The notes under the pieces: generated by a model
What the model saw: the letters and a program-made list of their open reading frames with translations, nothing else
Databases searched by the model: none
What the model was told of the DNA's origin: nothing
Part shown: positions 1 through 64,000 of the stretch, one piece after another
Numbering within the stretch: position 1 is the stretch's first letter
Layout: the number at the start of each line of letters is the position of its first letter
IMG/VR virus record: IMGVR_UViG_2861084961_000001
Direction: 5' to 3' (one strand)
DNA length: 64,000 bases
From: a virus
Taxonomy: Duplodnaviria > Heunggongvirae > Uroviricota > Caudoviricetes
Made by a program: the position numbers and the translations under genes

Positions 1-251
1 AGTTCAGGTTGGCGTTCTTCCAGCACCATCATCATAAGACGACTTGGCTCAATACCCAGCGCCAGCGCCAGCGGACGAACCTTATCGATAGGCAAAGGAA
101 TTTTGCCACTTTTAATTAAAGAAAGGTTGTTGGCATTTTTATAACCAATAAGTCTGGCTATTTGGGCCTGACTCATAGGTGAGGATTCAATCAGCCCTGC
201 GATAAAAGCAGCATAGCGACTTTCTATAAATTCAATCTTGTTGTCAGACAT
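1..251 (-). CDS. XRE-family helix-turn-helix transcriptional regulator, partial (runs off window start)
   Basis: Reverse-strand ORF starting at ATG 251-249 (MSDNKIEFIESRYAAFIAGLIESSPMSQAQIARLIGYKNANNLSLIKSGKIP...), HTH_XRE-like pattern; not in ORF track because it is truncated by the window edge. Confidence 0.5.
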   Translation of the reverse strand, partial: MSDNKIEFIESRYAAFIAGLIESSPMSQAQIARLIGYKNANNLSLIKSGKIPLPIDKVRPLALALGIEPSRLMMMVLEERQPE

Positions 252-502
252 TGTTACAACCTTTGCGCGTTTAATTCTCTCTGGTAAGTGCTTACCGATA
301 TTACATCAAAGGTTAGGGTTGTAAAGCTATTATCATTTTTTTCGGCAGGCACTTGTAAGACCGAGCAAAGGTCCATGCATGGAGAAAAACTAGCCCCAAA
401 TAGGTAAGAAAATTAACTTGCATCTGATATGGATGTATTCAGTATTGATACAAATTTTAGTAGTATTCCTTACCATAGTATAAGTTAGAATGGATTGATT
501 GA

Positions 503-715
503 ATGAAAACCACTATTTCCAGCCTAATCGCTCTTGAGATCGGACACGTACAGAAATTAGCTGATGAGTGTGTAGCTGACATCCTCACCGATCTACCGAA
601 TGAGCAGATTCAGGTTGGTGTGAATGACACAACTGGCTTTATATTCGAACTTAACAACAAACGCTTCACACTTCTCAATACCGGCTCCGGGTCTTTAGCC
701 ATCAGAATCTGTTAA
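503..715 (+). CDS. hypothetical small protein (70 aa)
   Basis: ORF track only; no recognisable motif. Confidence 0.3.
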   Translation: MKTTISSLIALEIGHVQKLADECVADILTDLPNEQIQVGVNDTTGFIFELNNKRFTLLNTGSGSLAIRIC

Positions 716-813
716 CCCCTCTTCTCCCTGCGCGAATGGCTTAGTTCCCTGTTCGCGCAGTGCTACATTAAACACACTAGTAAATAATTTGTTTTCATAA
801 CAAAGGATTAGCC

Positions 814-2921
814 ATGTCTAAAAAACGTTCCATCAAAGAGGTTCAGGACTTCCGTGACAGTGTAAAACGAGTAGTCGCTCTCCTTTCAGGTAAAAACATC
901 CCTGTTGCAGAACGAGGGGACGACGCTTATGTACGCTATAACGATGATGGAGAGCCAATTCTCGTAAACATCCCATCAATCCCGGATAACGCAACACCGG
1001 CATTGATGAATGCTGTGCGCGGATTTCTCGATCATGAGGTTGCTCACATTTTGTTTACCGATATTCGTGTGTCCAACAAAATGAGAGAAAAAGGACGCGT
1101 TCCTTCCTGGTCACTATGGAATGCCTTAGAAGACGTGTTCATCGAGCGAAAAATGGGGCAGGTCTTTAACGGAACGAGACGTAATCTGATGGCAACTCAG
1201 CGCCTTATAATCGAAAAAGTCTTTAAACCAAAGGCTTCAGAGGCTATTGATTATTGTGGCAAAGATCAGCGCGCGCTTTTTCTAAACTTCTTTCTCTGTC
1301 CGGTTGTAAGAGCCTGGGATGGCCAAGCACCGTTCGTAGATTTCATGGATGAATACTGGCCTGTCATTGAGAAACCAATTTCATTATTAAAAGAACATGG
1401 TATCGATGTGGCCGTGCGTAACATGTCTTGCACCGAGGATTGTGTAAAGGTGGCTGCGACCATAGCTAAGATCCTCAAAGACACTGAAAGTGAAAGCAAA
1501 GGTAAGGAGTCAGCTCCGGGAAAAACTTCCGATCCTTCAGATACTGACCAAACGGATGCCTCTGGAGAAAACAATGAAGACAACGAAGATCATGAGACAC
1601 CCTCAGCGTTAGATAATCACAAATCTATCGAATCAGAATCACACAGTAAGCACAAACATGATAATAACGACAGTGATGATTCAGATAATTCTGAATCATC
1701 AGAAACAATATTCGATGATACAGAAAATGATAAAGAGGTATCAGATTCTGATGCTTCTGATAACGCGGCGTCAGAATCATTAACCGCTGACCACGAAAAA
1801 AGAAAAACGACAGAAGACGGCTCTTCAGATATTCCAACTCCGTCAAAAATGAGTCTGGAAGAGGCTTTAGAGGAGCTGGATAGCATAGAAGATGAAGTCG
1901 GAGGCATGACAGAAGATGCTCTATCCGAAACGATTAAAAGCGAGTTAACAGAAAGCTCGAAAGCGAATACAGGCCATACAATCGCTCATACGACTTCATC
2001 GGCTCGATTGATCAGGCAGAAGCCCATATCAAACGGCTTATTAAAACATTCTCCGATATTGATTTAGGAGGATATCCAATCAGCCGCTATCGCATCGTTC
2101 CTGAAGGCAACCAGCTCTTCGACAAATATATTGAAAAGCATCTTTCGTCAGGTGTTTCGTCGACGCTGGCAAAAGACCTGGAGCGAGCAATAGCAAGCAG
2201 AAACAGAGTTCAGTTTATACCGGGCCAGCGTCGGGGGCGCATTCATGGTTCTAGTATCTACAGATTAGCAATGAATGATGATCGCGTGTTTCGTAAAAAA
2301 GAAGAATCTAAAGCCGTTAACGCCTGTGTTCAACAAGTGATTGATTTATCAGGTTCAATGAGTGGTATAACGATACAATTGGCTCTTGCAAGTGCATATA
2401 CCATCGCCGATGCCCTTGATCGAATAAATGTTCCCAACATTATCACCGGCTTCACTACATTTGGTAGTCATATGGCGGCAGGAGAACTTAAGGCTGTCAA
2501 GTATGAGTTCTCTCGCTTTGAATCTTTAATGCTACCTATCATCAAAAATTGGAATGAAAAGGCAAATTCTCGCGAAGTTCGCTCACGTATGGGGTGCGTA
2601 GGCTACACATTCCCACTTCTTAATAACGTGGATGGTGAAAGCATAGCCAGCCTTGCATCGTTATTTTCTGGTCGCATGGAGGACAAGAAGATCATGCTTG
2701 TTCTAAGCGATGGCGCGCCGTGGGCTGTTGGGAGAGGTTTTGACGCTCATTTGCGTTCGGTTGCGAAGCAAATTGAAACGCAGACTGACATTGATTTGAT
2801 GGCAATTGGCATCATGACTGACGCACCGGAGAGATTTTACGCAAACCATGCCCTGGTAACGAGCGTTGATAGTCTTGGTTCATCTGTAGTTACTGAACTA
2901 TCTCGTATCATTTTGAAGTGA
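814..2921 (+). CDS. CobT-like protein: N-terminal domain, D/E/S-rich acidic linker, C-terminal vWA domain (DLSGSMSG MIDAS motif); split by a frameshift near 1935
   Basis: ORFs 814..2067 and 2271..2921; the frame of 2271 is open back to about 1938 and reads as natural protein, junction at an A-run. Confidence 0.5.
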
Positions 2922-2938
2922 TTAGAACAGCCTTAATG

Positions 2939-2959
2939 ATAAGTAATCACTTACGTTAT
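2939..2959. promoter_or_regulatory. motif A palindrome (ATAAGTAA-N4-TTACGTTAT)
   Basis: Intergenic, upstream of 3017 gene. Confidence 0.4.
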
Positions 2960-3016
2960 TTGATGGTATATTTATATAAGAAGTTGAAAGCTCATTAGAA
3001 AACAAAGGAAAAACGC

Positions 3017-3289
3017 ATGACTACTACTGCACTGCAAAATGAAAAAAATCCTTCTGATTACCTTGTTTGCAAGTGGTGCGGAAAATCATTTCACTATTTT
3101 AAGTCCCATGTAGCCAATGGTAATTGCGAGGGCATTCCTGAGTCAGTAAAAGATGCCGATCCTGACACCGTACTGAAAATGTACACAACGCAGTTTCCAG
3201 ATGAGCCAACGCTATCGAAAAAGGCACTTGATGCAATTCAAGCTAAACGTGCCGAGCAAAAAGCGAAATGGCCAAATCATCTGGCGTGA
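3017..3289 (+). CDS. hypothetical Cys/His-containing small protein (90 aa), possibly an N-terminal extension of the downstream ATPase
   Basis: ORF track; CxxC...H...C pattern; preceded by AGGAAAAACGCATG start context. Confidence 0.3.
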   Translation: MTTTALQNEKNPSDYLVCKWCGKSFHYFKSHVANGNCEGIPESVKDADPDTVLKMYTTQFPDEPTLSKKALDAIQAKRAEQKAKWPNHLA

Positions 3290-4251
3290 CCAATAGCCCA
3301 GGCTATACAGGCACAGTTGAGTACAAGACAGATCTGGTCGCAGCTCACGAACTGCTAAATGTAACGGTGAAAGAACTCGGAACAAAACGTGGGACGCCGC
3401 TCATGGTTAGCGTCAACGTCAATACGCCGTTTCCAGAGTTCGTTCCAGAAGTGAAGAAGGGATACGTATATGGCGACTTCGAACTGATCAAAGACATTTT
3501 CATGATGCTTGAACTTGGCATACCAGGCTATTTGTGGGGTCATGCAGGAACAGGCAAATCTTCATTGCCTACACAACTATGTGCTTTGCTCAATCGTCCG
3601 TTAATCCGTGCCCAACATACAGCATCAATGGAAGAGGCTCATGTTACGGGACAAATTCTGGCGCGTGATGGCTCTACGTATTTCGAGCCTGGCTTGCTTG
3701 CGCTCGCAATGAAGCATGGCTGGGTTTACCTCGCGGATGAATACGACTTTGCGTTTCCACAGATTCTTGGCGTGTATCAGCCAGTGCTGGAAGGTGAAGC
3801 GTTGGTCATCAAAGAGGCGACTCCAGAATGGCGTCGCATTACTCCGCATGAACGGTTTGCTTTCATTGGCACTGGCAACACGAACGGATCTGGTGATGAA
3901 ACCGGCTTGTACCAGGGTACAAACATCCAGAACGCCGCTAACTTTTCGCGTTTTGGCATCGTTTCGAATGTGAAATACATGAGCAAAGAGGCAGAGATCA
4001 ACATGTTGATAAATGCCGGCATCGTGGATGAATACGCTGAAAAGATGGTTAAGTTTGCCGGTATCGTTCGCGATGGATACGAAGAACACCTGATCAGTCA
4101 GCCGATTGGCCCTCGTGAACTTTTGTTGTCGGCCAAGATTGGAATGATGCGAGGCGACTTTGTGACAGGTATTGAGCGTTCTTTCATTAACAAACTCCCT
4201 TCAGCTTCTGCGCAAGCGGCACGTGAAGTTGTTCAAAAAATATTTGGTTAA
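3268..4251 (+). CDS. MoxR/CobS-like AAA+ ATPase
   Basis: Walker A GHAGTGKSS, Walker B-like VYLADEYD, about 327 aa, adjacent to vWA partner. Confidence 0.65.
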   Translation: MAKSSGVTNSPGYTGTVEYKTDLVAAHELLNVTVKELGTKRGTPLMVSVNVNTPFPEFVPEVKKGYVYGDFELIKDIFMMLELGIPGYLWGHAGTGKSSLPTQLCALLNRPLIRAQHTASMEEAHVTGQILARDGSTYFEPGLLALAMKHGWVYLADEYDFAFPQILGVYQPVLEGEALVIKEATPEWRRITPHERFAFIGTGNTNGSGDETGLYQGTNIQNAANFSRFGIVSNVKYMSKEAEINMLINAGIVDEYAEKMVKFAGIVRDGYEEHLISQPIGPRELLLSAKIGMMRGDFVTGIERSFINKLPSASAQAAREVVQKIFG

Positions 4252-4430
4252 TCGTGCGTAAAGGATGTTTCGGCTCTCTTATCGCTGCTTCTGAAACTGG
4301 CAAGGCTTGTCTGGTGTGTCCAGACAAGCCCGATTGTCACCAATCAGCAAAAGAAGTTGCGATTTCGATGTATGGGAAGTTCGTAGGCTTCCCCAATGAC
4401 AAAATCAAAAAACCAGAAAGGTAAAAACAC

Positions 4431-7400
4431 ATGAAGGCTCTGATGGTTCGAACTGACTTCTCTCTTGGGGAGTCGGCTCTAAAAGCAGAAAACGCGGTGA
4501 AGATTGCCAGAGAAGCTGGCTACACCGCTGTAATTTCGGCAGATAGCATGAATATTGCGAGTGTTATTCCACTACAACGTGCCGCTGGTGACGACATGGC
4601 GGTTATTTGTGGTGTGAAACTAAACATTGTTGATGATCCCACATACGAGCACCGGGCTAAACTTGCTAAAGAGTCTATGGGATGTATGGAATCATTAGAG
4701 CGTGGGCGGAACTACTCCTTTACCGCTCTAATTAAAAATGAGCAGGGATATCGAGACATCTGCGAACTAATGACGGCGGCCAACACACGAGAACAGTTCT
4801 ACTTTGTACCGCGTCTCTCGCTCGAACAGTTGGTTTCTACATATGCCAAAGGCAACATCATCCTGCTAACTTCCGACATCGGTAGCGTGTTCCAACGCAA
4901 CGATTTTGCAAAAATCATAAGCTCACTGATTACAGCGGGTGGAAAAGACAACTTCTATAGTGTGGTTTATCCGCACCCTACCCATTCTACGACCAGATTA
5001 ACGTCCGGGCGATGAAAGTCGCCAGCGCACTGAAAATAGAGCCAGTAGCGTTCTATCCCGCTTATTACGAATCGATCGACGATGCAGACATTAAAGACAT
5101 TGCGCACATGGTTACGAACAACATCAAAATCGACCAGCCGCATCGTCTGCGTATCCCCACCAGCGAGATAACGCCGTCAATTGTCGCCGCCATCTCCTTG
5201 AGGCGCTGAAAGCCTTCTCCGTTCGCATGGATGTGCCGGTAACAGCTGCAATGGCCTCAACAACGCAGGATACCATTATCGATGCCTGCACATGGCGCTG
5301 GCATGAATTGCCACCAGCACTGCCAAAGATGGCAGACGACGAGCCTGCAACTCTGATGAAACTGGCCGTTGCTGGGCTGCGTAAACGTCTTACCACAAAA
5401 GAGTTTGGCTACACACCACCGGCTTCTGAGAACAGGGTTTATGTTGAGCGACTTAAGTACGAAATGGATACGCTGACTCGCCTGGGATTCTGTGGTTACT
5501 TCCTGATGGTGCGCGATCTGATGAATCATAGTCGTGAAACTGGCATTCCCGTTGGGCCTGGTCGTGGTTCCTCTGCTGGCTCTTTGGTGGCATGGTGCAT
5601 AGGCATAACCAACGTCGACCCAATCCGTCACGGTCTTCTGTTTGAACGTTTCATCAACCCTGAGCGTCTCGACTTGCCGGATGCGGATTTGGACTTCAGC
5701 CAGGCACGTCGCCATGAAGTGATCGAGTATCTGAATGAACGCTACGGCGAAGATTACGTTGCGGGTATTCCGAACTTCACATATCTGGGCGCAGCCTCTG
5801 CACTACGTGACACCGCTCGTATTTATGGTGTGGAGTCCGCAGATATGGCGGTATCAAAGAACTGAAGAACGTCGAGGATGATAGCCTTCCATTGGAAGAA
5901 CTGCGCGAACAACTGGCAAGTCTCGACAAATACGCAACAAAATATCCTGATGCATTCAATGCAGCCTGCAAGTTACAAAGCCTTATGCGTGGCTTTGGTA
6001 GACATGCGGCAGGGATGATCGTAGCAGGTGTTCCTCTGACAGAACGTACACCGGTTGAACGACGTGGTGACGCGCGTTGTATCGCATTTGACAAGCGTTA
6101 CTGCGAGGCTATGGGCCTAATTAAGCTGGACGTGCTTGGCCTGGCAACTCTCGATTTGCTCGATAGTGCAAAACGCTACATAAAAGAGAACACAGGTGAA
6201 GATATCAATCTTGATGCCATTTCTCTTGAAGATCGCAAGGTGCTGGATGGTTTTGCTGCTGGGTACACTCAAGGTGTTTTCCAGCTTGAATCAGGCCCAA
6301 TGCGCAAGCTGCTTAAAGATTTAGGTGGTGGAATTGAGCCAATGAGCTTTAAAACGGTCGTCGCTACGACTGCGCTCTTCCGGCCGGGGCCAATTCAGTC
6401 AGGCATGTTGGATGACTATGTTTCTGTAGCCAAAGGCTTTATGAAGCCGGAATCATTACACCCCGTTCTTGATGAACTTACCGCAGAAACAAATGGCGTG
6501 ATTCTCTATCAGGAACAGACGATGAACGCGACTCGATTGCTTGCTGGCTTCACAATGGCTGAAGCTGACGGTGTTCGTAAAGCGATCGGCAAAAAGGACA
6601 TGGAAAAATGAAGAGCATGGGCGAGAAGTTCATCGTTCAGGCTCAAGCTGGCTGGATAGACGTTGAGCTGGAAGATGGCACTACACAGCGCATTCACCGT
6701 GCGGAACATTTTAAATGCGAAGACGGAACTCTGAAAACTGTCGAAGAGGCACTTGAGTACGGCGCAAAACTACCTATAAACGCAGTACGCGTTACAGCGT
6801 CACATCCAGGGCTATCAGAGATGAAAGCGAAGGAGATCTGGACCGCATTCGAAAAAAATGGAGCCTACCAGTTCAACAAATCACACTCTGTTGCTTACTC
6901 CTTAATCAGTTATCAATCTATGTGGTTGAAAACTCATTATCCCGCAGAGTTTTCGCTGCTGCTCTCACTATTCTTGGCGAAGATAAACACCAGGGGCTGG
7001 TTAAAGATGCGCTGACCTATGGTATTCGCGTATTGCCACCAGACGTTAACGTGTCATCTAACCGAATCGAGATCCGCACGCTTGAAGATGGCAGCCAGGT
7101 GCTGTATGCGCCCTTCTCTGCTGTGAAGGGGTGTTCTGAGAATGGCTGCCAGGCCATCATGAGAGCGCGAGAAAGGGTTGGCGGCAAATTCGAGTCACTG
7201 GCGCAATTCGAAGAAGCTGTCGAGAAACGTGCCTGTAATAGTCGAGTGCGCGAATCACTGCAAAAAGTAGGTGCGTTTGCGTCCATAGAGCCAGGTAGTC
7301 TGCCAGCAACTGATCCAGAGCGTCTCCGCGACCAAGCAGAATTGATGGGAAACCTTGTCATAGATGCAGTTAAAGCCTCACGTCCGTTTGAGATGAACCC

Positions 7401-7506
7401 CAAACGTTCGGCTGAGATTAACGTGCTCATGACACGGATGGCGGCTGAAATGGGCTTAGGTGATGAACTAATCCGCCCAGCATTGGTATTAAGCCGAAAA
7501 TCATGA
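4431..7506 (+). CDS. dnaE: DNA polymerase III alpha (DnaE-like), fragmented into six ORF pieces by frameshifts
   Basis: PHP domain at N-terminus; motifs GIPVGPGRGSSAGSLVAWCIGIT, GHAAGMIV, KLDVLGL, GVFQLES, ALFRPGP, ILYQEQ, YQFNKSHSVAYSLISYQSMWLKTHYPAEF in successive ORFs 4431..5015, 5012..5209, 5227..5865, 5892..6611, 6608..7015, 6922..7506. Confidence 0.75.
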
Positions 7507-7943
7507 TCATTCTGGACAATGCGAACGGCAATGATGCTCGAACCGGTTACTTCATGGAGAACGGATACGACGATTTTAAGGCCAAGCTATTGACGGCTGG
7601 AGATTTACGCATGGGCGATCTCTATGTCACAGGCGTTTGCAAAAAGGTGAAAGACAAAGAAAAGGACTACACCAAAGACGAGATCGGCCAGTTCACCGAC
7701 TTTATGCGTGAAGAGATCAATCTGGTGCGTCCGACCTATGTGCTGACGTGTGGCAGCCGGGCAACGGCATTGTTTAACAACAAAAACAAGCCATCCGATT
7801 TGGTCGGCAGGAAGGAGTATCTTCCAGACCTTGACGTTACTGTCTTTTACGGGTTTAACCCCAACATTCTTTACTTCAGACCTGAAGAGGGAGAACGACT
7901 AGAAGCGATATTAGCCGACGTAGCAGAAACTATTAAGACGTGA
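7503..7943 (+). CDS. uracil-DNA glycosylase-fold (family 4-like) protein, possibly fused to DnaE in the true sequence
   Basis: Weak pattern match to UDG family 4 blocks (YVTGVCKK, LVRPTYVLTCGSRATALF, FYGFNPNILYFRP); no Fe-S cysteines. Confidence 0.35.
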   Translation: MIILDNANGNDARTGYFMENGYDDFKAKLLTAGDLRMGDLYVTGVCKKVKDKEKDYTKDEIGQFTDFMREEINLVRPTYVLTCGSRATALFNNKNKPSDLVGRKEYLPDLDVTVFYGFNPNILYFRPEEGERLEAILADVAETIKT

Positions 7944-8046
7944 TCCAATAAACATGGCCATAAAGGCCATGTTTTCCCTTATCCCCTCACATCCCCCTAT
8001 CTTCAAGCTCATTGCCTCATCATTACAATGATATAATCAATACAAA

Positions 8047-8502
8047 ATGATAAGTGATAAGGAAATGCGCATGATCGCCGATATTTACGAGAAAATAATG
8101 TCTGATCTCGAGTTTGACCGAGACAATCTGGAAGAAGTCTGGCGTAGACAACCCCGCCTGTTGATGGAATATGGCTCAAAACTCGCTCATGCAGAAAAAA
8201 GTGTCGCAGAGGCAAAACTTAACCTTGAAGCTGTTGAAGCAAAGCTATACGACACAGAGCGTAAGAACTTGAGTATGAACGGCATTAAGTTCAACGAGTC
8301 TGTACTGGACGCTAAGGTTAAAACAAACCCACAGTATCTGTCTAAACGGCAGAAGTTGGATGAAGCACGGCACATCGCAGACATATACAAACATGCTGTC
8401 GCCGCCTTTTCGCATCGCCGAGACATGATCGTTCAGGCGTCGAAGATGGCCATTGTTGAATTGGAGCGATTAGGCTCCGAACGCTTTATTACTCCCCGTT
8501 GA
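8047..8502 (+). CDS. hypothetical protein (151 aa), coiled-coil rich
   Basis: ORF track; no motif. Confidence 0.4.
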   Translation: MISDKEMRMIADIYEKIMSDLEFDRDNLEEVWRRQPRLLMEYGSKLAHAEKSVAEAKLNLEAVEAKLYDTERKNLSMNGIKFNESVLDAKVKTNPQYLSKRQKLDEARHIADIYKHAVAAFSHRRDMIVQASKMAIVELERLGSERFITPR

Positions 8503-8619
8503 TTTTTGATAGATAATAAGTAAGTACTGATCTATCATTGAGCAGCTCGAAAGAGCCACGAATGAACGAAAGCCCAACGCGCATAGCGCCATCGGCCAAA
8601 TCACAACAAGGAGAAACAC

Positions 8620-9648
8620 ATGTCTAAGACATTACTTGATTTGCTTAACAAAACTCGTGAAGACATTGCCGCCAAACGTGGTAACAACGTTGATCTGACT
8701 CGCTTAAAAGATGGCGTCAACTATATCCGTATCTTCCCGAATAAGGACGACCCAAACGGTAAGTTCTTCCAGACTTTCGGTATGCACTACGTTAAGTATC
8801 AGAACGAGGACGGTAAAGAAGCAACCAACGCTTATATTTGTGAGCAACATACTCACGGTCGCGCTTGTCAGCTATGCGAAATGGTGATGGAAGGTCGCGC
8901 TCGTCACAAGGGTAACAAAGCAATGGAAGAACGCATCGGTCAAATGCGTGCCACTCCTCGCTACCTGGTCAACGGCATTCTTTCAGCTCGTGAGGATTTC
9001 GCCGATGCAGAGAAATGCCAGTTAATCGAACTGCCTTCCACTGTATTCGATGATATCTGCAAAGCAATCACCGAAGACATCGCTGATGATATCGGTAATC
9101 CACTGAGCAAAGAGGAAGGCTACGCATTCCTGATTAAACGTACTGGCTCTGGTCGCGATACCAAATATGACGTCTCGCCTAAGCGTAAAGTCTACAAAGG
9201 CGATATCGAAGATAAATTCTGGAATACCCAGCATGATCTGATCGCATACGCAAATCAGGCTGATGAAACTCGTCTTCTCTCGACAGTTCGCACTATGGGC
9301 CGTCTGATTGGCATCGCAGCACCAACTGCCTCTGCATCTGCACCAGCAATTTCCTCTACCGCGAAAACATCGGCCGCGGCACTGCCTGGATTTGGCTCTG
9401 TCACTGGTCATACGGAGGGTGCGACTGCTGTAGCAACCGCTCACACCCCAGCATCTGAACCAACCAGTCTGGTTGATGAAGAAATCCTCCGAGCCGTTGA
9501 AACTGAATTTAAACCAGAGGCAAGTTCCGCTGCCGTTGCCGTATCAGTCAAAGAGTCTGAAGCAGTCGCAGCGACATCTGTAGCAGCCGCATCTGCGACG
9601 GAAGATGAAGGTCTGGATGATCTACTGAGAGAGCTTGACTCTCTGTAA
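8620..9648 (+). CDS. putative ssDNA-binding protein (Zn-binding Cys/His cluster, Ala-rich linker, acidic C-terminal tail)
   Basis: CEQHTHGRACQLCE cluster and terminal EDEGLDDLLRELDSL; AGGAGAAACACATG start context; position among replication genes. Confidence 0.35.
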   Translation: MSKTLLDLLNKTREDIAAKRGNNVDLTRLKDGVNYIRIFPNKDDPNGKFFQTFGMHYVKYQNEDGKEATNAYICEQHTHGRACQLCEMVMEGRARHKGNKAMEERIGQMRATPRYLVNGILSAREDFADAEKCQLIELPSTVFDDICKAITEDIADDIGNPLSKEEGYAFLIKRTGSGRDTKYDVSPKRKVYKGDIEDKFWNTQHDLIAYANQADETRLLSTVRTMGRLIGIAAPTASASAPAISSTAKTSAAALPGFGSVTGHTEGATAVATAHTPASEPTSLVDEEILRAVETEFKPEASSAAVAVSVKESEAVAATSVAAASATEDEGLDDLLRELDSL

Positions 9649-9666
9649 TCCCATTACGTGACCAGT

Positions 9667-9693
9667 AAGGCGTCTACGGACGCCTTACTTTTT
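9667..9693 (+). terminator. rho-independent terminator hairpin AAGGCGTC-TACG-GACGCCTT followed by T-run
   Basis: Perfect 8-bp stem plus ACTTTTT directly after the 8620..9648 stop. Confidence 0.55.
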
Positions 9694-9708
9694 GGAAGGA
9701 ATGTACCG

Positions 9709-10653
9709 GTGAATTATCTCTTCGTAGATGGCAATAGCCTGGGTTATTACCACCAACAATCTGACAAATTGCACAACGGCGAAATGGAAGTACAGGCTGC
9801 TTTCGGCTTTGTTAAGAACGTCCGTCGTTATGCCTCCATCCTCCATGCCCGACCTATGATTCTTTGGGATGGATTTAGTGACAAGCGTCGCGACTTTTAC
9901 CCGGACTACAAAGCAAATCGCGACGACGATCCTGATATGAAAAAGATGAAGGAAGGCTTTGCTATCCAGAAGCCATACATCCTCAAAATGATGACCGCGC
10001 TTGGAGTTACCCAACTCATTGCAAAAGATGCAGAAGCGGATGATCTGGCCGGGCTGCTGGTATCCCGCATGGCACCGCAGCCAACCGTTGAACACATCTA
10101 TCTGTTAACAGGCGATAGCGACTGGCTTCAGTTAGTTCGTGAAAACGTAAGCTGGGTAAGCCTGCGTGAAGACGCCAAAAACAAGCAGGTTAATTTTGAG
10201 CAATTTGCGAAGCTGACAGGATTCGCCACGCCTCGCGCATTTTTGGAAGCAAAAGCATTACAAGGCGATAACTCGGACAACATTAGCGGTGTTGGTGGCA
10301 TTGGTGCTGGCGGTGCGAAAGAGCTGCTGCATGAATGGGGAAGTGTCGCAACGATGGTACGCGGCATCAACGACGGCTCAATCGTGGTTAATAAAGGGCG
10401 TCATAAGACCGCCTTCAACAAACTAGCGAAGAATGCCTTCAACGAGAAAACAGGCTGTCGAATGCTCGAAGCGTTCAAGAGAAACATCACGCTAATGAAC
10501 CTGATTGAGACGAAGTTTCCGCCTACCGAAATCGAAACAATCAAAGGCAATCGTGACGTGAAAGCATTCGAGCAACTGTGCTACGAGCTGAATTTCCGTT
10601 CGTTCCTTGAAGACCTTGAAGTGTTTGTTCTTCCATTCGAAAGGTATTGCTAA
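9709..10653 (+). CDS. 5-prime to 3-prime exonuclease / flap endonuclease (PIN plus H3TH)
   Basis: LFVDGNSLGYY, DGFSDKRRDFYPDYKANR, LLTGDSDWLQL, GDNSDNISGVGGIG; start moved to in-frame GTG 9709 after the terminator with GGAAGGA RBS (track ORF 9658..10653). Confidence 0.65.
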   Translation: MNYLFVDGNSLGYYHQQSDKLHNGEMEVQAAFGFVKNVRRYASILHARPMILWDGFSDKRRDFYPDYKANRDDDPDMKKMKEGFAIQKPYILKMMTALGVTQLIAKDAEADDLAGLLVSRMAPQPTVEHIYLLTGDSDWLQLVRENVSWVSLREDAKNKQVNFEQFAKLTGFATPRAFLEAKALQGDNSDNISGVGGIGAGGAKELLHEWGSVATMVRGINDGSIVVNKGRHKTAFNKLAKNAFNEKTGCRMLEAFKRNITLMNLIETKFPPTEIETIKGNRDVKAFEQLCYELNFRSFLEDLEVFVLPFERYC

Positions 10654-10919
10654 TGCTTAAATCGATTATTAATGGCGCTACAACCACCCCTGCCCAACTG
10701 GCAAAAGAGATTGTCTTTTATCACGGTGAGTACGCTGTCATCGCACTGCCGTCAATTCTAGGCACTGCCGGAATGAAAGCGACAGATCGCGAGTTTGGAT
10801 TAGTCAGCGAGCAGGTCGTAAAAATCCTCGCTCGTGTATCCAGACTCCTTAACCACGATGCGATTGTATTCGACGAATCCGCCGCTTTAAAACGAATCAA
10901 CGAAACAAAAGGAGCCTGA
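10647..10919 (+). CDS. hypothetical protein (90 aa)
   Basis: ORF track. Confidence 0.35.
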   Translation: MLMLKSIINGATTTPAQLAKEIVFYHGEYAVIALPSILGTAGMKATDREFGLVSEQVVKILARVSRLLNHDAIVFDESAALKRINETKGA

Positions 10920-10921
10920 TC

Positions 10922-11995
10922 ATGGCAAAAGGAAAATCCGCACTGGCACTTGCTCTGAAAAAGAAAATCGGTAGCAACGACGAAATTCAGAAAGTAACTC
11001 ATTGGATTGACACAGGCTTTCCTCCGTTAAACAAAGCTATTTCCGGTCGTTACGATGGCGGTTTCCCATGTGGTCGTATCGTCGAAGTATTCGGGCCGCC
11101 AAGCGCGGGGAAAACTTTTTTGGCAACGGCAGCAATGATCTCCGCTCAGAAACAAGATGGCCTGGCGGTATTCCTCGATCATGAGAACAGTTTTGACGTT
11201 GGCCTGGCTGTCGCCAATGGTCTGAACGCAGATGAGGATGACGGCCAGTGGGTATACAAGCAGCCTGATACCTTCGAAGACTCTGTAGAGTTGATCGGCA
11301 CAATACTTAAATTGGTACGTGATGAAGAGCTTATCCCTGAATCAGCACCTATCTGTATCGTGGCTGACTCACTTGCGTCTATGGTTCCGAACTCCAAAGC
11401 CGAGAAGTTCGAAAAGATGGCTGAAGGCACTGCCAAAGACAAAGATCAGCTAAACATGAACGACAATACGGCGCTGGCTCGTGCAACGAGTGCGAACTTC
11501 CCCACTCTGGCTTTGTGGGCACGCAAATACAACGCCTGCATCATCTTCTTGAATCAGGTTCGCACAAAAATCGGTGTAATGTTTGGCGACCCTACTACGT
11601 CACCAGGCGGCGATTCACCGAAGTTTTACGCTTCTGTGCGCATCCGTCTCGGTGCATCGGTGATGAAGGATGGTAAAGAGAAGATCGGTCAGGACGTAGG
11701 CGCAGAGTGCATCAAAAACAAAGTTGCACCACCGTATGGCAAATGCACCTGGAAATTCTACTTCGATCCTACTCGTGGCCTCGACGTTATCGAGTCGCTC
11801 GTCGAGTACATGCTGGAAGAAGGATACCTGCCAAAGAACGCCAGCGGTCGAGTAGAAATTGGTGACAAGAAATACACCAAATCACAGATCGTCGAGATGT
11901 ATCGGGAGAAGCCACTAGCTGAAATCATTGCAGCTTTACAGGCAATCGACGACCGGAGAGCAAAAGATACCCCCACCGAGTCAGTAGAAGGGTAA
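10922..11995 (+). CDS. RecA-like recombinase
   Basis: Walker A GPPSAGKTFLA, 357 aa, RecA-like layout. Confidence 0.6.
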   Translation: MAKGKSALALALKKKIGSNDEIQKVTHWIDTGFPPLNKAISGRYDGGFPCGRIVEVFGPPSAGKTFLATAAMISAQKQDGLAVFLDHENSFDVGLAVANGLNADEDDGQWVYKQPDTFEDSVELIGTILKLVRDEELIPESAPICIVADSLASMVPNSKAEKFEKMAEGTAKDKDQLNMNDNTALARATSANFPTLALWARKYNACIIFLNQVRTKIGVMFGDPTTSPGGDSPKFYASVRIRLGASVMKDGKEKIGQDVGAECIKNKVAPPYGKCTWKFYFDPTRGLDVIESLVEYMLEEGYLPKNASGRVEIGDKKYTKSQIVEMYREKPLAEIIAALQAIDDRRAKDTPTESVEG

Positions 11996-11999
11996 ACAC

Positions 12000-12026
12000 A
12001 AGGCGTCCATAGGACGCCTTTTTTAT
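12000..12026 (+). terminator. rho-independent terminator AGGCGTCC-ATA-GGACGCCT plus T6
   Basis: Directly after the recombinase stop. Confidence 0.6.
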
Positions 12027-12039
12027 CTCTTGAAAATAT

Positions 12040-12055
12040 ATAAGTACTTACTTAT
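12040..12055. promoter_or_regulatory. motif A palindrome (ATAAGTA-CT-TACTTAT)
   Basis: Intergenic, upstream of 12088 gene. Confidence 0.4.
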
Positions 12056-12087
12056 TATTTTCGCATAACAACCACATAGGAAAACAC

Positions 12088-12288
12088 ATGATCAAAATCT
12101 ATCTATTGGCAGTAGCCACAGGCCTTTCTGTGGCTCTCATCTACGGATTACTGGTTCCGTCGCTGATTTCTGCAAAGAGTGATTTGGCCGTCATGCTTGG
12201 AGTTCTCGTTGGTTTTGGCACTCCTGTAATCGGTCTTATTGCTGGTCGTAAGTTTATTAACTCATTAATCAAAGCAAAGGGGAAATAA
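12088..12288 (+). CDS. small membrane protein (66 aa, two hydrophobic segments)
   Basis: ORF track; hydrophobic composition; AGGAAAACACATG start context. Confidence 0.4.
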   Translation: MIKIYLLAVATGLSVALIYGLLVPSLISAKSDLAVMLGVLVGFGTPVIGLIAGRKFINSLIKAKGK

Positions 12289-12291
12289 GTA

Positions 12292-13121
12292 ATGAAGAAA
12301 GGTTTACTTGCAGTTGCTCTGGCGGCTATTTGCACAATGGGTCTTACTGGCTGTGATCGCGTGGAGCCTGGATACGTTGGCATCAAAGTAAACAAATTAG
12401 GTGAAGACAAAGGGATTGGTGAAGTGGTTGGCGTTGGTCGCCAATGGACAGGTCTTAACACCGAACTTTACGTATTCCCGACCTTCAAACAAATGAAGAC
12501 CTACGACGAGCCGTTCACATTCCAGATGAGTGACGGTACTGCTATTGGTCATAAAATTGGCGTTGCGTATCTGGTTAATCGTGACAAGGTAACGACGGTG
12601 TTCCAGACCTATCGCAAAGGCGTAGACGATATCACCGAATCAGATCTGCGTCAGAAAATTGCCGACTCTCTAAACCGTTTGGCCAGCCGTATGACCACTG
12701 ACTCATTTATCGACGGTGGTAAGGCGCAATTGCTGGACAACGCACTGAAAGATATTCAGAAAGAGATGTCTCCGGTTGGTATTGAGGTACTGAGCCTATC
12801 ATGGGTTGGAAGCCTGATTACCCAAAAACCGTCATTGAATCTATCAACGCCAAAGTAACGGCTAACCAGCGTACTCTGCAACGTCAGCAGGAAGTCGAAC
12901 AACGTAAAGCTGAGGCGAATATGCTGCGTGAACAGGCTAATGGTGAAGCTGATGCTATTCGTGCTCGTGCGCAAGCAGAAGCAGACGCTATTCGTCTGCG
13001 CGGTGAAGCTCTGCGTCAAAACCCGAACGTTATGGAACTGGAAGCCATCAATAAATGGAATGGCCAGTTACCGCAGTACATGACTCAAGGGGCTAACACT
13101 CCTTTCATTACAGTGAAATAA
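12292..13121 (+). CDS. SPFH/band-7 domain lipoprotein (frameshift near 12810-12850)
   Basis: Lipoprotein signal MKKGLLAVALAAICTMGLTGC (lipobox LTGC); C-terminal Ala/Glu/Arg-rich coiled coil AEANMLREQANGEADAIRARAQAEADAIRLRGEA typical of SPFH proteins; ORFs 12292..12858 and 12801..13121. Confidence 0.5.
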
Positions 13122-13139
13122 CTCTCTTTAAGAAGATCA

Positions 13140-13163
13140 GGCGTCCAGTTGGACGCCGTTTTA
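13140..13163 (+). terminator. rho-independent terminator GGCGTCCA-GT-TGGACGCC plus T-run
   Basis: Perfect stem plus GTTTT. Confidence 0.55.
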
Positions 13164-13216
13164 TTCTCGTTATTATCACACACAAGAAAACAATTTGTTA
13201 AAAGGTTAAGTTAATT

Positions 13217-14041
13217 ATGCCCAACCACATTACAAACGAAATCCGAGTCATAGGTGGTACAAATAAACAACGCTTAGATTTCATACGTGCCATAACTAAC
13301 AAAAAAGGTCTAATTGACTTTAATACCATTTGCAGACGTCCGAAAAGTATAGAAATGGAAGAAAACAATCATATCAGGCGCATGGCCTCTGCAATGGCGG
13401 GCGAAACAGTTTACGACTACATGTTCGGTGAATTAAAGACTCCAGAACAGGTCGAATTAGCTATGCGTGAATCTGGAATGACACGCAAGGAAATTCGCAA
13501 AATCAAAGAGCAGGCTCTTATGCGGCTTGAGAATTATCGTCGCTATGGCTATTACTCATGGTTTGACTGGTCGCGAGCTAATTGGGGAACAAAATGGAAT
13601 GCCTACAACATCGAAATGCCCGTAAAACGTATCCCTACACGTATTAAGTACGGCCATAATTTCCGCCATACACACGTTCGAGCATATGCAAAACGAATCT
13701 ATAAAAAACGTCTTGCAAGACATGCCGCAACTGGTGGTGAGTTGGTGATTCGCTTTGAAACAGCCTGGTCTATGCCAAAACCAATTTATCAAGCGATGGC
13801 TAGAAAGTTCCCGCACCTTGAATTTGTAATACGTTATGCAGACGAAGACTTCGGCAATAACTGCGGATTCATTTTACTTCGCAACGGCAAATGGGAATAT
13901 GACTACATTGCACCGGCGAATAACGAACAATCGTCAGAAGAAAAAATCAAATGGCGCAAGTTCGCCTTTGAGTTATGTTGTCCTGGTATTACTCCACAAG
14001 AATACGGTCTAAATGAAGAATACGAATACGCCGGATATTAA
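13217..14041 (+). CDS. hypothetical protein (274 aa)
   Basis: ORF track; no assignable motif. Confidence 0.45.
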   Translation: MPNHITNEIRVIGGTNKQRLDFIRAITNKKGLIDFNTICRRPKSIEMEENNHIRRMASAMAGETVYDYMFGELKTPEQVELAMRESGMTRKEIRKIKEQALMRLENYRRYGYYSWFDWSRANWGTKWNAYNIEMPVKRIPTRIKYGHNFRHTHVRAYAKRIYKKRLARHAATGGELVIRFETAWSMPKPIYQAMARKFPHLEFVIRYADEDFGNNCGFILLRNGKWEYDYIAPANNEQSSEEKIKWRKFAFELCCPGITPQEYGLNEEYEYAGY

Positions 14042-14166
14042 AAAATTGTCATTTAGCTTTACGCATGAAGCATAGAGGTTAATAAGATGAAAAGAAAATT
14101 GAAGAACCAAAAACAACCCTTAATAAACATGGGGAAAAAATTCAAACACATCCAGCGTTCGGTCTT

Positions 14167-14826
14167 GTGAAAACAAGCCGTGTTAGCACAACTGGCATTC
14201 GCCTATTTGATTCAGAACTGGAACATAGAGACTATATTGAAATAGGCGTTTACGAGGCAGAGCTGTCCTTAGACAATGAACGAACCCGGCCACAAAGAAG
14301 TAGCAATAGACGGCCTTTAGTTGAAATTAGACTTAGCCAGGCACAATGGGCTGCTATGGTTAGCAGTTTTGGTGTGGGCGAAGGTGTGCCATGCACTATT
14401 TCATATAAAACCATTGGCGACTCAATTAGAGTTCATGATATTGCCGAGCAAAAAAGTATTCGGCAAAAATTCAACGATCAAATAAAGGCAGCTACGAATA
14501 GTGAGATTGATCGACTTAATCAGCAAGTTTCAGAGCTAGGTGAGCTTGTGAAAAAAGGAAGAGCTGGAAAACGTGACCTTGAAGAACTATATAGAAAACT
14601 TGCATCTGCTGTAGCTAACCTTCCTGAAAATCTGTGCTTTGCTACCGAATTAATGCAGGAGCAAATGGATGAAATTGTCTCATCTGGAAAGGCGGAGATT
14701 GAGGCGTATGTTGCAGGCACTGTTATGCGTAAAGGATTAGCAGCATTAGGTACAGAATCATGCATTAACGATGATCCTACAGTCTCTATCACCAAAATGG
14801 AAAGCGGTAAAGAATTACTGCCATAA
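14167..14826 (+). CDS. hypothetical protein; true start probably ATG 14087 with an A-run indel
   Basis: Frame is open from 14086; ATG 14087 sits one frame off next to an A-run. Confidence 0.4.
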   Translation: MKTSRVSTTGIRLFDSELEHRDYIEIGVYEAELSLDNERTRPQRSSNRRPLVEIRLSQAQWAAMVSSFGVGEGVPCTISYKTIGDSIRVHDIAEQKSIRQKFNDQIKAATNSEIDRLNQQVSELGELVKKGRAGKRDLEELYRKLASAVANLPENLCFATELMQEQMDEIVSSGKAEIEAYVAGTVMRKGLAALGTESCINDDPTVSITKMESGKELLP

Positions 14827-14893
14827 ATGTATCTGAGGTACTGACAATGCTTTTAATTCAACCTGGGTTCGGTTTAAAGATAAAAAAGGACAT

Positions 14894-15235
14894 ATGTTTG
14901 GTGAGAGAGATTCCAAACGAAAAATTCTGTCTATTCGATTGCCATTTATCACCATTCATTGGTTAAACAGAGAGTCAACCGATTATTGGTATAAATGTGC
15001 AAGAGCAGCATTTAACGACCCTGACTGGTTTATAGAAAACCACCACGCGGTTCGTCAGGCAAAAAGAAAGGCAAATACGACATATATGAAGGCATATCAG
15101 GATGCCTGGGAAGAACATCGTGGTCGATACCAAAAAAACATTGAAAAACTTGAATCTGAAAATATGGACCTAAGAAGAAAACTCGGTGAAGCACGGCGAG
15201 ATATTGAAGCATATAAACGTCTTGTATCGGAGTGA
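14894..15235 (+). CDS. hypothetical protein (113 aa)
   Basis: ORF track. Confidence 0.4.
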   Translation: MFGERDSKRKILSIRLPFITIHWLNRESTDYWYKCARAAFNDPDWFIENHHAVRQAKRKANTTYMKAYQDAWEEHRGRYQKNIEKLESENMDLRRKLGEARRDIEAYKRLVSE

Positions 15236-15397
15236 ATATGACTTTACATTGTTTTTCAAAGGGCATTGCTTTTCACTATACAGAAACAGAAATAATAATG
15301 GGGCATTCTACATATGTAGTAAATGTGGCAGAACAAAATATCTTCCAGATGTCAAATTTGAAGGTCCTTAAATGTTTGCATTAAATGGGCAATACAG

Positions 15398-15814
15398 ATG
15401 ATCGCAACAGACTTTTCTAAATTAAGTGATTTTGAAATTAACAGACGAGTATGTGAGGCTTTAGATATGGAGGAGTATTTCTTCATACCTGATGACGAAG
15501 CAGATTTCGATTCGGAGATCCCCACTGATGAAAGAGGTCCTGTTTGGCAAACGTCAAAAAGGGATATTAATGGCTTCCGTGCTTCAAACGGAAATTGCTT
15601 CAATCCTTGCAACAATCCGGCAGACGCAAAGCCTATTATCGTAGAGAATAGAATTGGCATCATTCCAGCGCCAGAAAATGGATTATGGAAGGCTGCGCAT
15701 AGAAAGGTTGGTAACGATAATACTCCATACCATATGACTCAAAATGTAAATCCACTCCGCGCCGCTATGATTGTCTTTCTGATGATGAAAGAAAGTGAGA
15801 GTTGTACCGATTAA
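15398..15814 (+). CDS. hypothetical protein (138 aa)
   Basis: ORF track. Confidence 0.4.
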   Translation: MIATDFSKLSDFEINRRVCEALDMEEYFFIPDDEADFDSEIPTDERGPVWQTSKRDINGFRASNGNCFNPCNNPADAKPIIVENRIGIIPAPENGLWKAAHRKVGNDNTPYHMTQNVNPLRAAMIVFLMMKESESCTD

Positions 15815-16112
15815 TGAATATATACGATTTTTTAAAAAACCTAACACATGTGTCAGAAAAGGGTATAGACCGTCAGTCATCGATTGCTGGTCGCTATCAG
15901 CAAATAATCTCAACAATGTATTCAAAATGCATTGGGAGTTTCTTTGTGAAGCGCGCGGCGTTCTCGACATGACAGTCAGAGAAGCAATTATCTGGATTCT
16001 TTGGTTTCCGGTAAGAACATTTATGACTCTGACGTACCCATTTACCTTCTGGATTTGGGGAACCGTCCTTTATTTCATATTAAAAGGAGAAGTAAAACAT
16101 GGCAGCAATTAA
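15795..16112 (+). CDS. hypothetical protein (105 aa)
   Basis: ORF track. Confidence 0.3.
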   Translation: MRVVPINEYIRFFKKPNTCVRKGYRPSVIDCWSLSANNLNNVFKMHWEFLCEARGVLDMTVREAIIWILWFPVRTFMTLTYPFTFWIWGTVLYFILKGEVKHGSN

Positions 16113-16524
16113 GAAACTCTACGATGCCGCAAACGCGGCTCTGAATGTTATTGATGATGAAGTATCAAAAGGCTTTCCTGAACCTGATTGGGCGCATCAG
16201 CTACGAAACGCTATCGCCGAAATGAAGCCACCAGCTCCGACCACCGACGAGACAGACTGGCAGCGATTTATCCGTATGTACGCTCAGGAAATAGGTCCAA
16301 CGCCAACGGCAGAGCAAGCAATGCTGCTGAAATACTTCAAAGAGGCGGGAGAGGATTTACCAATTGATGACTCAGCATATTGGTTCCACTGCGCATGGCG
16401 TAAATATGACGTGATATTCACACAAGGCATGGGGAGCAAAGATATGGTTGTGTGGCATCTACTCCATATAGACACAGCCGTTGACAGAGTTATTGAACAG
16501 TTTTTCCCTAAACAAGAAGATTGA
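16099..16524 (+). CDS. hypothetical protein (141 aa)
   Basis: ORF track. Confidence 0.4.
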   Translation: MAAIKKLYDAANAALNVIDDEVSKGFPEPDWAHQLRNAIAEMKPPAPTTDETDWQRFIRMYAQEIGPTPTAEQAMLLKYFKEAGEDLPIDDSAYWFHCAWRKYDVIFTQGMGSKDMVVWHLLHIDTAVDRVIEQFFPKQED

Positions 16525-16579
16525 TCGCCTATTCATAACTAACAAAATAAGTAAACACTAACCACAAAAGGAAAAACAC

Positions 16580-16855
16580 ATGAGAGTTTTAGTTCGAATC
16601 GTTACCAGCACTGTCTATGACGTGTTTCCGCTTTTTATGGTCAAAGCCGATGGCCTTAACGACGAAGAAACTGACGCACTGATCCAGCGTATTCTCGTTG
16701 AATATACAGGTCATGACGCTGATTCAGTGATGGTTGATGATGATGGTGTTTGTTGGCATAACGGCAACTGTTGGTACGTAGAAGAGACTCAACAAATCAG
16801 TGATGAAGATGCCGCACATCTTGAGCGTATTCTAAGCATCAGCACTTTTGAGTGA
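16580..16855 (+). CDS. hypothetical acidic protein (91 aa)
   Basis: ORF track; AAAGGAAAAACACATG start context. Confidence 0.4.
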   Translation: MRVLVRIVTSTVYDVFPLFMVKADGLNDEETDALIQRILVEYTGHDADSVMVDDDGVCWHNGNCWYVEETQQISDEDAAHLERILSISTFE

Positions 16856-17069
16856 GTTTACAGTAAAATTTATATAAGTTAGTATCTACCTATCATGAAG
16901 ATTTTATTGAATACTTGTTGCTCATCGTGTCAATAGCTTTTGTCATCGACTGCATTTTCACTGGTGTCATTCGTAAAGTCTTTTCCCCGGTGAACGACGT
17001 AGTCATAAACGCTTTGGCTATCGTGCTCGTATTTAATTCAGCATTTGATGTAATCAAAGAGGTGGCAGC

Positions 17070-17405
17070 ATGAAGGCCATCCCATTCGCGCTGTTGTTCC
17101 TTTCTTCGATCGTTGTGGCCGACACCACTGTTTATCAGTGTGAAATGTCTGTAGCCGACGTTAAGAATGGCGCTCTTACCGACGTCATAAAAGCACCATA
17201 TGGAGCGATGGTCGTAGACAGCGGCGACCAGTTCTATGTTGTGCGTGACGATCGAGTATTGTCATCCCCATATCTCACAAACCGTAATGGCAAATTAACC
17301 GGCGTCGGAGAAGACCACTTCGTATACAACAAATACAAGGGCTTCTATGGCGTTCACGCTTCTCAGCAAAGCTACCTTTTCGATGACTGCAAGGAGGTTG
17401 GATAA
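17070..17405 (+). CDS. secreted protein with N-terminal signal peptide (111 aa)
   Basis: MKAIPFALLFLSSIVVA signal-like N-terminus. Confidence 0.45.
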   Translation: MKAIPFALLFLSSIVVADTTVYQCEMSVADVKNGALTDVIKAPYGAMVVDSGDQFYVVRDDRVLSSPYLTNRNGKLTGVGEDHFVYNKYKGFYGVHASQQSYLFDDCKEVG

Positions 17406-17617
17406 TGGCATTAACACTAGCAGGTCTGGAAATCGAGAAAACAAGCGGATACTGGCGTGCTAAGGGTTTCAAGCAGCCTGGCGTTCTTGAGCGTCTGGAG
17501 CGTGAAGATGGGTATATCGTCCACCAGCGGCGTGAATGGCGCATGTACGATCCAGAAACAGGAAAACTGACTACAAAAGCCGGAACACTTTGGGGTCTGT
17601 TAAAGAAAATACACTAA
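17405..17617 (+). CDS. hypothetical protein (70 aa)
   Basis: ORF track; followed by hairpin GACTGCGG-CTCGTT-CCGCAGTC at 17627-17648. Confidence 0.35.
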   Translation: MALTLAGLEIEKTSGYWRAKGFKQPGVLERLEREDGYIVHQRREWRMYDPETGKLTTKAGTLWGLLKKIH

Positions 17618-17663
17618 ATGCAAACTGACTGCGGCTCGTTCCGCAGTCATATTTCATAGTCGT

Positions 17664-18195
17664 CACCGCTGACAGCATACACAATCAACTGCCGCTGATA
17701 GCATATCGAGAGTCTATCTCACCGCTCACAGCATACTTTACTCGATTTTTACCGCTGACAGCATACTTAAGGCATTGCATGAATAATGTGTACCGGTATG
17801 GGTATAACCAGAACAAAATTACCGCTGGCAGCATACGAAGGTCTGACATATGCCATTAATTACCGCTGATAGCATATCCAAACAAAATTCCTCAATAAAA
17901 CACCGCTGACAGCATACGTTCTATCAGGGAGCAGCAGGCAATAAATGCCTTTCACTACAAGTAATCAGCGCAATGGCAATAGAATGTTAGTGAGCGCAAA
18001 CCTATATGGAATGCACTCTTCGAGGTTAGTAACCACTGGGGAGGTATAAAAGAGCATTGAGTGGTGATAGATGATTTACCGCTCACGGCATACGTTCATC
18101 TCACTATACCGCTGGTAGCATATCTTTAACCGTTCACAGCATACTTTTCAGAAAAATAGCCGCTGATAGCATACATTTCACCGCTGACAGCATAT
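17664..18195. repeat. iteron array: 12 direct copies of CCGCTGACAGCATAC-like 15-16 bp repeats downstream of repA (incA-like copy-control locus)
   Basis: Copies near 17666, 17692, 17722, 17752, 17822, 17863, 17903, 18079, 18109, 18130, 18160, 18181, same orientation. Confidence 0.8.
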
Positions 18196-19288
18196 CAAAG
18201 CAGTTTGAGACTATTGGAAAGGATCTCAATCATCTTGATATTTTCAGGCGTCAAATTCTGTGAAAGTTCGGTTATCTTATTGATAATGTTCTGTTTGGCA
18301 TCAATTTCCCCGGCTTTCTCATCTGGTTTTTTGGGTTCGATGTCTTCAGGTTTTGGCGGTGCGACTTTGAGTTTTGGATTGCGGCTGTGAATCTGGATAT
18401 AGATCGACCGCCCTCGCTTAATCTCGCTGTATTCGAGATAACCCAAATCTTGGAGAGCTTTTAAGCCGTTACGTATAGTCTGATTCTGCGAGCTGACATT
18501 CCTGCTACTCAAATTGAGTCGCGCACGCAATCGAGCAAGCGATACCGGCGCAGGCTTGGTTGGAAGACTTTCGATGAAGGTGTACAGAGCCTGTGCTGTT
18601 TCTTTGCGTGGTAGCTTATTGATAACCTTTAACTGTAAAAGAACCTTATGGTCAAAGCGATATAGTTCGGCCAGCTTCGGTTCTGCATAGAACACCACCG
18701 TATCTTTCTGCTCGTTGTAGTCCACGCTATTGATGAGGTGCACCATCAGAAGCGAGATCTTGTTAGAGCCGTCGACATTCTTTTCTTCATACGTTCTCTG
18801 GAAAGACAGAGTGGTACGCATAATCTTCAAAAGACTGTTTGTAAGCCGGTCGCGGAGTGTTTTGCGGATCTGTGACGATGGATAGCCACAAAACTTCGCA
18901 AATTTCGTGATGCTTAACTCGACACGACCGTTAGGTTCGCCGTATTCTGCCAGCGAACGCACAACGCCCACCCACGTTTTGAAATCATGATCCATGTCGA
19001 GACGAGGACCGGTTATCTTGATATCGGAATAGCCTTCAGAACGGGCTACTTCGAGCTGAACAAGCTCCTTTGAAGCATCGATCTCATTTGGCTTGTTACG
19101 CTTGCTGTATTTTGTCCCTTGAGCGTTGGCACGAACAACCCCAGCCGCATCAACGCAATTGGTTGGACTGTATTGTTGCTATTAGGGACAAGTTCCCCTG
19201 TGTACAATTCAAGGGAACCTTCTTCAAAGTTGTCGAGATTATCTTCTACTTCTTTGTTATTTTTACCTTTTTTATTTTTTGTGGACAT
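18195..19288 (-). CDS. repA: RepA replication initiator (P1 RepA / RepFIB family), one frameshift near 19125-19140
   Basis: Blocks match recalled P1 RepA: NSNNTVQPIALMRLGLFVP, KITGPRLDMDHDFKTWVGV, LPRKETAQALYTFIESLP, HSRNPKLK; ORFs 18195..18995 and 19046..19408 in different frames. Confidence 0.8.
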
Positions 19289-19309
19289 GTGGACACCTTT
19301 GTCATTCAA

Positions 19310-19410
19310 CCGCTGACAGCATACTTGATTTGCCGCTGGCAGCATACCAAAAACAGTTGGCAGCATACGGCGAACCGTTGACAGACTATCAATTACCGCT
19401 GGCAGCATAC
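19310..19410. repeat. five iterons of the same family spaced about 21 bp upstream of repA (origin)
   Basis: Copies near 19310, 19334, 19354, 19374 (degenerate), 19396. Confidence 0.8.
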
Positions 19411-19450
19411 ATGAACATGGCTTCAGACCAGTCGTGGCGCGGCTTACAGC

Positions 19451-19523
19451 GATCGGGGATCTTATTTGATCTATACAAGGATCTATCTATGGATCTCTTT
19501 ATTAGGATCTATCCTGTGGATAT
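19451..19523. promoter_or_regulatory. origin-associated cluster of six GATC sites in short repeats plus DnaA-box-like TGTGGATAT
   Basis: GATC at about 19451, 19458, 19468, 19480, 19492, 19506; TGTGGATAT at about 19515-19523. Confidence 0.55.
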
Positions 19524-19608
19524 GTAATAATTAAAACAGGCATTTACTACCTTCGGCGCACCTGGTGGGTTATCGTTGCCTCGGCTAACAATCACAGAAA
19601 AATGACAT

Positions 19609-20253
19609 ATGGATCTAAAACGCACGCGCTGGGTTCGTCGTCTTGAAGACGGCTCCTACACTATCGAATCAAATTCCAACCTGAATAAGCAGAAGCTGCT
19701 TTGTGACATCTGCGGTATAGCGGCGAAGTGCCCGATCTACGAAACCAGAATTAAACTTGATAAGGCTGGTGTGAATTTTCATTTAAACAGTTGCATCAGG
19801 TACGTTCCATTGCTCGCATTTCGTAAACCGATCATCGGATTGGATGCCCCCTACTTCAACACACTCCGTTCAGGTGTGACGTGGCGAGATCGTTTATCAC
19901 CAGACAAGCTGATTTGCCTTGTATCCGCAGACACAGGGAAAATCATCCGTTTTGGGAAAGTAGACAAGGTTTACTCAGGTCCAGTAGACGAAATGTTGCG
20001 GAAACACAGCCGGTTTAATCATCTCTGTATGGGGGGTGAGAAAATCGAAAAGGTGGAAGAAGTGATCCGTAAATCCTACGGACACTTCCTGACCAAAGAT
20101 AGCCTGCTCACCGCAATCTACATCAGACATGTAAAACGTGAGTTCGACCTCGAATACCACAGTGAAGAAGAGCTTAACCTTGTTGACCCACGTCCAAAAG
20201 CTGGCGTCATAAGCATAAACGCAGCGCGTAAAAAGCCCACTGACGCGCTGTAA
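19609..20253 (+). CDS. hypothetical protein (214 aa)
   Basis: ORF track. Confidence 0.4.
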   Translation: MDLKRTRWVRRLEDGSYTIESNSNLNKQKLLCDICGIAAKCPIYETRIKLDKAGVNFHLNSCIRYVPLLAFRKPIIGLDAPYFNTLRSGVTWRDRLSPDKLICLVSADTGKIIRFGKVDKVYSGPVDEMLRKHSRFNHLCMGGEKIEKVEEVIRKSYGHFLTKDSLLTAIYIRHVKREFDLEYHSEEELNLVDPRPKAGVISINAARKKPTDAL

Positions 20254-20375
20254 CCCTCCAGATCGCATATTGGCGTAGATAGAATCTACGCCCCCTCAAA
20301 ATAGCTCTCATAGCGTTCTACAGTGATTCTGTCTTATTTTTAGTCATACAGACAAGCAAAGTTGCGCCACGATAA

Positions 20376-20395
20376 ATAGGTATATACTTACTTAT
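20376..20395. promoter_or_regulatory. motif A palindrome (ATAGGTA-N5-TTACTTAT)
   Basis: Intergenic, upstream of the SbcD-like gene. Confidence 0.4.
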
Positions 20396-20507
20396 AAATT
20401 TTGTATATTAAGACGCTCGTTTCATTCCTAACATACCGTTATGCATAGTTGTTTACCTTCTCATTGCTCTTAAAATTTGTATCAAAATAACCACAAAGGA
20501 AAAACAC

Positions 20508-21409
20508 ATGACTTTGCCATACGGCGTCATTTCTGACTGCCACTACCACAAATGGGATGCGTTCTCCACGACGAACGCTGAGGGGCTTAACTCCAGACTT
20601 GAAATACAGTTGGAAGCAACGAAAGAAGCAGCCATCGCCATGAAGAAGGCCGGTTGTAAGTACATGTTGGTTGCCGGTGATACATTTCACGTCCGAGGAA
20701 CTGTGTCCCCTTCTGTTTTGCATTACGTAACTGAAACGTACAAGTGGATTATCAACGAGCTTGATCTGACAGTAGTAATGCTGGCCGGTAATCACGATCT
20801 TGAAACCAACGATTCAGTATATAGCGCCAACGCAGCAGCATCGCTGAGTTCTATCGGCGTGGTAATCGTATGTGGCAAGCGCCCACACTCAATAAAAATT
20901 GGTGATGTCACTGTCCACCTGATTAGCTGGCGTAACAATCATGCGGAGCTTATCAGCGATCTGAAAGCATTACGTAAGAGCGTAGAAGGTGATAATCATG
21001 ACGTTGTTATCCATACATCCATTAACAAAGCCATTCCAACAATGCCTGACGTCGGTATCGATGCGCAGGAGTTAAAGGATATCGGCTTTCGTCTCGTGCT
21101 TAGTGGGCATTACCACAACCACAAAGAGGTCATTCCTGGAGTTATCAGTGTCGGTGCACTGACCATCAAAATTGGGGAGATGTTGGATCTCTGGCTGGTT
21201 ACATGATCGTAAACCCGGACGGCAGTTTCAGTCACTACGAAACCAGTGCGCCTAAATTCATTAACCTGGAAGATTATGTTGCCGATGATCAAATTCGCGG
21301 CAACTACGTGCGTTTCCGCGCCGTAATGAGAACGATGAAGAAGGCATTAAGTACCAGAACATCCTCAAAACAATGGGTGCAAAGGTGTTGTGTGCAACTT
21401 CATCCGTAA
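20508..21409 (+). CDS. SbcD/Mre11-like nuclease (calcineurin-like phosphoesterase), frameshift near 21195
   Basis: SDCHYH, AGDTFH, LAGNHD, SGHYHNH; CAAAGGAAAAACACATG start context. Confidence 0.65.
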
Positions 21410-21823
21410 GTCATCAATGATGGAAGGGACAGCAAGCACAACGGAAACCAGCAAAATCGATAGCCTGGGAGAGTCGGTATCTGCTTATTGCAAGATTGTC
21501 CACGATACTGACGGCGGATTTGATCTGAGCAAGTTGGATATTTTGTGTCAGGAAATCCTCACCGAAGCGGAGAGTTCGGAGGCTGTGTGAGGCAAAGTCG
21601 TTATGGGAGCTTTCGAGACTTTGCCATCACGATGAAAAGACTTGAACGAGGCCAGACGGTGATGTTTCACAAGCCCTACCCGCCACAAGGAAATCCCGTA
21701 GCGTTTTATCTTGGAAGGTTAACCAGAAAAGGCGTATTGAGGCGCAGATCCTTCCCGGCGCATACGGAGTTCAGATTGAAAGAAGGTCAAAAGCTAACAC
21801 ACGGTATCAAAGGTGTTATATGA
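21390..21823 (+). CDS. uncertain ORF fragments, possibly the C-terminal part of the SbcD-like protein
   Basis: ORFs 21390..21590 and 21545..21823 in alternating frames. Confidence 0.2.
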
Positions 21824-23733
21824 AGTTTTTAAAACTCCAGGTTGAGAATTTTATGGCTATCGCCAGCGCGGAGGTCGAGTTAGATCAGCGTGGTTTAGTG
21901 CTAATTCAGGGCATTAATAGTGATGATAGTTCCGCATCAAGTAATGGCTCTGGAAAGTCAACTCTAATGAATAGCCTGATGTGGTGTCTTTATGGCGAAA
22001 CAGCTCATGGTGTGAAGGGTGACGATGTGTTGTCTACCGACCATGAAAAGAACTGTCGTGTTGCAGTAACCATCGAGGATGAAGGCAAGAGATATGCGAT
22101 CATTCGTCACCGTAACACAAAGAGTTCAAAAATCGTCTTATCGTTCGTGGTGAAGATGGCGATATGACGAAAGGCAAAGATGCGCTGACGCAGGAGTTCG
22201 TCGAGCGTCTGATCGGTGCATCTAAAGAGGTTTTCATGGCTTCCATCTATGCGAGCCAAGAAGCTATGCCAGATCTACCTGGAATGTCCGACAAAAACCT
22301 CAAAACCATCGTAGAAGAAGCCGCTGGCGTTGACAGACTGACACGCGCCTACGCTATTGCTCGTGAACGAGCTAACGCAGCTGCCGCACGCATGGACGTG
22401 GTTAAAACCAAATTGGAGTCGACAATCTCGACCATTGAGGCAACACAGTCAGAAATTGAGTCCGCGAAAGCCTCCTCTGAATCATGGGAACAAGAGCGTT
22501 CTAAACGTTATGACGATGCCCTAGCTGGGCTGGCAAGTGCCGAAGTTGAGTTAACGGAAGTTGAACTTGAGATCCGCACTCTTCCCGAACAGATCCGTGA
22601 TACCGAGAAGGCAATCGAAAGTGAGCGCAAAAAGTTAGCCTCAAAAGAAGAACATGATGCCAAGTTGCTCAAAGTGCGTGGTGCGATAACTGATATTCGG
22701 GCAAGCATCAAAGCTACAGAAATAGTCAGGCTGATGCAATGAGCCGCGCGCGCAATTTTAAGACCAAAGCAGAAGAGGTTGGTACTAAAGTAGGATCACC
22801 ATGCCCTACTTGTGGCAAAGCCTACTGCGAAGAAGATCTATCAACGGTGAAGGAGAATTTCATTGAACAAGCACGTCAGGAAATTGGTCAGGCGAAGACA
22901 CTTGCAGAGGCAATGGCTAAACACAAAACGAATCTTGAGAAGGCGTTAAGCATTGAGTCTGCCCTTGTTAAAACGACACCTGATGTAACGGCTATCATTG
23001 CCCGGATTGAAGAGCTTACTAAACAACTTTCATCTTTGCGTCATCGTGAGAAGGAGGTTGTTGCTATTGAGTCTCTTGTGACTCGTGCTCGTACTGAGGT
23101 CGATCGTATATCAAAAGAGATTAATCCGTTTATTGCTCTTATCGCCAGACACGAAGATAACCTGGTATCCAGTAAGTCTACCTTCAAGTCCTTAAAAGAT
23201 GAGTTGAAGGCTATTCAGGAACAAACGTTGCTATTGGAAAAAGCTCGTCAGGTCTACTCTCCTGCCGGGGTGCGTTCTCATATTTTGACGTCTGTTACGC
23301 CTTTCCTGAATACACGCACTGCCGAGTATCTCAATACGTTGTCTGACGGGAATATTACTGCTGAGTGGTCGACGATGGATGTCACTAAAAAGGTGAGTAT
23401 CGCGACAAATTCAACATTAGTGTGCAGAAGAAAGGTTCAAGTAAGTCGTTCCAAACCCTCTCTGGTGGTGAGAAGCGGAAGGTTCGCATTGCGTGTTCTT
23501 TGGCATTGCAGGATCTGGTTAGTAACCGGGCGAGTAAAAACATCGATTTGTTTATCGGCGACGAAATTGACGATGCACTCGATACAGCCGGTCTTGAACG
23601 CCTCATGGGTATTCTGGAGTCCAAAGCTCGCGAGCGAGGTACTGTGCTGATTATCTCCCATAAAGAGATGAAGTCATGGTTCCGGGAAACTATTACGCTG
23701 GAAGTTAAAGAGGGGCGCAGCTATGTCGTTTAA
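21820..23733 (+). CDS. SbcC/Rad50-like ATPase, split in four ORF pieces
   Basis: N-terminal FLKLQVENFMAI...GINSDDSSASSNGSGKSTLMNSLMWCLYGE, coiled-coil middle, C-terminal FQTLSGGEKRKVRIACSLAL...LFIGDEIDDALD; ORFs 21820..22167, 22164..22742, 22739..23650, 23422..23733. Confidence 0.65.
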
Positions 23734-24465
23734 ATTAAGCCGCACGCAGTTTTTGCAGGTATTTGCAGTGATGCAGTCGATAAAACTGATCAATGGGCAT
23801 ACTTCCAATGGTGCGGCTCCACGTATTCTGTGGGGCAGCAACAATATTGACGGAGTACAATTCGCCGCGTTGCTTGGTCTAATATCCGAGACACCATTGA
23901 TGCAAAGTTTGAAATCACTACCACCTGGATGTATTGCGCCGATCCTGATTAATCCTTTTGTTGAGGGGGATATCTTCCCAACGTCGGGCCTGGGTTTATT
24001 GCATCCCATGAAACTGAAGATCTTAACATTAATAGCGAAGGGTTCTTTGGGGGAATGGGTGCGCATCACTGTATGGCTTTCACGAACCTTATTCGACTTG
24101 CCAATAAGCGGGTGGATAGTTTGGCATCTCCAGGTGATGCTTTTACTGATTTCCTTATCCAAAGGAGGGATAAAAAGTACAGTGCGGACAAACTACAGTT
24201 TATTGGTAAGTATGGAGAAATGGTAGAAATCGAACTTCAGCTCCCTCATGTTTTAGCAAACGATAGTGCAGACAGTCGGAGGCTGTTGGGCATCATGCGT
24301 CATTTCATAGCAAGTGGCGTTAAACATGCCGTAGATAAACGTGTCACGCAGGAAAATGAGTATTCAGACTTTGCAAACTATCCCCAACCAACGTTGCAAA
24401 CGGCAATAATAGCCAATTCGTTGGAGGCGAGATTATTGGAAAACCCTATATGGGGAACATGGTAA
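23723..24465 (+). CDS. hypothetical protein (ORFs 23723..24226 and 24055..24465, likely one gene)
   Basis: ORF track; overlapping frames. Confidence 0.3.
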
Positions 24466-24511
24466 GGAGACTATATGAGTAAAAAATCAGCGTAGTTGGT
24501 GTTGATCCTCA

Positions 24512-25041
24512 ATGAGTAACTTTGGGCTTGCTGTGGGCACTTTAGACCTTGAAACGGACGAACTTGAGATTCACGGCCTTACTCTTGTTGAGACTAAAGC
24601 GGGGAGTAACAAAAAGACAGTTCGTGTGAACAGCGACGATCTGCGCCGTGCCAGTGAAATATGGCGTGTTGCGAAGCCAATCATTGATAAGGCAAATATG
24701 GTTTTTTGTGAGCTACCGGTTGGGAGCCAAACTCTCGTTCGCAGACGTCTTACGGAATTTGTATCGGTGTACTTGCGTGTGTGGATAAGCCATTGATCCA
24801 GGTTACTCCAAACGAAATTAAGCATTTTGTCGGCAATAAACTTACTACATCGAAAGAAGAGATTATCCAGTGGGCTACGAAAAAACACCCTAAAGCACCG
24901 TGGCTGCGTCGTAAGCAATCTGGACAGGATGTTCTCGTGAACAAAAACGAACATTTGGCTGATGCGGTGGCTGCCATCCATACCGGTATGCAAACGGATC
25001 AGTTCCGCCAGGTGCGCGATGTTCTTAAGTCTCTCATTTGA
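24512..25041 (+). CDS. RuvC-like Holliday junction resolvase (frameshift near 24785)
   Basis: N-terminal LAVGTLDLETDE and C-terminal NEHLADAVAAIHTG resemble RuvC blocks; ORFs 24512..24796 and 24781..25041. Confidence 0.4.
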
Positions 25042-25049
25042 TTTCATTG

Positions 25050-25069
25050 ATAGGTAAGTGCTTATCTAT
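25050..25069. promoter_or_regulatory. motif A palindrome (ATAGGTAAG-TG-CTTATCTAT)
   Basis: Intergenic, upstream of nrdA. Confidence 0.4.
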
Positions 25070-25114
25070 TAACATGGGCCACTATATTTAGTGGCCCTCT
25101 TTATTTGGTGATAC

Positions 25115-27430
25115 ATGATAAGCATCGTAAAACGTAACGGCCAAACAGAGCCGTTATCCGAAGAAAAATACAACCGCGTCGTAATGTATGGCGTAGAAGG
25201 CATTCGTGGTGTAAGCGCATCCGCTGTAGCAATGGGAGCTGCGGCCAGCATTTTTGATGGGATTACCACCAGCCAGTTGCATGAGGCTTTGGTTAAATCT
25301 GCCGCTGATTTGATCTCACCAGATGCACCAAATTACTCACAGGTGGCTGCCCGCCTGAACATTTTTAAAATCCGCAAAGATGCCTTCGGTCGTTACGACT
25401 ATCCGAACTTCTACCAACACATTGTCAAGAACGTTAACAAGGGCGTTTATGACAAGGATTTGCTGACACATTATTCGTTTGAAGAGATCGAAGAACTCGG
25501 CAATTACATTAAGCCTAAACGTGACGATCTTTTTGGCTATGCAGCTACGGTGCAATTGCAAAGCAAATACCTCGTTCAAAACCGTGTTACTGGTGAGATT
25601 CATGAGGGGCCGCAACATATCTATATGCTGGTAGGCATGTGTCTGTTCCAGAATTGGGAAGACGACTGCGCTGGCAAAACACGTATGGAGATGGTCAAAG
25701 GTTTCTATGACGTTACAAGTACGTTCAAACTGTCTCTGCCCACACCAATCATGGCCGGCGTCCGTACTCCAACCCGTCAGTTCTCCAGTTGTGTGCTGAT
25801 TGAGTCTGGCGATAGTCTGAAAGGGATTAGCGCAGCTTCAGCCGCAATTATCGACTACGTTTCACGTCGTGCTGGAATTGGTATTGGTTTTGGCCGTATC
25901 CGTGCGCTGGGCAGTGAGATCCGCAATGGTGAAGCCACCCATACCGGAGTTATTCCATTCCTGAAGCATTTCCAGACGGCTGTTAAATCTTGCTCGCAAG
26001 GTGGTGTCCGTGGTGGCGCAGCAACAGCGTTTTACCCGATTTGGCATCTTGAAGTTGAAAGTCTGCTGGTGGTGAAAAATAACCGTGGTATCGATGAAAA
26101 CCGCGTTCGCCATCTTGATTACGGTGTCATGAGTAACCGTCTGATGTACCGTCGACTCGTCAGAAGCGAGAACATCACTCTGTTCAGCCCGCATGATGTG
26201 CCTGATATGTACGAAGCCTTCTTCACAGACCAGGATCTGTTTGAAAAGCTGTACCATAAATACGAAGCCGATGATTCAATTCGCAAGAAGTCAGTGCCTG
26301 CCATTGAGCTGTTCTCATCTCTGATGCAGGAACGAGCGTCCACGGGCCGAATTTATATTGCGAACGTCGATCATATTAACGAGCATGGCGCTTTCATTCC
26401 TGCTCTTGCACCTGTCCGCCAGTCAAACCTGTGTATGGAGATCACCCTACCCACCCGTCCACTGACATTTACCGACGACCCGAACGGTGAGATCGCGCTT
26501 TGCACTTTATCCGCTTTTAACCTCGGAGCCATCCGTTCACTGGAGTCTCTTAAAGAGGTGGCGTTCTATGCCGTCGCTGCACTGGATTCGTTACTGGATT
26601 ATCAAGACTATCCGATGGAGGCAGCCGAAGTGCCTGCCAAAGCTCGTCGTAGCCTGGGAATCGGTGTAACCAACTTTGCTTATTACCTGGCAAAGAATGG
26701 CGTTCGTTATTCTGATACCGCTGGCAATAAACTGGTGCATGAAACGTTCGAAGCTATCCAGTATTACCTTCTCGATGCCAGCTGCCAACTTGCTGAAGCT
26801 AAAGGTGAGTGTGACTGGTTTGAGCAGACCAAATACGCAATTGGTCAGTTGCCGATCGACCATTACCGTTCTTCATTAGACGAAAGTGGTGAAACCAACT
26901 TTGAGTTAAAGATGCCGTGGGAAGAACTGCGTGAACGTATTGCAAAATTCGGTCTTCGCAACTCCACACTGACGGCACAAATGCCATGCGAGACTTCCAG
27001 CCAGATCACTAATTCCACCAACGGCATCGAACCGCCTCGTGGACCGGTGTCGGTGAAATCTTCTAAGGACGGCATCGTTAAGATGGTCGTGCCTGAGTTT
27101 GAAAAACTGAAGGAACAGTATGAATACCTGTGGGATATGCCGGACAACCGCGGCTATCTGACAAAGGTGGCGATCATCCAGAAGTTCTTTGACCAGGCTA
27201 TTTCAGCCAATACCAACTATGACCCTTCTCGCTTTGAAGGCGATAAAGTCCCAATGATGACGCTACTGTCAGATTTGCTTCTCGCCTACAAGATGGGAGT
27301 TAAAACGCTTTACTACCACAACACCAGAGATGGGGCAGGAAAGCGTGATGACGACGAACCGCAGAATCCACTGACGCAAGCTGTAGCCGTCGAGCCAGAA
27401 GATGAGTGCGACGGAGCCTGCAAAATCTGA
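25115..27430 (+). CDS. nrdA: ribonucleoside-diphosphate reductase alpha subunit (class Ia)
   Basis: 771 aa intact ORF; N-terminal ATP-cone-like region, active-site region NLCMEITLP, C-terminal CxxC tail. Confidence 0.9.
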   Translation: MISIVKRNGQTEPLSEEKYNRVVMYGVEGIRGVSASAVAMGAAASIFDGITTSQLHEALVKSAADLISPDAPNYSQVAARLNIFKIRKDAFGRYDYPNFYQHIVKNVNKGVYDKDLLTHYSFEEIEELGNYIKPKRDDLFGYAATVQLQSKYLVQNRVTGEIHEGPQHIYMLVGMCLFQNWEDDCAGKTRMEMVKGFYDVTSTFKLSLPTPIMAGVRTPTRQFSSCVLIESGDSLKGISAASAAIIDYVSRRAGIGIGFGRIRALGSEIRNGEATHTGVIPFLKHFQTAVKSCSQGGVRGGAATAFYPIWHLEVESLLVVKNNRGIDENRVRHLDYGVMSNRLMYRRLVRSENITLFSPHDVPDMYEAFFTDQDLFEKLYHKYEADDSIRKKSVPAIELFSSLMQERASTGRIYIANVDHINEHGAFIPALAPVRQSNLCMEITLPTRPLTFTDDPNGEIALCTLSAFNLGAIRSLESLKEVAFYAVAALDSLLDYQDYPMEAAEVPAKARRSLGIGVTNFAYYLAKNGVRYSDTAGNKLVHETFEAIQYYLLDASCQLAEAKGECDWFEQTKYAIGQLPIDHYRSSLDESGETNFELKMPWEELRERIAKFGLRNSTLTAQMPCETSSQITNSTNGIEPPRGPVSVKSSKDGIVKMVVPEFEKLKEQYEYLWDMPDNRGYLTKVAIIQKFFDQAISANTNYDPSRFEGDKVPMMTLLSDLLLAYKMGVKTLYYHNTRDGAGKRDDDEPQNPLTQAVAVEPEDECDGACKI

Positions 27431-27474
27431 CATATGGTGGGGGGTATCCCACCTTCTCTTTGATTTGTAAGCCT

Positions 27475-27508
27475 TGTTTAAACAAATAAGATAACAACTT
27501 GTTTAAAC
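27475..27508. promoter_or_regulatory. motif B palindromes (TTGTTTAAACAA and AACAA-C-TTGTT)
   Basis: Upstream of nrdB. Confidence 0.4.
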
Positions 27509-27534
27509 ACATCAAAAAGCAAAAGGAAAAACAC

Positions 27535-28677
27535 ATGTCATATTCAACGTTCCGTTTGGGTGCTAATGATGCAACCAAAGAGCCTATGTTCCTCGGACAA
27601 TCTGTCAACGTGGCACGTTACGATCAGCAAAAATACCGTGATTTTGAAAAGTTGATTGAACGTCAATTGTCTTTCTTCTGGCGGCCGGAAGAAGTTGATA
27701 TTTCGAGCGATCGTATCGACTTCAACACGAAGCTGCGGGACCACGAACGTCACATTTTTCTGAGCAATCTCCGTTATCAAACGTTACTCGATTCAGTTCA
27801 GGGACGTAGCCCAAATGCAACGTTGCTGCCGCTTATCTCTATTCCTGAACTGGAAACGTGGGTTGAAACATGGTCTTTCTCTGAGACTATCCATAGCCGC
27901 AGCTACACCCACATTATTCGTGGCATGGTGGACGATCCGAGCATTGTTTTTGACGGTATTGTTACGGATGAAGAAATCATCAACCGAGCGATCAGTATCT
28001 CTGCTGAATATGACAGGCTTTATGGGATGACCTGCGAGCGCCAGTCGTTAGGTGAGAAGGAGTTTGAACGTCTGTACGTAAATGAATATGGCTGGGAGCC
28101 ATACCCTTTGCACCGTCAGCTTTTCCGCACGTTGGTGTCCATTAATGCGCTTGAGGCGATCCGTTTCTATGTAAGTTTTGCATGTACGTTTGCCTTTGGC
28201 GAACGGAAGTTGCTTGAGGGTAACACCAAAATTATGCGCTTTATTGCCCGTGATGAAGCTCTGCATTGCGAAGGAACTGAACGCATGATCCGCTTCATGC
28301 GTACCGGTCGCGAAGGTTTATTGTGGAAAGAGATTGCTGCTGATGAAGAAAATGTCATTTACGACACCATGAAATCAGTCGCCGAACAAGAAATGAACTG
28401 GGCAGACTATCTCTTCAAAGACGGTTCGATGATTGGTTTAAACGCGGATATTCTGAAGACCTATGTAAAATACCGCACCAATCTGGCTATGAATCGTCTT
28501 GGCCTGAAGGCTTTATTTCCAGAGGTTACCACCGATCCGCTGATCTGGATGAACAAGTGGTTGTTAACCGACACACTGCAAATTGCACCACAAGAGGCAG
28601 AGCAAAGCACATATCTGGTAGGTCAGATCGATTCTACCGTGGATAAGGCTTCTCTAAGCCAGTTTGCTGACCTGTAA
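27535..28677 (+). CDS. nrdB: ribonucleoside-diphosphate reductase beta subunit
   Basis: 380 aa; di-iron/tyrosyl-radical R2 pattern; start at ATG 27535 behind AAAAGGAAAAACACATG (track ORF starts at upstream TTG 27499). Confidence 0.85.
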
Positions 28678-28754
28678 ACCGATACAAAGCATTATGTGGC
28701 CTGGCAACGCTGGGCCACAATGGATCACAAGAATTAAGAAGGAACAAAACTAGC

Positions 28755-29624
28755 ATGAACTTTACCAAACTGACTGACCACCTGAAACTTGCCACCGATC
28801 GACTCATTGGATTTAAACCAGAACCATATGAGTTGCATGAAGGTCATGGTGTAGCTACTGAAAGTATTTACAAGATGGTCGATCAGTTTCATGAACTCTT
28901 CCAGCATCCGAGACGCGTTATGCCGACACCAGAGCTGCTTCGTCTCCGTGCAAGCCTGATTCATGAAGAAGCTGTAGTGGAAGGTATTCCAGCCGCAATG
29001 AATGGGGATATTGAGCAACTGCTGGATGCAATGGCCGACTTTTTATACGTTGGTGTTGGTACGATGGTCGCCATCAAAGGTGGTATTTCTACCGGCATGA
29101 CCTATTACACGCAGGAACAGAGCATTGATCGCTTTATGCAGACAATTTTTGTGCCTGGTAACACTGTTTTCGATGATATGGCAATGCCATTTCAGGAAGC
29201 TCGTGAGGCGTCATGTATGCTCGAAGAGCTGGCAGATAAACTTGAGAACAAGACTGTTAAGGATTCTGAGCTGATTCAGGAACTGCGCCGTGTCATGAAC
29301 AAAATCTATGTGGCGTGCATGATGACCTATCGACTGGCTGATTTCCTCGGTATCAATGTCGTCGAGCTGGTTGGCGAAATTCATCGGTCCAACATGACAA
29401 AATTATGGCCTGCAGATGCCGAAGAGCGTCGCCATGCTGTGGCCAACTGCAAATACGACTCTTCTGACCTGGGATTTCGCCATGCTGATGGCACCGATAA
29501 GATGATCGGTTTTCGAATTTCCGATGGAAAAATTCTGAAGTCTCCAACCTATAGTGATGTCGATTTATCCTCCTTTGTTGAGCAAGCTAAAGCCTCAGCA
29601 ATGTACGGAATGATCAAAAAATAA
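28755..29624 (+). CDS. putative MazG-like nucleoside triphosphate pyrophosphohydrolase (two-lobed)
   Basis: Weak: two helical blocks with acidic clusters (LIHEEAVVEGIPAAMNGDIEQLLDAMADFLYV and LVGEIHRSNMTKL); position in nucleotide-metabolism cluster. Confidence 0.3.
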   Translation: MNFTKLTDHLKLATDRLIGFKPEPYELHEGHGVATESIYKMVDQFHELFQHPRRVMPTPELLRLRASLIHEEAVVEGIPAAMNGDIEQLLDAMADFLYVGVGTMVAIKGGISTGMTYYTQEQSIDRFMQTIFVPGNTVFDDMAMPFQEAREASCMLEELADKLENKTVKDSELIQELRRVMNKIYVACMMTYRLADFLGINVVELVGEIHRSNMTKLWPADAEERRHAVANCKYDSSDLGFRHADGTDKMIGFRISDGKILKSPTYSDVDLSSFVEQAKASAMYGMIKK

Positions 29625-29764
29625 TTGTAGGTAGTTATCTATCTATGTATATTGTGTCGGCGCGTTAAATTTCTGAAACAACTATCCGTTTTTGGTGGCC
29701 TATGGCCACCATTTTTTTATCTATCTGGTCTTGTTCTCTCAATAAATGTAAACTCACACGATGA

Positions 29765-29780
29765 ATAAGTAATTACTTAT
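29765..29780. promoter_or_regulatory. motif A palindrome (ATAAGTAATTACTTAT, perfect 16-mer)
   Basis: Intergenic, upstream of thyA. Confidence 0.45.
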
Positions 29781-29850
29781 CTCTGTGAGGTTTTTGTGTC
29801 ACTCCTTTTGAATCGTGAGCATACGAACGGTCAGGTAACAAACGCATCGT

Positions 29851-30898
29851 ATGCAAAAGTTATTGAGACGGTGCTTAAAGCGGCGTGCAGGCTGATGATC
29901 GCACAGGCACTGGTACTTTAAGCACCTGCTACGTTCCCTCTTACTACATGCTTACTGGTGGGACTGTGCCGCTTATTTCTGGAAAGGCGGTAAATCTTAA
30001 GCCACTACTTGTCGAACTTGAGTGGTATCTGAAAGGCACGGGTAACATCCAATTTCTCAAGGATAACGGCGTGAAGATTTGGGACGCATGGGCCGATGAG
30101 AATGGTGATTTGGGGCCGGTTTACGGCAAGCAGTGGCGTCGCTGGGAAGATACCCGCATCGTGAGCCATAGTGAGTATCTGAGCAAGATCGATACGTTCC
30201 GTGAACGCGGGTACAAAGTCGAGGGATACCTGGGTATCAGTGAAGATCGCGTAGTGCTGTCCCGTGAAATCGATCAGCTACAGCGTATTGTCGATACACT
30301 GCGCACGAACCCTACCGATCGTCGCATCATGCTTAACGCATGGAACGTAGGCGAGCTTGAGGATATGAAACTGCCACCTTGCCACTTTGTCTTCTCTTTG
30401 TGGAGTCGTGAGCTTGATTTTGAAACCCGTTTAACGATGGCAACTGACATTGGTCTTCAACACAGTCGCCTCGGTTACGAGTCTATCTATACCAAGATGC
30501 TATACGATCTGGAGATGGTCGGCAGTGTTACTGAAACTGAACTGGATGAACTTGGAATCCCCAAACGCATCCTCAACTCCTGCCTCGTACAGCGTAGCGT
30601 AGACACTTTTGTTGGTATGCCATTCAATATTGCTGGTTATGGCATTCTCACTCATTTTCTCGCGAAGATTACGGGTCACATGGCCGGTGCCTTTGTGCAT
30701 TTTGGCTTTGACGTGCATTTGTACAACAACCACATGGAAGGTGTGTGTGAGCTAATGAAACGACAGGCTCCAGAGCATTCAGATCCGGTCGTTATTTTCC
30801 CTCATGAATGGTCAGAGTTGGATGATTTCAAATGGGACGAGGTTCTAATTCTTGGCTATGCCCCTCTACCGTGGATCAAGGTTCCAGTGGCGGTGTGA
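29851..30898 (+). CDS. thyA: thymidylate synthase (frameshift in first about 12 codons)
   Basis: DRTGTGTLS, DENGDLGPVYGKQWRRW, PPCHFVFSLW, QRSVDTFVGMPFNIAGYGILTH; ATG 29851 reads 14 codons then stops, GTG-started ORF 29885..30898 carries the rest. Confidence 0.85.
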
Positions 30899-30899
30899 T

Positions 30900-31313
30900 A
30901 TGGCAAGAGGTATGTATGTCTTATGCGAAATTGAAGGTGTGCTGGCAAATACCAGCCATCGTAAATCTGTATCTGACGCGGATGCAGGCCAGCTCATTGC
31001 CGGTGATGAACTCATTTTCCCCACCAGCCGTATGTTGCGTGGTTTTGCTCGCTCAGGGGCTGAAGTGGTGCTTATCAGTAGCCGCTCTGAAACTCTTGAA
31101 GCGCCCACTAAACGATGGCTGAAAGATTTTGGTGTTGATTACGACTGGCTTCATCTCGTACCGAATGGCATCAGTTATGAGAAGCATATTAAGCGCACAT
31201 TAGCGGAGCATAAAGGCGATCTGCTTATCGCTGCGCTGGTGCACGATCCTCGACTCCGTGCCGCTTTAGCTGACTCTCATCATAGACCGGTCATCTATGA
31301 GGTGGGCAAATGA
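30900..31313 (+). CDS. hypothetical protein, possibly HAD-like hydrolase fold
   Basis: ORF track 30852..31313; internal ATG 30900 directly after thyA stop; weak HAD-like blocks. Confidence 0.3.
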   Translation: MARGMYVLCEIEGVLANTSHRKSVSDADAGQLIAGDELIFPTSRMLRGFARSGAEVVLISSRSETLEAPTKRWLKDFGVDYDWLHLVPNGISYEKHIKRTLAEHKGDLLIAALVHDPRLRAALADSHHRPVIYEVGK

Positions 31314-31785
31314 AGATGATAGCTGCTGTTGGCCGTAACTATGAGATCGGCATAGCGAACGAACTGCCCTGGCGTTGTTCTACCGATCTGAAGCTATTTA
31401 AGAGACTCACCAAAAACGCCACTGTCGTTATGGGCGTAAAACGATGGAAAGTCTCAAACGTCCTCTTCCAGAGCGTCATAACCTCGTTTTGACGCGCTCT
31501 CATGGCTTTGTACCAAATGGATTCTACCCTGCTGGTGTGGATGATGTGTTGCGATTACCAGAGCCTGTGTGGGTGATTGGCGGGGAACAAATTTACTCGC
31601 TATTCATGCCGCATGTTGAAGAGATTTGGCTCTCCCACATCGGCGTTGATGTACCAAACGCTGATGCATTCTTCCCGGCAAGCATGATGCGTAACTTAGG
31701 CTTTGTGCCTGTTGAAACAGCTTATACCCAACGAGCCAGCGAGGAAGAGCCTGGCTTTTCGCAGATCGTATACAGAAGGTCGTAA
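31310..31785 (+). CDS. folA: dihydrofolate reductase (frameshift near 31440)
   Basis: MIAAVGRNYEIGIANELPWR, VVMG, LPERHNLVLTRS, WVIGGEQIY across ORFs 31310..31492 and 31444..31785. Confidence 0.75.
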
Positions 31786-32428
31786 TGGATTACCGGATTG
31801 GGATCACTGGTGCTCAGGGCAGTGGGAAAACAACCCTGGCTAAATATATCGACAAACATTACGGAATCCCTTACGTGGATGCTGGTGTCGGAAGTTTGAT
31901 GAGCCGCCTCGGTGTTCGAGTAGGTGAGTCTATGCCTCTATATGAGCGGCTTCAGATTCAAATGGAAATAGCAAAGCATATAGAGCTACTTACGCGTGGT
32001 GTTGAAGGCTTTGTTATCGATCGCACACCTGCTGATGTTATGGCCTACACGTTGGATTTGGTCGGTCATACCAATGAAGATCGGTGTATTGAGTTAGCCC
32101 TCGATATCGAAAAGTTTTGCCACAAAACTGCTATTTCAAACTTTAACGCCATTGCTGGCCTACGCCCGGAGTCGCTCTCACAGAGCGAGATTACTTGCGA
32201 TCACAACGAGCATCATTAGACCGTCTGTATGTTGCTCGTATTGATGCGTTGATGTGCGGGGAACTGACAAAAATTCACCTGCATCCGCAAAGGGGAGATC
32301 TGCAAACCTTCGTCGTTTCCAACCGATATCGCACGGTTGAAGCAAGAGCCAGATCAGTGATGAGAATGCTAGATAACGCTGTAGAAAAGATAGAAAACCG
32401 GTTCTGTGGCCGAGTGACCGTTCATTAG
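31785..32428 (+). CDS. P-loop nucleotide kinase (dNMP kinase-like), frameshift near 32200
   Basis: Walker A GITGAQGSGKTTLAKYI; ORFs 31785..32219 and 32195..32428. Confidence 0.45.
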
Positions 32429-32489
32429 AAATTGTTCGCCTCTTCTACATTGCGACAATAAAACTCTCAAAATGGGTTAAGGATAAAAA

Positions 32490-32909
32490 ATGTTTAGTGA
32501 AATGTTGCTTGAAGATGAACTGGATCGGAAAACAACAGAGGCTTTGATTCGTGTAGCGGACGAACATTCCCGGTCGCTTATGACCGATCGAGAGGCTCGT
32601 CTGGCTATTCGAGCCATATTCGAAACTGCGCAGGGGCTTGTTGGCGCACAAGTAGGTGAAGCCATTAACATCGCCATGTCTCAGTTCAGTGAAGGCAGTA
32701 AAAAGCCTCTGTTTCCTATGCATTTGATGCTGGCTGGTGGCACGGTGCTTTATATCTCTGTTTGTCTGGATAGCAACCAAATCAACATTCTCAACACAGC
32801 ATCAGGTAAGTGGAAAGATCCGATTGTCTGTGAAACCAGTGAAGAAACTTTGAAAAAAGCGGCTCAATTTGTACGTAGCGCACTACTTAAGGGCGCTAAG
32901 AAGTTGTAA
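32490..32909 (+). CDS. hypothetical protein (139 aa)
   Basis: ORF track. Confidence 0.4.
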   Translation: MFSEMLLEDELDRKTTEALIRVADEHSRSLMTDREARLAIRAIFETAQGLVGAQVGEAINIAMSQFSEGSKKPLFPMHLMLAGGTVLYISVCLDSNQINILNTASGKWKDPIVCETSEETLKKAAQFVRSALLKGAKKL

Positions 32910-32918
32910 GGAGTTCTG

Positions 32919-33475
32919 ATGACAACGATTGTTGCAGGCATCGATATCGAGTCTACGGGACTGGATTTCCTTGCTGGTCATAAAATTATTGAAATCGCAA
33001 TTACCCGCTATGAACTGGAGACACAGAGACATATTGATAGTCTGGAGATGCGTTTTAACCCTCGCAGAAACATAGATCCGAAAGCTCAAGCCGTTCATGG
33101 CATTTCATTGGAACAGCTCGCAGCTGAACCTTTGTTGTCAAATCATGCCAGCGAAATTGGCGCTTATATGGGGGCATGTAGTGCGTGGATTGCTCATAAC
33201 GGCGAAGCGTTTGATATACCATTTATTCGACACGAGTTTTCAGGGTATGGAGTAAGACTGCCAGACGTTCCTGTTATAGATACTATGTTATCGGGATTGT
33301 GGCCACAGAAGACGGTAAACGTCCCCGCCTTGAAGAGTTGGCCTTCTCTCTTGGCTTTATATACGATCATGCCAAAGCACATAGTGCCTTATATGACACA
33401 AACTTAATGATGCAATGCTTCTTTAAGGCACGTAATAAGTACGGATTTTTTAAATTACCCTCTGAAATTGTGTAA
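32919..33475 (+). CDS. DnaQ-like 3-prime to 5-prime exonuclease (DEDDh), frameshift near 33300
   Basis: Exo I GIDIESTGLD, Exo II HNGEAFDIPFI; Exo III HSALYD appears in the alternative frame after 33310. Confidence 0.65.
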
Positions 33476-33635
33476 AGCAAAAGCCTACTTTAAAGAGAGT
33501 TTAAAGTAGGCTTTCTTTTAAAGAACAGTCGCCTTTCAATCATTTCCTGCCTGTATTTAATACTTTTCCGCCTGATAGGTTTAGTCAAAATATAGCCATC
33601 GAAACGCAAATGTAACCAAACAGAAGGAGACTTAC

Positions 33636-34058
33636 ATGAGTTCGGTTGAAAATGTAATGACAAATGATGATCTGGACGAACTGACAGCTATGTTGCAATC
33701 ACTTGATGAACCGGTAAAAAAAGCTGCACAGGTTGAGAATACTGATGATATTGACGATCTGCTTCTAGGCCTCGATGCTGGCGTAGCCATGAGTTCTGAT
33801 GATGTTGCCGAAGAACTGTTCAATGAAGAAAAAGCAGGTGATTTTAGCTCCGCTTTAAATGAGTTGGAGTTAGCGCATGAGCCTATAAACGTAATTAACG
33901 CTGAAAGTGGTGAAGCTGCCGAAAATGAGCCAGAACAGTTGGGGATCATTGAGGTTGAAGAGTGTGTTGAGGTTAATGATGAATTAAAAGTTCAACAGTC
34001 AAATGATAGCAATACAAATAAAAAGCTCGTGCTGCAAGAGGTCCTCGTTTTACTTTAA
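33636..34058 (+). CDS. highly acidic protein (140 aa)
   Basis: Very high D/E content, strong RBS GAAGGAGA. Confidence 0.4.
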   Translation: MSSVENVMTNDDLDELTAMLQSLDEPVKKAAQVENTDDIDDLLLGLDAGVAMSSDDVAEELFNEEKAGDFSSALNELELAHEPINVINAESGEAAENEPEQLGIIEVEECVEVNDELKVQQSNDSNTNKKLVLQEVLVLL

Positions 34059-34216
34059 GTGATAAAGATGATTCGTTTTTCAATAAAGCAGGCTTAGAAA
34101 AAGATATTTTCTTAGACGCTTATGAAAACGCGCCTGTCAAAGCGAAGGATAAGATATTAAACCTTCTTAATTGGTTTAGCGGAGGTCCAGATATTAGTGT
34201 TTACACGGTAATTTCC

Positions 34217-34444
34217 ATGAGACACCTTCTCACAGAAAAGAAGGCTACAAGTAATAGTATTAAGATTGCTTTAATGAGCAATCCAGAAAAACCGTATCCG
34301 CTTAACACTGCGTCAACTCAGGCTGGGCAAATGATGGCTGTATTTCCAGCTACAGGAATTGCCGTTAGAGACGGTGGAAATCTAACATTGAACGAAGAAT
34401 CACCGATCGTTAAGAAGTTTGTCGCGGAGTACACTATTGGATGA
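34217..34444 (+). CDS. hypothetical protein (75 aa)
   Basis: ORF track. Confidence 0.35.
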   Translation: MRHLLTEKKATSNSIKIALMSNPEKPYPLNTASTQAGQMMAVFPATGIAVRDGGNLTLNEESPIVKKFVAEYTIG

Positions 34445-34518
34445 CGTTCCCCTACTGAAAATAAAGCCCATAGAGAGCTTTATAGTGCTGGGTAAGCTAA
34501 CCCATACCCAGCACCACA

Positions 34519-34566
34519 AAAACGCGCCAGAGAGCTTCTTGTTCGCATTTCTGGCGCGTTTTATTT
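34519..34566 (+). terminator. terminator hairpin AAACGCGCCAGA ... TCTGGCGCGTTT
   Basis: 12-bp inverted repeat with T-rich tail. Confidence 0.5.
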
Positions 34567-34597
34567 GATTGCCATACATAAAATCAAATGCAAAAAT

Positions 34598-34617
34598 AGG
34601 TAATCACTTACCTATTG
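34598..34617. promoter_or_regulatory. motif A palindrome (ATAGGTAA-TCAC-TTACCTAT, perfect arms)
   Basis: Immediately upstream of the Dam-like methyltransferase start. Confidence 0.45.
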
Positions 34618-34626
34618 AGAAAGAAG

Positions 34627-35220
34627 ATGATTGCAGCCGAAAAAATCAAACAGCGAAAGCGCGACAACTCTCTTCGTGACCTCTGGAGAACACCTGATTG
34701 GCTGTTTTCTGCCATTCAACGTTATCTTGGGGTGACATTTGATGTTGACGTTGCCTGCAACAAGGACAATGCAAAGCTGCCTAATTTCATAGGCGTTGAG
34801 CGTGATGCTTTGAAATCTGAATGGGGACAGCCAGGTACAATTGCCTTCCTCAATCCACCCTACTCCAAAATCTCCCCCTGGATTGATGCTGCTATACGTG
34901 AGCAGGCTCGCGGAGTTACAACAGTGATGCTAATTCCTCAATCCCTCGATACAAAGTGGTATGAGCGTGCAACAGAGTATGCGAATGAGACGATTATTCT
35001 GTCTGGTGGCCGCGTAGCGTTTGTCGAGCCTGACGTCAATTTGGGTCAGGTAGAAGTAAACATCAACCCCGGTGGCAGTATGCTCGTTGTTTTTCGAGGA
35101 TTCTGTCAGGACGCTGGGCACTCTATAAGCAAGATCCCTTTGGACGTAATGAAAAGTCTGGGAGGGTATGATCCTGCGAATGTGGTCAGGAAAAAAAGAC
35201 CATCAAAGAAGGCTGCTTAG
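34627..35220 (+). CDS. DNA methyltransferase, NPPY motif (likely N6-adenine, phage Dam-like)
   Basis: FLNPPYSKISPW; start ATG 34627 (track begins at an alternative start 34615). Confidence 0.55.
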   Translation: MIAAEKIKQRKRDNSLRDLWRTPDWLFSAIQRYLGVTFDVDVACNKDNAKLPNFIGVERDALKSEWGQPGTIAFLNPPYSKISPWIDAAIREQARGVTTVMLIPQSLDTKWYERATEYANETIILSGGRVAFVEPDVNLGQVEVNINPGGSMLVVFRGFCQDAGHSISKIPLDVMKSLGGYDPANVVRKKRPSKKAA

Positions 35221-35405
35221 TTTGTTCTGGCGAGTGTAATTAACCTGCTTCTGTATATAAATAACTACATATTAATTATTAATATACGGAAGCAGGCTGT
35301 TTTGTATCAGAGACTCCCAGACCTGAACACCACTACAGAATCCACTAGAACCCCTTCTCAGACGCTTTAAAATCGATTTTATGAACCACTTTAAGGAAAA
35401 CTAAC

Positions 35406-35636
35406 ATGTCATACCCGACCAATGTTGTTGCGCTCGTAGAGAGCGATTTTCTGGCTAAGGCTCGTGAAATGATGAAAGATCGCGAGCAGGCTTTCAACTT
35501 GTACGAATGGGCAATTAAGTGCTTGCATCTTGGGGAGCATCGCGAACTTGTTGAACAGCTTTTAGGTGAGTTGATCAACGAGGTGTTTGCCTTGAATGTT
35601 CAACTACATGGTCGAGAAAATAACCAATCGAAATGA
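35406..35636 (+). CDS. hypothetical protein (76 aa)
   Basis: ORF track. Confidence 0.35.
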   Translation: MSYPTNVVALVESDFLAKAREMMKDREQAFNLYEWAIKCLHLGEHRELVEQLLGELINEVFALNVQLHGRENNQSK

Positions 35637-36217
35637 TAGATAAGTACAAACTATTCATAAGATGGATTGTAAGTGCTAAGATCTGATAGTTTCCAGTCGT
35701 AGACTGGAGACTCGACCTGATGGGTGGGGGTAAGCGTCACTGGCGTCAGGTTTAAAAAAGCTCACTACCAGCGTAGAACCGGTGCCGTTTAGGTGTCGGG
35801 GAAGGGGGAACCAAAGTGAGCGGAGACAAGGGTCACTTTATGATTGTCGAGTCTGGGATGTTTCGAGAGGTTGAATCCAGTACTCCCCTTCATAAAGTGT
35901 GGGAAGATCTCGGTTCTGGGGTGCTGTCATCCATAACTTCCCAAGTCTAAGCTGGCAGTAGACTTAGACCATAGCTTTTCAGGTTATGAAACGACCAGGT
36001 TGGTGAGGAATTTTATACTCACCTCCCTGGGAGAGTATTACCTGAAAAGACAACCTCTCACTTCGTTCGAGGTGAACTTCACTCACTTCGTTCGTTCAGT
36101 TCAGGTTTATAAAAACCTGTACTGGGAAGTAATTTGTTTATTTTAATAATTATTACACGCACGCGTGTGCGCACGCGCGAGGAAAAAATCGGCGCGGCGC
36201 TTGATTCAGGAGTTTAT

Positions 36218-36808
36218 ATGACGTCGAAGACACCAGCCCGGTCGCAAGCAAAAACTCGCAAAAAAGACAAAAACAAAAATTCTCCCCGCACCAATCCCAC
36301 AACGCCTGTCGTAGAGTTCAATCCCCAGCTTAAAACCGTGAAAATCTTCAGTGATGGCTCTTGCCTTAAAAATCCGGGTGGCCCGGGCGGTTACGGTATA
36401 GTTCTCCAGTATCGTGGTGAGGAACGCGAGTTCTCAGATGGTTTTCATAGCACCACCAATAACCGCATGGAGATGATGGGGGCACTTATCGGGCTGGAGC
36501 GTTTGAAATATCCATGCAACGTTATTTTGCACTCTGATAGCCAGTATCTGAAAAACGGCATGACACAGTGGATGAAATGGTGGAAACGCAATGGATGGAT
36601 GACTTCTGACAAAAAACCGGTAAAGAATGTTGATCTGTGGAAGCGTCTGGATGAGGCCGCAAGTCGACATAATGTTCGCTGGAAGTGGGTTAAAGGTCAC
36701 GCCGGGCATCGTGAAAATGAAATATGTGATCGACTCGCGAAGATCGCAGCTTTTTCCGCAGCAGATATGCCTCACAAGAAAGATATTGGTTTTGTTTATA
36801 ACAAGTAG
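36218..36808 (+). CDS. rnhA: ribonuclease HI with about 45-aa basic N-terminal extension
   Basis: [91 protein letters not shown]; ATG 36218 inside track ORF 36134..36808. Confidence 0.85.
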
Positions 36809-36827
36809 TAAGTAAGTGTTTACCTAT
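36808..36827. promoter_or_regulatory. motif A palindrome (GTAAGTAA-GTGT-TTACCTAT)
   Basis: Intergenic, after rnhA. Confidence 0.4.
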
Positions 36828-36956
36828 CATTTTAAATCATGTATCTTATCGGCGTCAGGATGACAATGTGTCGGTAAGACACAGTTCCAGGATGGAACGA
36901 GAAAGGCGGCTGGCAATCGCCAGCCGCAACTCTTTCTGACACTGGATGGAGTCCAC

Positions 36957-37464
36957 ATGGCACGTCAAACCTATTTCACTTCTGCAACTAAACGTCCTCG
37001 TTCTTTACGTCAAATTTTGGCCGAATTATTTAGCGGTCGTGTTATGTCACGTCTTGATGAACTAGAGACTACCGTTCGGTTGCTGAATGAACGTTTAGAT
37101 AATCAAGCGTCAGTTGTTGCGAACGTGGGGGCGATTGTTGCCTCTGGTTCTTCACGCGAAGCGAAAAGTACACGGCCTTTAGTGAAGGAGAAAAACAACA
37201 AGGACAGTTCGAATGGAAAATTTTCAAAGAAAGAGGCTGAAACCAATGGCCTACGTTCTCATTATAGTTTCACTGGCGACGGTAGCCGTTCCAGCCGGCC
37301 AGAGCCTTTTGATGCCGGATTCATCCATCACCACACCTTCGTCGACGACAATTACCACCACTCCAGTGGAGCGTCCTGTCACTCTGGATGGGATGGCGGT
37401 GGATGCGATACCTCAAGTTCATCCAGTTACTCAGGATCATGCTGTGACTAAGGCGGTTGTATGA
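36957..37464 (+). CDS. hypothetical protein(s) with C-terminal transmembrane segment; frames 36957.. and 37213.. probably one gene
   Basis: ORF track; hydrophobic AYVLIIVSLATVAVPAG in second frame. Confidence 0.3.
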
Positions 37465-37649
37465 ACTGGTTTTCAAATCACTTTGGAAAAATTTGGCTGG
37501 CAATTCTTGCCCTCATGGCCGCCGGTTGGGTATCGAACATTATAAAACTTGTTTGCTCTGGCGATCTCCAGTTTCAGGCTGGCATGACCTTGGCTCGTGT
37601 AGTTGGGATTTTTGTTTTTCCAGTTGGTTCGGTACTTGGTTATTTCTGA
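37461..37649 (+). CDS. small two-helix membrane protein (62 aa)
   Basis: ORF track; hydrophobic segments. Confidence 0.4.
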   Translation: MNWFSNHFGKIWLAILALMAAGWVSNIIKLVCSGDLQFQAGMTLARVVGIFVFPVGSVLGYF

Positions 37650-37704
37650 CGGCTGTTAGTGCATATGCATTGACCATCTCTGCGTAAGCAATTTATGTAA
37701 TTAG

Positions 37705-37719
37705 AAAACAACTTGTTTT
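37705..37719. promoter_or_regulatory. motif B palindrome (AAAACAA-C-TTGTTTT)
   Basis: Upstream of TerB-like gene. Confidence 0.45.
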
Positions 37720-37742
37720 GACAAATAATAAAAGGAAAACAC

Positions 37743-38167
37743 ATGTTAGGTTTCTTCAAAAAGAAAACTCGTAAAGCTGTTATCGAAGTCAAAAAATGGA
37801 GAACCGTGATGCGGTTGAGGCCACCGTGTGGGGCGCGTACATGATCTCCTATGCCGACGGCACATGTGACGCAAAAGAAATTGCCATTCTTGAGAAGACA
37901 ATTGCAGCTCTGCCTGCGTTTTCTCCGTTTGCTGGTGAAATTGCCCAAATGAGCGCCAATATCCGTGCTCGTTACGAAGCGTCCCCTCGTTCTGCTAATG
38001 CACAGGCTATTCGTGAGCTGTCTGATATTGCGGGTACTCCAGAGGCGGTCGATGTTCTGTGTCTGTGCCTTGATATTGCCGATCAGGACGGCATTGGTGA
38101 ACAAGAAGAGCAGGCACTGAAAAAGATCGCCCAGGCGCTTCAGTTGTCACTGGATGCTTATCTCTAA
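37743..38167 (+). CDS. TerB-like domain protein (frameshift at an A6 run near 37790)
   Basis: TerB-like helices with acidic motifs (DGTCDAKEIAILEKTIAAL, LCLCLDIADQDGIGEQEEQALKKIAQAL); ATG 37743 behind AAAAGGAAAACACATG is out of frame with ORF 37796..38167. Confidence 0.45.
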
Positions 38168-38328
38168 TGCTTGAGAGATTCCGGCTTGTGATCGTCATTG
38201 CTCTTCTGGTGATGGCGGTGTTGGTGGATTTACGGGAAAGATGATGTCTGTCATTTCTGATGGCGTCCTCATTGGTTTGGCGATCTACTTCGCTTATCCG
38301 TTAGTTCGTAAAGCAAAGTGTTAATGAC

Positions 38329-38352
38329 AAGGGCCAAATGGCCCTTGTGTTT
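38329..38352 (+). terminator. rho-independent terminator GGGCCA-AA-TGGCCC plus T-rich tail
   Basis: Hairpin after two small hydrophobic ORFs. Confidence 0.5.
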
Positions 38353-38431
38353 CGTTGACCGAAATAGAGAGTTTGCACCTTTACGTTTAGCTTGCTCCCC
38401 TTTTATGCCACATCACAATAAAGCCAATAAG

Positions 38432-38445
38432 AAAACAACTTGTTT
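38432..38445. promoter_or_regulatory. motif B palindrome (AAAACAA-C-TTGTTT)
   Basis: Upstream of 38464 gene. Confidence 0.45.
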
Positions 38446-38463
38446 AAGCATTAGGAAAAACAC

Positions 38464-39030
38464 ATGTGCAAGAAATGCAAAGCGATAGCTGATGAACAAA
38501 ACGCCTTATTCGAAGAAATGGATGCTAATGAACTGGTCAAAATGTTAGCCATTCTTCGAGGAATAGAAGACGTTTCCATATTTGAGAGAGTGGTTACAGC
38601 ACTTAATTTTGAGTCCACCTTTGAAGAGCCAACTCAGGTTGTAGCTTTAGCACATCATTTCGGTGTTCATTATCTTGCTGAAAAAGAGAGAGCTGATAAG
38701 TTGCAAGCGACTTTGGATATGGTGAGCGAGACTCAAGGAACTCATGACGGTAACAAAAGTGAGACGATTATTGCCAGCAAAGATCGTGAAATTGCCGGGC
38801 TTAAATCCTCTCTAACGATGTTGATGTCTGCAATTAACCTTATGTCTTCTAAAGCAGGTTATAAAATGCCATCACTAAACAGCGACGATCCGATGGCCGT
38901 TCGCCAGCTTTTAGGTGCAATGGCCGACCAGCTCGACGACACAAAGAGTCGCCTTGAAGACATGATGCGGGAGCTCACGCATCGCCATGACTTGAATAAG
39001 CAGCCACACAAAACGCAATACGCACTCTAA
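38464..39030 (+). CDS. hypothetical protein (188 aa)
   Basis: ORF track; AGGAAAAACACATG context. Confidence 0.45.
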   Translation: MCKKCKAIADEQNALFEEMDANELVKMLAILRGIEDVSIFERVVTALNFESTFEEPTQVVALAHHFGVHYLAEKERADKLQATLDMVSETQGTHDGNKSETIIASKDREIAGLKSSLTMLMSAINLMSSKAGYKMPSLNSDDPMAVRQLLGAMADQLDDTKSRLEDMMRELTHRHDLNKQPHKTQYAL

Positions 39031-39047
39031 TACTGCACCAGTCGACA

Positions 39048-39069
39048 GGGGGCGAAAGCCCCCATTTTT
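39048..39069 (+). terminator. rho-independent terminator GGGGGC-GAAA-GCCCCC plus T5
   Basis: Perfect stem plus ATTTTT. Confidence 0.6.
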
Positions 39070-39127
39070 ACGCCTTAAATCTGCTGTAACGCCTATGAAT
39101 GCAGCTTTTATGCCTTTTCAAGTTTGC

Positions 39128-39173
39128 GATAATTACACCAATAAGAAAACAAATTATTTAATGGTGTAATTAT
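39128..39173. promoter_or_regulatory. 12-bp perfect inverted repeat ATAATTACACCA / TGGTGTAATTAT enclosing a degenerate motif B; right arm overlaps the methyltransferase start codon
   Basis: Arms at about 39129-39140 and 39162-39173; ATG at 39172. Confidence 0.4.
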
Positions 39174-40857
39174 GAATACAGCCCTTTCCATCATCGACGA
39201 TGCCAGCTCAAACACGGCTATCGACTATCGTCAGGAAATGAATGTCATCCACGAAATCGTGGACGAGTGCGAGAAAGAGATCGCCTTCATGTATCAGGTA
39301 CACGACTTCGTTTATGGCGACGAACGCCACAACATGATTAATCGCCTGCTGAGACTAAACCATCGACCAGATGAAGATCGCTCGCGTTTAAATCGAGGTT
39401 GGTTGGATAAAGTTGATCTGGAATGGGTGAAACAGAATATTTGGGCCGAGTACTGGAGGAAGGTCACGGACATGACTAACGTTTTGCTGATCATGCCAGC
39501 TTCCCGTCGAGATGAGTGGCGCGAGCAGTTTATAGAGGGCAAACAGGAAGTCATCAAAACTGACAGAACCGGCTACCAGATGAAGGTTAAAGAGTTCGTT
39601 GGTGTACCGGAGTTCAAAGCAGAAACGGTCATACCCACGATGCTTAATTTGCTGAATGACAGGCACAAATATCTCTCTGAGCGCGTGTATGGCTTGTTTA
39701 AGGCGCTGAGTCCTGCGCACAAGACAAATAAGACAAACGGTTTCAGCGAGCGTCTGATAATCGCTGACTGCATTTCTGATTTCTGGCGGGACAGCGTTAG
39801 CGTGAACTATCGCAAAGAGGACTACATCGACGATCTGCGTGTCTTGCTTCATTTCTTCGCGCACAAAGAATTTATTACCATCAACCGCACTGCTGAGGTG
39901 CTATCAGCTGCGTATCGGGCAAACGACTGCCAGACCGGTGACTGGATGAACGTCGATGGAAATCTGATGCGCGTGAAGATGTTCAAGAACGGCAACGTTC
40001 ACTTTGAAATACATCCTGACGTGGCCTGGAAGTTGAATGAGGTGCTGGCTTACAGTATGCCTGCTGCAATCCCCGCGCCATGCCGAACTGCGCCAAAAAC
40101 ACGGGCACCAAAGCAGTTCGGTTTAATCCAGAAGACGATCTCCGTGCCGGTTCGCACTGCGCTTCGTGACGGGCGATTGAGCAAAGACAAAGGCGTATGG
40201 TACTTCTCTGATTCAGCTCTCCAGAAGTCGCAGGTGGAAGAGCTTGAGCGCACACTGAGCTTCATTGGCGGCGTGCAGGAGAAAAAGCACTGGCAGTTCC
40301 CGTATGACATCGGCCATACGCTAAATACGATTGTGGCTACCGGTTTAATACCGGATACAAAATCACACCAGTTCTACCCTACCCCACGCTTGATTGCTGA
40401 GTACGTTGCCAGAGCCACTGAATTGAAGCCTGGTGAGAAGCTGCTTGAGCCTCACGCCGGACGTGGGGATCTTCTGGCCTATATTAACGCCGATCTGGAA
40501 GATGTTACCTGCATAGAAATCGCACCTCTCTTCGCTGATATCCTGCGTGGAAAAGGGTATACGAACACGATTTGCTGCGACTTCATAAAGTGGTCTGAGG
40601 ACAACGCAGGTTATCAGTTCGACAAAATCGTTATGAACCCGCCGTACTCGCTTGGTCGTCATAGGGAGCACACGATGGCTGCGCTGGGGCATCTGAAAGT
40701 CGGCGGGCGTCTTGTAGCAGTATTGCCGGGCACTGCGCCAATACTGGACTGGATGACGATGGATAATTACGTTTATGCCAGAGGGAAGTCGTTTACCAAC
40801 GAGTTTGAAGACACAGGGATCACAGTCAGCGTATACGTTTTCAAACGCGTTAAATGA
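39172..40857 (+). CDS. DNA methyltransferase with about 400-aa N-terminal domain of unknown function and C-terminal NPPY-type catalytic domain
   Basis: LEPHAGRGDLL (SAM-binding-like) and DKIVMNPPYSLG; 561 aa intact. Confidence 0.6.
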   Translation: MNTALSIIDDASSNTAIDYRQEMNVIHEIVDECEKEIAFMYQVHDFVYGDERHNMINRLLRLNHRPDEDRSRLNRGWLDKVDLEWVKQNIWAEYWRKVTDMTNVLLIMPASRRDEWREQFIEGKQEVIKTDRTGYQMKVKEFVGVPEFKAETVIPTMLNLLNDRHKYLSERVYGLFKALSPAHKTNKTNGFSERLIIADCISDFWRDSVSVNYRKEDYIDDLRVLLHFFAHKEFITINRTAEVLSAAYRANDCQTGDWMNVDGNLMRVKMFKNGNVHFEIHPDVAWKLNEVLAYSMPAAIPAPCRTAPKTRAPKQFGLIQKTISVPVRTALRDGRLSKDKGVWYFSDSALQKSQVEELERTLSFIGGVQEKKHWQFPYDIGHTLNTIVATGLIPDTKSHQFYPTPRLIAEYVARATELKPGEKLLEPHAGRGDLLAYINADLEDVTCIEIAPLFADILRGKGYTNTICCDFIKWSEDNAGYQFDKIVMNPPYSLGRHREHTMAALGHLKVGGRLVAVLPGTAPILDWMTMDNYVYARGKSFTNEFEDTGITVSVYVFKRVK

Positions 40858-40876
40858 TAGGTAAATACTTACTTAA
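40857..40876. promoter_or_regulatory. motif A palindrome (ATAGGTAA-ATAC-TTACTTAA)
   Basis: Intergenic, upstream of 40919 gene. Confidence 0.4.
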
Positions 40877-40918
40877 TTTATGTAAGAATGTAGTAACTAA
40901 ACGATAAGAGAAAAACAC

Positions 40919-41623
40919 ATGAGCAACCTCCAGTTAGAGCATTTTAACGTCACAGGCCATTCCGATTTTCCTTTCAAGTTTACATTGAAAGGTTATGCGG
41001 AGGATGCGGTAGGCCAGATCATTATTGATAAAGGTATCGTTAAGTTTGAGGGGAATTTTGATGAATCCGCGAAAACATTCATAGACTTCGTTGCCAAACG
41101 TTGGAGCGAGCAATGGAAAGACCTGGAAAAGCGCGCCAATGAGTTTGATCGGTTCATGGATGCAATGGATACAGCAAAAGAGGCTCTGGCTGCCGGGACT
41201 CCGTTAGATCTGGAGTCACTTTTCAACGGCACAATGGCCTCTGCGATGTTCGCCACCATGTTCGCGGGTGAGTTCGTCCGCAGCGGTGCCAAAAACTACC
41301 TTGAGCTGGATTACAACGTCCCTGAAATTGGCGATTTCGTCGTTACCATCCAACGAAAAGAAGGTAAGACGCCAGGTGAACGCGTCGCAGAACTTGAGGC
41401 CGTTGTGGAGCAGCGTAACGGCGAGTGCGTTCGTTTGATCAACGAACGTAATGCTCTTCGTGAAGAAAAAATATGCACAGGTAGCAATACACGTAATGCA
41501 GCGGATATCTACTTCCAGTTAGTTGAGGAATGCCAGATTCCACCAGGTGGCTCTCTTGTCGATTACGTCAGACATTTAATGGCGGAAGTTAACTCCAGCC
41601 ATAAAGATGGTGAGGTGCGCTGA
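40919..41623 (+). CDS. hypothetical protein (234 aa)
   Basis: ORF track; GAGAAAAACACATG context. Confidence 0.45.
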   Translation: MSNLQLEHFNVTGHSDFPFKFTLKGYAEDAVGQIIIDKGIVKFEGNFDESAKTFIDFVAKRWSEQWKDLEKRANEFDRFMDAMDTAKEALAAGTPLDLESLFNGTMASAMFATMFAGEFVRSGAKNYLELDYNVPEIGDFVVTIQRKEGKTPGERVAELEAVVEQRNGECVRLINERNALREEKICTGSNTRNAADIYFQLVEECQIPPGGSLVDYVRHLMAEVNSSHKDGEVR

Positions 41624-42003
41624 TGTTTGGCATTGATGCACAGCGTATAGCAGCTTTTGCAAAAAGCCCTCTTGATAATCCCTTGTCTCGTAGTGAGCAA
41701 ATGGAGCTGGCAAGGCTTTTTCTTCACATTCAAAAACAGGCAGACGTTTTCAATAACATGCCTGATCAACCTATTCTGGATGGTCACATCCAGATGGTCA
41801 TTAACAGTCATGAGAAAGGCTGGGCTGCAATCGTCCCCTGCACAATTACATACAAGTTGGCGAAAGAGGTTCAAGAGTTTCGAAAAGCCAGTGTCGAATC
41901 GGAGTCTACCAAAGCCGCAATAAACACTCTTATTCGCATGGGGTTCACATGGGACGGTGGAGTTTACTGGCAAGCACCTCAACCCATTTTATCCGGCAAT
42001 TAG
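41623..42003 (+). CDS. hypothetical protein (126 aa)
   Basis: ORF track; start overlaps previous stop. Confidence 0.4.
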   Translation: MFGIDAQRIAAFAKSPLDNPLSRSEQMELARLFLHIQKQADVFNNMPDQPILDGHIQMVINSHEKGWAAIVPCTITYKLAKEVQEFRKASVESESTKAAINTLIRMGFTWDGGVYWQAPQPILSGN

Positions 42004-42062
42004 GCGCTACAAATCCTTCTGCATGAATAAATAAAGGCCATAACTTATGGCCTTAAATAAAT

Positions 42063-42113
42063 TGTTTTCTACCTTTTCTTATTTGTGAAAATAACCACAA
42101 CTAGAAAACAACG
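42063..42113. promoter_or_regulatory. motif B half-sites as inverted repeat TTGTTTTCT ... AGAAAACAA
   Basis: Upstream of the HD-hydrolase gene. Confidence 0.35.
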
Positions 42114-42122
42114 GAGTTAAGA

Positions 42123-42764
42123 ATGTCTAGTATTTCCGAAGCTCATATGTTCGCCGCTGGCGCTCATGGTGGCGTTGGTCAGAAAAGAAAATATACCGGC
42201 GAAGACTACATCAACCACCCGGTTGCTGTACGAGAGATTGTTGCATTGCATGACGGAACCGTGGATATGCAAATCGCGGCGCTTCTGCATGATGTGGTCG
42301 AAGACACCCATGTAACCATAGAGATGGTTCGTGATCACTTCGGTGAGCGCGTAGCTGAAATGGTTCAGGCTCTGACCAACATTGCAAGGCCAGAAGACGG
42401 CAATCGAATACAGCGTTTCATCATCAATGTCCGGGAGCTGGAGCAAAATCTCGACATGCAGACGCGCATGATCAAGCTGGCTGACCTGCTCGACAATACC
42501 TCTTCTATCGTGAGTCGCGATCCTGAGTTTTCAGCTATCTACCTTGCAGAGAAAGAGCTGATGCTGGACGTACTTTTTAACGGGAAGGAGATTGGTGCCA
42601 ACGCTGATGTTGTCGAGTACATGGAGAGGATAGGTATAGAACACCCGTTGCTATTAAGCGCAATGGCGAAAGTCACTGAAGGTATTGCGCTTCTGAAACC
42701 GGAACACATCAAACGTTATGAAAAACACAAATCGCTGATCTGGAGCGCGTGGGAGGCTGCATGA
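42123..42764 (+). CDS. HD-domain phosphohydrolase resembling the RelA/SpoT (p)ppGpp hydrolase domain
   Basis: AHGGVGQKRKYTGEDYINHPVAVREIVAL...AALLHDVVEDT matches the SpoT-type HD signature; 213 aa, no synthetase domain. Confidence 0.55.
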   Translation: MSSISEAHMFAAGAHGGVGQKRKYTGEDYINHPVAVREIVALHDGTVDMQIAALLHDVVEDTHVTIEMVRDHFGERVAEMVQALTNIARPEDGNRIQRFIINVRELEQNLDMQTRMIKLADLLDNTSSIVSRDPEFSAIYLAEKELMLDVLFNGKEIGANADVVEYMERIGIEHPLLLSAMAKVTEGIALLKPEHIKRYEKHKSLIWSAWEAA

Positions 42765-42907
42765 AGGTAGAAAAAATAGATGTTCTTTCCTTTGTGCTGA
42801 CGGATCTGGAACGTCTCGATCCGGTTCGAGTGATGATTGAAAACTACGAACCTGGTAAGGGAAGAATCACCATCACCTGCTACGGAAAAGCGTGGACTGC
42901 GGCTTAG
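42761..42907 (+). CDS. small ORF (48 aa) coupled to HD gene by ATGA overlap
   Basis: Read from sequence; below track length cutoff. Confidence 0.25.
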   Translation: MKVEKIDVLSFVLTDLERLDPVRVMIENYEPGKGRITITCYGKAWTAA

Positions 42908-42913
42908 TTTGCT

Positions 42914-43303
42914 ATGGGCGGTGATGATGTGCAGACGTTCATCAAGCGAGTTAGCAACGACTATCTAATCGACAATTTCGACCCTCAACTGCTAAGCACG
43001 GTCGACGATGACAACGATGCAAATCTGCTTTTCGTGAAGTCAGAAATCATAAAGTTACGAAGAGAGAGAGAAATCGACGCCGTACTAGCTCGTGAAATGT
43101 GGGACGAGGCGGAAAACGCCGATGACGTAAAAGAAAGCTGCTGTTGTTTCGGCGTCGGTAACAAACTGTTGAATCTCTTTGGTGATGATCCGTGGTATGC
43201 CGACTGGCCAACTGTACCAAACCCGAAATACCAGTATCTGGAACGCATTGTGAACGCGGTACGTGAAGGGCTGAAAGAGTTAGACAAGTTAGAGGCATCG
43301 TAA
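42914..43303 (+). CDS. hypothetical protein (129 aa)
   Basis: ORF track. Confidence 0.4.
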   Translation: MGGDDVQTFIKRVSNDYLIDNFDPQLLSTVDDDNDANLLFVKSEIIKLRREREIDAVLAREMWDEAENADDVKESCCCFGVGNKLLNLFGDDPWYADWPTVPNPKYQYLERIVNAVREGLKELDKLEAS

Positions 43304-43758
43304 TGAGAGAGAAAATCAAGAACCCGGTCGTCGTATTGTATAAACGGGAAACCAGCGATTCTTATGCGGTATCCATCACTGATGGAAGCCAGAACATGCA
43401 CGATGGTCTGCTAATGGCCGCCGTATCTCCTGATGATTCGGACTACCCTTTCGCCACTTTCGCTATGGTTGGTTACTACATGGCTGCCGAAATTGAGAAG
43501 TTGCGGGCGCAGAGAGACGCATTAGCGGCGGAGAATGCAGCCCTGAAAGAATCTGAGCGAGCATTCGATGCGATGTGTGCCGAGGAACACGGAGATAATT
43601 GGGTTAGCGAATTAACGGAGACTCCAGCCACCGATGCTTTTCTGGCTGAAGTACGTGCGCAGGGCGTGGAGATGTTTGCGGAGTGTGCATACACACTTGA
43701 ACATCATGATCACGCAGTAGCTTTTGCCGCCGAGCTACGTAAAGGAGATAGACAGTGA
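43303..43758 (+). CDS. hypothetical protein (151 aa)
   Basis: ORF track. Confidence 0.4.
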   Translation: MREKIKNPVVVLYKRETSDSYAVSITDGSQNMHDGLLMAAVSPDDSDYPFATFAMVGYYMAAEIEKLRAQRDALAAENAALKESERAFDAMCAEEHGDNWVSELTETPATDAFLAEVRAQGVEMFAECAYTLEHHDHAVAFAAELRKGDRQ

Positions 43759-44228
43759 GTGAGATTAACTACCTGGCGTTACGTGAGCGTTATTCACCAA
43801 AACCAGCGCCTAGATGCTCTGTTTGTGGCGAGGAAATGTCAATACAGCGCATATCTGGAGCACATGTCGTTTATGCCTGCTCCGGTGAGGGTGATGACGG
43901 ATATTTTAAGATAGGACGTACTTTTGCAGACGAACATTATGAAAAATCACGCGTAACAGTAGTTGATGATAGTGATCCCGATGTGATTGCACTGCTGGAA
44001 GAACTGGATAAAAGACGACATTACATCGGACGTCTTGAGCAGGAGAACGTAGAGATGGCCCTAACGCTTGAGAAGCTGCGTGTTGAGATGAAGGCAGCCA
44101 AATCAAAACTCAACGAGCAGCGTGAGTATTACGAAGGTGTTATCTCGGATGGAAGCAAGCGCATAGCCGCTCTTCTTTGCAAGGACAATCTTGTCAGCAC
44201 CACGAACATTGAAGGTGAAAGAAGATGA
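43755..44228 (+). CDS. hypothetical protein (157 aa) with N-terminal CxxC...C cluster and coiled coil
   Basis: ORF track. Confidence 0.4.
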
Positions 44229-44548
44229 CCACATCGCATTCTGCTATTACCCAGGAAAAAGCCTTCAACATACTCGAACGACTAGAGACGCTCGCTACGG
44301 AGGAGGAGATATCCCTGGAGAAACTGGTTGAGTTCAGCCGTGTGATATTGCGTCGCAAGAACGATATGGAGCGGCTGACATCTGGCGCTCCATCCTTATC
44401 AGCCAGGCGAACACTTTGTTGCAGCTTCTGCAACAAATCCCAGTACGCCGTCAAAAAGTTAATTGCTGGGGACGCCGTTTTCATCTGCGACGAGTGTGTG
44501 GATGTGTGCAACAGAATTATCCGGGGAGAGAAAGAGGGATCAGCATGA
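44225..44548 (+). CDS. small protein with ClpX-type zinc-binding domain at C-terminus
   Basis: [35 protein letters not shown] matches the ClpX N-terminal C4 zinc-finger pattern. Confidence 0.5.
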
Positions 44549-45096
44549 AATTTTCCAAATTTTCTGAGTCGGTGAATCGTATTTTGTCCAACAACCACAG
44601 CCATCGTCGCGATATGGATGTAACGATCGTTGTTCATTCGCCTGGTCGCATCGGTTCAACACCATCAGTTGAGGTTCAGTCAATTCAGGCGGGTTTTGAT
44701 TGGGATGCCGGGCAAGTGATGATTTTTCCAGCACAGCCACTGACCACGCTAACACCGGAGCAGGTTGCTGATATTACTGAAAGTGTGCACAAAGGCCAGT
44801 CATGGCACGCGTATCAGGAATACAAGAAGCATAAAGAGCAGTTGGAAAAATTGTCGATGGAGTTGGAAGCCGCTAAACAGAGGGAAAAAGATCTGTTTAT
44901 GGAAAATGTTCGACTTAAGTCAGGTATAGCCGGTCTGATACACCTCGGTATTCGATATGCGGATGTCGAGGTCATGAAAATAGCTGGAGATGCCCAGCTT
45001 TCTACTCCCTGTACTGACAGCATCATAAACAGTATTGCATCAGGCGTTTTCACCAAAGAGGGTCAGCATGATGAGAACAGTAGAAGTTCGCGCTGA
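44545..45096 (+). CDS. hypothetical protein (183 aa)
   Basis: Internal ATG 44545 overlapping upstream stop inside track ORF 44416..45096. Confidence 0.4.
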
Positions 45097-45256
45097 AGAT
45101 GTAACCCCAGGCGATGTGGTCATAACATCTAAAGGCAAACGATGTGCGGTTAAATCTTTCTGGATGAACGGTGAAAAAGTGACTCTGTTCGGTACGGATG
45201 GTTCCGAAACTGATTATGACTACGACGAATTGCTTGTTGTTGAGAGAGCTACCTAA
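45068..45256 (+). CDS. hypothetical small protein
   Basis: Track ORF 45035..45256, RBS-supported internal start. Confidence 0.3.
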   Translation: MMRTVEVRAEDVTPGDVVITSKGKRCAVKSFWMNGEKVTLFGTDGSETDYDYDELLVVERAT

Positions 45257-45792
45257 TGACCACCTTTACCAAAGAACAGTTAATCTCCCATGCACGCGAA
45301 AGCGTTAGTTATCTGGAAGACTTGAAAGGACGTGTTAGTAAAGAAGGAGCGGACTGCAAAGTTGTTCATGAGATGGTTGAACGAGATCTAAAACTGGCTC
45401 GAATTGCGCTGACCTCACTGGAGGCAGAGCCAGTGGCGTGGCAGGTAACACTCACAAAAAACGATCAGGAATCAGTCTCTATTATTTACCGTGACTGTGC
45501 AGAGAAAGATACATGGGTTCGGATATATGAGTCACTCGGTTCTGTCGCACATGTTGCCCCGCTTTACATGGCGCAGCCAGAACCGTCGAAGGAGGAGAAA
45601 GGACGTTCAGTCATCCAGGGTAAAGCCGATAATTCACCATTGCCGCGCTACCAGGTTATCGAATTAACAATGCTGGTTAAACAATTGGTCAGCCAACTGA
45701 AAAAAGCAAAACCTGATTGCAAATTACCGGATAGGGCGATGGATTATCTTTTGCGGAACGGACTGCTAAGTGTGGAGGATGCCTTACGATGA
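45256..45792 (+). CDS. hypothetical protein (178 aa)
   Basis: ORF track. Confidence 0.4.
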   Translation: MTTFTKEQLISHARESVSYLEDLKGRVSKEGADCKVVHEMVERDLKLARIALTSLEAEPVAWQVTLTKNDQESVSIIYRDCAEKDTWVRIYESLGSVAHVAPLYMAQPEPSKEEKGRSVIQGKADNSPLPRYQVIELTMLVKQLVSQLKKAKPDCKLPDRAMDYLLRNGLLSVEDALR

Positions 45793-46067
45793 TTGAAATG
45801 ACAAAAGAAGAACTAACACAGGCAACAAAGGATTACGGAAAAATGCACATCGCACATCGTATGGCGAATGTGTTACTGGCCTTGTCTGAACAAAAGCCAT
45901 CTGCGTTTGTAATGAAAGATGATTTGGCCGATCCGGCAATTGTTTCGACTCCGGCATATTTAGATATTGAGGATGCGGAACAAAAAACGATTGGGATATT
46001 GTCGCGCTTTATGCCGATCCCTTTCCTGTCATCGGCGACACTACTGCTCTTGTGGACGATATTTTAA
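45789..46067 (+). CDS. hypothetical protein (92 aa)
   Basis: ORF track. Confidence 0.35.
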   Translation: MIEMTKEELTQATKDYGKMHIAHRMANVLLALSEQKPSAFVMKDDLADPAIVSTPAYLDIEDAEQKTIGILSRFMPIPFLSSATLLLLWTIF

Positions 46068-46375
46068 ACATTCTCGCGCTTCTTGAGGCTGGCGATTGGT
46101 CAGAACATTGCACTAAAACGGAGTTAGGCGGTCGGCTTGAAAGAGAGATTACACAACTTATTGGTGATGCCCAAAATGATTTGTCACCTGAGCATCTCCC
46201 CTGCGATGTAGTCCTTGTGCCAGGGATGAGGATACACGAAGGCGTCAGAACGAAAACATTATTAACCGCATTACAGAGAAGAGCCGAACTAAGCTCGCGG
46301 ATAAAGTTGATGCCATCCAAAATATTTGATGTCGTCAAATTTACGCCATCGCAACATACTGAGAGAGATAAATGA
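46052..46375 (+). CDS. hypothetical protein (107 aa)
   Basis: ORF track. Confidence 0.35.
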   Translation: MDDILNILALLEAGDWSEHCTKTELGGRLEREITQLIGDAQNDLSPEHLPCDVVLVPGMRIHEGVRTKTLLTALQRRAELSSRIKLMPSKIFDVVKFTPSQHTERDK

Positions 46376-46998
46376 GCACGGTAGCGAAAGATCTCACAGA
46401 AGATATTCTCAATGAAATTATTGTTGGTGCAAATACCTCGCTTGAGCAACTTCTTGCGTTAGCACTGAGAGCCGAACGTCGAGACAGAAATCGTTTTTAT
46501 GAGCGATTACCTGGGAAACGACCAGATAGATCAGATGAAGAAGGTTGCGATATAGACTACATGGAGCCTTCAGAGATTTATCAACTTGGTAAAGATGACG
46601 GCTGGAACGCTTATCACGATGCTGTGATGAAGTTGGATGAAAAAGTTAAACCTCTTTCTCGAACGGTAGATCACGGTTTCCGCGATAACTGCGAATGCTC
46701 TAGTTGCCAGACCACGGCCCGTATTTGTTCCGAATTGACAGATAAATCCAGCCTAATCTACGAAGTTAATGTAGGCGGTAATACATGGGTCGAATGCACA
46801 AGAGCTGCATACGTAAGAGCAAAAGACAAGGGTGAATTAACCAGAGTTGTTGCCCATCACCCAAATAATGAGCTTAAAGATCACCAAATTCGAGAACTGG
46901 TGAACGAGTTGAGGGATATTGCGGTTCAGTACCACGGAACGCAGCAATTGCGGGAGAAGATTGCCAGAGCAGTGAACAACTCAGTCCGTAAAAAATAA
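46372..46998 (+). CDS. hypothetical protein (208 aa)
   Basis: ORF track; followed by hairpin AGGCCCCAT...ATGGGGCCT at 47006-47030. Confidence 0.45.
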   Translation: MSTVAKDLTEDILNEIIVGANTSLEQLLALALRAERRDRNRFYERLPGKRPDRSDEEGCDIDYMEPSEIYQLGKDDGWNAYHDAVMKLDEKVKPLSRTVDHGFRDNCECSSCQTTARICSELTDKSSLIYEVNVGGNTWVECTRAAYVRAKDKGELTRVVAHHPNNELKDHQIRELVNELRDIAVQYHGTQQLREKIARAVNNSVRKK

Positions 46999-47440
46999 GC
47001 AATAGTACGATAAAGAGGCCCCATGCTCTTGATGGGGCCTGTAGCAACTAGCGTTATGGACGCTGGTTTACGTACTCAATGATCGCTTTGATAATCGCGA
47101 ACATCGGCGGCACGATTTTGAACAGTAAGTTAACCATAACAGGCCTCACTTAGTTTTATCGCGCCTAGCTGCAAATACCTTTGGGCTTGCCTTTGCAGTT
47201 GCAATATCTGTAGTCGCCAGATACTTACGGCACGATTTCGAGTTAAGGTAAGGTTTTAGAGTCACCAAAAACCTGGACTTAAATCTTCTTTGAGAACAAC
47301 GATGTTTAGTAAATGGTCATTATTACCTGGTATGACCACTCAACGTTTCTTGATGAATCCAGTACATTCGGTTAATCTTAATTCAGTCGCCAGATACTTA
47401 TGGCTCAGGAACAGAGCCGCAAACTCTGTTTCCTTTTAAA

Positions 47441-47469
47441 AAGCCCAGCCTAGTCAACTGGGCTTTTTA
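47441..47469 (+). terminator. rho-independent terminator AAGCCCAG-loop-CTGGGCTT plus T5, preceded by a second hairpin at about 47408-47433
   Basis: Stem-loops with T-run inside a 760-bp non-coding stretch. Confidence 0.5.
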
Positions 47470-47763
47470 ATGTCTATTTTTAACCCAATGAACCTTCAAT
47501 ACCGCAACATCAGTGTCTTGCGAATTAAGATAGTGTGTATAGGTTATACATGCAAGTGCATAACTCTGTGGATAACTCAGGAAGGAAAAAGTAGCTTCCG
47601 CGCAATTTAGGCCAGACAAGGCTTTCGCAAAAATCAACGGAGAGAAAAAAATTTGTTAAAAATAACGTTTGTTGGAATTGTATATATTTATGCCTTTCAA
47701 TAGTTAGCATCTTATTAACATCTTTTTTAAGAGATAGAGTTCAAAAATATATAGCTTCAACAT

Positions 47764-47783
47764 ATACTGTATGCATATACAGT
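47764..47783. promoter_or_regulatory. LexA (SOS) box TACTGTATGCATATACAGTA
   Basis: Perfect CTGT-N8-ACAG palindrome about 17 bp upstream of the umuD-like start. Confidence 0.7.
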
Positions 47784-47800
47784 ATTAAGAGGCGAGTATT

Positions 47801-48190
47801 ATGGGCTTCCCTTCTCCTGCGGCGGATTATGCTGAGAGCCGTATTTCTCTTGATCAGCAGATAATTAGACATCCTTCAGCGACCTACTTCTTGAGGGCAG
47901 CTGATAGCCATCATCGTGAGGGAATATTGCAGGGTGCATTGCTGGTGGTCGATTCCTCACTCACTCCTGTTGATGGATCTCTTCTTGTATGTGCTCTGGA
48001 TGGGGAATATCGCGTAAAAAGATACCGGAAGTATCCACGTCAGCATCTGGAGGATTTAAGAACTGGTAAGAAGGAAGCATTGCCAAAGGATGATGATGGA
48101 TGCACGGGCAGCAATGCCGTGTTTGGTGTGATCACTCACATTATCAACGACGCAAGAAGTGGCGAGTTTGATGATTGTCCTGTGATGTAG
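47801..48190 (+). CDS. umuD: UmuD-prime-like protein (S24 peptidase fold, begins at the position matching the UmuD cleavage product)
   Basis: MGFPSPAADYAESRISLDQQIIRHPSATYFLRA...DGEYRVKRY matches the recalled UmuD core from residue 25 onward. Confidence 0.65.
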   Translation: MGFPSPAADYAESRISLDQQIIRHPSATYFLRAADSHHREGILQGALLVVDSSLTPVDGSLLVCALDGEYRVKRYRKYPRQHLEDLRTGKKEALPKDDDGCTGSNAVFGVITHIINDARSGEFDDCPVM

Positions 48191-48201
48191 GAGAACTGTT
48201 T

Positions 48202-48222
48202 AGGTGGTGCATTGCACCACCT
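48202..48222. terminator. perfect palindromic hairpin AGGTGGTGCA-T-TGCACCACCT between convergent umuD-like and mrp
   Basis: 10-bp perfect stem; T-run on plus strand. Confidence 0.45.
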
Positions 48223-48227
48223 TTTTA

Positions 48228-49328
48228 TCACACTGCGCGGAATGCGATTTCGCCAGGTATTACTTCACCTTGCCAATACATTTGGGCAGCAACGCGATCT
48301 GCGAGGTCACGATAAATAGCCGTAAATTCGCTATCTGGACGACTAATAACGGTTGGTGTTCCGTTATCCAGATCCTCACGAAGAGAGATATGAAGTGGCA
48401 TTTGGCCTAACAACTGCGTGTTGTATTTCTCGGCCAGTTTCTGTGCGCCACCGGTGCCAAAAATTGGCTCGTGATGACCGCAGTTACTGCAAATATGCAC
48501 ACTCATGTTTTCGACGATACCTAGTACCGGCACTTCGACTTTTTCGAACATCACAATGCCTTTCTTCGCATCGATCAGCGCGATGTCTTGCGGCGTAGTT
48601 ACCACAACCGCACCAGTTACAGGAATGTTCTGCGCCAGCGTCAATTGAATATCACCAGTGCCCGGCGGCATATCGAGAACGAGATAGTCCAGATCAGGCC
48701 ACAGTGTTTCCTGCAACATCTGCATCAGCGCCTTGCTGGCCATCGGTCCACGCCACACCATTGCATTGTCGTCGGTGACCAGATAACCAATAGAGTTGGT
48801 TGCCAGGCCATGAGACATGATAGGTGCCATGTGAGTACCGTCCGGTGAGGTTGGACGTTGGTTTTCCGCACCCAGCATGGTTGGAATTGATGGACCGTAG
48901 ATATCGGCATCCAAAATACCAACTTTCGCACCTTCAGCAGCCAACGCCAGTGCCAAGTTTACTGCTGTGGACGATTTGCCTACACCGCCCTTGCCTGAGC
49001 TGACGGCGATGATGTTCTTAACGCCATTAATGCCTGGTTGGTTTTTGACGCGCTTAAGCGTGGCAATGTTGTACGACAGCTTCCAGTCGATAGCCTTTGC
49101 GCCAGTGATACGGAGCAGATCACCACTACATTGCTCTTTCAGGTCTTCAAAAGGCTTATTCCACACGAAAGGCATGATTAGTTCGACATGCAGTGTGTCA
49201 TCCATCAACGCAACATGGTGTAACGCTTTAAGCGTAGTCAGGTTGTGCTTCAGGGTTGGGTGCTGAAAATTAGCCAGCGTACCGGCTACCATTGCTCTCA
49301 GGGCATCCGGCGATTTGGACTCGCTCAT
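48228..49328 (-). CDS. mrp: Mrp/ApbC Fe-S cluster carrier ATPase, intact, host-type
   Basis: 366 aa; deviant Walker A SSGKGGVGKSSTAVNLA, CxxC motif; near-identical to recalled E. coli Mrp. Confidence 0.9.
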   Translation of the reverse strand: MSESKSPDALRAMVAGTLANFQHPTLKHNLTTLKALHHVALMDDTLHVELIMPFVWNKPFEDLKEQCSGDLLRITGAKAIDWKLSYNIATLKRVKNQPGINGVKNIIAVSSGKGGVGKSSTAVNLALALAAEGAKVGILDADIYGPSIPTMLGAENQRPTSPDGTHMAPIMSHGLATNSIGYLVTDDNAMVWRGPMASKALMQMLQETLWPDLDYLVLDMPPGTGDIQLTLAQNIPVTGAVVVTTPQDIALIDAKKGIVMFEKVEVPVLGIVENMSVHICSNCGHHEPIFGTGGAQKLAEKYNTQLLGQMPLHISLREDLDNGTPTVISRPDSEFTAIYRDLADRVAAQMYWQGEVIPGEIAFRAV

Positions 49329-49485
49329 CCCGTCTCCTTTATTTTAATTTGCGCAATTGTCGCCTTGTAGTGTACTCCAGCTACGACATTTAATCATTTA
49401 TGAGAAATGCTGTTATCACATGGCAGACATAAGGCCATTTTGTTACTATCAAGCCCCTTTTCACTACAAAGAAGTAATGCCTACT

Positions 49486-51519
49486 ATGACCCAAGTCGCG
49501 AAGAAAATTCTGGTGACGTGCGCGCTGCCGTACGCTAACGGCTCAATCCACCTCGGCCATATGCTGGAGCACATCCAGGCTGATGTCTGGGTTCGTTACC
49601 AGCGAATGCGCGGCCACGAGGTTAATTTCATCTGTGCCGACGATGCCCACGGTACGCCGATCATGCTGAAAGCACAGCAGCTTGGTATCACACCGGAACA
49701 GATGATTGGCGAAATGAGCCAGGAACACCAGACTGATTTCGCAGGCTTTAACATCAGCTATGACAACTATCACTCGACGCACAGCGAAGAGAACCGCCAG
49801 CTGTCTGAGCTTATCTATACTCGCCTGAAAGAGAACGGTTTTATTAAAAACCGCACTATCTCTCAGTTGTACGACCCGGAAAAAGGCATGTTCCTGCCGG
49901 ATCGTTTTGTGAAAGGCACCTGTCCGAAATGTAAAGCGCCAGATCAATACGGCGATAACTGTGAAGTTTGCGGCGCGACCTACAGCCCGACTGAACTGAT
50001 TGAGCCGAAATCGGTAGTTTCTGGCGCTACGCCGGTAATGCGTGATTCTGAACACTTCTTCTTTGATCTGCCCTCTTTCAGCGAAATGTTGCAGGCATGG
50101 ACCCGCAGCGGTGCGTTGCAGGAGCAGGTGGCAAACAAAATGCAGGAGTGGTTTGAATCTGGTCTGCAACAGTGGGATATCTCCCGCGACGCACCTTACT
50201 TCGGTTTTGAAATTCCGAACGCGCCGGGTAAATATTTCTACGTCTGGCTGGACGCACCGATTGGCTACATGGGTTCCTTCAAGAATCTGTGCGACAAGCG
50301 CGGCGACACTACCAGCTTCGATGAATACTGGAAGAAAGACTCCACCGCCGAGCTGTACCACTTCATCGGTAAAGATATCGTTTACTTCCACAGCCTGTTC
50401 TGGCCTGCCATGCTGGAAGGCAGCAACTTCCGCAAGCCGACCAACCTGTTTGTTCACGGCTATGTGACGGTGAACGGCGCGAAGATGTCCAAGTCTCGCG
50501 GCACCTTTATTAAAGCCAGCACCTGGTTGAATCATTTTGACGCTGACAGCCTGCGTTACTACTACACCGCCAAACTGTCTTCGCGCATTGATGATATCGA
50601 TCTCAACCTGGAAGATTTCGTTCAGCGCGTGAATGCCGATATCGTGAACAAAGTGGTTAACCTGGCCTCCCGTAATGCGGGCTTTATCAACAAACGTTTT
50701 GACGGCGTGCTGGCAAGCGAACTGGCTGACCCGCAACTGTACAAAACCTTTACTGATGCCGCTGAAGTGATTGGCGAAGCATGGGAAAGCCGCGAATTTG
50801 GTAAAGCTATCCGTGAAATCATGGCATTGGCTGACCTGGCTAACCGCTATGTCGATGAACAGGCTCCGTGGGTGGTGGCGAAGCAGGAAGGACGCGATGC
50901 CGATCTGCAGGCGATTTGCTCTATGGGCATTAACCTGTTCCGCGTGCTGATGACTTACCTGAAACCGGTACTGCCGAAACTGACAGAACGTGCGGAAGCA
51001 TTCCTCAATACGGAACTGACCTGGGATGGCATCCAGCAACCGCTGCTGGGCCATAAAGTGAATCCGTTCAAAGCACTGTATAACCGTATCGACATGAAAC
51101 AGGTGGAAGCATTGGTGGAAGCGTCTAAAGAAGAAGTGAAAGCTACTGCCGCGCCAGTTACTGGCCCGCTGGCAGACGACCCGATTCAGGAAACCATCAC
51201 CTTTGACGACTTTGCCAAAGTTGACCTGCGCGTGGCGCTGATCGAAAACGCAGAGTTTGTTGAAGGTTCTGACAAACTGCTGCGCCTGACGCTGGATCTC
51301 GGCGGTGAAAAACGTAATGTCTTCTCAGGCATCCGTTCCGCTTATCCAGACCCACAGGCACTGATTGGCCGTCACACCATTATGGTGGCTAACCTGGCTC
51401 CGCGTAAAATGCGTTTCGGTATCTCCGAAGGCATGGTGATGGCTGCTGGCCCCGGCGGGAAAGACATCTTCCTGTTAAGCCCGGATGCTGGTGCTAAACC
51501 TGGCCACCAGGTTAAGTAA
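49486..51519 (+). CDS. metG: methionyl-tRNA synthetase, intact, host-type
   Basis: [29 protein letters not shown] (HIGH-type), KMSKS, C-terminal tRNA-binding domain; start at ATG 49486 inside track ORF 49357..51519. Confidence 0.95.
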
Positions 51520-51540
51520 TTAAGCAACCATTCTTCACAA

Positions 51541-51566
51541 TGCCCGGCAATACGCTGGGCATTTTC
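51541..51566 (+). terminator. rho-independent terminator after metG
   Basis: TGCCCGGC-AATAC-GCTGGGCA plus TTTT. Confidence 0.6.
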
Positions 51567-51602
51567 ATATAGACACAATCCCTTCTGACTTTAACAAACC
51601 CT

Positions 51603-51668
51603 AAAACAATTTGTTTTCTGCCTTTTGTTGATTGAGATAATAAGCCACATAAGAAAACAAATTGTTTC
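51603..51668. promoter_or_regulatory. two motif B palindromes (AAAACAA-T-TTGTTTT and GAAAACAAATTGTTTC)
   Basis: Immediately right of the metG terminator, upstream of 51681 gene. Confidence 0.45.
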
Positions 51669-51680
51669 GGAGTGGTTGAA

Positions 51681-51980
51681 ATGTTGAACATTACCCAAGC
51701 CTACCAGGTGGCATTGATCAGTTCATCTCATACATCAGAGGAAGATGCTCGCCGATTCATGATCGCAAGCAATGAGCTGGATTGGGTTTCGCAAATTGAC
51801 GGCGGTTGTATTGTCCACGCCGGGTTACAGGATGATGTCTGGAAAGACGACTTGCGTCGATATGGTATATCCGAAGGCGCGATTGCTAACATTCAGAAAG
51901 TACTTGATGTAGGCTTTGACTCTGTACATTTTGATTGTGGTGCGCCGGTCGTTGAAGGGCTTGAGTGCTGGAACTGGTAA
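51681..51980 (+). CDS. hypothetical protein (99 aa)
   Basis: ATG 51681 within track ORF 51672..51980; motif-B sites upstream. Confidence 0.4.
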   Translation: MLNITQAYQVALISSSHTSEEDARRFMIASNELDWVSQIDGGCIVHAGLQDDVWKDDLRRYGISEGAIANIQKVLDVGFDSVHFDCGAPVVEGLECWNW

Positions 51981-52025
51981 CAGATATTAAAGCATTGGTA
52001 GTTTGTTTTTAGGATTATCAAAGAA

Positions 52026-52759
52026 ATGAAAAAGTTGAAAAGTTTAGAAATCCCTGGGACTGGTTATAAATTCTTTATGGACAACGCGGAGTGTGCGCCT
52101 AACGCGTTGGAAAAAATACAAAGTCTTATCAACAGCCTTACTGAAGAAGCGAAAGAACTGAAGAGCGAGGCGACAAAGGACAATACAGCTAAAATCCAAT
52201 GCTTAAATCTCGTCTCTTATTGTTTATATCAAGTATCCAAAACACTGATTAAAGGCAATATCTATTACGACGATGAAGACACCTCGACACCTGAAGAAAA
52301 GATAGCGATGAAGAACTCTATGAAGATATCTCTACTAGTGCGGGTCACGCTGCCTTCGATGCTATGGGTAAATCGTCAGGCATCAGATCATTTGTTGAAC
52401 AGAACAATTCGACAATAATGATTGAGTACTGTGAACAAACAAGCTCCAAGGCCATACATGTTCTTCACGATGTTGCTGCAGGGGTTCGTTGTGAGGCTGA
52501 AGCGGTAAGAAAAGATGTATTTGGTGCAGACAGTAATACCGTGAAAGCGTTTATCAACAGTGCTCTGCTAAATTCTTACTCAAACCTTATAGTCAATGCG
52601 GCACTATGCGCAAATTCAGGTGAAGAACACATTGTCATAACCGAAACCAAACATGAGCATCAACAGTCACCAACCATAGAAGAGGTAACTGCATTGGCTA
52701 TCAAACAGGCGAGTGAAATTAGTGATGAAATTCTCTCTCTGCTAAACAAAACTAGGTAA
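52026..52759 (+). CDS. hypothetical protein (ORFs 52026..52418 and 52364..52759, probably one gene)
   Basis: ORF track; overlapping frames. Confidence 0.35.
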
Positions 52760-52869
52760 AACATTGATAATGGCGGTCACAATTTGATTCTTTTCTATAA
52801 GAATCCGTTGATCGCCACTACTCCCCTTCCATACCTGCAATCACATCCTTAAATATCAATAGGTTGTAG

Positions 52870-53660
52870 TTGTTTATACAAACAAGAAAACAACTGAATA
52901 ACAGATCAACGAAACGTCAACGCTTTCACCCGATTTGGTCTAAAAAATTGACGTTTTCACACATCACTTCTTATACCCGCAATCCTACGCAGCAGACAGC
53001 GCCACAGCGTCCAATTTTCACCACAGACGACCCAACACACCACCAACAAAAACACACGCTCAAAATCGCTCTCGTTGCGTTACATAACCATATAAACAAC
53101 TTATTTTCAGGCATAACAAAACAACTAAATAACACATACGCAATTCCCAAAAACAACCAACCTCTTTATTGCAGGCTACCGAAAAGACCCACCTCTTCTT
53201 CCCAGGCTACCGGACAACCAACCTAACTTTCACAGGCAATCCGAAAACATTCATGCGCGCGATACCCACGACACGCCATTCCCCAAACAGCGAAGAAACA
53301 CCTGAACCACCGAAACCCCAACGAAGCCTGTAACCGCAAGGATTCTCTCAATCCCAAAAGACACGAAACATAACAATCACGGGAAACGCCATTACCCAAT
53401 ACACGAATAACTACAAAAGCCTTTCACACACTCCAGACAAACAACTCAAACACAATAACGAAAGGAATCGCCCACCTGCCATTACTCCATACACGGAGAA
53501 GAACAAGCACCAAAACGACGAGAACATCCCACAGAAGAACCACCGCAAAACTAACGAAACCATTTACACCGACAGAGAGAACAACACACCCAATTCACCA
53601 ACAGAATTAGTCGCCGTATAGAACGTTCTGGAAGGAGTGAGCATTAACGTCCATAGAGAG
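52870..53660. repeat. strand-asymmetric CA-rich non-coding region containing CAGGCTACCG-type direct repeats
   Basis: Plus strand almost free of G or T runs for about 800 bp; only ORF there is low-complexity; repeats near 53170, 53200, 53235. Confidence 0.45.
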
Positions 53661-53779
53661 GTTGAGACAGATAAAACACGAAGAAAACACAACATGTATA
53701 GCGAAGAAGCCAGGTATGTATAAGTGGGGAGGGAAGGAGGGGTGTCGCCTCCTTTTTCGTATTTATTCAACTCCTGATT

Positions 53780-53960
53780 TTATCCCCCGTAACACCCCTA
53801 CGGTCAGCCTTCGGTCCATACAGGGAAAGGCTGCATCCCGCTACAGAAACGGCTGGGTTGCCTTTGGGGAACGGCTGGAGGTTTTCAGGGAAACGGTCGA
53901 GTTGCCTTTGTGGATTTCGGGAAAAGGCTCGATGCCGGTTCAGGAACGGCGGCGTACCGG
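53780..53960. repeat. array of about six GGGAAACGGCT-like direct repeats spaced 22-30 bp
   Basis: CAGGGAAAGGCTG, CAGAAACGGCTGG, GGGAACGGCTGG, GGGAAACGGTCG, GGGAAAAGGCTCG, CAGGAACGGCGG. Confidence 0.45.
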
Positions 53961-54286
53961 TATAGCGAGAGGGAGAGTTGCGGCTACCCACCTGTAATGT
54001 GCGGGAAGAAGAGAGGCGCTCACGTGCAGGCGGACTTGCTTACCGCTGGATTCCCTCTGAATGCCCAGCTACAGCGTAATTGTGCCAGACAGCCAACGGG
54101 TCACGATCGATTTCAGTAGGTTTTCGGGGAGAGGATTATTCTGTCCACCAGCCACCTTCGGCCACTAAATCAGAATAATGTAAAAAGTGTACTCGGTACT
54201 GAACCTGAAAACTCACTGCCAAAACCACATTCACCGGAATAAAATCCTTTTTCGCCTGTGCGTTATTGCGATAATAACACCAACAA

Positions 54287-54301
54287 GAAAACATGTTGTT
54301 T
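54287..54301. promoter_or_regulatory. motif B palindrome (GAAAACATGTTGTTT)
   Basis: Upstream of 54314 gene. Confidence 0.4.
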
Positions 54302-54313
54302 AAGGATTGCTTT

Positions 54314-54643
54314 ATGTTTGCACATATCGACATCAACCAAATTAAGAAATTGACTCAAAAAGAGTTTGACCAGTTCTATGAGCTGGAAGGTTGGTCTTCC
54401 ACTCTGATTAATTCAAGATGGGTGCTGGAGCTGATGACTCGTGATGACGCACCTGCTTTGATGATTAGCGACCTGGGTGAAGATGCTGACTTTATGGATA
54501 TGAGCGAATTTTGTGTGGACACATACAACCGCAGCCAGAAGTACTACTTCACATGCGATAGCGAGAATGACGTGATTTCTAAGGTCTATCTTCACCTCGT
54601 CCAGCATTGGGACGTTCAGGAGTTTCTTGAGGTATTCGCGTAA
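54314..54643 (+). CDS. hypothetical protein (109 aa)
   Basis: ATG 54314 inside track ORF 54293..54643; motif-B site upstream. Confidence 0.4.
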   Translation: MFAHIDINQIKKLTQKEFDQFYELEGWSSTLINSRWVLELMTRDDAPALMISDLGEDADFMDMSEFCVDTYNRSQKYYFTCDSENDVISKVYLHLVQHWDVQEFLEVFA

Positions 54644-54769
54644 ACCAATCAAAGCCAGCATTGCTGGCTTAATTTCTCTATAGCCGCAGGGAGGAACCTG
54701 CATATCGCTCATGCACCTGATCAATATGCTTTGTAGCCGTTTTCTTACTGGTATTATTTACGCCATTGA

Positions 54770-54783
54770 GAAAACAAGTTGTT
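54770..54783. promoter_or_regulatory. motif B palindrome (AAAACAA-G-TTGTTT)
   Basis: Upstream of 54796 gene. Confidence 0.45.
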
Positions 54784-54795
54784 TACGGAGTTGTG

Positions 54796-55107
54796 ATGAA
54801 AAAATCATTGGTTCTTGGTCTGGACAAAGACCAGAAGAGAAAAGAGAAGCCTGCACTGGTTGCTCAATTAACTTTGCTGGACATCGTTGCCAATGGAACC
54901 TCTATTCGTCTGTTCCGTGAAACAGCGGTGTCTTTCGATAAAAACACCTTTACTCGTTATGTAATGAATGTTCGTCGCCAGCGTGGAAAAGGCTGGGTGG
55001 CATTTCAAAGAATGTGGCCGGAACATCAGCTCGAACTGGCTTTGATGGAAGTTAACCGCGTGGCCCAGCAAGAAATTCAGAGAGCATCAGTGATGGCAAT
55101 AGCCTGA
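54796..55107 (+). CDS. hypothetical basic protein (103 aa)
   Basis: ATG 54796 inside track ORF 54766..55107; motif-B site upstream. Confidence 0.4.
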   Translation: MKKSLVLGLDKDQKRKEKPALVAQLTLLDIVANGTSIRLFRETAVSFDKNTFTRYVMNVRRQRGKGWVAFQRMWPEHQLELALMEVNRVAQQEIQRASVMAIA

Positions 55108-55140
55108 TAATGTGCAAGTGGTAATTAGTCGACAGTACGA

Positions 55141-55171
55141 CAGCCCCGCCATCCTTACGGGGCTTTTTTGT
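55141..55171 (+). terminator. rho-independent terminator CAGCCCCG-loop-GGGGCT plus T6
   Basis: Stem plus TTTTTT. Confidence 0.6.
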
Positions 55172-55233
55172 ATTGTAAGTACATACCTACGACTATAAAA
55201 TAGAAAAATAACCAATACACTACGGAGAGTGAA

Positions 55234-55629
55234 ATGACCGTTAAACGCGAAAAACTGACAGTTGATGTTTACTATGCCTCTGAAACTGCCGAAGGTAAGA
55301 ATGTGGCAAAAATCACCGTTGTTACGTACAACACCGAAACTGGTGCCGAAGTCCAGGCCAGTACGATCGTGCGTAAAGGTGATGCCTCCGGCGGCGAGTA
55401 CGCGACTCAATACCAGTCCATTCTCGATGCAACTGACCCACTGCTGCTGAAAATCGAGAACTACTTCCGCCAGGTTGATGAAGAGGTGTTTGAAACCATG
55501 ATGAGTATGGTTAATTCCGTATTCACCTCCAGCCTGAACACTAGCACCACCTGGATTGGCCAGTACGGTCTGCGCATTACCTCCGGCATTCCTGCTGACA
55601 CCTTAATCCCTGAAAGCGTATTCGCTTAA
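55234..55629 (+). CDS. hypothetical protein (131 aa)
   Basis: ORF track; RBS GGAGAG. Confidence 0.45.
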   Translation: MTVKREKLTVDVYYASETAEGKNVAKITVVTYNTETGAEVQASTIVRKGDASGGEYATQYQSILDATDPLLLKIENYFRQVDEEVFETMMSMVNSVFTSSLNTSTTWIGQYGLRITSGIPADTLIPESVFA

Positions 55630-55638
55630 TCCTCTTTA

Positions 55639-55664
55639 AATGGCGCGTAAACCGCGCCATTTTC
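55639..55664 (+). terminator. rho-independent terminator AATGGCGCG-TAAAC-CGCGCCATT plus TTC
   Basis: Perfect 9-bp stem. Confidence 0.55.
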
Positions 55665-55673
55665 TTATGCCCG

Positions 55674-55690
55674 ATAACAATTTGTTTTCT
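55674..55690. promoter_or_regulatory. motif B palindrome (AACAA-T-TTGTT)
   Basis: Upstream of 55747 gene. Confidence 0.4.
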
Positions 55691-55746
55691 GCCTTATCTG
55701 ATTTGTGAAAATGATTTCACTGAAGCAACTTAATAAGGAAACCATC

Positions 55747-56121
55747 ATGGGACTTGATATCTATATCGAGACGCAGCCTAAAAACGATCTGAATAACGAG
55801 GCATCCAGAAAGCGGGTTGCTTACTTCCGTAAGTTCAATGCGCTCGTTGGGTGGATGGAGCGCAACGTAGGTGAAGTCGAAAATTGTGAGCTTTTAGAAT
55901 TAACGATGAATGACATTTGTTTTCTGAAGGCTCATTTGATGCACATAAATGAAAGTAATTGCGAAGAGTACTTGCCTACCCGGGAAGGTTTTTTCTTCGG
56001 CAGTCAGGAGTACGATGAAGGTTACTGGCATGACGTGGATAAGCTGAAAAAACTTGTGGAAGACCTGATCATGAACCACGACTTTCACAATAACAGACTG
56101 ACCTTCTGCGCCTGGTGGTAA
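55747..56121 (+). CDS. hypothetical protein (124 aa)
   Basis: ATG 55747 inside track ORF 55705..56121. Confidence 0.4.
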   Translation: MGLDIYIETQPKNDLNNEASRKRVAYFRKFNALVGWMERNVGEVENCELLELTMNDICFLKAHLMHINESNCEEYLPTREGFFFGSQEYDEGYWHDVDKLKKLVEDLIMNHDFHNNRLTFCAWW

Positions 56122-56124
56122 ATA

Positions 56125-56268
56125 TGGGCGATTTCAAGAAACGCCTGAAGGAAAGAGCCGAGATGGTCAGAAAGCGAAACGCCTATTCTGTCATCAGATA
56201 CGCAAGGCAGTTTAGTCGCAACAACAAATCAGTTGAGGAAAAGATCCTTAGCGTAATCGGGCGATAAT
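56125..56268 (+). CDS. small basic ORF (47 aa)
   Basis: Read from sequence; followed by hairpin AAGACCACC-AGCAT-TGGTGGTCTT at 56273-56296. Confidence 0.25.
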
Positions 56269-56436
56269 TATTAAGACCACCAGCATTGGTGGTCTTAAAT
56301 GACCATCCTGTTTCCCGCAGGCTAAAAACACCAACCTCTTACCTCCAGGCAACCGACAAACCCACCTGTTCCCGTCAGGCTACCGCAACTTTCCACTTTG
56401 ACGCCTTATTCGTACAACGATAATTAACGCCAACAA

Positions 56437-56451
56437 GAAAACAATTTGTTA
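56437..56451. promoter_or_regulatory. motif B palindrome (GAAAACAATTTGTTA)
   Basis: Upstream of 56472 gene. Confidence 0.4.
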
Positions 56452-56471
56452 TTTACGATAAGGAATTAATC

Positions 56472-56954
56472 ATGAATTTTATCGCTACTGTAAACGCACC
56501 CGCACATGGCAATATCGCTGTAACGTTCTCTGACATTGAAAAACGAGTACTTGGTGCCTGGCGTCACAATGAGACGGTAGAACTGTCAGCACAAGAAAAA
56601 TGCATTATTGCACGCGACATCATTGGCAATCGTCGTTACTCGCGGGTATTTGAGAAAGCGTATGTGGTAAATTCTGGATTCGGAACGTTCGTCTTTCCGG
56701 TGCGCTCCGGGCGATTCTGCCAGTCCAAGCTGATTGAGTTCGCTACGCAGATTTCTGTCTGGATTAAAACTCAATCGTCGTTCAAATTTTCCGACGATGA
56801 AGCAGTATCGCAGGGGATGCGGATCGCCAACAATGCAATTAAATGCAAAAACATTACGTATACCGCTGGCGTTGATACATGGAAACTGTTTTGCGCTAAC
56901 TTTATGCTGAATGTATACGCAAGCAACCGCATCCACATCCTTGATGGCGTGTAA
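56472..56954 (+). CDS. hypothetical protein (160 aa)
   Basis: ORF track; motif-B site upstream; followed by hairpin AGGGCC-AGAAAC-GGCCCT. Confidence 0.45.
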   Translation: MNFIATVNAPAHGNIAVTFSDIEKRVLGAWRHNETVELSAQEKCIIARDIIGNRRYSRVFEKAYVVNSGFGTFVFPVRSGRFCQSKLIEFATQISVWIKTQSSFKFSDDEAVSQGMRIANNAIKCKNITYTAGVDTWKLFCANFMLNVYASNRIHILDGV

Positions 56955-57570
56955 CTGAGAAGAGGGCCAGAAACGGCCCTTTCTCTATAGCCACCAGCTG
57001 CCGCAGGGAAATTTTCAGAAACGGCGAGGAACGTATTCATGAGCCGACGGGAAACGGCCAGGATTTTTTTCGGGAAACGGCTGTATTCGCCTTTATGTAG
57101 AAAAACATCGGGAAGCTGGTGGAATCCAACCAGCGGTTGTCGGACAGGTGAGCGGGGAAAATTATAATGACTTTCGTCGCCTGAGACATCCAGATTTCTT
57201 TCGTAGCATAATCACATACGTGATTAAGTGGTGTGATTATGTGAAAAATCACGCGCACATAATACGCGATCGGACACAGAACAAAACAAAATGCCGATCC
57301 GCACCGACAAATACACGCTGATCACATAGCAAGACTAAAAGCCAATGATTAACCATACTCTATAGCGCAATATAACGCGCTTTAAGCGCGTTAATGTGTT
57401 AAGTAATGGGTATGTACTGGCGAGGATATAAAAGCGCGACTATGGCGTTATTTTGGCGCTTATTTTTATGTTGTTGGAGTGAGTTAAAGACAATAAATAA
57501 CGCGCCAATGATGGCGCGTTATGGTGGGAGTATTGGAAACGAAAAAAGCGCCCATAGTGGGCGCTCGATT

Positions 57571-57798
57571 TTATTTATGTAAACTGATTTCAAATCCCAT
57601 TTCTACGAACGCTTTTAACATTAAAAATATATCAGCGTCGTTCACGTCTGCTTTTTTTCGCTCCTGGTCGCTCAATAAGTCAATTTTGCGCGTCGTTTCA
57701 TCTATAAGCTCAACAGATCCAGCGTAACCAGCGATCCCAGCAATATCATTAACACAATATTCATTGTGGACGTTAACGCCAGCGATAAGAACAAACAT
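57571..57798 (-). CDS. hypothetical protein (75 aa)
   Basis: ORF track; followed on minus strand by hairpin AGCGCCCA-TAG-TGGGCGCT and T-run. Confidence 0.35.
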   Translation of the reverse strand: MFVLIAGVNVHNEYCVNDIAGIAGYAGSVELIDETTRKIDLLSDQERKKADVNDADIFLMLKAFVEMGFEISLHK

Positions 57799-57819
57799 GA
57801 TTAAGCTCCTTAAAAAAAA

Positions 57820-58023
57820 TTAAATAGAATTTTGAAGTTTTCCGATTAATGCGCTTAAGCGTAAGTATTCACGTTTGCGCTTGCAATCTCGCTTGCTGTT
57901 AAGCAAATCAGAAAACGTAAAATTTAATTGGTCGCGTTGCGCGATCAAATCATCGATTAATTCCAGTTTGTAAGCGCGATACTTTGCGCGATATTCCGCG
58001 CGGATCTTGTCATAGCTGACCAT
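57820..58023 (-). CDS. hypothetical protein (67 aa)
   Basis: ORF track; strong AAGGAG RBS. Confidence 0.35.
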   Translation of the reverse strand: MVSYDKIRAEYRAKYRAYKLELIDDLIAQRDQLNFTFSDLLNSKRDCKRKREYLRLSALIGKLQNSI

Positions 58024-58070
58024 TTTAAAGCTCCTTTAAAGCGCCCATAGTGGGCGCTTGATTCCATTAA

Positions 58071-58720
58071 TTACGCTTTGAAAGCATCAGCTAGATAATT
58101 GTAGAAATCATTCTTGATAAAGCGATATTGCTGCGTACCAGCTTTGGCGCTTCCCATTCCTTTGACTTTCTCAACAAGTCCAAGACGTTCGCAAAGATTG
58201 ATCAACTGGTTGGCTTGAGTATAGCCAGCGTCCAATTTAATTTCGCACGCTTTTTTAGCTTCATTCATCAAATCGAAAACAGCGCCATTAGTGAACGTGT
58301 CGATCTCGTCGTTAATCATATCGATTAAAGCGAATACACGAGATCCAGACATATCAGCGACGGAATAAACACATTTACCAGCTTTAATGGATTTAACCAG
58401 ATAAACCAGTTTTCCAGTGAATAACTATTAGTCATAGCATCACGGAAAAATACTTCTGGCGCTTGTTTGCTTGCTTTAATCGCATAGTAGAAAACAGAGC
58501 ATAATTTTTCGTCTTCTACAGCGTTTACAACGTTGTTGATGAAGTAAGCAAGTTTAGTGGTCGCAGCTTGCATATTTGCTTTGTCTGCTTTAGTGTGCGT
58601 ACCATTTTTATAATGTTCGTTATATGTTTGAGTTGCCAGATCTGCTTTTTCGCGCAGCTCGTCGGATACAATAGATGCAGCTTCAATGATGGACTTTTTA
58701 GAAATGATAATGTTAGCCAT
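58071..58720 (-). CDS. hypothetical protein (ORFs 58325..58720 and 58071..58352, probably one gene)
   Basis: ORF track; overlapping frames. Confidence 0.35.
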
Positions 58721-59001
58721 GATAATTTTTCCTTATGTAAATTTAAAATTTATTGTCGTTAGCGTCTTCGCTTTCGACGAGTTCAATTATCGATATGCGA
58801 AAAAAGATTGCAAGTATTTTTTTTAAATTTTTTGCAGGGATGAAAGTCCTAGAAATAAAAGCGAGATCGTCGAAGGTGTTCCCTAAATAAATAATCGATT
58901 CCGGCTTTCGACCTTATATATTTAGGTTGTTTGATTTATAGATATAAAGAAGTGATGTGAAAAATAATAACCGGACTTAGCCGGTTATTAACCTTATAGA
59001 T

Positions 59002-59310
59002 TTATTGAACAGACTCTACAGCCTTACGATTGGTGTCAAATAGCGCATCAACGAACTGTGCCGATGACTCGCTAGATTCGCAATCCAACATTGCCCGTTC
59101 TTCATTTGCCACTTTCTTACACAGTTCCACATTCTCACCTATCGCTTTTCCTGCTTTTACGGCTGCCGAAAATTGATACATGCAAACTGATACATTCTGA
59201 GATGTTGAGCACACGTCATTCATCAGCGACTGAATGACAGGCTTATAGTCCATTGCATTTGCTGCAACTGAGCAAAGTAAAAAAAATGGTGGTAACAATA
59301 TCGATTTCAT
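59002..59310 (-). CDS. secreted Cys-containing small protein with signal peptide
   Basis: MKSILLPPFFLLCSVAANA signal-like N-terminus. Confidence 0.4.
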   Translation of the reverse strand: MKSILLPPFFLLCSVAANAMDYKPVIQSLMNDVCSTSQNVSVCMYQFSAAVKAGKAIGENVELCKKVANEERAMLDCESSESSAQFVDALFDTNRKAVESVQ

Positions 59311-59353
59311 AACTCAAAAAGGCAAAATTCGCTCAACCCAATCGAACAAATAA

Positions 59354-59836
59354 CTATTTTTCTACCGTTCTCGACACGTAGTGTAACCTGACAAGCATCT
59401 GCGCCTGCTGACACCCCTCAATTTCACGGCCATCCGCCATGTACACTCTTATAGATTTGTTTGCTTTATAGGCTTGGTTGCAAATAGCAAAAAAATCGCG
59501 GCGTGATGGCCGATTATCGACATAATCAGGATGAACTGTTAATCGACCTTTGAAATCGTGAGCGATACTGTCAACCACACCTGATTCAATTGTACTAATG
59601 CGTTCAAGTGGGAGCCTTATACGATTTTCTTTGTCAAAAGGGGCTGGGCAAAGGTCAACTTTGTTACGAGATGGCATGAGGCCATAAACGTACATGCAAA
59701 ACGCCTGGCCATCTTCCAGAGTGGCCCTTACAGGAATTTGTTCTCTGCGCCAGAACATCAGTAGTTTTTCAACGTTAGTGTAATCTCGCGGCCAGAGTTC
59801 AGCTTGGATACCGTAGGTAATATCTTTGGTTGTCAT
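59354..59836 (-). CDS. hypothetical protein (160 aa)
   Basis: Internal ATG 59836 directly after the upstream stop inside track ORF 59354..59914. Confidence 0.4.
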   Translation of the reverse strand: MTTKDITYGIQAELWPRDYTNVEKLLMFWRREQIPVRATLEDGQAFCMYVYGLMPSRNKVDLCPAPFDKENRIRLPLERISTIESGVVDSIAHDFKGRLTVHPDYVDNRPSRRDFFAICNQAYKANKSIRVYMADGREIEGCQQAQMLVRLHYVSRTVEK

Positions 59837-59840
59837 GTCA

Positions 59841-60305
59841 TCACAGAGTTGTTGGCAGAATGTCGATGTCGCCAGAATTGCTGGTGAACACCCTGAACGC
59901 TTTTGTGTCTCCATTCTTCAGAGTCGTTTCTCGCTCTTGACGAGCGGGGTTTAGAGCACATAAACCTGCACCTTCAAGAGATGCACCCACAATTAATTCT
60001 CCGGCATTTAAATGGAAAGTCGCTTTTTCGCCTGTAGCCAGTTTTGCGACAGTTTCGCCGTTGATGAAAATGGAAGCATCACATCCAGCTCCTACAAAAC
60101 CTGTGTCTCTCATTACCACCAACGTAGCTGGCGCTGCGCTTTGATACTTGAACACTTTGGCCTGCGGTGCTGGTTTGGCGTCATGGATTGATATTGGGCG
60201 TGATTGGCACGCGGTAAGCATCAACACTGGTAACGTTAGTAGAGGGAGAAGCGAGTATTTCATGATAGTTTTAGAACAGAAAGTGAACAGTATGGGAGAC
60301 TTCAT
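59841..60305 (-). CDS. lipoprotein (lipobox LTAC), Gly/Ala-rich beta-type
   Basis: MKYSLLPLLTLPVLMLTAC signal with lipobox; RBS AGGGAGA before ATG 60305. Confidence 0.5.
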   Translation of the reverse strand: MKSPILFTFCSKTIMKYSLLPLLTLPVLMLTACQSRPISIHDAKPAPQAKVFKYQSAAPATLVVMRDTGFVGAGCDASIFINGETVAKLATGEKATFHLNAGELIVGASLEGAGLCALNPARQERETTLKNGDTKAFRVFTSNSGDIDILPTTL

Positions 60306-60331
60306 CTTTGTCTCCCTAATTGATAGCGTGA

Positions 60332-60610
60332 TTATTTTAATCTGCTTAATAGCGTTTCGAGATCTTCCTTTGTCATATTAGAGTTCTCATAGATACGCAT
60401 GATTTTCTCACGAGTCTTAGCGGAAGCCCCGACAGAAGATATAACCTTGTCAAAGTCGGCCATTGTCAATTGTTCCAGAATGGTATTTATGACTTCAGCC
60501 TTAGACATTTTGATATTTTTTTCTTTTAGTTTCACTTGAAACTTTCCAAGTTTGTCATTGGCCTTATCAGACAATGCTACCTGACAGTAAGTTGTTTTCT
60601 TTTCACTCAT
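60332..60610 (-). CDS. hypothetical protein (92 aa)
   Basis: ORF track. Confidence 0.4.
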   Translation of the reverse strand: MSEKKTTYCQVALSDKANDKLGKFQVKLKEKNIKMSKAEVINTILEQLTMADFDKVISSVGASAKTREKIMRIYENSNMTKEDLETLLSRLK

Positions 60611-60612
60611 AA

Positions 60613-62172
60613 CTAATCTCGTTTCAGAACCCCAAAATCGAATGCTCCATCAATAGGCAATACACCTTCTGCAAAGCCAGGTGTGGTGTCGATGATGTGT
60701 TTTCGCTCATAAGAGTGAGACAACAGGTATTTGTTGCTAATGTCAATGAAATCAGTGATAAAACACACGTTTGCCTGATTTTTTTTGGCTCGTAAGCCAC
60801 GACCGACACGCTGTCTCATTTCAACTTCTGCTTTCCCACCACCAGCAAGAATGACCGCACCAACGCTTGGCACATCAACACCAACATCCAGAATAGTCGA
60901 GCCTATTAAAACATCTATTTCACCAGACGCTAAACTGTTCAGCTTTGCTTGCCTTGTCGTCTGGTTAGATTCCCCATAGATGAAATCAACTCTAAGACCT
61001 GACTCCTTCATCATCTCCATCAGGATTTGCCCGTGGCGTTTAAGACGAACCAGAGTCATGCAGTTGAGTGAATGTTGCTTATAAAGCAATGCCTCGCGCA
61101 CTATGGCCTCGTTACGTCCCAAATTATACACGATCCCCAACTGATAAGCCTTTTGGTAGGCGGTGCTCATACCAACTCTAAAATTGAGGTGTTTGTTGGC
61201 AAGTTCGGCCTTGATTCTGGCCTCGTCTGGTTTGTAGGCAACTTTATGATAAAGGAAGTACGGCTTTGCCAGAATGCCTCGATCAATCAGGTACTTTTCT
61301 GTGACTTTAATTTCAATTCGCCCGGCCACCGCCATCAGGCGCATGTTGGCTTCCGTCGAATCCTTCATGAACGGCGTGGCTGTAAGCGCCAGACGATAGT
61401 CTGCGTTCACACATAATCTGGCGATGTCATAGAAATTTGAGCCTGAAGACTCATGCGCCTCTTCCAGAATAAGAAGAGAGACACTTGAAAGGAAGCGTTT
61501 CACCAACTCCCGACGTTTGAGGTGGTAGCTCTTCTTATCTGGAGTTGCATCGCGTGGTGGTTCTTCAAGGAAACTTGCCAGAGTTTGAACTGTAGCGACG
61601 TTGATATGTCGTGATACCTGGAACTCACCCGAGCCAATTACTCCAACCTTTTGGTCTTTTAACCACGGTTCGCCATTTTCGGCGCGGTAGTCGATGGATC
61701 TCTGGAAGTTTTCGGCCATCTGAAACATCAGAACAGAGCGGGTTGTTAAAAATAATGTCATTCGACCGATACGTGCAGCTGCTTTGCAGGCAACATTAGA
61801 TTTCCCGCCACCAGTAGCGATCTGCGCAATCATCATTCCCTCGCGAACTAGCGTTTCCACAGTCTGATCCTGATACGCATAATCAGGATTGTATGGGAAT
61901 GGGTTAACCGCCGGATTTGGCTTTCCAAGCGCCGGGGCTTTGTCTTTGCGGATATGAACACATTTGATGCCCGCCTTGTTCAAGTTCGCCGCTACAGGCT
62001 TGGCAAAGCCAGCAGGGAACGAGTTTTTACTCCAGTTGAACATTGTGCTTGTGCCCTTCCAGTCGCCAGTCTCGACTTCGTAGCTCAACATCTGTTGCAC
62101 CAGTTGCTTTACCTTGTCATCTGCGCCAGAAATAAGCGCATTAACTGCGTTAGATACAATCCGAACAGTCAT
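60613..62172 (-). CDS. superfamily-2 DNA/RNA helicase
   Basis: Motif I ATGGGKS, motif II LEEAH, motif III TATP, motif VI QRVGRGLR; 519 aa intact. Confidence 0.7.
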   Translation of the reverse strand: MTVRIVSNAVNALISGADDKVKQLVQQMLSYEVETGDWKGTSTMFNWSKNSFPAGFAKPVAANLNKAGIKCVHIRKDKAPALGKPNPAVNPFPYNPDYAYQDQTVETLVREGMMIAQIATGGGKSNVACKAAARIGRMTLFLTTRSVLMFQMAENFQRSIDYRAENGEPWLKDQKVGVIGSGEFQVSRHINVATVQTLASFLEEPPRDATPDKKSYHLKRRELVKRFLSSVSLLILEEAHESSGSNFYDIARLCVNADYRLALTATPFMKDSTEANMRLMAVAGRIEIKVTEKYLIDRGILAKPYFLYHKVAYKPDEARIKAELANKHLNFRVGMSTAYQKAYQLGIVYNLGRNEAIVREALLYKQHSLNCMTLVRLKRHGQILMEMMKESGLRVDFIYGESNQTTRQAKLNSLASGEIDVLIGSTILDVGVDVPSVGAVILAGGGKAEVEMRQRVGRGLRAKKNQANVCFITDFIDISNKYLLSHSYERKHIIDTTPGFAEGVLPIDGAFDFGVLKRD

Positions 62173-62217
62173 AAACCTCTTTCCTTAGTGCCTTTTGTAT
62201 GTTATTTGGCTATTATA

Positions 62218-62237
62218 ATAAGTAAGTGATTACTTAG
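62218..62237. promoter_or_regulatory. motif A palindrome (ATAAGTAA-GTGA-TTACTTAG) in the divergent helicase / ParB-like promoter region
   Basis: Between 62172 (minus-strand start) and 62255 (plus-strand start). Confidence 0.4.
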
Positions 62238-62254
62238 TGGATTGTAGCAATAAA

Positions 62255-62935
62255 ATGGATGTAAAAATCACGATTTTGCAGGTTGATGTTGCCAACCTTC
62301 GCCCGAATACCTGGAACACCAATTCGGTTGGTGCGCAGAATTTTGAAAAACTGAAAGGTTCTATCGAAAAATTGGGCTTTTTTAAGCCAATTTTGGCTCG
62401 TGAACTTGAAGATGGATTTTTTGAAATCCTCGGCGGCGAACATCGCTGGCGTGCCGCTATTGAGCAAGGAATTTCAATGGTTCCAGTGCTTTCTGTGGGC
62501 AAAATTAGCGATGTCGTAGCTAAACAGATGTCACTGGTGGACAACGAGCGATACGGTGAAGACGACCAAATCGCATTGCAACGCTTCATTGAAGAAATTC
62601 AGTCAGAACTTGACTATCAACTGTCTGAAATCGCCCCGTATGACGACGAAATCTCGATGGTTTTAGCAAAAGAGGCGGCAATCGACCTTGAAGCACTGGA
62701 GGCGTTGTCTCGTGGTAGTGATGAGCCTGTCGATACCGACAAACGAGAGAAAACCGAACGTGTGGGGGCGGAACATCAGACCATGCGCTTCAAAGTAACT
62801 TTCGATGCGTCAGATCGTGTTGCAGAAACCATAAAAAACATCATCAAAGAGCAGGCTATTAACACCGGTAATGAAATGGAGAACGCTGGTGAGGCTCTGG
62901 TGTGGCTGGTCGACTACTACAAGGAGCGTATGTAA
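62255..62935 (+). CDS. ParB/Srx-fold nuclease-domain protein
   Basis: LRPNTWNTN...GFFKPILARELEDGFFEILGGEHRWRAAIEQGISMVPV; ATG 62255 within track ORF 62237..62935. Confidence 0.55.
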   Translation: MDVKITILQVDVANLRPNTWNTNSVGAQNFEKLKGSIEKLGFFKPILARELEDGFFEILGGEHRWRAAIEQGISMVPVLSVGKISDVVAKQMSLVDNERYGEDDQIALQRFIEEIQSELDYQLSEIAPYDDEISMVLAKEAAIDLEALEALSRGSDEPVDTDKREKTERVGAEHQTMRFKVTFDASDRVAETIKNIIKEQAINTGNEMENAGEALVWLVDYYKERM

Positions 62936-63602
62936 TGACCAAAAAGTTTGAAATCGTATATCGCGACCCGGCAGATCTTATTCCCTATGAGATGAATGCC
63001 AAAAAGCATGATGAACAGCAGATCCGAGATCTGGCCGCAGCCATTAAAAGCGCGGATTTGACCAGCCAATTACGGTCGATAAGAACGACGTAATTATTAC
63101 TGGCCACGGCCGCCGTGAGGCTGCAATTTTTGCTGGACTTGAGCGCGTACCGGTTATTGTTCGCGATGATCTCAGTGATGACGAGGTTCGTGCGAAGCGC
63201 CTTGAAGATAACCGACTTGCCAGCATTGATTACGATGCAATTAAGCTACAGAAAGAACTTGAGTCGCTTGTTCTGGACGATATCGAGGTTTTCGGCTTTG
63301 AAGAGCGGGAGTTGAATGTTCTCGTTGGCAGCATGACAGAAGAAATGGACACCGACTCGCTAGTTATCGATCTGGGCGAAGAAACTAAACGACAGAAGGA
63401 TGAACACACCGAGATCAGTCGTGAAGTTGCAGCGGAAGAAGTACGTGTTGTCGACGTATTGGGCTTTAAAACGCTCCCTGCTGGCTCTGCCATTGTTGTT
63501 GGTGATTTGCTTGCCCACATGGAAGAAATGACGGGAGAAAGCGGGGTAGACGCATTTGTGGCATATGCGGAGAAGATCTCTTCCGGGGAGATGGCTGCAT
63601 GA
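62935..63602 (+). CDS. second ParB-like domain protein (frameshift near 63050)
   Basis: IVYRDPADLIPYEMNAKKHDEQQIRDLAAAIKSA then, in the other frame, FDQPITVDKNDVIITGHGRREAAIFAGLERVPVIV. Confidence 0.5.
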
Positions 63603-64000
63603 GCAAATACATCATCAACGTATCGTTTCAGACACGCGTAAATAAAACCACGCGCACGTTGGAAATCGCTGAGTCGTTCGGGCTTGGCCTGGACGAAAAA
63701 GAGTGGACGCTTTACGACAATCTGGAGCTGGAAGTGAAGCAGGCGATGTGGTGTACATCACCGGCCAATCCGGTTCAGGTAAATCCGTTGTGTTGCGCGA
63801 GTTGCAACGCCAGATGAAGGATGAAGGGCTTTCTGTAGCTTCTATTGATGACTTTACCTTCGATAATGAGGTTAACGTCATTGACCAACTGGGCAAAACT
63901 ACCAGTGATGCGCTTGGGTTGTTATCTATGGCAGGTCTGAACGATGCATATCTGTTTGTTCGCAAGCCTTCTGAAATGTCAGACGGTCAGAAATATCGTC
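63599..64000 (+). CDS. P-loop ATPase (ABC-like), partial at window end, frameshift near 63745
   Basis: Walker A GQSGSGKS and SDGQKYR in the frame following ORF 63599..63817. Confidence 0.4.

Follow-up and report, generated by a model that had tools for sequence, protein, structure and literature searches.

A strand-skewed A+C-rich tract within a conserved non-coding, probable control locus of SSU5-type phage-plasmids

Lytic origins that are activated by transcription or gated by a repressor are represented by oriLambda with pR and by P1 oriL with the C1-controlled P53. Both of these origins lie inside initiator genes and contain no long strand-skewed tract; the origins of T4 are short and show no skew. 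In the iteron replicons of mini-F (incB-repE-incC) and P1 (incC-repA-incA), opposed repeat clusters are located around the rep gene. C/A-rich sequence is a known type of GcvB target, and AgvB and SroC are anti-GcvB sponges. Deamination is an established cause of strand skew in mitochondrial heavy strands and in non-template strands. In the case of Rho, all tested templates with a C>G bubble longer than 78 bp or with a bubble area above 700 were terminated in vitro, the longest bubble among the tested templates being 355 bp, and the descriptors %CA, %AAC, %ACA and %CAC were positively associated with termination (PMC6144790). The bubble thresholds used here were taken from that study (PMC6144790).

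The window analyzed in this work, a stretch of 64,000 nucleotides, is an SSU5-type phage-plasmid, and the complete 108-kb phage Cyrano is 96.7% identical to it. The largest non-coding gap of the genome (~1.5 kb) contains as its left arm a tract rich in A and C. This tract makes up the body (0.7 kb) of a conserved non-coding locus of ~1.5 kb that probably serves these phage-plasmids as a control region. Similar to oriLambda and P1 oriL, the locus has phased short repeats beside an operator-bearing transcription unit and belongs to a phage with its own replication proteins, but it differs from both in having no identified initiator, AT-rich unwinding element or DnaA box. The replication genes of the phage encode a DnaB-like helicase, a primase, Pol III alpha and epsilon and a gp32-like SSB, and UvsX, UvsY, UvsW and RNase H are encoded as well. 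With UvsW, UvsX, UvsY, the gp32-like SSB and RNase H, the phage is comparable to the systems with R-loop-primed origins, T4 oriF/oriG and ColE1 RNA II. No lytic initiator or origin is present in the phage annotation, and no initiator was detected by PHROG either. Full-text searching and look-ups in papers returned nothing on this locus.

Composition, coding status and conservation of the tract

The initial annotation had described positions 52,870-53,660 as a strongly strand-skewed, CA-rich region unlike anything else in the window, and its coordinates were accurate. Sliding-window calculation gave 70-77% A+C on the + strand for 52,880-53,660 (z up to 5.7), and the skew was far outside the normal range of the element. 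In 200-nt windows, A+C was 0.66-0.775 at 52,851-53,700 versus a window mean of 0.504 +/- 0.047, and no 200-nt window elsewhere exceeded 0.625. In 500-nt windows, the GC skew was -0.48 and the AT skew +0.42 at 53,001-53,500, and the rest of the window came nowhere near these values. The base composition of 52,985-53,640 was A 0.39, C 0.32, G 0.13 and T 0.15, so that T was depleted as much as G. The composition flips at ~53,700. In Cyrano, the tract was the sole compositional extreme of 108 kb (0.738 A+C per 600 nt versus 0.501 +/- 0.030; next highest 600-nt value, 0.593), and the same skew was found in each lineage compared. The A+C fraction was 0.71 inside the annotated motifs and 0.72 outside them; an origin of the skew as a by-product of oriented motifs was therefore rejected. 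The GC content fell only to 0.39, at 52,501-53,000. Cumulative GC skew was uninformative for locating an origin because the curve was monotonic.

The absence of a credible ORF was also supported. The region does contain an ORF of 118 aa (52,870-53,226). This ORF could be assigned to neither a Pfam nor a PHROG family, and a conserved protein product was not detected. None of the ORFs in 52,870-54,119 matched Pfam, PHROG or PADLOC, and the exact ORF products had no record in the assembly collection; each flanking gene matched a PHROG at E<1e-49. Stops occurred in all six frames of the tract in 7 lineages, the longest open frame shifted between lineages, no 3-nt periodicity was present in the tract, and its indels were mostly not multiples of three (4-11 such indels per lineage pair). 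A protein-coding reading of either strand was rejected on the basis of stops, indels and the lack of a family match. Two further coding possibilities were discarded, namely mini-ORFs initiated at an ATG within the reverse-complemented GCCATTAC, which were not alike, and a decayed copy of the 160-aa gene located 3 kb away, for which tblastn gave no match even at E 100. With Rfam 15, no match reached the gathering score in the whole window, and the matches passing a permissive filter were at chance level (E 1.4-2.2) and lay left of the tract. The A+C tract is non-coding and, if transcribed, it is untranslated.

Although non-coding, the tract is conserved above saturated synonymous sites, which supports the earlier proposal of a functional non-coding element. 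Between lineages, identity at synonymous-type sites of the flanking genes was 0.34-0.40, that is, saturated, versus 0.61-0.68 for the tract. The unit measured 1,002-1,063 nt in 61 of the 62 distinct copies. These comparisons show that the A+C tract is under purifying selection. In pCAV1015-111, of the distant pCAV lineage, the body of the tract was not alignable but still showed 0.63-0.72 A+C at the syntenic position, where the A+C stretch is followed by repeats with a period of ~22 bp. The composition is thus conserved beyond alignable sequence. The tract was carried by 837 PLSDB plasmids and was retained in reduced derivatives as well. A partial copy was observed in a 200-kb K. variicola plasmid in a leading-region context; this context was set aside, since the copy resembles a truncated relic within a mosaic.

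These data bear on the possibility that the tract itself is a non-functional relic, the skew of which is a mutational by-product such as deamination of an often single-stranded strand. The complementary strand is indeed G+T-rich, the pattern left by C-to-T and A-to-G deamination of exposed strands. However, greater conservation than at saturated synonymous sites, conserved length and motifs, retention in >800 plasmids and the occurrence of only one such region in 108 kb make a relic extremely unlikely.

Operators, hairpins and repeats of the locus

The conserved unit extends over ~52,760-54,290 and is wider than the region flagged initially. In the gap, an early-gene leader carrying the dispersed operator comes first; a terminator-like hairpin, the A+C body and a G-rich block follow in this sequence. 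At the left end, a box TTCTATAAGAnnCGTTGATCGCC with the inverted repeat GGCGGTCA / TGATCGCC (52,770-52,816, + strand) was invariant across 7 lineages; its 6-bp stem was kept in 91-96% of 23 variants, with little variation there. The early-gene-type leader with a half operator (TTATACAAACAAGAAAACAA...; 52,874-52,902, + strand) scored 24.3 with a PWM built from 12 real promoter-proximal leaders, in which real sites score 12-28, and AAGAAAACAA was invariant across lineages. The hairpin TGACGT-TTTCAC-ACATCA, flanked by an A6 tract and CTTCTTATAC (52,942-52,976), was the most conserved block of the locus. The A+C-rich body (52,980-53,660, + strand), delimited by the skew and the non-coding tests, contains a copy of the dispersed operator palindrome, GAAAACAAnTTGTTT, at 53,094-53,108, which is followed by a half site at 53,114-53,125. 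To the right of the body there are an invariant TATAAG box (53,719-53,724) and a purine/pyrimidine hairpin (53,731-53,757), together 53,716-53,757 on the + strand.

The dispersed operator palindrome had 23 matches (~14 sites) in the window versus 1.3 expected, and elsewhere it follows the -10 of + strand early genes and precedes their ribosome-binding site. In one plasmid (L009), a small ORF was inserted in + orientation directly after the operator. The neighbouring genes and the leader modules were all on the + strand; the leader module and the gene orientation suggest that the + strand of the tract would be transcribed. No consensus sigma-70 promoter was predicted on either strand, in Klebsiella-type or SSU5 copies, which speaks against an origin. 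The single conserved promoter look-alike, TTGACG-17-TTATAC, has a poor -10 and overlaps the left hairpin. No intrinsic terminator was found on the + strand between the stop codon at 52,759 and 53,731. In the 3' hairpin, 94.8% of cells were paired and the pairing was GU-heavy; only 2 pairs changed on both sides, so that covariation on the + strand was weak, and a U-tract was present only in the E. coli type.

The left hairpin may be read in the opposite direction. Its minus-strand RNA reached -10 to -17.6 kcal/mol in E. coli- and SSU5-type variants and -6 to -9 in the Klebsiella type, versus ~-3 to -10 overall for the + RNA, and it was flagged as a minus-strand terminator in SSU5. At the left boundary the hairpin thus looks like a leftward terminator, which weighs against the + direction proposed for the origin transcript. 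A functional leftward transcript could be a GU-rich RNA across the tract, or a small RNA of ~150-170 nt from the operator at 53,108 to the hairpin at ~52,940. The hairpin with its U6 is far more stable on the minus strand and shows wobble-compatible changes (two wobble-varying pairs, and one compensatory pair, AU 9 : GC 9), the best match of the operator at 53,094-53,108 is obtained in minus orientation, and the succession of conserved block, variable stretch and conserved hairpin at 52,930-53,108 is like that of a small-RNA gene. However, no minus-strand promoter was found at the locus, all neighbouring genes and leader modules are on the + strand, and a GU-rich strand pairs more by composition alone. 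The minus-strand RNA of the tract has ordinary foldability, so a leftward transcript leaves the skew unexplained. We regard it as highly unlikely.

The CAGGCTACCG-type direct repeats reported ~30 bp apart were confirmed as 3 + 3 copies. Within the tract, three R1 repeats (ACCnACCT-N9-CAGGCTACC; 53,156-53,241, + strand) start at 53,156, 53,187 and 53,217 with a period of 30-31 bp, and copies 1 and 2 were nearly invariant across lineages. The recurrence noted near 56325-56390 was likewise found, as three copies starting at 56,302, 56,330 and 56,360 (56,302-56,384, + strand) immediately before the promoter and operator that serve the 160-aa gene; these two clusters were the only ones in the entire Cyrano genome. 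R2 motifs, GCCATT(A/C)C(C/T)C (53,275-53,504, + strand), were located at 53,275, 53,388 and 53,478, the last being extended to GCCATTACTCCATACACGGAGAAGAAC. They were all in + orientation, irregularly spaced with 3-6 copies per lineage, and not helically phased. The G-rich block (53,844-53,950, + strand) contains five iteron-like GGGAAAnGGC(TGG) motifs, the reverse complement of the R2 motif family, spaced 22, 22, 31 and 22 bp. In 5 of 5 lineages, every RCCnTTnCYC of the body was in + orientation and every copy of the G-rich block in minus orientation, the latter copies being spaced 22, 31 or 44 bp. Helically phased short direct repeats, as expected of iterons, were therefore present in the G-rich array of 5 lineages and in R1 (30-31 bp). 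Folding of G-rich block RNA gave no signal (MFE z +1.6 and +0.75), and a structured RNA was rejected there on this basis.

The 160-aa gene (phrog_1641; 56,472-56,954, + strand) is flanked by the two repeat families of the tract, with R1 upstream and two copies of GGGAAACGGC, 23 bp apart, downstream (57,049-57,081, + strand). Both the second R1 cluster and the GGGAAACGGC pair were kept in SSU5 and pMT1. The arrangement resembles the mini-F and P1 iteron replicons in that two repeat families flank a gene and recur at a second site without the gene. It differs from them in that the 160-aa protein has no detectable similarity to Rep proteins, and the real RepA replicon lies elsewhere. A confident structure model of the protein was obtained, but no structural neighbour or solved fold was detected. 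We infer that proteins bind the repeats of the tract, and the 160-aa protein is a candidate binder of those flanking its gene. A type III toxin-antitoxin locus of the ToxI type was considered and rejected: R1 forms an array of 3 x 30 nt, but no Pfam or PADLOC toxin match was nearby, and the second R1 cluster is followed by a promoter and not by a terminator. No PADLOC or Pfam model of a defence system matched near the locus. By eye, the reverse complement of R1 (CGGTAGCCTG) matched positions 3-12 of the RfaH ops element; we treated this match as a coincidence because it is on the minus strand with no gene downstream.

The repeats could form a purely double-stranded DNA site array for a phage regulator or a segregation protein, for which transcription would not matter. 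It could be centromere-like, act in handcuffing or titration, or soak up the repressor or the 160-aa protein. The opposed motif arrays with 22-bp and 30-bp phasing agree with this, as do the repeats flanking a conserved gene, which is usual for autoregulated DNA-binding proteins, and a mild enrichment of half-operator-like sequences (6 versus 2.3 +/- 1.5). Yet the skew does not weaken between motifs and outlasts sequence replacement, the R2 copies lack helical phasing, and the annotated ParA and ParB genes are elsewhere in the genome, away from the locus. A site array of this kind is quite unlikely to be the whole explanation.

RNA structure, Rho and a possible function in trans

The + RNA of the tract was the least structured in 64 kb (-29.5 kcal/mol per 300 nt versus -78.6 +/- 11.5; z +4.3), while its minus-strand RNA was average. 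In 78-nt windows, a C>G bubble extended over 52,716-53,585 with a length of 870 nt, an area of 15,604 %xbp and a maximum %C-%G of 30.8; it was 2.8 times the next largest on either strand. As in rut regions, an uninterrupted C>G bubble of at least ~80 nt was thus present on the non-template strand. The (YC)N9-13 chains in the bubble were not enriched over the rest of the window; two chains of four and none of six were found, just enough for the one chain of four expected of a rut region. Given the least foldable + RNA and the very large bubble, the tract is predicted to be a Rho substrate, and Rho would act on its + strand RNA.

Like rut regions such as lambda tR1, the tract is untranslated, C-rich, G-poor and unstructured on the presumed transcribed strand, and its A+C composition fits the descriptors %CA, %AAC, %ACA and %CAC (PMC6144790). 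It differs from them in its bubble of 870 nt versus 355 bp for the longest tested, its depletion in T, its lack of YC-chain enrichment and a sequence that is itself conserved and filled with repeats. The tract might be nothing but a very long Rho-dependent terminator or insulator against untranslated read-through from the upstream early operon, which would be halted ahead of the iteron block and the transcription units beyond it. Leftward transcripts would be stopped likewise by a weaker C-rich stretch that the G-rich block has on its other strand. The bubble size judged by the published in-vitro rule (PMC6144790), the lack of a + strand intrinsic terminator from 52,759 to 53,731, the flip in composition and the minus-strand gene that faces the G-rich block in SSU5, Enterobacter and Cronobacter copies are all in agreement with such a role. 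However, ~80 nt would suffice, yet 650-700 nt are kept with conserved length and under purifying selection above synonymous sites. The repeated conserved motifs are left unaccounted for, the T depletion equals the G depletion and is not needed for Rho binding, and in Klebsiella copies the upstream neighbour gene is transcribed away from the tract. A terminator alone is therefore unlikely.

The RNA gene suggested in the initial annotation is conceivable: the + RNA would be uniquely free of structure, and hairpins flank the tract. No Rfam match was obtained. The product could be a trans-acting, structure-free + RNA of 0.65-0.85 kb, co-expressed with the early genes and serving as decoy or scaffold for a factor that binds single-stranded RNA. 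Host Rho, which prefers naked C-rich, G-poor RNA, is the obvious candidate; alternatively, a phage protein might read the repeated GCCAUUAC, CAGGCUACCG or UUUCAC motifs. This possibility accords with the loss of structure, which is unique and specific to the + strand, with the extreme bubble, with equal skew in motif and non-motif sequence and with composition that persists where the sequence is lost. Repeat families in one orientation, with R2 irregular, are what single-strand reading would lead one to expect, and an early-gene-like leader with operator and hairpins at both ends are present. Against it, no transcript data for the tract were found in the literature, and a metagenome scan for transcript-shaped contigs returned DNA contigs only. 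The phased R1 and G-rich array recurring near a promoter and gene point instead to binding of double-stranded DNA. Overall, we judge a trans-acting RNA somewhat unlikely.

Known sponges were compared with the tract in this context. As in CrcZ and CsrB/RsmZ, motifs are repeated in one orientation in an otherwise unstructured RNA, although the tract is several times longer than CsrB/CsrC, CrcZ or SroC and, in contrast to sponge RNAs, has no enrichment of ARN or GGA, only shuffle-level GcvB pairing and no Rfam match. Hfq ARN motifs (ARNx3, ARNx4), CsrA GGA and MazF ACA were not enriched over shuffles (GGA and ARN in 5 lineages), so that a motif sponge for Hfq, CsrA or MazF was rejected; both this result and the YC chains weigh against a trans-acting RNA. 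The mean duplex energy with GcvB was -19.1 versus -18.5 +/- 0.7 in shuffles, and the sole perfect match of at least 10 nt lay in a non-conserved segment at 53,685. Since complementarity was not above shuffles, an anti-GcvB sponge of the AgvB or SroC type was rejected as well. A narrower version, in which selection keeps the RNA free of G and U and thereby unable to base-pair, as a decoy for Rho or another single-strand RNA-binding factor that frees phage transcription from Rho silencing, is decidedly doubtful. Because Rho moves along RNA and then releases it, a simple decoy would need to be very abundant. As a decoy, the RNA would be the element's best Rho ligand, expressed once the prophage repressor is lifted, and would be the RNA counterpart of the protein Rho inhibitor Psu.

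A possible repressor-gated origin or control locus

The tract is probably part of the control of phage lytic replication or early transcription. Among the specific explanations, we tentatively prefer a repressor-gated lytic origin or control locus in which the tract is an arm that is transcribed and not translated. A rightward (+) transcript would begin behind the early-gene-type leader and operator and cross the tract, which is kept nearly free of G and U, so that the RNA and the displaced + DNA strand would both be unable to fold. The tract would offer the R1 repeats and the + oriented 10-bp predicted protein-binding motifs. The transcript would then head toward the G-rich block, where the same 10-bp motif is inverted with two-turn (22-bp), iteron-like phasing. 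Transcription into or beside these iterons would restrict firing to times without the prophage repressor, possibly by transcriptional activation or R-loop priming as in oriLambda, P1 oriL, T4 oriF and ColE1. Any naked C-rich RNA arising by stray transcription at other times would be shortened by Rho, for which it would be a substrate.

Several results are relevant to whether the locus may be an origin. Of the functions suggested in the initial annotation, a lytic origin or another cis site of the replication type gained circumstantial support from the phased inverted iteron-like arrays, the operator of the dispersed regulon, the position in the largest gap and the phage's own replisome without an annotated origin. 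Using nearest-neighbour parameters, the difference between hybrid and duplex energy of the + RNA was most favoured in the window at the G-rich block (z -2.7), and an untranslated transcript running into this block would, like those of R-loop origins, form the most favoured hybrid. With the same parameters the A+C body was unremarkable (z ~-1), which distinguishes it from R-loop origins and argues against an origin. No AT-rich unwinding element was found at the locus, no conserved DnaA or IHF consensus was seen by eye in the alignments, and no cognate initiator was identified, the 160-aa protein being the only candidate. An origin alone does not account for 650 nt being A+C-rich.

Other DNA functions fared less well. 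A packaging site is unlikely, as the terminase genes are ~14 kb away. A recombination site, or an invertible segment between the inverted YTATAC boxes, found no support and was rejected, since all 62 distinct copies had the same orientation. A plasmid origin was also rejected, because a RepA replicon with iterons lies 33 kb from the locus and pMT1 of Y. pestis, which we take to be a plasmid only, appears to lack the tract. This plasmid keeps the 160-aa gene; the tract was absent from the 14.5 kb around it, and the named genera of the 837 plasmids with the tract do not include Yersinia.

Phage-plasmids of the SSU5, pHCM2, pKpn and pCAV types occur widely in clinical Escherichia, Salmonella, Klebsiella and Enterobacter. 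The tract lies in their largest non-coding locus, together with an operator of the early regulon and origin-like repeats, and the locus is therefore an obvious place for the switch from plasmid to lytic replication. A 0.7-kb A+C composition maintained by selection past alignability is unusual for bacteria and phages. It implies that one strand is selected for its properties when single-stranded, be it as a structure-free RNA or as displaced DNA. Either an origin arm of a new kind or a long regulatory RNA with an 'anti-structure' role could come to light here.

Composition and coding status of the tract

The tract, an A+C-rich stretch of the + strand (52,980-53,660), lies inside a non-coding gap (~52,760-54,290) that is longer than any other in the genome. 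The initial annotation had described a strand-skewed A+C region unlike the rest of the window, and calculation confirmed this: in 200-nt windows A+C reached 0.66-0.775 at 52,851-53,700 (z up to 5.7), against a mean of 0.504 ± 0.047 over the whole window, and the skews at 53,001-53,500 were extreme (GC -0.48, AT +0.42). The tract was also the single outlier in the reassembled 108-kb genome of its relative Cyrano, with an A+C content per 600 nt of 0.738 versus 0.501 ± 0.030; the next-highest value was 0.593. Masking all recognised motifs left A+C unchanged (0.72 vs. 0.71), and the skew is therefore not a side-effect of oriented repeats.

The 118-aa ORF and all other ORFs at 52,870-54,119 gave no Pfam, PHROG or PADLOC match, while all flanking genes had strong PHROG matches. 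In seven lineages all six frames contained stops, the frame of the longest open stretch varied, and most indels between the lineages were not divisible by three. Together with the absence of 3-nt periodicity from the tract, these results rejected a protein-coding reading and upheld the early impression that no credible ORF was present. An Rfam search returned no match, and no description of the A+C locus was found in Rfam families, annotations or the literature.

Over 52,700-53,900 the sequence shares 96.7% identity with Escherichia phage Cyrano and 93-96% with other SSU5-like elements. The Cyrano annotation indicates a siphovirus phage-plasmid with an IncFIB-type RepA (window ~19.1-20.2 kb), a replication set (DnaB-like helicase, primase, Pol III alpha and epsilon, gp32-like SSB) and its own UvsX/RecA, UvsY, UvsW, RNase H, ligase, SbcCD and RuvC. 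Neither a lytic initiator nor an origin is named in that annotation, and none turned up when the unnamed genes around the helicase were scanned against PHROG. A full-length methionyl-tRNA synthetase gene is located at 49357-51519 in this E. coli-type phage-plasmid (MetRS in the Cyrano annotation); the corresponding SSU5 region examined has no such annotation. The coiled-coil protein gene (52026-52759; phrog_20845), a single 735-nt CDS in Cyrano, is split in the window into two ORFs that overlap: 52026-52418 aligns with profile positions 1-93 and 52364-52759 with positions 114-244. The split reflects a frameshift, a decayed gene or an error in sequencing.

Distribution and conservation

Blastn against PLSDB detected the tract in 837 plasmids, among them 430 from Klebsiella, 223 from Escherichia, 90 from Enterobacter and 49 from Salmonella, almost always without annotation. 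Contigs from IMG/VR, from metagenomes and from Kluyvera/Buttiauxella carry it as well. The same skew occurred in every copy. Neighbouring genes served as the reference: between the E. coli type and the types of SSU5, Cronobacter and Klebsiella, their conserved codons of the four-fold type were saturated at the third position (0.34-0.40 identity), while the tract retained 0.61-0.68 identity over ~650 nt, equal to adjacent coding DNA. The unit measured 1,002-1,063 nt in 61 of the 62 distinct copies. These comparisons show that the tract is conserved and under selection; that it is a mere relic is extremely improbable.

The strongest evidence for selection is the locus of pCAV1015-111, a distant plasmid with just 33% identity in the 160-aa marker protein. 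At the syntenic position it has a 1.45-kb non-coding locus in which the upstream box, the leader/operator and the hairpin are retained. With blastn at word 9 the 700-nt body, again followed by repeats of ~22-bp period, aligned to none of the other versions, but its A+C content remains 0.63-0.72; composition is therefore held independently of sequence.

Two copies were rearranged. In Salmonella pN16S089-2 an insertion of ~200 nt (~2720-3000) encoding a 61-aa ORF on the + strand lies right behind the operator inside the locus. A 200-kb mosaic non-phage plasmid of K. variicola carries a truncated copy, the left two-thirds of the locus, between an HNH endonuclease gene and psiA.

Architecture of the locus and the dispersed operator

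In the alignments the leftmost element of the locus is a conserved box, TTCTATAAGAnnCGTTGATCGCC. It is followed by an early-gene-type leader module (52,874-52,902; score 24.3 versus 12-28 at real promoter-proximal leaders) and by the most conserved block, a hairpin TGACGT/ACATCA with A6 and CTTCTTATAC flanks (52,942-52,976). A full palindrome, GAAAACAAnTTGTTT, is located at 53,094-53,108. The CAGGCTACCG-type direct repeats reported initially, ~30 bp apart with a second cluster downstream, were recovered as three R1 copies (ACCnACCT-N9-CAGGCTACC; 53,156-53,241, period 30-31 bp) and three more at 56,302-56,384, with no other cluster in the genome. Read on the minus strand, the R1 box gives CGGTAGCCTG, which agrees with positions 3-12 of GGCGGTAGnnTG, the RfaH ops element (53164-53173, 53195-53204 and cluster 2); the resemblance is probably coincidental, because no genes lie downstream on that strand. 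Chi (GCTGGTGG) is ~ten-fold over-represented in the window (14 sites versus 1.3 expected, 10 on the minus strand), including sites at 54145-54152, 56277-56284 and 56991-56998, and two 26-nt repeats with Chi stand ahead of R1-type regions.

Within the A+C body, R2 (GCCATTACCC) occurs in three to six irregularly spaced copies, all on the + strand. Five TTTCAC hexamers were read by eye against ~0.1 expected from base composition by hand calculation. An invariant TATAAG box with a purine/pyrimidine hairpin (53,716-53,757) precedes a G-rich block (53844-53950) in which GGGAAAnGGC(TGG) occurs five times, at spacings of 22, 22, 31 and 22 bp. GGGAAAnGGC corresponds to the R2 family read on the opposite strand, and RCCnTTnCYC runs on the + strand throughout the A+C body and on the - strand throughout the G-rich block in all five of five lineages. 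The iteron-like block is kept in all lineages and gave no RNA-folding signal; the 135-aa ORF annotated over it in Cyrano is not conserved.

The palindrome had 23 matches in the window (~14 sites; 1.3 expected), at 780-796, 13186, 27490, 37704, 38431, 39145, 42055, 51602, 51653, 53094, 54287, 54770, 55673 and 56437. Nearly all copies lie 10-12 nt past a -10 hexamer and immediately ahead of the ribosome-binding site in early genes of the + strand; one adjoins the HTH repressor gene. It looks like a dispersed operator, and the set resembles a P1-C1-style repressor regulon. There are strong grounds for placing putative phased double-stranded DNA binding sites and an early-regulon operator in the locus of the tract. 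A purely double-stranded binding array would account for such sites and is improbable as a reading of the whole.

The conserved 160-aa gene (phrog_1641), 3 kb right of the tract, has R1 upstream of its promoter and two copies of GGGAAACGGC downstream, in the window as in SSU5 and pMT1. Its AlphaFold model is confident (pLDDT 92), and no structural neighbour of the model was found. Descent of the A+C body from a decayed copy of this gene was rejected by comparison. Y. pestis pMT1, known only as a plasmid, keeps the gene and has no A+C block in the 14.5 kb around it, and the genera named for the 837 plasmids do not include Yersinia. This pattern fits a role in the cycle of the phage and not in maintenance of the plasmid. 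At this site (Y. pestis pMT, 5856-6314) pMT1 is without the early accessory region that carries the locus in other members, and an IS1541 copy adjoins the retained gene module.

Strand, RNA properties and possible function

No other sequence of the window folds as poorly as the tract when read as + strand RNA (-29.5 versus -78.6 ± 11.5 kcal/mol per 300 nt, z +4.3), while the minus-strand RNA is average because G-U pairs are available. The findings as a whole argue firmly that selection targets the single-stranded form of the + strand, as structure-free untranslated RNA or a displaced DNA strand. The leader module and the orientation of every neighbouring gene and operator point to transcription of the + strand, as do the small + ORF inserted just past the operator in one Salmonella plasmid and a GU-rich right-end hairpin, workable on the + strand alone and with weak covariation. 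Transcription of the minus strand is favoured by the left hairpin with U6, which is far more stable as minus-strand RNA and shows one compensatory change from AU to GC and wobble variation at two pairs. A leftward RNA as the functional product is very improbable. Consensus scans of both strands found no promoters.

The C>G bubble, computed after Nadiras et al. (PMC6144790), spans 870 nt with an area of 15,604 %xbp, 2.8 times the next largest on either strand. In that study every tested template above a size limit showed Rho-dependent termination, and the tract exceeds this size >20 times. Well-spaced YC chains were not enriched in the tract. A plain Rho insulator is rather unlikely, and a trans-acting structure-free RNA, such as a decoy for Rho or a protein, is somewhat unlikely. 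Hfq, CsrA, MazF and GcvB sponge ideas were tested and found no support. With nearest-neighbour parameters, hybrid-versus-duplex energy was unremarkable in the A+C body and the most favourable of the window for + RNA in the adjacent G-rich block.

As the reading that best unites these observations, we tentatively propose that the locus may be a lytic origin or control region gated by the repressor, in which the tract would form the transcribed arm. By analogy, it would work like oriLambda/pR, P1 oriL/P53 or T4 oriF, and Rho would clear naked tract RNA that is made at the wrong moment. On this reading the locus would be a non-coding phage control region or origin whose composition-constrained arm is without precedent; something more novel than such a variant has a small chance of being true.

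What the first reader, a model, noticed from the sequence alone, without database searches (positions are those of the whole stretch)
56310..56400. Three C-rich CAGGC(T/A)ACCG direct repeats spaced about 27 bp
CCCGCAGGCTAAAAACACC, CCTCCAGGCAACCGACAAA and CCCGTCAGGCTACCGCAAC lie just upstream of a motif-B promoter. They match the repeats inside the CA-rich region at 53170-53250. Regularly spaced direct repeats upstream of a promoter suggest an activator binding array.
Basis: seen in the sequence. Interest (0 to 1): 0.4.

Follow-up and report, generated by a model that had tools for sequence, protein, structure and literature searches.

The report
Conserved bipartite repeat array, phage-plasmid
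Three head-to-tail copies of a 25-base two-part motif sit just upstream of a small-gene promoter in an SSU5-type phage-plasmid, recur once 3 kb away, and are strongly conserved across hundreds of enterobacterial plasmids, so they are almost certainly a functional binding array, but what binds them and what they do remain unknown.

Summary
The repeats are real. It occurs three times at 56303/56331/56361 (spacing 28 and 30) and three times at 53157/53188/53218, all on the + strand. A degenerate pattern gives 5 hits against 0.07 expected. No other copy exists in the window or in about 107 kb of the related phage Cyrano.

The window is an SSU5-like phage-plasmid. The array is present in 763 PLSDB plasmids and 239 of 5426 complete E. 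coli genomes, always on plasmids and never annotated.

Units 1-2 are as conserved (0.88-0.94 pairwise identity) as the -35, -10 and operator of the adjacent promoter. Third codon positions of the downstream gene score 0.585. In the paralogous array the two blocks are conserved and the 5-nt spacers are not.

They are not RepA iterons and not type III antitoxin repeats. A classical phased activator array is unlikely, because the distance to the promoter varies (84-96 bp) and the second array has no promoter beside it.

Best reading (about 0.4): a sequence-specific protein-binding array on DNA, tied to the downstream promoter module. Main rival (about 0.3): an RNA-level element in C-rich untranslated RNA. 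The binder is unidentified.

The parts
56303..56327 (+). Array 2, unit 1: CCATCCTGTT-TCCCG-CAGGCTAAAA. Block B and the following AAAAACA linker are highly conserved. Block A is less conserved, and some relatives have a recombination junction inside it.
   Evidence: pairwise column identity block A 0.71, block B 0.90; junctions in L030/L077
56331..56355 (+). Array 2, unit 2: CCAACCTCTT-ACCTC-CAGGCAACCG. This is the best-conserved unit.
   Evidence: identity block A 0.94, spacer 0.88, block B 0.88
56361..56385 (+). Array 2, unit 3: CCCACCTGTT-CCCGT-CAGGCTACCG. It is degenerate in Klebsiella/Salmonella-type relatives and deleted in L069.
   Evidence: identity 0.60-0.75
53157..53242 (+). Array 1, the paralogous copy: three units at 53157-53181, 53188-53212 and 53218-53242, embedded in the CA-rich non-coding region.
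   Evidence: blocks A 0.94/0.84/0.74, spacers 0.58/0.52/0.50, blocks B 0.89/0.92/0.77; kept, in altered form, in the most distant relative L084 as three CAGGCA copies about 30 nt apart
56271..56298 (+). 12-bp perfect hairpin TTAAGACCACCA-gcat-TGGTGGTCTTAA directly upstream of array 2. It has no T-run, and its loop and stem carry a Chi sequence (CCACCAGC). It is the only CCACC...GGTGG hairpin in the window.
   Evidence: (I16); conserved in most relatives but separated from the array by an inserted gene in L030/L077
56398..56450 (+). 'Motif B' promoter-like element: TTGACG (56398-56403), a 15-bp spacer, GATAAT (56419-56424), then the palindromic operator-like site AGAAAACAATTTGTT (56436-56450).
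   Evidence: D3; 22 matches against 1.3 expected in the window; identity -35 0.86, -10 1.0, operator 0.95. The generic promoter scan did not call it because of the 15-bp spacer.
56472..56954 (+). Downstream gene of 160 aa (PHROG 1641, function unknown). It is the gene with which array 2 always travels.
52960..53650 (+). CA-rich non-coding region that hosts array 1 (A 39%, C 34%, G 12%, T 15%). It is preceded by the conserved promoter-like TTGACG (52948-52953)-18-TATACC (52972-52977).
   Evidence: RNA fold no better than shuffles (z -0.24); expression at floor in the LF82 lysogen (CYRAN_103)
53731..53757 (+). Intrinsic-terminator-like hairpin plus T-run that closes the CA-rich unit.
   Evidence: pairing potential conserved in 9 relatives, with one-sided changes only

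Best explanation
The array is a cis-acting recognition site on duplex DNA for a dedicated sequence-specific protein that has not been identified. That protein is most likely encoded by the phage-plasmid. Each 30-bp unit offers two conserved 10-bp blocks separated by a spacer whose sequence is free. Two well-conserved units and a weaker third lie head to tail about three helical turns apart, so several protomers could bind cooperatively. The array belongs to the promoter module of the 160-aa gene at 56472-56954. The same protein would also occupy the paralogous array 3.1 kb upstream, inside the CA-rich transcription unit, which would allow coordinated control or bridging of the two sites.

Shown: the repeats, their uniqueness, their block-wise conservation, and their linkage to the downstream promoter and gene.

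Inferred: that the ligand is a protein, that it acts on DNA, and that the effect is on transcription. The sign of the effect (activation, anti-repression, insulation or looping) is not determined. A class-I-type activator with fixed geometry is unlikely.
For: The array is statistically real and unique to two loci.

Units 1-2 are as conserved as the -35, -10 and operator (0.88-0.94), against 0.585 at third codon positions and 0.72 in the promoter spacer.

In array 1 the blocks are conserved (0.84-0.94) and the 5-nt spacers are not (0.50-0.58). This is the signature of a bipartite recognition site.

In array 2 the variable columns have balanced base composition (T .26, C .25, A .25, G .24). The C-richness therefore comes from the motif itself and not from a general compositional constraint.

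The array stays with the downstream promoter and gene through at least five different left-hand contexts. It does so even when a minus-strand gene is inserted between the hairpin and the array.

It lies downstream of a hairpin across which RNA level falls about 9-fold in Cyrano (CYRAN_109 57.9 to CYRAN_110 6.7), so it is probably poorly transcribed.

The array diverges in the most distant relative (51% protein identity). That fits a co-evolving element-encoded binder.

CYRAN_111, the gene behind the array, is the most expressed of the neighbouring motif-B genes in the lysogen (25.5 against 5.7-17).
Against: No binding protein was identified. The downstream 160-aa protein has no recognisable DNA-binding fold, and the neighbouring small proteins have no informative family.

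Block centres are about 15 bp apart, on opposite faces of B-DNA. This is unusual for a single protomer.

Both arrays lie in the sense orientation of local transcription. Array 1 lies inside a 700-nt strand-asymmetric non-coding unit, which is more naturally an RNA or single-strand property.

The 90-nt window over array 2 is the second most extreme C-over-G stretch on the + strand of the whole window.

The distance from unit 2 to the start codon is 141 nt in both major sequence types although the promoter position shifts by 7 bp.
Confidence: 0.4

Rival explanations
1. RNA-level element. The arrays work in the transcript, within C-rich, G-poor, unstructured untranslated RNA. They would either be loading sites for Rho, insulating the regulated promoter from upstream read-through, or tandem binding sites for an RNA-binding protein. 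In the second case the CA-rich roughly 770-nt RNA would act as a protein target or sponge.
For: Both arrays are in the sense strand of the local genes.

Array 1 lies in a 700-nt region with GC skew -0.45 to -0.57. This composition is conserved across relatives while the sequence drifts. The region is bounded by a conserved promoter-like site and a terminator. Its RNA folds no better than shuffles.

Array 2 is the second strongest C-over-G window in 64 kb (C 38, G 12 in 90 nt). It follows a stable hairpin without a T-run. From my own knowledge, not tested here, that is the reported architecture of processed Rho-dependent 3' ends.

The array-to-ATG distance is constant at 141 nt in the two major types although the promoter shifts.

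The element encodes an FljA-family protein. A second repeat in the CA-rich RNA shares ACCCAATAC with the E. coli fliC 5' UTR.
Against: Rho loading needs composition, not sequence. Yet the blocks are conserved to 0.9, while variable columns of array 2 are not G-depleted.

In Cyrano the RNA drop occurs across the same type of hairpin without any array behind it.

In L030/L077 an oppositely oriented gene separates the array from upstream + strand genes.

The CA-rich region is at the detection floor in lysogen RNA-seq.

No Rfam family matches.

Sequences complementary to the anti-Shine-Dalgarno-like block A, which would be its pairing targets, are not enriched in the window (13 against 9.75 expected).
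Confidence: 0.3
2. Classical upstream activator array. An activator bound to the three repeats contacts RNA polymerase at the motif-B promoter, whose 15-bp spacer makes it intrinsically weak.
For: The array ends 12 bp upstream of the -35. The three aligned motif-B promoters (54246, 54729 and 56396) all share the suboptimal 15-bp spacing (D3). CYRAN_111 is more expressed than neighbouring motif-B genes.
Against: The distance from the conserved units to the -10 varies (84, 88, 92, 94, 95, 96, 65 bp). The proximal unit is the least conserved. Array 1 has no promoter downstream. Other motif-B promoters lack the array.
Confidence: 0.15
3. Replication, partition or recombination site. The two arrays would be iteron-like sites of a second (lytic) origin with a distant cis element, as in P4 ori/crr. 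Alternatively they would be accessory sites of a site-specific recombinase, acting on two directly repeated three-subsite arrays.
For: There are two arrays in direct orientation 1.4-4.5 kb apart in relatives, each with three subsites. The element carries its own helicase, primase, polymerase and T4-like recombination genes, but no lytic origin has been identified. AT-rich operator-containing DNA flanks each array.
Against: The RepA (Rep3) gene at 18195-18995 has its own, unrelated 21-bp-spaced iterons ACCGCTGACAGCATAC on both sides. Partition modules differ between family members (type Ib ParA in Cyrano, P1-like ParAB in pMT1) while the array is constant. No replication or recombinase gene is adjacent. 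The integrase lies about 55 kb away in Cyrano.
Confidence: 0.1
4. Type III toxin-antitoxin-like locus. The tandem repeats would encode a processed antitoxin RNA, and the downstream 160-aa protein would be the ToxN-like endoribonuclease.
For: A tandem array of about 30 nt x 3 lies immediately upstream of a gene of about 160 aa. An orphan second array could act as pseudo-antitoxin.
Against: The confident model of the 160-aa protein (pLDDT 92) has no similarity to ToxN, AbiQ or CptN or to any solved structure. There is no PADLOC or Pfam hit. A promoter-like element, not a terminator, lies between the repeats and the gene. The units are G-poor and form no stable fold.
Confidence: 0.02

Closest known systems
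Plasmid iteron arrays (P1/RepFIB RepA iterons in oriR and incA)
   Same: Head-to-tail direct repeats in a phage-plasmid. There are two separated clusters. The units are asymmetric with two conserved halves. Clusters could be bridged.
   Different: The period is 28-31 bp instead of about 21-22. The arrays are 35 kb from repA, whose own iterons have an unrelated sequence. No initiator gene is adjacent.
Upstream binding arrays of head-to-tail transcription factors (OmpR/PhoB boxes, MalT boxes, AraC-family sites)
   Same: Direct repeats upstream of a weak sigma-70-type promoter, with conserved blocks separated by free spacers.
   Different: The unit is much longer. The distance to the promoter is not fixed. 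The proximal site is the weakest. A second copy lacks a promoter. No such regulator is found nearby.
Satellite phage P4 ori/crr
   Same: Two clusters of direct repeats a few kb apart, both in non-coding DNA, in a phage-plasmid.
   Different: P4 repeats are octamers bound by the alpha primase-helicase. Nothing links these arrays to replication.
Rho utilisation (rut) sites and Rho-dependent terminators
   Same: An extreme C-over-G untranslated stretch of about 90 nt on the sense strand, following a hairpin without a U-run.
   Different: rut sites are defined by composition. Here specific 10-nt blocks are conserved, and the variable positions are not G-depleted.
Lambda nut / rrn boxA antitermination sites
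   Same: Two sites per genome in the sense orientation. Unit 2 contains CUCUUAC, identical to the lambda nutR boxA core (recalled from my own knowledge).
   Different: The boxA-like heptamer is present in one unit only and is not conserved in array 1 of relatives. There is no boxB-like hairpin. No terminator-rich operon lies downstream of array 2.
Type III antitoxin RNA repeats (ToxI, AntiQ, CptI)
   Same: Tandem repeats of about 30 nt directly upstream of a small gene.
   Different: The downstream protein is not ToxN-like. A promoter, not a terminator, lies in between.

Membership tests
Plasmid iterons (Rep3/RepFIB type) | Repeats flank or adjoin the rep gene or origin and match the initiator's iteron sequence | tested here: not met
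   The Rep3_N protein at 18195-18995 is flanked by at least 15 copies of ACCGCTGACAGCATAC, often 21 bp apart. The C-rich unit is unrelated and lies 35 kb away.
Plasmid iterons (Rep3/RepFIB type) | Period of about two helical turns (19-23 bp) | tested here: not met
   Periods are 28, 30, 31 and 30 bp.
Class I-type upstream activator sites | Fixed, helically phased distance to the core promoter | tested here: not met
   The distance from unit 2 to the -10 is 84, 88, 92, 94, 95, 96 or 65 bp among 69 unique upstream sequences.
Class I-type upstream activator sites | An activator protein binds the sites and raises transcription | not testable with these tools
   No candidate regulator was identified. 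There is only indirect lysogen RNA-seq evidence.
Sequence-specific binding-site array (generic) | Recognition blocks conserved, spacers free, under purifying selection relative to neutral sites | tested here: met
   Blocks score 0.84-0.94 against spacers at 0.50-0.58 in array 1. Units 1-2 of array 2 score 0.88-0.94 against 0.585 at third codon positions.
Rho-dependent terminator / rut site | C-rich, G-poor stretch of about 80 nt in untranslated, unstructured sense RNA | tested here: met
   C 38 and G 12 in 90 nt, the second most extreme window on the + strand. Predicted structure beyond the upstream hairpin is minimal.
Rho-dependent terminator / rut site | Transcripts end there in a Rho-dependent (bicyclomycin-sensitive) manner | not testable with these tools
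   There are no Term-seq or bicyclomycin data. In Cyrano the RNA drop occurs at a hairpin lacking the array.
Type III toxin-antitoxin | The downstream protein has the ToxN/AbiQ endoribonuclease fold | tested here: not met
Type III toxin-antitoxin | Promoter upstream of the repeats and a terminator between the repeats and the toxin gene | tested here: not met
   A hairpin precedes the repeats, and a promoter-like element lies between the repeats and the gene.
boxA/nut antitermination site | boxA consensus (GCUCUUUA / CGCUCUUA) conserved, followed by a boxB hairpin | tested here: not met
   CUCUUAC occurs only in unit 2 of array 2. Other units and relatives read CUCUUCC, CUGUUU or CUCAUU. No hairpin is predicted.
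ops / JUMPstart (RfaH recruitment) | GGCGGTAGnnTG on the non-template strand of the regulated operon | tested here: not met
   The reverse complement of block B (CGGTAGCCTG) matches 10 of 12 ops positions. It lies on the minus strand, which is the template strand for all local genes. The ops consensus is recalled from my own knowledge.
Known RNA families (Rfam 15) | Covariance-model match | tested here: not met
   There are no hits at the gathering threshold in the window, and none at E of 1 or less in 51000-58000.

The most novel reading that the evidence does not exclude
The two arrays and the 700-nt CA-rich region would be parts of an undescribed regulatory RNA system of SSU5-type phage-plasmids. 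A long, deliberately unstructured C/A-rich transcript would carry tandem recognition motifs for RNA-binding proteins. The ACCCAATAC-type repeats would serve the element's FljA-family repressor, and the bipartite C-rich units would serve a second factor or Rho. The RNA would act as a protein sponge or anti-repressor that switches the motif-B regulon. Array 2 would put the 160-aa gene under the same control. This would also suggest that Salmonella FljA-fliC control derives from a phage-plasmid circuit.
Probability: 0.15. Interest if true: 0.7.

Novelty: new variant of a known kind. Interest (0 to 1): 0.4.

Why it matters
SSU5-type phage-plasmids (pHCM2 of S. Typhi, pMT1 of Y. pestis, pLF82/Cyrano, pKPHS1-like Klebsiella plasmids) are common in clinical Enterobacteriaceae, and their regulation is essentially uncharted.

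This array is one of the most conserved non-coding sequences in the element. It is unannotated in 239 complete E. coli genomes and 763 PLSDB plasmids.

Together with the genome-wide motif-B operator and the CA-rich region, it defines a regulatory layer that could control the lysogeny-to-lysis switch or accessory-gene expression. Identifying its ligand would give a handle on that switch.

As it stands, it is a solid candidate cis-element of unknown mechanism, not a new principle.

Tried and rejected
- **RepA iterons.** Rejected. repA has its own unrelated iterons.
- **Partition site.** The par locus of Cyrano shows no related repeats, and AGGCTA is not enriched (22 against 16 expected). Partition modules differ among relatives that share the array.
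- **Type III TA.** Rejected on the fold of the downstream protein and on PADLOC.
- **Known RNA family.** None found.
- **Structured RNA.** The CA-rich transcript folds no better than shuffles (z -0.24). The array plus leader gives z -0.13.
- **Anti-Shine-Dalgarno mimic pairing in trans.** Complementary sites are not enriched.
- **boxA/nut and ops resemblances.** These do not hold across units, or the element is on the wrong strand.
- **Chromosomal or host copies.** None; all 260 E. coli places are on plasmids.
- **Y. pestis pMT1 sRNAs sR082 and sR083** (PMC3770706). They map near ymt, not to this region.
- **Literature on SSU5, pHCM2 or phage-plasmid repeats.** Nothing relevant was found.
- **FljA homologue search, intended to find distant elements for co-occurrence analysis.** It returned only the same plasmid family.
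- **afdb50 fold library.** Unavailable.

Full report
**Context**

The window is 96-98% identical over the tested stretch to Escherichia phages Cyrano, CMS-2020a and PhiR41_1. It is about 80% identical to Klebsiella phage-plasmids. Cyrano is described as an SSU5-like phage-plasmid (PMC9928086).

The finding lies in a run of small + strand genes of unknown function. That last element occurs 22 times in the window against 1.3 expected. It is therefore a genome-wide operator-like site.

Downstream, on the minus strand, lie an FljA-family regulator (PF03614), a UvsW-like helicase and ParB_N proteins.

**Observation**

The three copies exist as described. In register the unit is bipartite: block A CCAMCCTSTT, a 5-nt spacer, and block B CAGGCWACCG. 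The units start at 56303, 56331 and 56361, so the spacing is 28 and 30.

A second triplet starts at 53157, 53188 and 53218, with spacing 31 and 30. A degenerate pattern finds 5 sites against 0.07 expected.

A weight matrix scores the six units at 24-34 bits. Nothing else in the window, or in 107 kb of Cyrano, exceeds 16 bits. All copies are on the + strand.

**Conservation**

- 77 IMG/VR loci encoding relatives of the downstream 160-aa protein (66-99% identity) nearly all carry both arrays. Array 2 usually sits at about -169, -141 and -111 from the start codon.
- The array matches 763 PLSDB plasmids of about 100-120 kb. They come from Klebsiella, Escherichia, Enterobacter, Yersinia (pMT1), Salmonella, Citrobacter and Cronobacter.
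- It also matches 239 of 5426 complete E. coli genomes. It is never chromosomal and never annotated.
- Among 18 representatives whose genes are at most 97% identical, I measured mean pairwise column identity. Unit 2 scores 0.94 for block A, 0.88 for the spacer and 0.88 for block B. Unit 1 block B scores 0.90, and unit 3 scores 0.60-0.75.
- For comparison, the same alignment gives 0.86 for the -35, 1.0 for the -10 and 0.95 for the operator. The promoter spacer scores 0.72 and third codon positions 0.585.
- In array 1 the blocks are conserved (A 0.94/0.84/0.74; B 0.89/0.92/0.77). The spacers are not (0.58/0.52/0.50).
- The most distant relative (51% protein identity) keeps the architecture in altered sequence. 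It has three CAGGCA copies about 30 nt apart in its CA-rich region and a rearranged array upstream of the gene.

Together this is strong evidence for a functional, sequence-specific bipartite element.

**What it is not**

- *RepA iterons.* The Rep3-type repA at 18195-18995 is flanked by its own iterons, ACCGCTGACAGCATAC.
- *The partition site.* Partition modules differ between Cyrano and pMT1, while the array is constant.
- *A known RNA family*.
- *A type III toxin-antitoxin locus.* The downstream protein gives a confident model (pLDDT 92) with no analogue in the PDB or BFVD and no Pfam or PADLOC match.

**Is it an activator array?**

Three points favour this reading:
- The array ends 12 bp before the -35.
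- The three aligned motif-B promoters share a suboptimal 15-bp spacer.
- In LF82 lysogen RNA-seq the gene behind the array (CYRAN_111, 25.5 normalised reads) exceeds neighbouring motif-B genes (5.7-17).

Five points count against it:
- The distance from the conserved unit 2 to the -10 is 88 bp in 28 unique sequences and 95 bp in 26. In others it is 92, 94, 96 or 84 bp, and 65 bp where unit 3 is deleted.
- The proximal unit is the least conserved.
- Array 1 has no promoter behind it.
- Only one of about 15 motif-B sites carries the array.
- No activator candidate emerged.

**DNA or RNA?**

Evidence for DNA:
- The array travels with the downstream promoter and gene through at least five different left-hand contexts.
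- In L030 and L077 a minus-strand 90-aa gene is inserted between the hairpin and the array, with the junction inside unit 1.
- In Cyrano the RNA level falls 9-fold across the same type of hairpin without an array behind it.
- Variable columns of array 2 are not G-depleted. The C-richness therefore belongs to the motif.

Evidence for RNA:
- Both arrays are in the sense orientation.
- Array 1 is embedded in a 700-nt region of extreme strand asymmetry (A+C up to 76%, unique in the window). Its composition, but not its sequence, is conserved.
- That region is bounded by a conserved promoter-like site and a terminator-like hairpin.
- Its RNA is predicted to be unstructured.
- Array 2 is the second most extreme C-over-G window on the + strand. 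It follows a hairpin without a T-run.
- The distance from unit 2 to the ATG is 141 nt in both major types, because a 7-nt insertion upstream of the -35 is offset by a 7-nt deletion in the 5' UTR.

I weigh these at about 0.4 for a duplex-DNA protein-binding array tied to the promoter module. The RNA-level role gets about 0.3, and the remaining alternatives get less.

**Resemblances recalled but not sustained**

These comparisons rest on consensus sequences recalled from my own knowledge.
- The reverse complement of block B (CGGTAGCCTG) matches the ops/JUMPstart consensus at 10 of 12 positions. It lies on the template strand of the local genes.
- Block A resembles the 16S 3' end and boxA. The resemblance is not conserved across units, and complementary targets are not enriched.

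**Verdict**

The element is a conserved, unannotated, bipartite tandem array present at exactly two loci of a widespread phage-plasmid family.

It is not supported in the strict sense of a phased activator sites.

The ligand and the effect are unknown. Interest is moderate.

Noticed in passing
window 52960-53650 (flanks 52797-53765): About 700 nt of non-coding DNA with extreme strand asymmetry (A 39%, C 34%, G 12%, T 15%; GC skew to -0.57). It is the only such region in 64 kb. The composition is conserved in all relatives while much of the sequence drifts. It is preceded by the conserved TTGACG (52948-52953)-18-TATACC and closed by a terminator-like hairpin at 53731-53757. Cyrano annotates an ORF here (CYRAN_103) that is at the RNA-seq floor in lysogens.
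   Followed up: partly
window 53273-53297, 53388-53406, 53478-53496; L089 (E. coli K-12 fliC 5' UTR): A second conserved repeat family in the CA-rich region (GCCATTACCCAATACACGG). Its core ACCCAATAC is identical to a 9-mer in the E. coli fliC 5' UTR (GGAAACCCAATACGTAATC). The element encodes an FljA-family protein (59354-59914, minus strand). From my own knowledge, FljA is reported to bind the fliC mRNA leader. The repeats are retained in plasmids of non-flagellated Klebsiella, so the target may be internal.
   Followed up: partly
window, e.g. 13185, 37703, 38430, 51605, 51652, 54769, 55676, 56436: The palindromic operator-like site AGAAAACAAnTTGTT occurs 22 times (both strands counted) against 1.3 expected. 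It usually lies just after a GATAAT -10, and also at the parA promoter of Cyrano. It looks like the genome-wide operator, or a 5'-UTR site, of a global repressor.
   Followed up: partly
window 5157, 16228, 54145, 56277, 56991, 57115 and others: Chi (GCTGGTGG) occurs 14 times against 1.3 expected. One copy lies in the hairpin directly upstream of array 2. In relatives the loop of that hairpin carries Chi in either orientation.
   Followed up: partly
window 52026-52759 and 58071-58720: Two genes appear split by frameshifts relative to their PHROG families and to Cyrano and PhiR41_1. These are phrog_20845 (52026-52418 plus 52364-52759) and phrog_1513 (58071-58352 plus 58325-58720). They are either pseudogenes or sequencing errors.
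   Followed up: no
window 56115-56267: An ORF of 47-50 aa that is very rich in Arg and Lys (GDFKKRLKERAEMVRKRNAY...). It corresponds to CYRAN_109, one of the most expressed Cyrano genes in the lysogen, and lies immediately upstream of the hairpin and array. It is absent at this position in Klebsiella-type relatives.
   Followed up: no
window 53846-53950 (GC-rich 53780-54130): A GC-rich island (58% G+C) just after the CA-rich unit, with four copies of a GAAACGGCTGG-type repeat at 22-31-bp spacing. Coding status is unclear, and the region is replaced by other sequence in several relatives.
   Followed up: no
window 17665-18203 and 19309-19418: Classical iteron arrays (ACCGCTGACAGCATAC; three of the copies right of repA, 19333-19409, are spaced 21 bp) on both sides of the Rep3-type repA at 18195-18995. 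This is the plasmid origin region.
   Followed up: yes
window 52912-52920 and 52948-52956: A conserved 9-bp inverted repeat, AAACGTCAA / TTGACGTTT. Its right arm is the -35 of the promoter-like site heading the CA-rich unit. It may be an operator for a further regulator.
   Followed up: no
L030 4497-4850 and L077 4491-4850: In two relatives a minus-strand 90-aa gene with no Pfam match is inserted between the hairpin and array 2. The right junction falls between block A and block B of unit 1 in both.
   Followed up: partly
window 56472-56954: The 160-aa protein behind the array gives a confident AlphaFold model (pLDDT 92, pTM 0.81) with no structural analogue in PDB or BFVD. It has invariant Cys83, and Cys125, Cys141, His12 and His155 conserved in at least 90% of homologues. 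It is restricted to SSU5-type elements.
   Followed up: partly

Follow-up and report, generated by a model that had tools for sequence, protein, structure and literature searches.

Two phased direct-repeat arrays bracketing a small-gene module in SSU5-type phage-plasmids, candidate sites for protein binding to DNA

We identified two arrays of a short direct repeat, GGGAAACGG, about 3 kb apart in a 64,000-nt stretch of DNA (referred to as the window) that represents part of an SSU5/pHCM2/pMT1-type phage-plasmid of E. coli (Escherichia). All copies point in the same direction, they are spaced by two or three turns of the helix, they cluster nowhere else in the genome, and they are conserved in relatives. 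We favor, with moderate confidence, the reading that these are phased protein-binding DNA arrays at which two complexes would cooperate across the bracketed module as part of the phage programme. SSU5-type phage-plasmids, including pHCM2 of S. Typhi and pMT1 of Y. pestis, are frequent in clinical Enterobacteriaceae, and their plasmid/phage life switch, lytic origin and packaging signals are essentially uncharacterised. A conserved, genome-unique pair of arrays offers a concrete handle on a key DNA-binding factor and on the process that it controls, and the arrays are short enough for direct mutation or cloning. Should they turn out to be ordinary regulatory repeats, the gain for annotation would be modest.

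Setting and anatomy of the arrays

Around array 2, 5.5 kb of sequence share 98% identity with E. coli plasmid pMRY16-002_2 and 94–96% with the phages CMS-2020a, PhiR41_1 and Cyrano, and the array region matches 773 plasmid records. As stated in the original prediction, array 2 is intergenic between convergent gene sets. The gap measures 616 bp; on its left is the 160-aa gene on the + strand, which ends at 56954, and on its right a − strand operon, whose last gene (75 aa) has its stop at 57571.

The core of each site is about 10 bp in length, (C/A)(G/A)GGAAA(C/A)GG(C/T). Array 1 comprises six sites and array 2, which spans 57000–57119 with the same motif and orientation, three to four (Table 1). 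The spacings are 22, 22, 21, 31 and 23 bp in array 1 and 33 and 23 bp in array 2, and thus approximate 22 bp (two helical turns) or 31–33 bp (three turns). A period of 22 nt excludes a repeated peptide, i.e., coding repeats. Each array is directly downstream of an intrinsic terminator, and array 1 starts about 65 nt after the one at 53731–53757. The cluster at 53.8 kb, which had been predicted to share the motif, is real, and we revise its content to six copies, only one of them exact; most of the others depart from the consensus in a single base or by a single deletion.

Array 2 had been credited with at least four copies. Three exact copies hold, together with a half-copy and a degenerate copy. 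The remaining one, at 56970, was rejected as an array member, as it is made up of the loop and 3′ stem of the terminator that follows the 160-aa gene, and in relatives the motif decays there to GGAAACGCC, GGAATGCC and GGAGACGG. The hairpin of this terminator (56964–56979) is followed by TTTCTCT, as in intrinsic terminators. Among 11 lineages its stem pairs as GGGCC/GGCCC, GGGGC/GCCCC or GCGTC/GGCGC, which involves GC-to-CG covariation as well as one-sided changes. We read its conserved GAAA-type loop as a GNRA-like tetraloop. With the hairpins and tandem terminators on the far side of array 2, terminators on both strands close the array in a pocket that is shielded from transcription coming from the right.

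Table 1. Coordinates of the repeat copies, terminators and genes at and near the two arrays (positions in the window)
Feature	Position	Strand	Remarks
Array 1, six same-strand copies	53823..53950	+	GGGAAAGGC, AGAAACGGC, GGGAACGGC, GGGAAACGGT, GGGAAAAGGC, AGGAACGGC
103-aa orphan gene (phrog_5125)	54796..55107	+	Always between the arrays
160-aa orphan gene (phrog_1641)	56472..56954	+	Directly upstream of array 2; always between the arrays
Intrinsic terminator of the 160-aa gene	56964..56986	+	GGGCC-AGAAAC-GGCCC, then T-rich tail; stem covaries
Array 2, 5′ half-copy	57000..57011	+	GCCGCAGGGAAA, without the CGG part; CCGCAGGGAAA nearly invariant
Array 2, copy 2	57016..57025	+	CAGAAACGGC, weaker and variable; 33 bp before copy 3
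Array 2, copy 3	57049..57058	+	GGGAAACGGC; GGGAAACGG invariant in 15/15 lineage representatives; segment conservation 0.92
Array 2, copy 4	57072..57081	+	GGGAAACGGC after a T-run; TTTTCGGGAAACGGC invariant; segment conservation 0.96
Array 2, degenerate distal copy	57110..57119	+	GGGAAGCTGG; CGGGAGAAGC in relatives
Two further terminator-like hairpins	57252–57309		Shield array 2 together with the pair at 57497..57566
Tandem pair of intrinsic terminators at the end of the leftward operon	57497..57566	−	Invariant in relatives
216-aa gene (phrog_1513), candidate binder	58071..58720	−	N-terminal helical domain and C-terminal winged helix; split by a 1-nt deletion at 58409; intact in WP_052967545
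FljA-family gene (Pfam Flag1_repress)	59354..59836	−	Hfq/Sm-like C-terminal domain; C-terminus frameshifted in the window

Two Chi sites in opposite orientation flank array 2, at 56991–56998 (− strand) and 57115–57122 (+ strand). The former, CCACCAGC, is kept in most relatives, and the latter, GCTGGTGG, overlaps the degenerate copy and is limited to the lineage of the window. The window contains 14 Chi sites in 64 kb, 10 of which are on the − strand. Downstream of array 2, the segment 57205–57270 is dense in inverted repeats, with AATCAC/GTGATT occurring four times along with CACATAAT/ATTATGTG. Only TGTGATTATGTGAA is kept there in relatives. These inverted repeats could represent an operator or a small-RNA structure.

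Exact GAAACGGC occurs six times in the window, where about 2.1 occurrences are expected. The positions are 56970, 57018, 57051 and 57074, all on the + strand, as well as 53846 and 3426 (− strand). We built a 13-nt weight matrix on six copies, such that three of the array hits fall outside the matrix-building set. With it, each locus yielded five hits on the same strand within 150 bp, compared with a maximum of two in 200 first-order Markov random sequences. The genome-wide scan used the near-identical plasmid pMRY16-002_2 (108,986 bp, 867 bp of which were left out), in which hits of at least 12.5 bits cluster only at the two array loci, with two lone hits elsewhere. An unbiased scan for 7-mers with at least four spaced same-strand copies in 160 bp picked up the array and the RepB iterons and, apart from these, only one site, located among genes annotated as tail-related. 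The original prediction had named the background frequency of the motif elsewhere in the genome as its critical check; elsewhere the motif is indeed at background, and clustering is specific to the two loci.

Conservation, and action as DNA or as RNA

Salmonella phage SSU5, pHCM2 of S. Typhi and an E. cloacae plasmid carry both arrays, with order and orientation unchanged, and the copy number and spacing of array 1 are identical in the latter two. In a K. pneumoniae plasmid, array 2 is accompanied by a reduced array 1, and Y. pestis pMT1 retains only array 2, with an IS1541 in the array 1 region. The motif, the order of its copies and their spacing thus persist in Salmonella, Klebsiella, Enterobacter and Yersinia relatives. 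In a divergent lineage (L020, L032, L077, L087 and L107) the flanking DNA is unalignable and the neighboring proteins are only 30–60% identical, and this lineage still keeps ...GAAAACGG-N-GGGAAACGG-N-TTTTCGGGAAACGG..., with spacings of 34 and 24 bp, as well as a reduced array 1.

Among 15 lineage representatives, copies 3 and 4 of array 2 are the most conserved segments, compared with 0.73 for the end of the coding sequence, 0.71–0.84 for the spacers and 0.68 for the downstream DNA. In terms of column conservation (0.92–0.96 against 0.68–0.78 in the flanks), the two clusters are the best-conserved local non-coding stretches. Copy 2 varies among relatives as CATAAACGGC, CAGGAACGGC or TGAAAACGGC. 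The distance from copy 3 to copy 4 is 23 bp in the window and 22 bp in most relatives, and spacing in general is kept within 1–2 bp (22/23, 21/22, 21/22, 31 and 22/23 bp in array 1; 33 and 22/23 bp in array 2). The distance between the arrays ranges from 1.5 to 3.6 kb among relatives, a variability that would permit looping.

These comparisons bear on whether the repeats have any dedicated function. They might be chance or relic duplications of terminator-proximal sequence, given that one of the four copies initially listed is a terminator loop and that both arrays follow terminators, each about 650 bp downstream of a second repeat family, a layout compatible with ancient duplication of a module. 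However, the cores do not vary even between lineages with unalignable flanks, the conserved spacing indicates purifying selection, and the clustering is far beyond random expectation. We therefore consider an origin without function extremely unlikely.

When viral contigs were scanned for two spaced copies of the motif, most of those retrieved were SSU5-like. As for the same motif pair in unrelated phages, 26 of the loci that we checked are unalignable to the window, and those inspected are short tandem runs or lone pairs, some of the latter apparently inside coding sequence; we rejected them as counterparts. In the open literature on SSU5, pHCM2 and pMT1 we found no description of the motif or the arrays. 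Elements of this kind, with phased direct repeats for binding in two clusters, are well known; the present pair appears to be undescribed and is family-wide.

RNAalifold analysis of 11 lineage representatives detected covariation only in the terminator and none in the array. The pairs predicted inside the array are invariant and hence uninformative with regard to RNA structure. A search of the whole window against Rfam at gathering thresholds returned no match. The helical phasing and the terminator-closed pocket favor an element that would act as duplex DNA, so far as sequence features can indicate this. The polarity of the arrays relative to upstream transcription is the same for both, which could also be explained by a function at the RNA level, and lends little support to such a role.

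A concrete version of an RNA role is suggested by analogy with FljA, which binds the fliC mRNA leader. The motif would be part of read-through transcripts, in which the FljA-family (Hfq/Sm-like) protein, whose gene lies 2.3 kb away, would bind it. The gene for that protein is well supported (Pfam PF03614, E = 2.8e-67), an intact homologue has a sub-threshold Hfq match, and the gene is kept in plasmids of Klebsiella and Y. pestis. These hosts are non-motile, so the target of the protein is probably phage-encoded. Both arrays are of like polarity just downstream of terminators, and the E. coli fliC leader and array 2 have TGAGCCGACGGG and GGAAAC in common. However, across the 64-kb window the 12-mer match is no better than expected by chance, and shuffled leaders score equal or higher: the best local alignment score of 24 is within their range of 22–30. 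Nor is TGAGCCGACGGG conserved, as relatives have GAACCGAAGGG, and we rejected array 2 as a mimic of the fliC leader. We thus found in array 2 neither above-chance resemblance to a fliC-leader-type target nor conserved RNA structure. The lack of covariation, spacing in multiples of a helical turn, for which RNA provides no rationale, and the location of the arrays beyond efficient-looking terminators also count against this version, which we regard as quite unlikely.

Genes of the module and candidate binders

The module between the arrays is a variable set of small genes, and its shortest natural form contains only the 103-aa and 160-aa genes. Neither protein belongs to a recognisable family. 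For the 103-aa protein we found no family or solved relative. By eye it might be taken for a helix-turn-helix protein; against this, the divergent lineage has an insertion of 9–10 aa in the putative turn. The 160-aa protein has a confident model, with no match in the PDB or BFVD. The phrog_1513 winged-helix protein, encoded about 1 kb to the right of array 2, is unusually conserved.

In a lysogen of strain LF82 (Cyrano), the 103-aa and 160-aa genes are transcribed above background, and the inter-array genes are expressed between immediate flanks that are silent; the winged-helix gene is at the RNA-seq floor (PMC9928086, S1 table). With the inter-array genes expressed and the winged-helix gene at the floor, which protein could be the binder depends on the phase of the life cycle that is relevant. 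Candidates are the winged-helix protein or one of the two inter-array orphan proteins, and the FljA-family protein is a candidate if the motif acts in RNA. Homologues of the phrog_1513, 160-aa and FljA-like proteins are encoded almost only on contigs of SSU5-like size (approximately 100–115 kb). Given that the candidates are almost confined to this family and are invariant together with the motif, co-variation ties no protein to it.

Several other features of the module were noted. A near-identical cassette of promoter plus palindrome (...GATAAT...AAACAAnTTGTTT) precedes each small + strand gene, at 51604, 51655, 54246–54300, 54729–54783, 55661–55690 and 56396–56450, which suggests a common repressor or operator over the whole small-gene set. 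The second repeat family has a 23-nt unit, ACCnnCCTsTT-N6-CAGGCwA, present three times at about 30-bp spacing in both 53153–53236 and 56302–56382. The latter set is just upstream of the promoter of the 160-aa gene. As one set lies about 650 bp upstream of each GGGAAACGG array, the two loci look like parallel modules.

The + strand of the approximately 850-nt stretch 52850–53700 is strongly biased in composition (A 40%, C 30%, G 14%, T 17%), with a GC skew down to −0.57. It contains no convincing ORF and ends at the terminator before array 1. The stretch also occurs in L005 (880–1720) and L032 (6400–7300), and the strand bias and three to five copies of GCCATTAC...ACGGAGAAGAAC are kept even in the divergent lineage. 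The 5′ part of the stretch is silent in the LF82 lysogen. It may represent a long non-coding RNA or serve for Rho loading.

Compared with pMRY16-002_2, the region at 59.8–60.3 kb is mosaic, and a 311-bp segment (59000–59310) that encodes a 102-aa protein with a signal peptide is present in the window and absent from that plasmid. Single-base indels relative to close relatives were detected at 58409, 59413, 63045 and 63741, three of the four in homopolymer runs. They break the winged-helix gene, the FljA-like gene and the ParB-like gene(s); repB (near 19000) is split into two ORFs. The gene-breaking indels are probably sequencing or assembly errors, and could also be those of a decaying element.

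Possible functions of the arrays

The clusters, their shared orientation, conservation and phasing, and the lack of RNA covariation fit sequence-specific binding of a protein to DNA. The original prediction of two separated clusters as paired protein-binding sites is upheld to the extent that both clusters are real, co-oriented, unique in the genome, conserved and phased, and loses the terminator copy. We infer that a protein binds the arrays, which proteins are candidates for this, that the arrays cooperate and what they may do. In detail, both clusters would be iteron-like arrays of sites on double-stranded DNA for a sequence-specific protein, and helical phasing would align the bound proteins on roughly one face of the helix. 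A protein encoded by the phage-plasmid would coat array 1 and array 2, and the two complexes would cooperate by pairing or looping over 1.5–3.6 kb. Bridging between the arrays is plausible by analogy with known systems. The arrays would serve the phage side rather than plasmid maintenance, either to control or insulate the module or to mark a site for a DNA transaction in the lytic phase. One point against binding arrays is that they overlap no predicted sigma-70 promoter, so that a simple operator role is not evident.

A regulatory parallel is with the OL/OR operator triplets of lambda, which flank the immunity region and are bridged by CI octamers. As in lambda, at least three sites occur at a period of about 23 bp, two arrays about 2–3 kb apart bracket a few genes, and the genes between them are expressed in the LF82 lysogen while the flanks are silent. 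In contrast to the lambda operators, the sites are asymmetric direct repeats rather than palindromes, and there is no overlap with a predicted promoter. The putative repressor of the phage is annotated elsewhere, as CYRAN_45 (PMC9928086).

A different set of parallels comes from replication. Direct repeats phased at 22 bp are a hallmark of iterons, and in P4 (ori/crr) and R6K (gamma with the alpha and beta origins) clusters of sites cooperate at a distance. By analogy, the arrays might be iterons for a phage initiator in a lytic-phase replication origin with an enhancer, which we regard as unlikely. We know of no lytic origin of an SSU5-type element. The element has genes of its own for DnaE, a DnaB-like helicase, a primase and a UvsW-like helicase, and no other iteron-like array occurs near the replisome genes or anywhere except at the RepB origin. 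Two clusters kilobases apart at a variable distance, a winged-helix candidate that is silent in lysogeny, as expected of a lytic initiator, and the dispensability of array 1 for plasmid life also accord with such an origin. However, there is no AT-rich unwinding element, the local GC content being 0.50–0.58 compared with about 0.45 for the genome. Neither a DnaA box (TTATCCACA, allowing at most one mismatch) nor an IHF consensus was detected in the flanks scanned (53300–54400 and 56900–57650). Moreover, no recognisable initiator family is encoded adjacent to the arrays, the replisome genes are far away, and the cumulative GC skew has no inflection attributable to the arrays.

In P4, the octamer TGTTCACC is clustered at ori and at crr, which are 4.5 kb apart, are both bound by the alpha protein and act at a distance. 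The likeness is that of one short motif in two clusters kilobases apart on a phage-plasmid-like element. In contrast to P4, no alpha-type primase-helicase is encoded adjacent to the arrays, and for the arrays a role in replication would be conjectural.

With iterons of plasmid Rep proteins the arrays have in common repeats of the same orientation at a period of about 22 bp. However, no cognate Rep gene is adjacent, and the neighboring proteins match neither a Rep nor another Pfam family. The sole Rep, of the RepB family, is encoded about 34 kb away and has different iterons, which led us to reject the arrays as sites of the plasmid Rep. The plasmid origin itself (17673–17902 and 19300–19530) comprises five 21-bp iterons, CCGCTGGCAGCATAC..., and a GATC-rich block upstream of repB that includes the DnaA-box-like TGTGGATA, as well as a second iteron group downstream of repB, in a RepFIB/P1-like layout. 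The RepFIB/P1-type iterons of this element (17.7–19.5 kb) resemble the arrays in that same-strand repeats with a period of about 21–22 bp form two genome-unique groups that lie kilobases apart and bracket one or more genes. They differ from the arrays in the motif, CCGCTGGCAGCATAC rather than GGGAAACGG, and no known initiator gene is located between or beside the arrays, which also lack an AT-rich region, a DnaA box and a GATC cluster, and one of which is dispensable in pMT1.

pMT1 is stably maintained in Y. pestis. As it does so without array 1, this array is at least dispensable for plasmid maintenance, and a role of the arrays in maintenance is unlikely. This bears on whether they could be a centromere-like partition site of a plasmid segregation system. 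Centromeres such as parC, tubC and parC1/parC2 are direct-repeat arrays, sometimes in two clusters, which is the likeness in favor of such a site. However, no partition operon (an NTPase together with a centromere-binding protein) adjoins the arrays, and there is no adjacent motor gene of the ParA, ParM or TubZ type. A small ATPase gene of ParA-like size is located elsewhere, with no such motif nearby, and the ParB_N proteins encoded at 62.2–63.6 kb, about 5 kb away, have the N-terminal domain only. In view of this and of the stability of pMT1, we consider a centromere highly improbable.

Returning to phased arrays that bind a protein for the phage side, a bolder version can be formulated, which we offer as speculative and unlikely. 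The arrays, the two bracketed orphan genes and the winged-helix protein might form an undescribed cis/trans system that the whole SSU5/pHCM2/pMT1 group of phage-plasmids has in common, the S. Typhi and Y. pestis elements among them. Such a system would amount to the missing lytic origin and its distant enhancer, or else to a looped boundary that sets off an island expressed in lysogeny.

Finally, the motif resembles part of a packaging signal. The core GGAAACG is a 7-mer found three times in lambda cosB, at 53 (−), 114 (+) and 155 (−), which we take to be the R3, R2 and R1 sites bound by the winged helix of gpNu1. By analogy, the arrays would be a cosB- or pac-like recognition site for the small terminase subunit or for an accessory winged-helix protein, and a winged-helix protein is indeed encoded next to array 2. 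The likeness to cosB consists of this 7-bp core (GGAAACG/CGTTTCC) in several copies within about 120 bp, and several copies of the R-site core CGTTTCC are present here as well. In contrast, the R sites of lambda occur in both orientations, lie on either side of an IHF site and adjoin cosN and nu1, whereas all copies in the arrays are direct. We found no IHF site, and the arrays are not in the cosB position, beside a nicking site and the gene of a Nu1-family TerS. The presumed terS/terL genes are about 8.5 kb downstream of array 2, and no Pfam family, Nu1 included, matches the presumed TerS (phrog_867). Furthermore, the two arrays are 3 kb apart rather than one compact site, and the R sites score weakly on the matrix (at most 9.6 bits), so the shared 7-mer can be due to chance. 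We judge a packaging role very unlikely.

Just upstream of the presumed terS, outside the window, L003 (32410–32465) has a large AT-rich palindrome, CTGCTTCTGTATATATAAATAATAAGTAACTTATTAAATATATACGGAAGCAG. By its position, this palindrome is a better candidate than the arrays for a packaging or late-control site.

Follow-up and report, generated by a model that had tools for sequence, protein, structure and literature searches.

The four GC-rich hairpins clustered in this stretch of DNA are most likely ordinary transcription-terminator stem-loops, which would end a minus-strand operon of an SSU5/pHCM2-type phage-plasmid. One of these hairpins, hairpin H, is unusually invariant and is duplicated around a small variable gene slot, so that it accounts for two of the four (hp3 and hp4). 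The cluster can mostly be explained as stacked hairpins of intrinsic-terminator type at a place where two operons of the phage-plasmid converge. We consider it probable that the hairpins form a local family of Rho-independent terminator type, in which hp4, lying between two genes, has an attenuating or protective function and the H copies border a hyperplastic slot. As terminators the hairpins are ordinary, and the value of identifying them lies mainly in annotation: they show where the minus-strand unit ends and delimit a conserved ORF-free gap on one side. This annotation applies to clinically widespread phage-plasmids, including SSU5, pHCM2, pMT1 and their E. coli and Klebsiella relatives.

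Positions 56900-58700 of the window, by which we mean the whole stretch of 64,000 nucleotides that was analysed, share 95.9% identity with Escherichia phage PhiR41_1 and 98.4% with pMRY16-002_2, an E. coli plasmid of 109 kb. This region matches 240 E. coli plasmids and 0 chromosomes. More distant matches were found in Salmonella phage SSU5, in pHCM2 and in Yersinia pestis pMT1, as well as in plasmids of Klebsiella, Enterobacter, Citrobacter and Cronobacter, and the locus is syntenic across all of these. Given the matches to PhiR41_1, the E. coli plasmids, SSU5, pHCM2 and pMT1, we therefore assign the window to an E. coli phage-plasmid of the SSU5/pHCM2/pMT1 type, of which it forms a part. According to the annotation of a relative, almost all genes lie on the window's plus strand and one minus-strand block is the exception. 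This block encodes a DEAD-box helicase and several small proteins, including a FljA-like PF03614 protein, p216 and the products of a 67-aa and a 75-aa ORF, and it converges on a plus-strand operon which ends at 56954. The gap between the two, 56955-57570 (616 bp), is ORF-free, has no annotated gene in any relative and is kept across genera; the preliminary description had put this ORF-free stretch at 400 bp, which is too short. Its description of the region as AT-rich holds in a mild form, with 37-42% GC here vs 39-52% in the other 1-kb blocks of the window. The features of the locus are:

56957-56986, plus strand: terminator of the converging operon, GGGCC-agaaac-GGCCC followed by TTTCTCT, -19.3 kcal/mol
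57373-57393, no strand assigned: hp1, TAACGCGCTT-t-AAGCGCGTTA, a perfect 10-bp palindrome with a 1-nt loop (or 9 bp with a 3-nt loop)
57430-57470, no strand assigned: degenerate hairpin of the AACGCG series, which in other lineages reads AAAACGCG-ttaaattgg-CGCGTTT
57497-57522, minus strand: hp2, ATAACGCGCCA-atga-TGGCGCGTTAT on the plus strand and ATAACGCGCCA-tcat-TGGCGCGTTAT in the sense direction, with an 11-bp stem and a 4-nt loop, followed by TTATTGTCTTT
57535-57546, minus strand: U-tract of hp3, TTTTTCGTTTCC in the sense direction, six U counting the stem-closing T
57547-57565, minus strand: hp3, the terminal copy of hairpin H, AGCGCCCA-tag-TGGGCGCT, in the sense direction AGCGCCCA-cta-TGGGCGCT
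57571-57798, minus strand: 75-aa ORF, family B (PHROG 1585), the second variable slot gene
57820-58023, minus strand: 67-aa ORF, family A (PHROG 6145), one of the two variable slot genes
58031-58036, minus strand: Shine-Dalgarno sequence of the 67-aa ORF (AAGGAG on the sense strand), part of a conserved linker of hairpin and Shine-Dalgarno sequence
58039-58059, minus strand: hp4, the second copy of hairpin H, with the 19-mer at 58040-58058, extendable to 9 bp
58071-58720, minus strand: p216 gene (PHROG 1513), with hairpin H always 3' of it and with an intact 216-aa CDS in a relative

The plus-strand terminator at 56957-56986 forms the other edge of the ORF-free gap, and in other genera its arms read GGGGC...GCCCC, a compensatory change. 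In the window a 1-nt deletion, which falls in an A5 run near 58414, shifts the reading frame of p216. The proteins p216, p160, p75 and p67 have no relatives in Pfam, NCBIfam, PADLOC or PDB and match only PHROGs without an assigned function; the label 'MIT/CorA transporter' attached to family A, the 67-aa protein, is most likely an annotation artefact originating from SSU5. A scan for promoter-like sites on the minus strand gave none between p216 and the small ORFs and none in or adjoining either copy of H.

All four hairpins that had been reported are present in the sequence, and the claim that hp3 and hp4 are identical 19-mers was correct: AGCGCCCAtagTGGGCGCT occupies 57547-57565 and 58040-58058, and the common 19-mer, AGCGCCCATAGTGGGCGCT, was matched in 0 shuffles. 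The position first given for hp3 was exact, that of hp1 (57372-57392) should read 57373-57393, and hp2, which had been described as 9 bp at 57503-57524, has in fact an 11-bp stem at 57497-57522. The 19-mer is the core of a 34-nt direct repeat with 88% identity (57545-57578 and 58038-58071). It was also reasonable to regard the hairpins as a related set. The 9-nt arm ATAACGCGC is shared by hp1 and hp2, the inner stem of hp2 (GCGCCA/TGGCGC) differs from that of hp3 and hp4 only in having one C:G pair fewer per arm, and distant relatives carry near-exact copies of the hp3 hairpin at the hp2 position; one family with two sub-types is therefore a fair description. The window has 33 perfect hairpins whose stem reaches 8 bp or more, compared with 6.1 +/- 2.6 in first-order Markov simulations, and the four hairpins within 700 bp are the window maximum, exceeding every simulation. 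A search of Rfam with 55500-59500 gave nothing credible (best E-value 0.76, to an unrelated actinobacterial sRNA) and one with 52500-54500 gave no matches, while a full-text literature search for the hairpin sequence found no paper.

What do these hairpins do? Read in the minus-strand direction, hp3 is AGCGCCCAcuaUGGGCGCU, with UUUUUCGUUUCC directly after it, and it begins 5 nt past the stop codon of the 75-aa ORF, the last minus-strand gene before the convergent operon. The fold energies on this strand are -15.5 kcal/mol for both hp3 and hp4, -18.2 for hp2 and -12.6 for hp1, all four better than shuffled sequences (z from -2.3 to -6.9, with -3.7 for hp3 and -6.9 for hp2), and a terminator scan of the minus strand detected hp3 and hp2. 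The sequence UUUUUUCGUUUC which follows hp3 on the sense strand is invariant in the relatives: the tail TTTTTTCGTTTC is kept in every one, the positions of the U-tract have a majority fraction of 0.9-1.0, and the 30-nt block GAAACGAAAAAAGCGCCCATAGTGGGCGCT, comprising stem and tail, does not vary among 11 diverse relatives, which represent seven genera. The plus-strand tails of the hairpins differ between lineages and are not conserved, and the minus strand is therefore taken as the functional orientation. We set aside a plus-strand sRNA ending at the hairpins, as conservation of the T-tails it would need and of the candidate promoters at 57141-57212 is confined to the E. coli clade.

The reading of hp3 as a terminator is thus well supported by the GC-rich stem, the conserved U-tract and the position 5 nt past a stop codon, and hp3 (H with U6) would end the minus-strand unit consisting of p216, the 67-aa ORF and the 75-aa ORF. 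A role of hp2, which lies 25 nt downstream of hp3 on the minus strand, as a back-up terminator is also supported. The preliminary description had placed hp2 with the remaining hairpins and not with the two terminators. In most relatives it takes the form AACGCGCCA-N4-TGGCGCGTT plus TTTTATTGTCT, or in full AACGCGCCA-N4-UGGCGCGUU followed by UUUUAUUGUCU; the U-tract, uninterrupted in these relatives (UUUUAUUGUCU), is interrupted in the window (UUAUUUAUUG). In all, the hairpins resemble known intrinsic terminators, including the tandem and bidirectional ones at convergent junctions, in the GC-rich stem of 8-11 bp, the loop of 3-4 nt, the U-run directly after the stem (in hp3) and the position 5-13 nt past stop codons at an operon end facing a convergent operon. 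They differ from them in the H stem, which is far more invariant than usual and lacks compensatory changes, and in the truncated U-tract of hp4, which runs straight into a Shine-Dalgarno sequence. The same design, a GC-rich stem of 8-9 bp with a 3-nt loop and a T-run, recurs elsewhere in the window at 12000, 29693 and 48202. A near-identical hairpin, AGCGCCCATATGGGCGCT with a T-run, is located 3' of eexN in unrelated mcr plasmids of IncX type (TaxC/TaxA relaxosome).

It had been claimed that two hairpins terminate minus-strand genes, and this is well supported for hp3 with its stem, U-tract and proximity to a stop; hp4 does follow a gene, but it could be a leaky terminator at best. It is situated 11-13 nt past the stop of p216, with the Shine-Dalgarno sequence of the 67-aa ORF directly downstream, and relatives have it in the same position. 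In the window it is followed by UUUAAAGGAG, with only three U before this Shine-Dalgarno sequence, and the stretch UUUAAAGGAGCUUUAAAAUG after it supplies the 67-aa ORF with its ribosome-binding site and start codon. Since only three U precede the Shine-Dalgarno sequence, hp4 is probably a leaky terminator or an RNA-stabilizing, intercistronic hairpin. Among relatives the corresponding copy is followed by TTTAAAGGAG, TTTTAAGGAG or TAGTTTTAAGGA, most other lineages have 4-5 U at this place (TTTTAAGG, TAGTTTTAAGGA), and tails of the form UUUUAAGGAG or UAGUUUUAAGGA also occur. With 3-5 U before the Shine-Dalgarno sequence, hp4 would attenuate read-through, protect the 3' end of the upstream p216 RNA, or both. 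We infer that transcription ends at hp3 and partially reads through hp4, and such attenuation would set the expression of the two small genes, which are without a consensus promoter of their own.

Could hp4, and possibly all copies of H, be a non-terminating element of RNA processing or stability, which blocks exonucleases after cleavage and uncouples the RNA levels of p216 from those of the small ORFs? Intercistronic REPs have such an uncoupling effect in E. coli operons, and the three U past hp4 in the window, its position immediately upstream of the Shine-Dalgarno sequence and a weak second hairpin predicted over that sequence all agree with this possibility. We regard it as a tentative alternative and on the whole an unlikely one, because 4-5 U follow the hp4 copy in most other lineages, an identical hairpin with U6 serves as the apparent operon-end terminator, and a stem of 8-9 bp is too short for RNase III. 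The stability explanation partly overlaps with the terminator explanation rather than excluding it.

Conservation of H was assessed across relatives. Using loci chosen by p216 and not by the hairpin, we found the 7-bp stem GCGCCCA/TGGGCGC intact in 43/44 distinct contexts for the p216-proximal copy and in 56/57 for the terminal copy, with a majority fraction of 0.77-0.87 in the loop and 0.55-0.82 in the flanks. Pair counting gave no covariation in H, where 6/7 pairs never vary, a result that is uninformative on RNA structure, and for hp2 covariation was almost nil (one pair changed on both sides, in two distant sequences). The hairpin structure is accordingly drawn from energy, position and U-tract and not from covariation. 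As a control we used the recA terminator of the same phage-plasmid family. Its 7-bp core is kept in about 63/80 loci, in which RecA is 92-100% identical, while its loop varies freely and one compensatory variant occurs; among viral contigs, 2 contain the exact 19-mer of this terminator, 27 that of a second control terminator and 94 that of H. By this comparison H follows the family pattern of a conserved stem and a free loop, and is clearly at its conserved extreme. As H is more invariant than the control terminators, selection on terminator strength alone may be insufficient to account for its conservation, which leaves some room for an additional, sequence-specific role.

The commonest loop variant of H is an exact flip, CTA/TAG, to the reverse complement, and the loops of hp2 flip likewise (atga/tcat and ttgt/acaa). 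Inversion of the whole segment between hairpins was rejected as the origin of these flips, since the ORFs stay on one strand throughout and single loops flip independently of each other. Inverted loops at perfect hairpins are a known footprint of template switching (PMC8794818; PMC5941160), and perfect inverted repeats become over-conserved through template-switch correction (PMC5941160). The hairpins resemble template-switched inverted repeats in their exact conservation across orthologous regions and in loop inversions that leave no footprint in the stem. These studies (PMC5941160; PMC8794818) provide a mutational mechanism and not a function, and may explain part of the invariance, but not the position of the hairpin.

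A different explanation would be that H is primarily a sequence-specific recognition site, either an operator or centromere-like palindrome in DNA or an RNA hairpin bound by a regulator, and that its likeness to a terminator is secondary. Candidates for binding it are p216 itself, the FljA-like repressor encoded 1.3 kb upstream and ParB-like proteins 4 kb away. In about 100 distinct contexts the stem stays the same although the flanks diverge, even where p216 is only 49-61% identical, and this, together with the excess of conservation over the control terminators and the strict linkage of H to the 3' end of p216, would suit a recognition site. The same is true of the free loop orientation, which is expected if symmetric half-sites matter, and of the PF03614 protein encoded in the operon; FljA acts on fliC mRNA. 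As an operator, such a site would be odd in its location at gene 3' ends and in the 3-bp spacing of its 8-bp half-sites, and searches with p216 brought up neither a known family nor a solved structure. The conserved U-tract has a direction, which fits termination, and the near-identical apparent terminator of the unrelated IncX-type plasmids occurs without the candidate proteins. Template-switch correction (PMC5941160) offers another source of the over-conservation. We thus find a primary recognition role improbable and treat protein binding, or any other sequence-specific role of H, as a minority possibility.

The preliminary description had also proposed that the hairpins could be REP-like elements. 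In the 109-kb genome of the 98%-identical relative, the 19-mer is present in two copies, both at this locus, a distribution that contradicts the REP-like idea; uniqueness to this locus is what the preliminary description had itself named as a ground for refutation. An exact-match scan of IMG/VR for the 19-mer gave 94 stretches, and among the 80 loci listed a p216 homologue adjoins the hairpin in 79, even at 49-61% p216 identity; the remaining one is an unrelated contig in which the exact 19-mer is followed by TTTCTT. The 19-mer is therefore a handy sequence marker, almost exclusive to this family (79/80 of the IMG/VR loci listed). When 32 nt around hp3 were searched against 5,426 complete E. 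coli genomes, 673/674 places were on plasmids and one was on a chromosome. REPs, in contrast, are imperfect, about 35 nt long, associated with RAYT transposases and dispersed in hundreds of chromosomal copies. H resembles REP and BIME elements as a GC-rich intergenic or intercistronic palindrome that may stabilize upstream mRNA and terminate weakly, and differs from them as a perfect 19-mer at one plasmid locus.

Might the hairpins nevertheless be miniature mobile elements in a broader sense (REP/BIME, targets of RAYT- or IS200-type enzymes, or attC-like sites), dispersed through an element-specific enzyme? The small ORFs, which are promoterless, lie between identical copies, tandem multiplications of 44-47 nt exist in some lineages, and the genome encodes a tyrosine recombinase. 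This recombinase gene is the sole one and lies about 50 kb away on the 109-kb circle, no integrase gene adjoins H, and the genome annotation of the relative contains no transposase. Integron attC sites are imperfect palindromes, 57-141 nt long, that contain R''/L''/L'/R' boxes and extrahelical bases and lie beside an intI/attI platform; H, a perfect 19-nt palindrome without an adjacent integrase gene, was rejected as a site of this type, as it has neither the length, the bulges nor the R/L boxes. It also appears to lack the REP consensus. Neither family A nor family B was ever observed together with H elsewhere. With two copies in the 109-kb genome, linkage to p216 and an almost entirely plasmid-borne occurrence, a dispersed REP-like family is therefore ruled out, and the mobile-element explanation as a whole appears largely refuted by the distribution; we hold it to be extremely improbable.

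The gene slot between the H copies differs in content among relatives. It contains no ORF (with a single H), family A (67 aa), family B (75-76 aa), A+B as in the window, or B+B, and the architectures found are H, H-A-H, H-B-H, H-A-B-H, H-B-H-B-H with three hairpins, H-A-H-H and tandem repeats of H, the last reflecting 44-47-nt duplications of H with its spacer. Three architectures occur among plasmids in which p216 is at least 96% identical and four in a clade at 80-90%; a p216 profile search of GTDB species representatives gave five loci, all with the same architecture. The borders of the slot do not vary: upstream there is always the p216 stop codon, about 13 nt, H and a Shine-Dalgarno sequence, and downstream the order is always H, UUUUUUCGUUUC, hp2. 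On one side homology is lost at the edge of H, on the other past H and the Shine-Dalgarno sequence. In single-H genomes, the p216-type upstream flank and the terminal-type downstream flank are fused at H, the product expected of a crossover between two H copies. An exact palindrome of 17-19 bp brackets a small slot which turns over between near-identical plasmids. The two H copies and the linker to the Shine-Dalgarno sequence would be the fixed borders of this hyperplastic slot, and we infer that its contents are duplicated, deleted and exchanged by recombination or replication slippage at the short repeat, with which the patterns fit. For phage-plasmids the slot would be a clean case, testable by PCR, of a short repeat mediating gene gain and loss.

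The closest described parallel is the promoter-early stem-loops (PeSLs) of T4-type phages, mobile regulatory cassettes which mediate modular shuffling (PMC2839356, PMC4122927). In both cases a short conserved repeat with a terminator stem-loop flanks small non-essential ORFs in a hyperplastic region, and insertions, deletions or replacements between close relatives are bordered by the repeat. However, a PeSL consists of a strong sigma-70-like early promoter and a terminator stem-loop, is present in dozens of copies across several hyperplastic regions of a T4-like phage genome and gives mini-circle products, whereas the H repeat has no promoter, combines a hairpin with a Shine-Dalgarno sequence and occurs in 2-3 copies at one locus of a siphovirus-type phage-plasmid. 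The H repeat, promoterless and confined to one locus, is therefore not a PeSL. Is it possible that H and its linker nonetheless work as a PeSL-like portable junction, a maintained or recognized palindrome which actively drives the turnover of accessory genes downstream of p216 and is perhaps bound by p216 or the FljA-like protein to gate read-through? We think this rather unlikely, and if true it would account for a stem that does not change between genera, even next to a protein of only about 50% identity.

Lastly, the hairpins might belong to a cis-acting region for replication or maintenance, in which the gap is a locus of the origin or incompatibility type with iteron-like GAAACGGC repeats and the hairpins are priming or structural signals. 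There are four invariant (C/G)(A/G)GAAACGGC repeats at 56968-57081 and a second repeat cluster with a 22-nt period at 53846-53950, the 616-bp gap is kept across genera, and the element encodes its own primase, helicase and polymerase. Against these points, the hairpins abut stop codons with directional U-tracts, H is also found between genes as hp4, the RepB initiator gene is annotated at a distance of about 37 kb in the window and the exact 10-nt pattern is absent beside it, so that we rate a replication role as very improbable. Within the same gap, hp1 has no U-tract on either strand and its perfect palindromic form was found only in the window; 39 relatives read TAACGCGTTTTAAGCGCGTTA at this position and others have further disrupting substitutions. 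It is probably a lineage-restricted, decaying paralogue of hp2. The element at 57430-57470 is weak in the window (-6.2 and -11.5 kcal/mol on the minus and plus strands, respectively, neither value being significant), and both it and hp1 would be decaying local duplicates of an hp2-type hairpin.

Tandem duplications of hairpin H, the identical 19-mer stem-loop, together with a spacer of 25-28 nt were found in distant SSU5-like lineages, at 1497-1603 in locus L066, 8080-8142 in L035 and 11795-11860 in L041. These arrays comprise two to three units with a period of 44-47 nt and identical spacers, and this arrangement shows that the hairpin multiplies locally. A near-identical hairpin, AGCGCCCATATGGGCGCT followed by a T-run, is also present at 2500-2530 of L196, the IncX-type mcr plasmid pMUB-MIN12-MCR, and it is located 3' of the eexN gene in unrelated plasmids of 33-41 kb. 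The eexN-associated hairpin either arose by convergent evolution or is a transferred terminator. Within the window, another GCGC-core hairpin resembles in sequence hp2, the putative back-up terminator of the minus-strand unit, and it is probably the terminator of the ORF which it follows. This hairpin and the repeated elements discussed below are as follows:

55638-55662, hairpin AAATGGCGCG-taaac-CGCGCCATTT, then TCTTAT, directly 3' of plus-strand ORF 55234..55629
56968-57081, iteron-like direct repeats, cluster 1, four copies built on GAAACGGC, in the ORF-free gap
53846-53950, iteron-like direct repeats, cluster 2, built on GAAACGGC, period of about 22 nt, 3 kb upstream of cluster 1
54246-54300, 54729-54783 and 56396-56450, also 55673-55686, repeated 55-nt element, 5' of several of the small ORFs on the plus strand
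57207-57241, overlapping inverted repeats TAATCAC-atac-GTGATTA and CATAATCACA/TGTGATTATG, inside the ORF-free gap

The two iteron-like clusters flank a block of small plus-strand genes, one on each side. Five exact copies of the 10-nt pattern are present where 0.45 would be expected, and the four gap copies do not vary across seven genera. It is possible that the clusters serve as origin, incompatibility or regulator-binding sites. The 55-nt element, which ends in the palindromic motif GAAAACAAnTTGTT, looks like a promoter or operator common to a small regulon. The inverted repeats at 57207-57241 adjoin two plus-strand promoter-like sites (57141-57168 and 57183-57212) and were seen in the E. 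coli clade only; perhaps they form a lineage-specific operator or promoter within the gap. About 1.5 kb at approximately 52758-54311 carries no annotated gene in the relative and gave no match in Rfam. Inside it lies an A+C-rich, strongly skewed stretch (53400-53700), and the AT and GC skews of 53001-54000 are +0.33 and -0.19.

On the minus strand, the gene of p216 (58071-58720), upstream of the hp4 copy of hairpin H, is divided between two ORFs, 58325..58720 and 58071..58352. This is due to the deletion of one nucleotide from an A5 run near 58414, which turns GGAAAAAC into GGAAAAC when compared with the 98%-identical plasmid, whose 216-aa CDS is intact. The split gene is either a pseudogene or the product of a homopolymer sequencing error. 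The same minus-strand block includes a gene for a FljA-like protein (59354-59914; PF03614, 'repressor of phase-1 flagellin', E = 2.8e-67). FljA of Salmonella acts on fliC mRNA.
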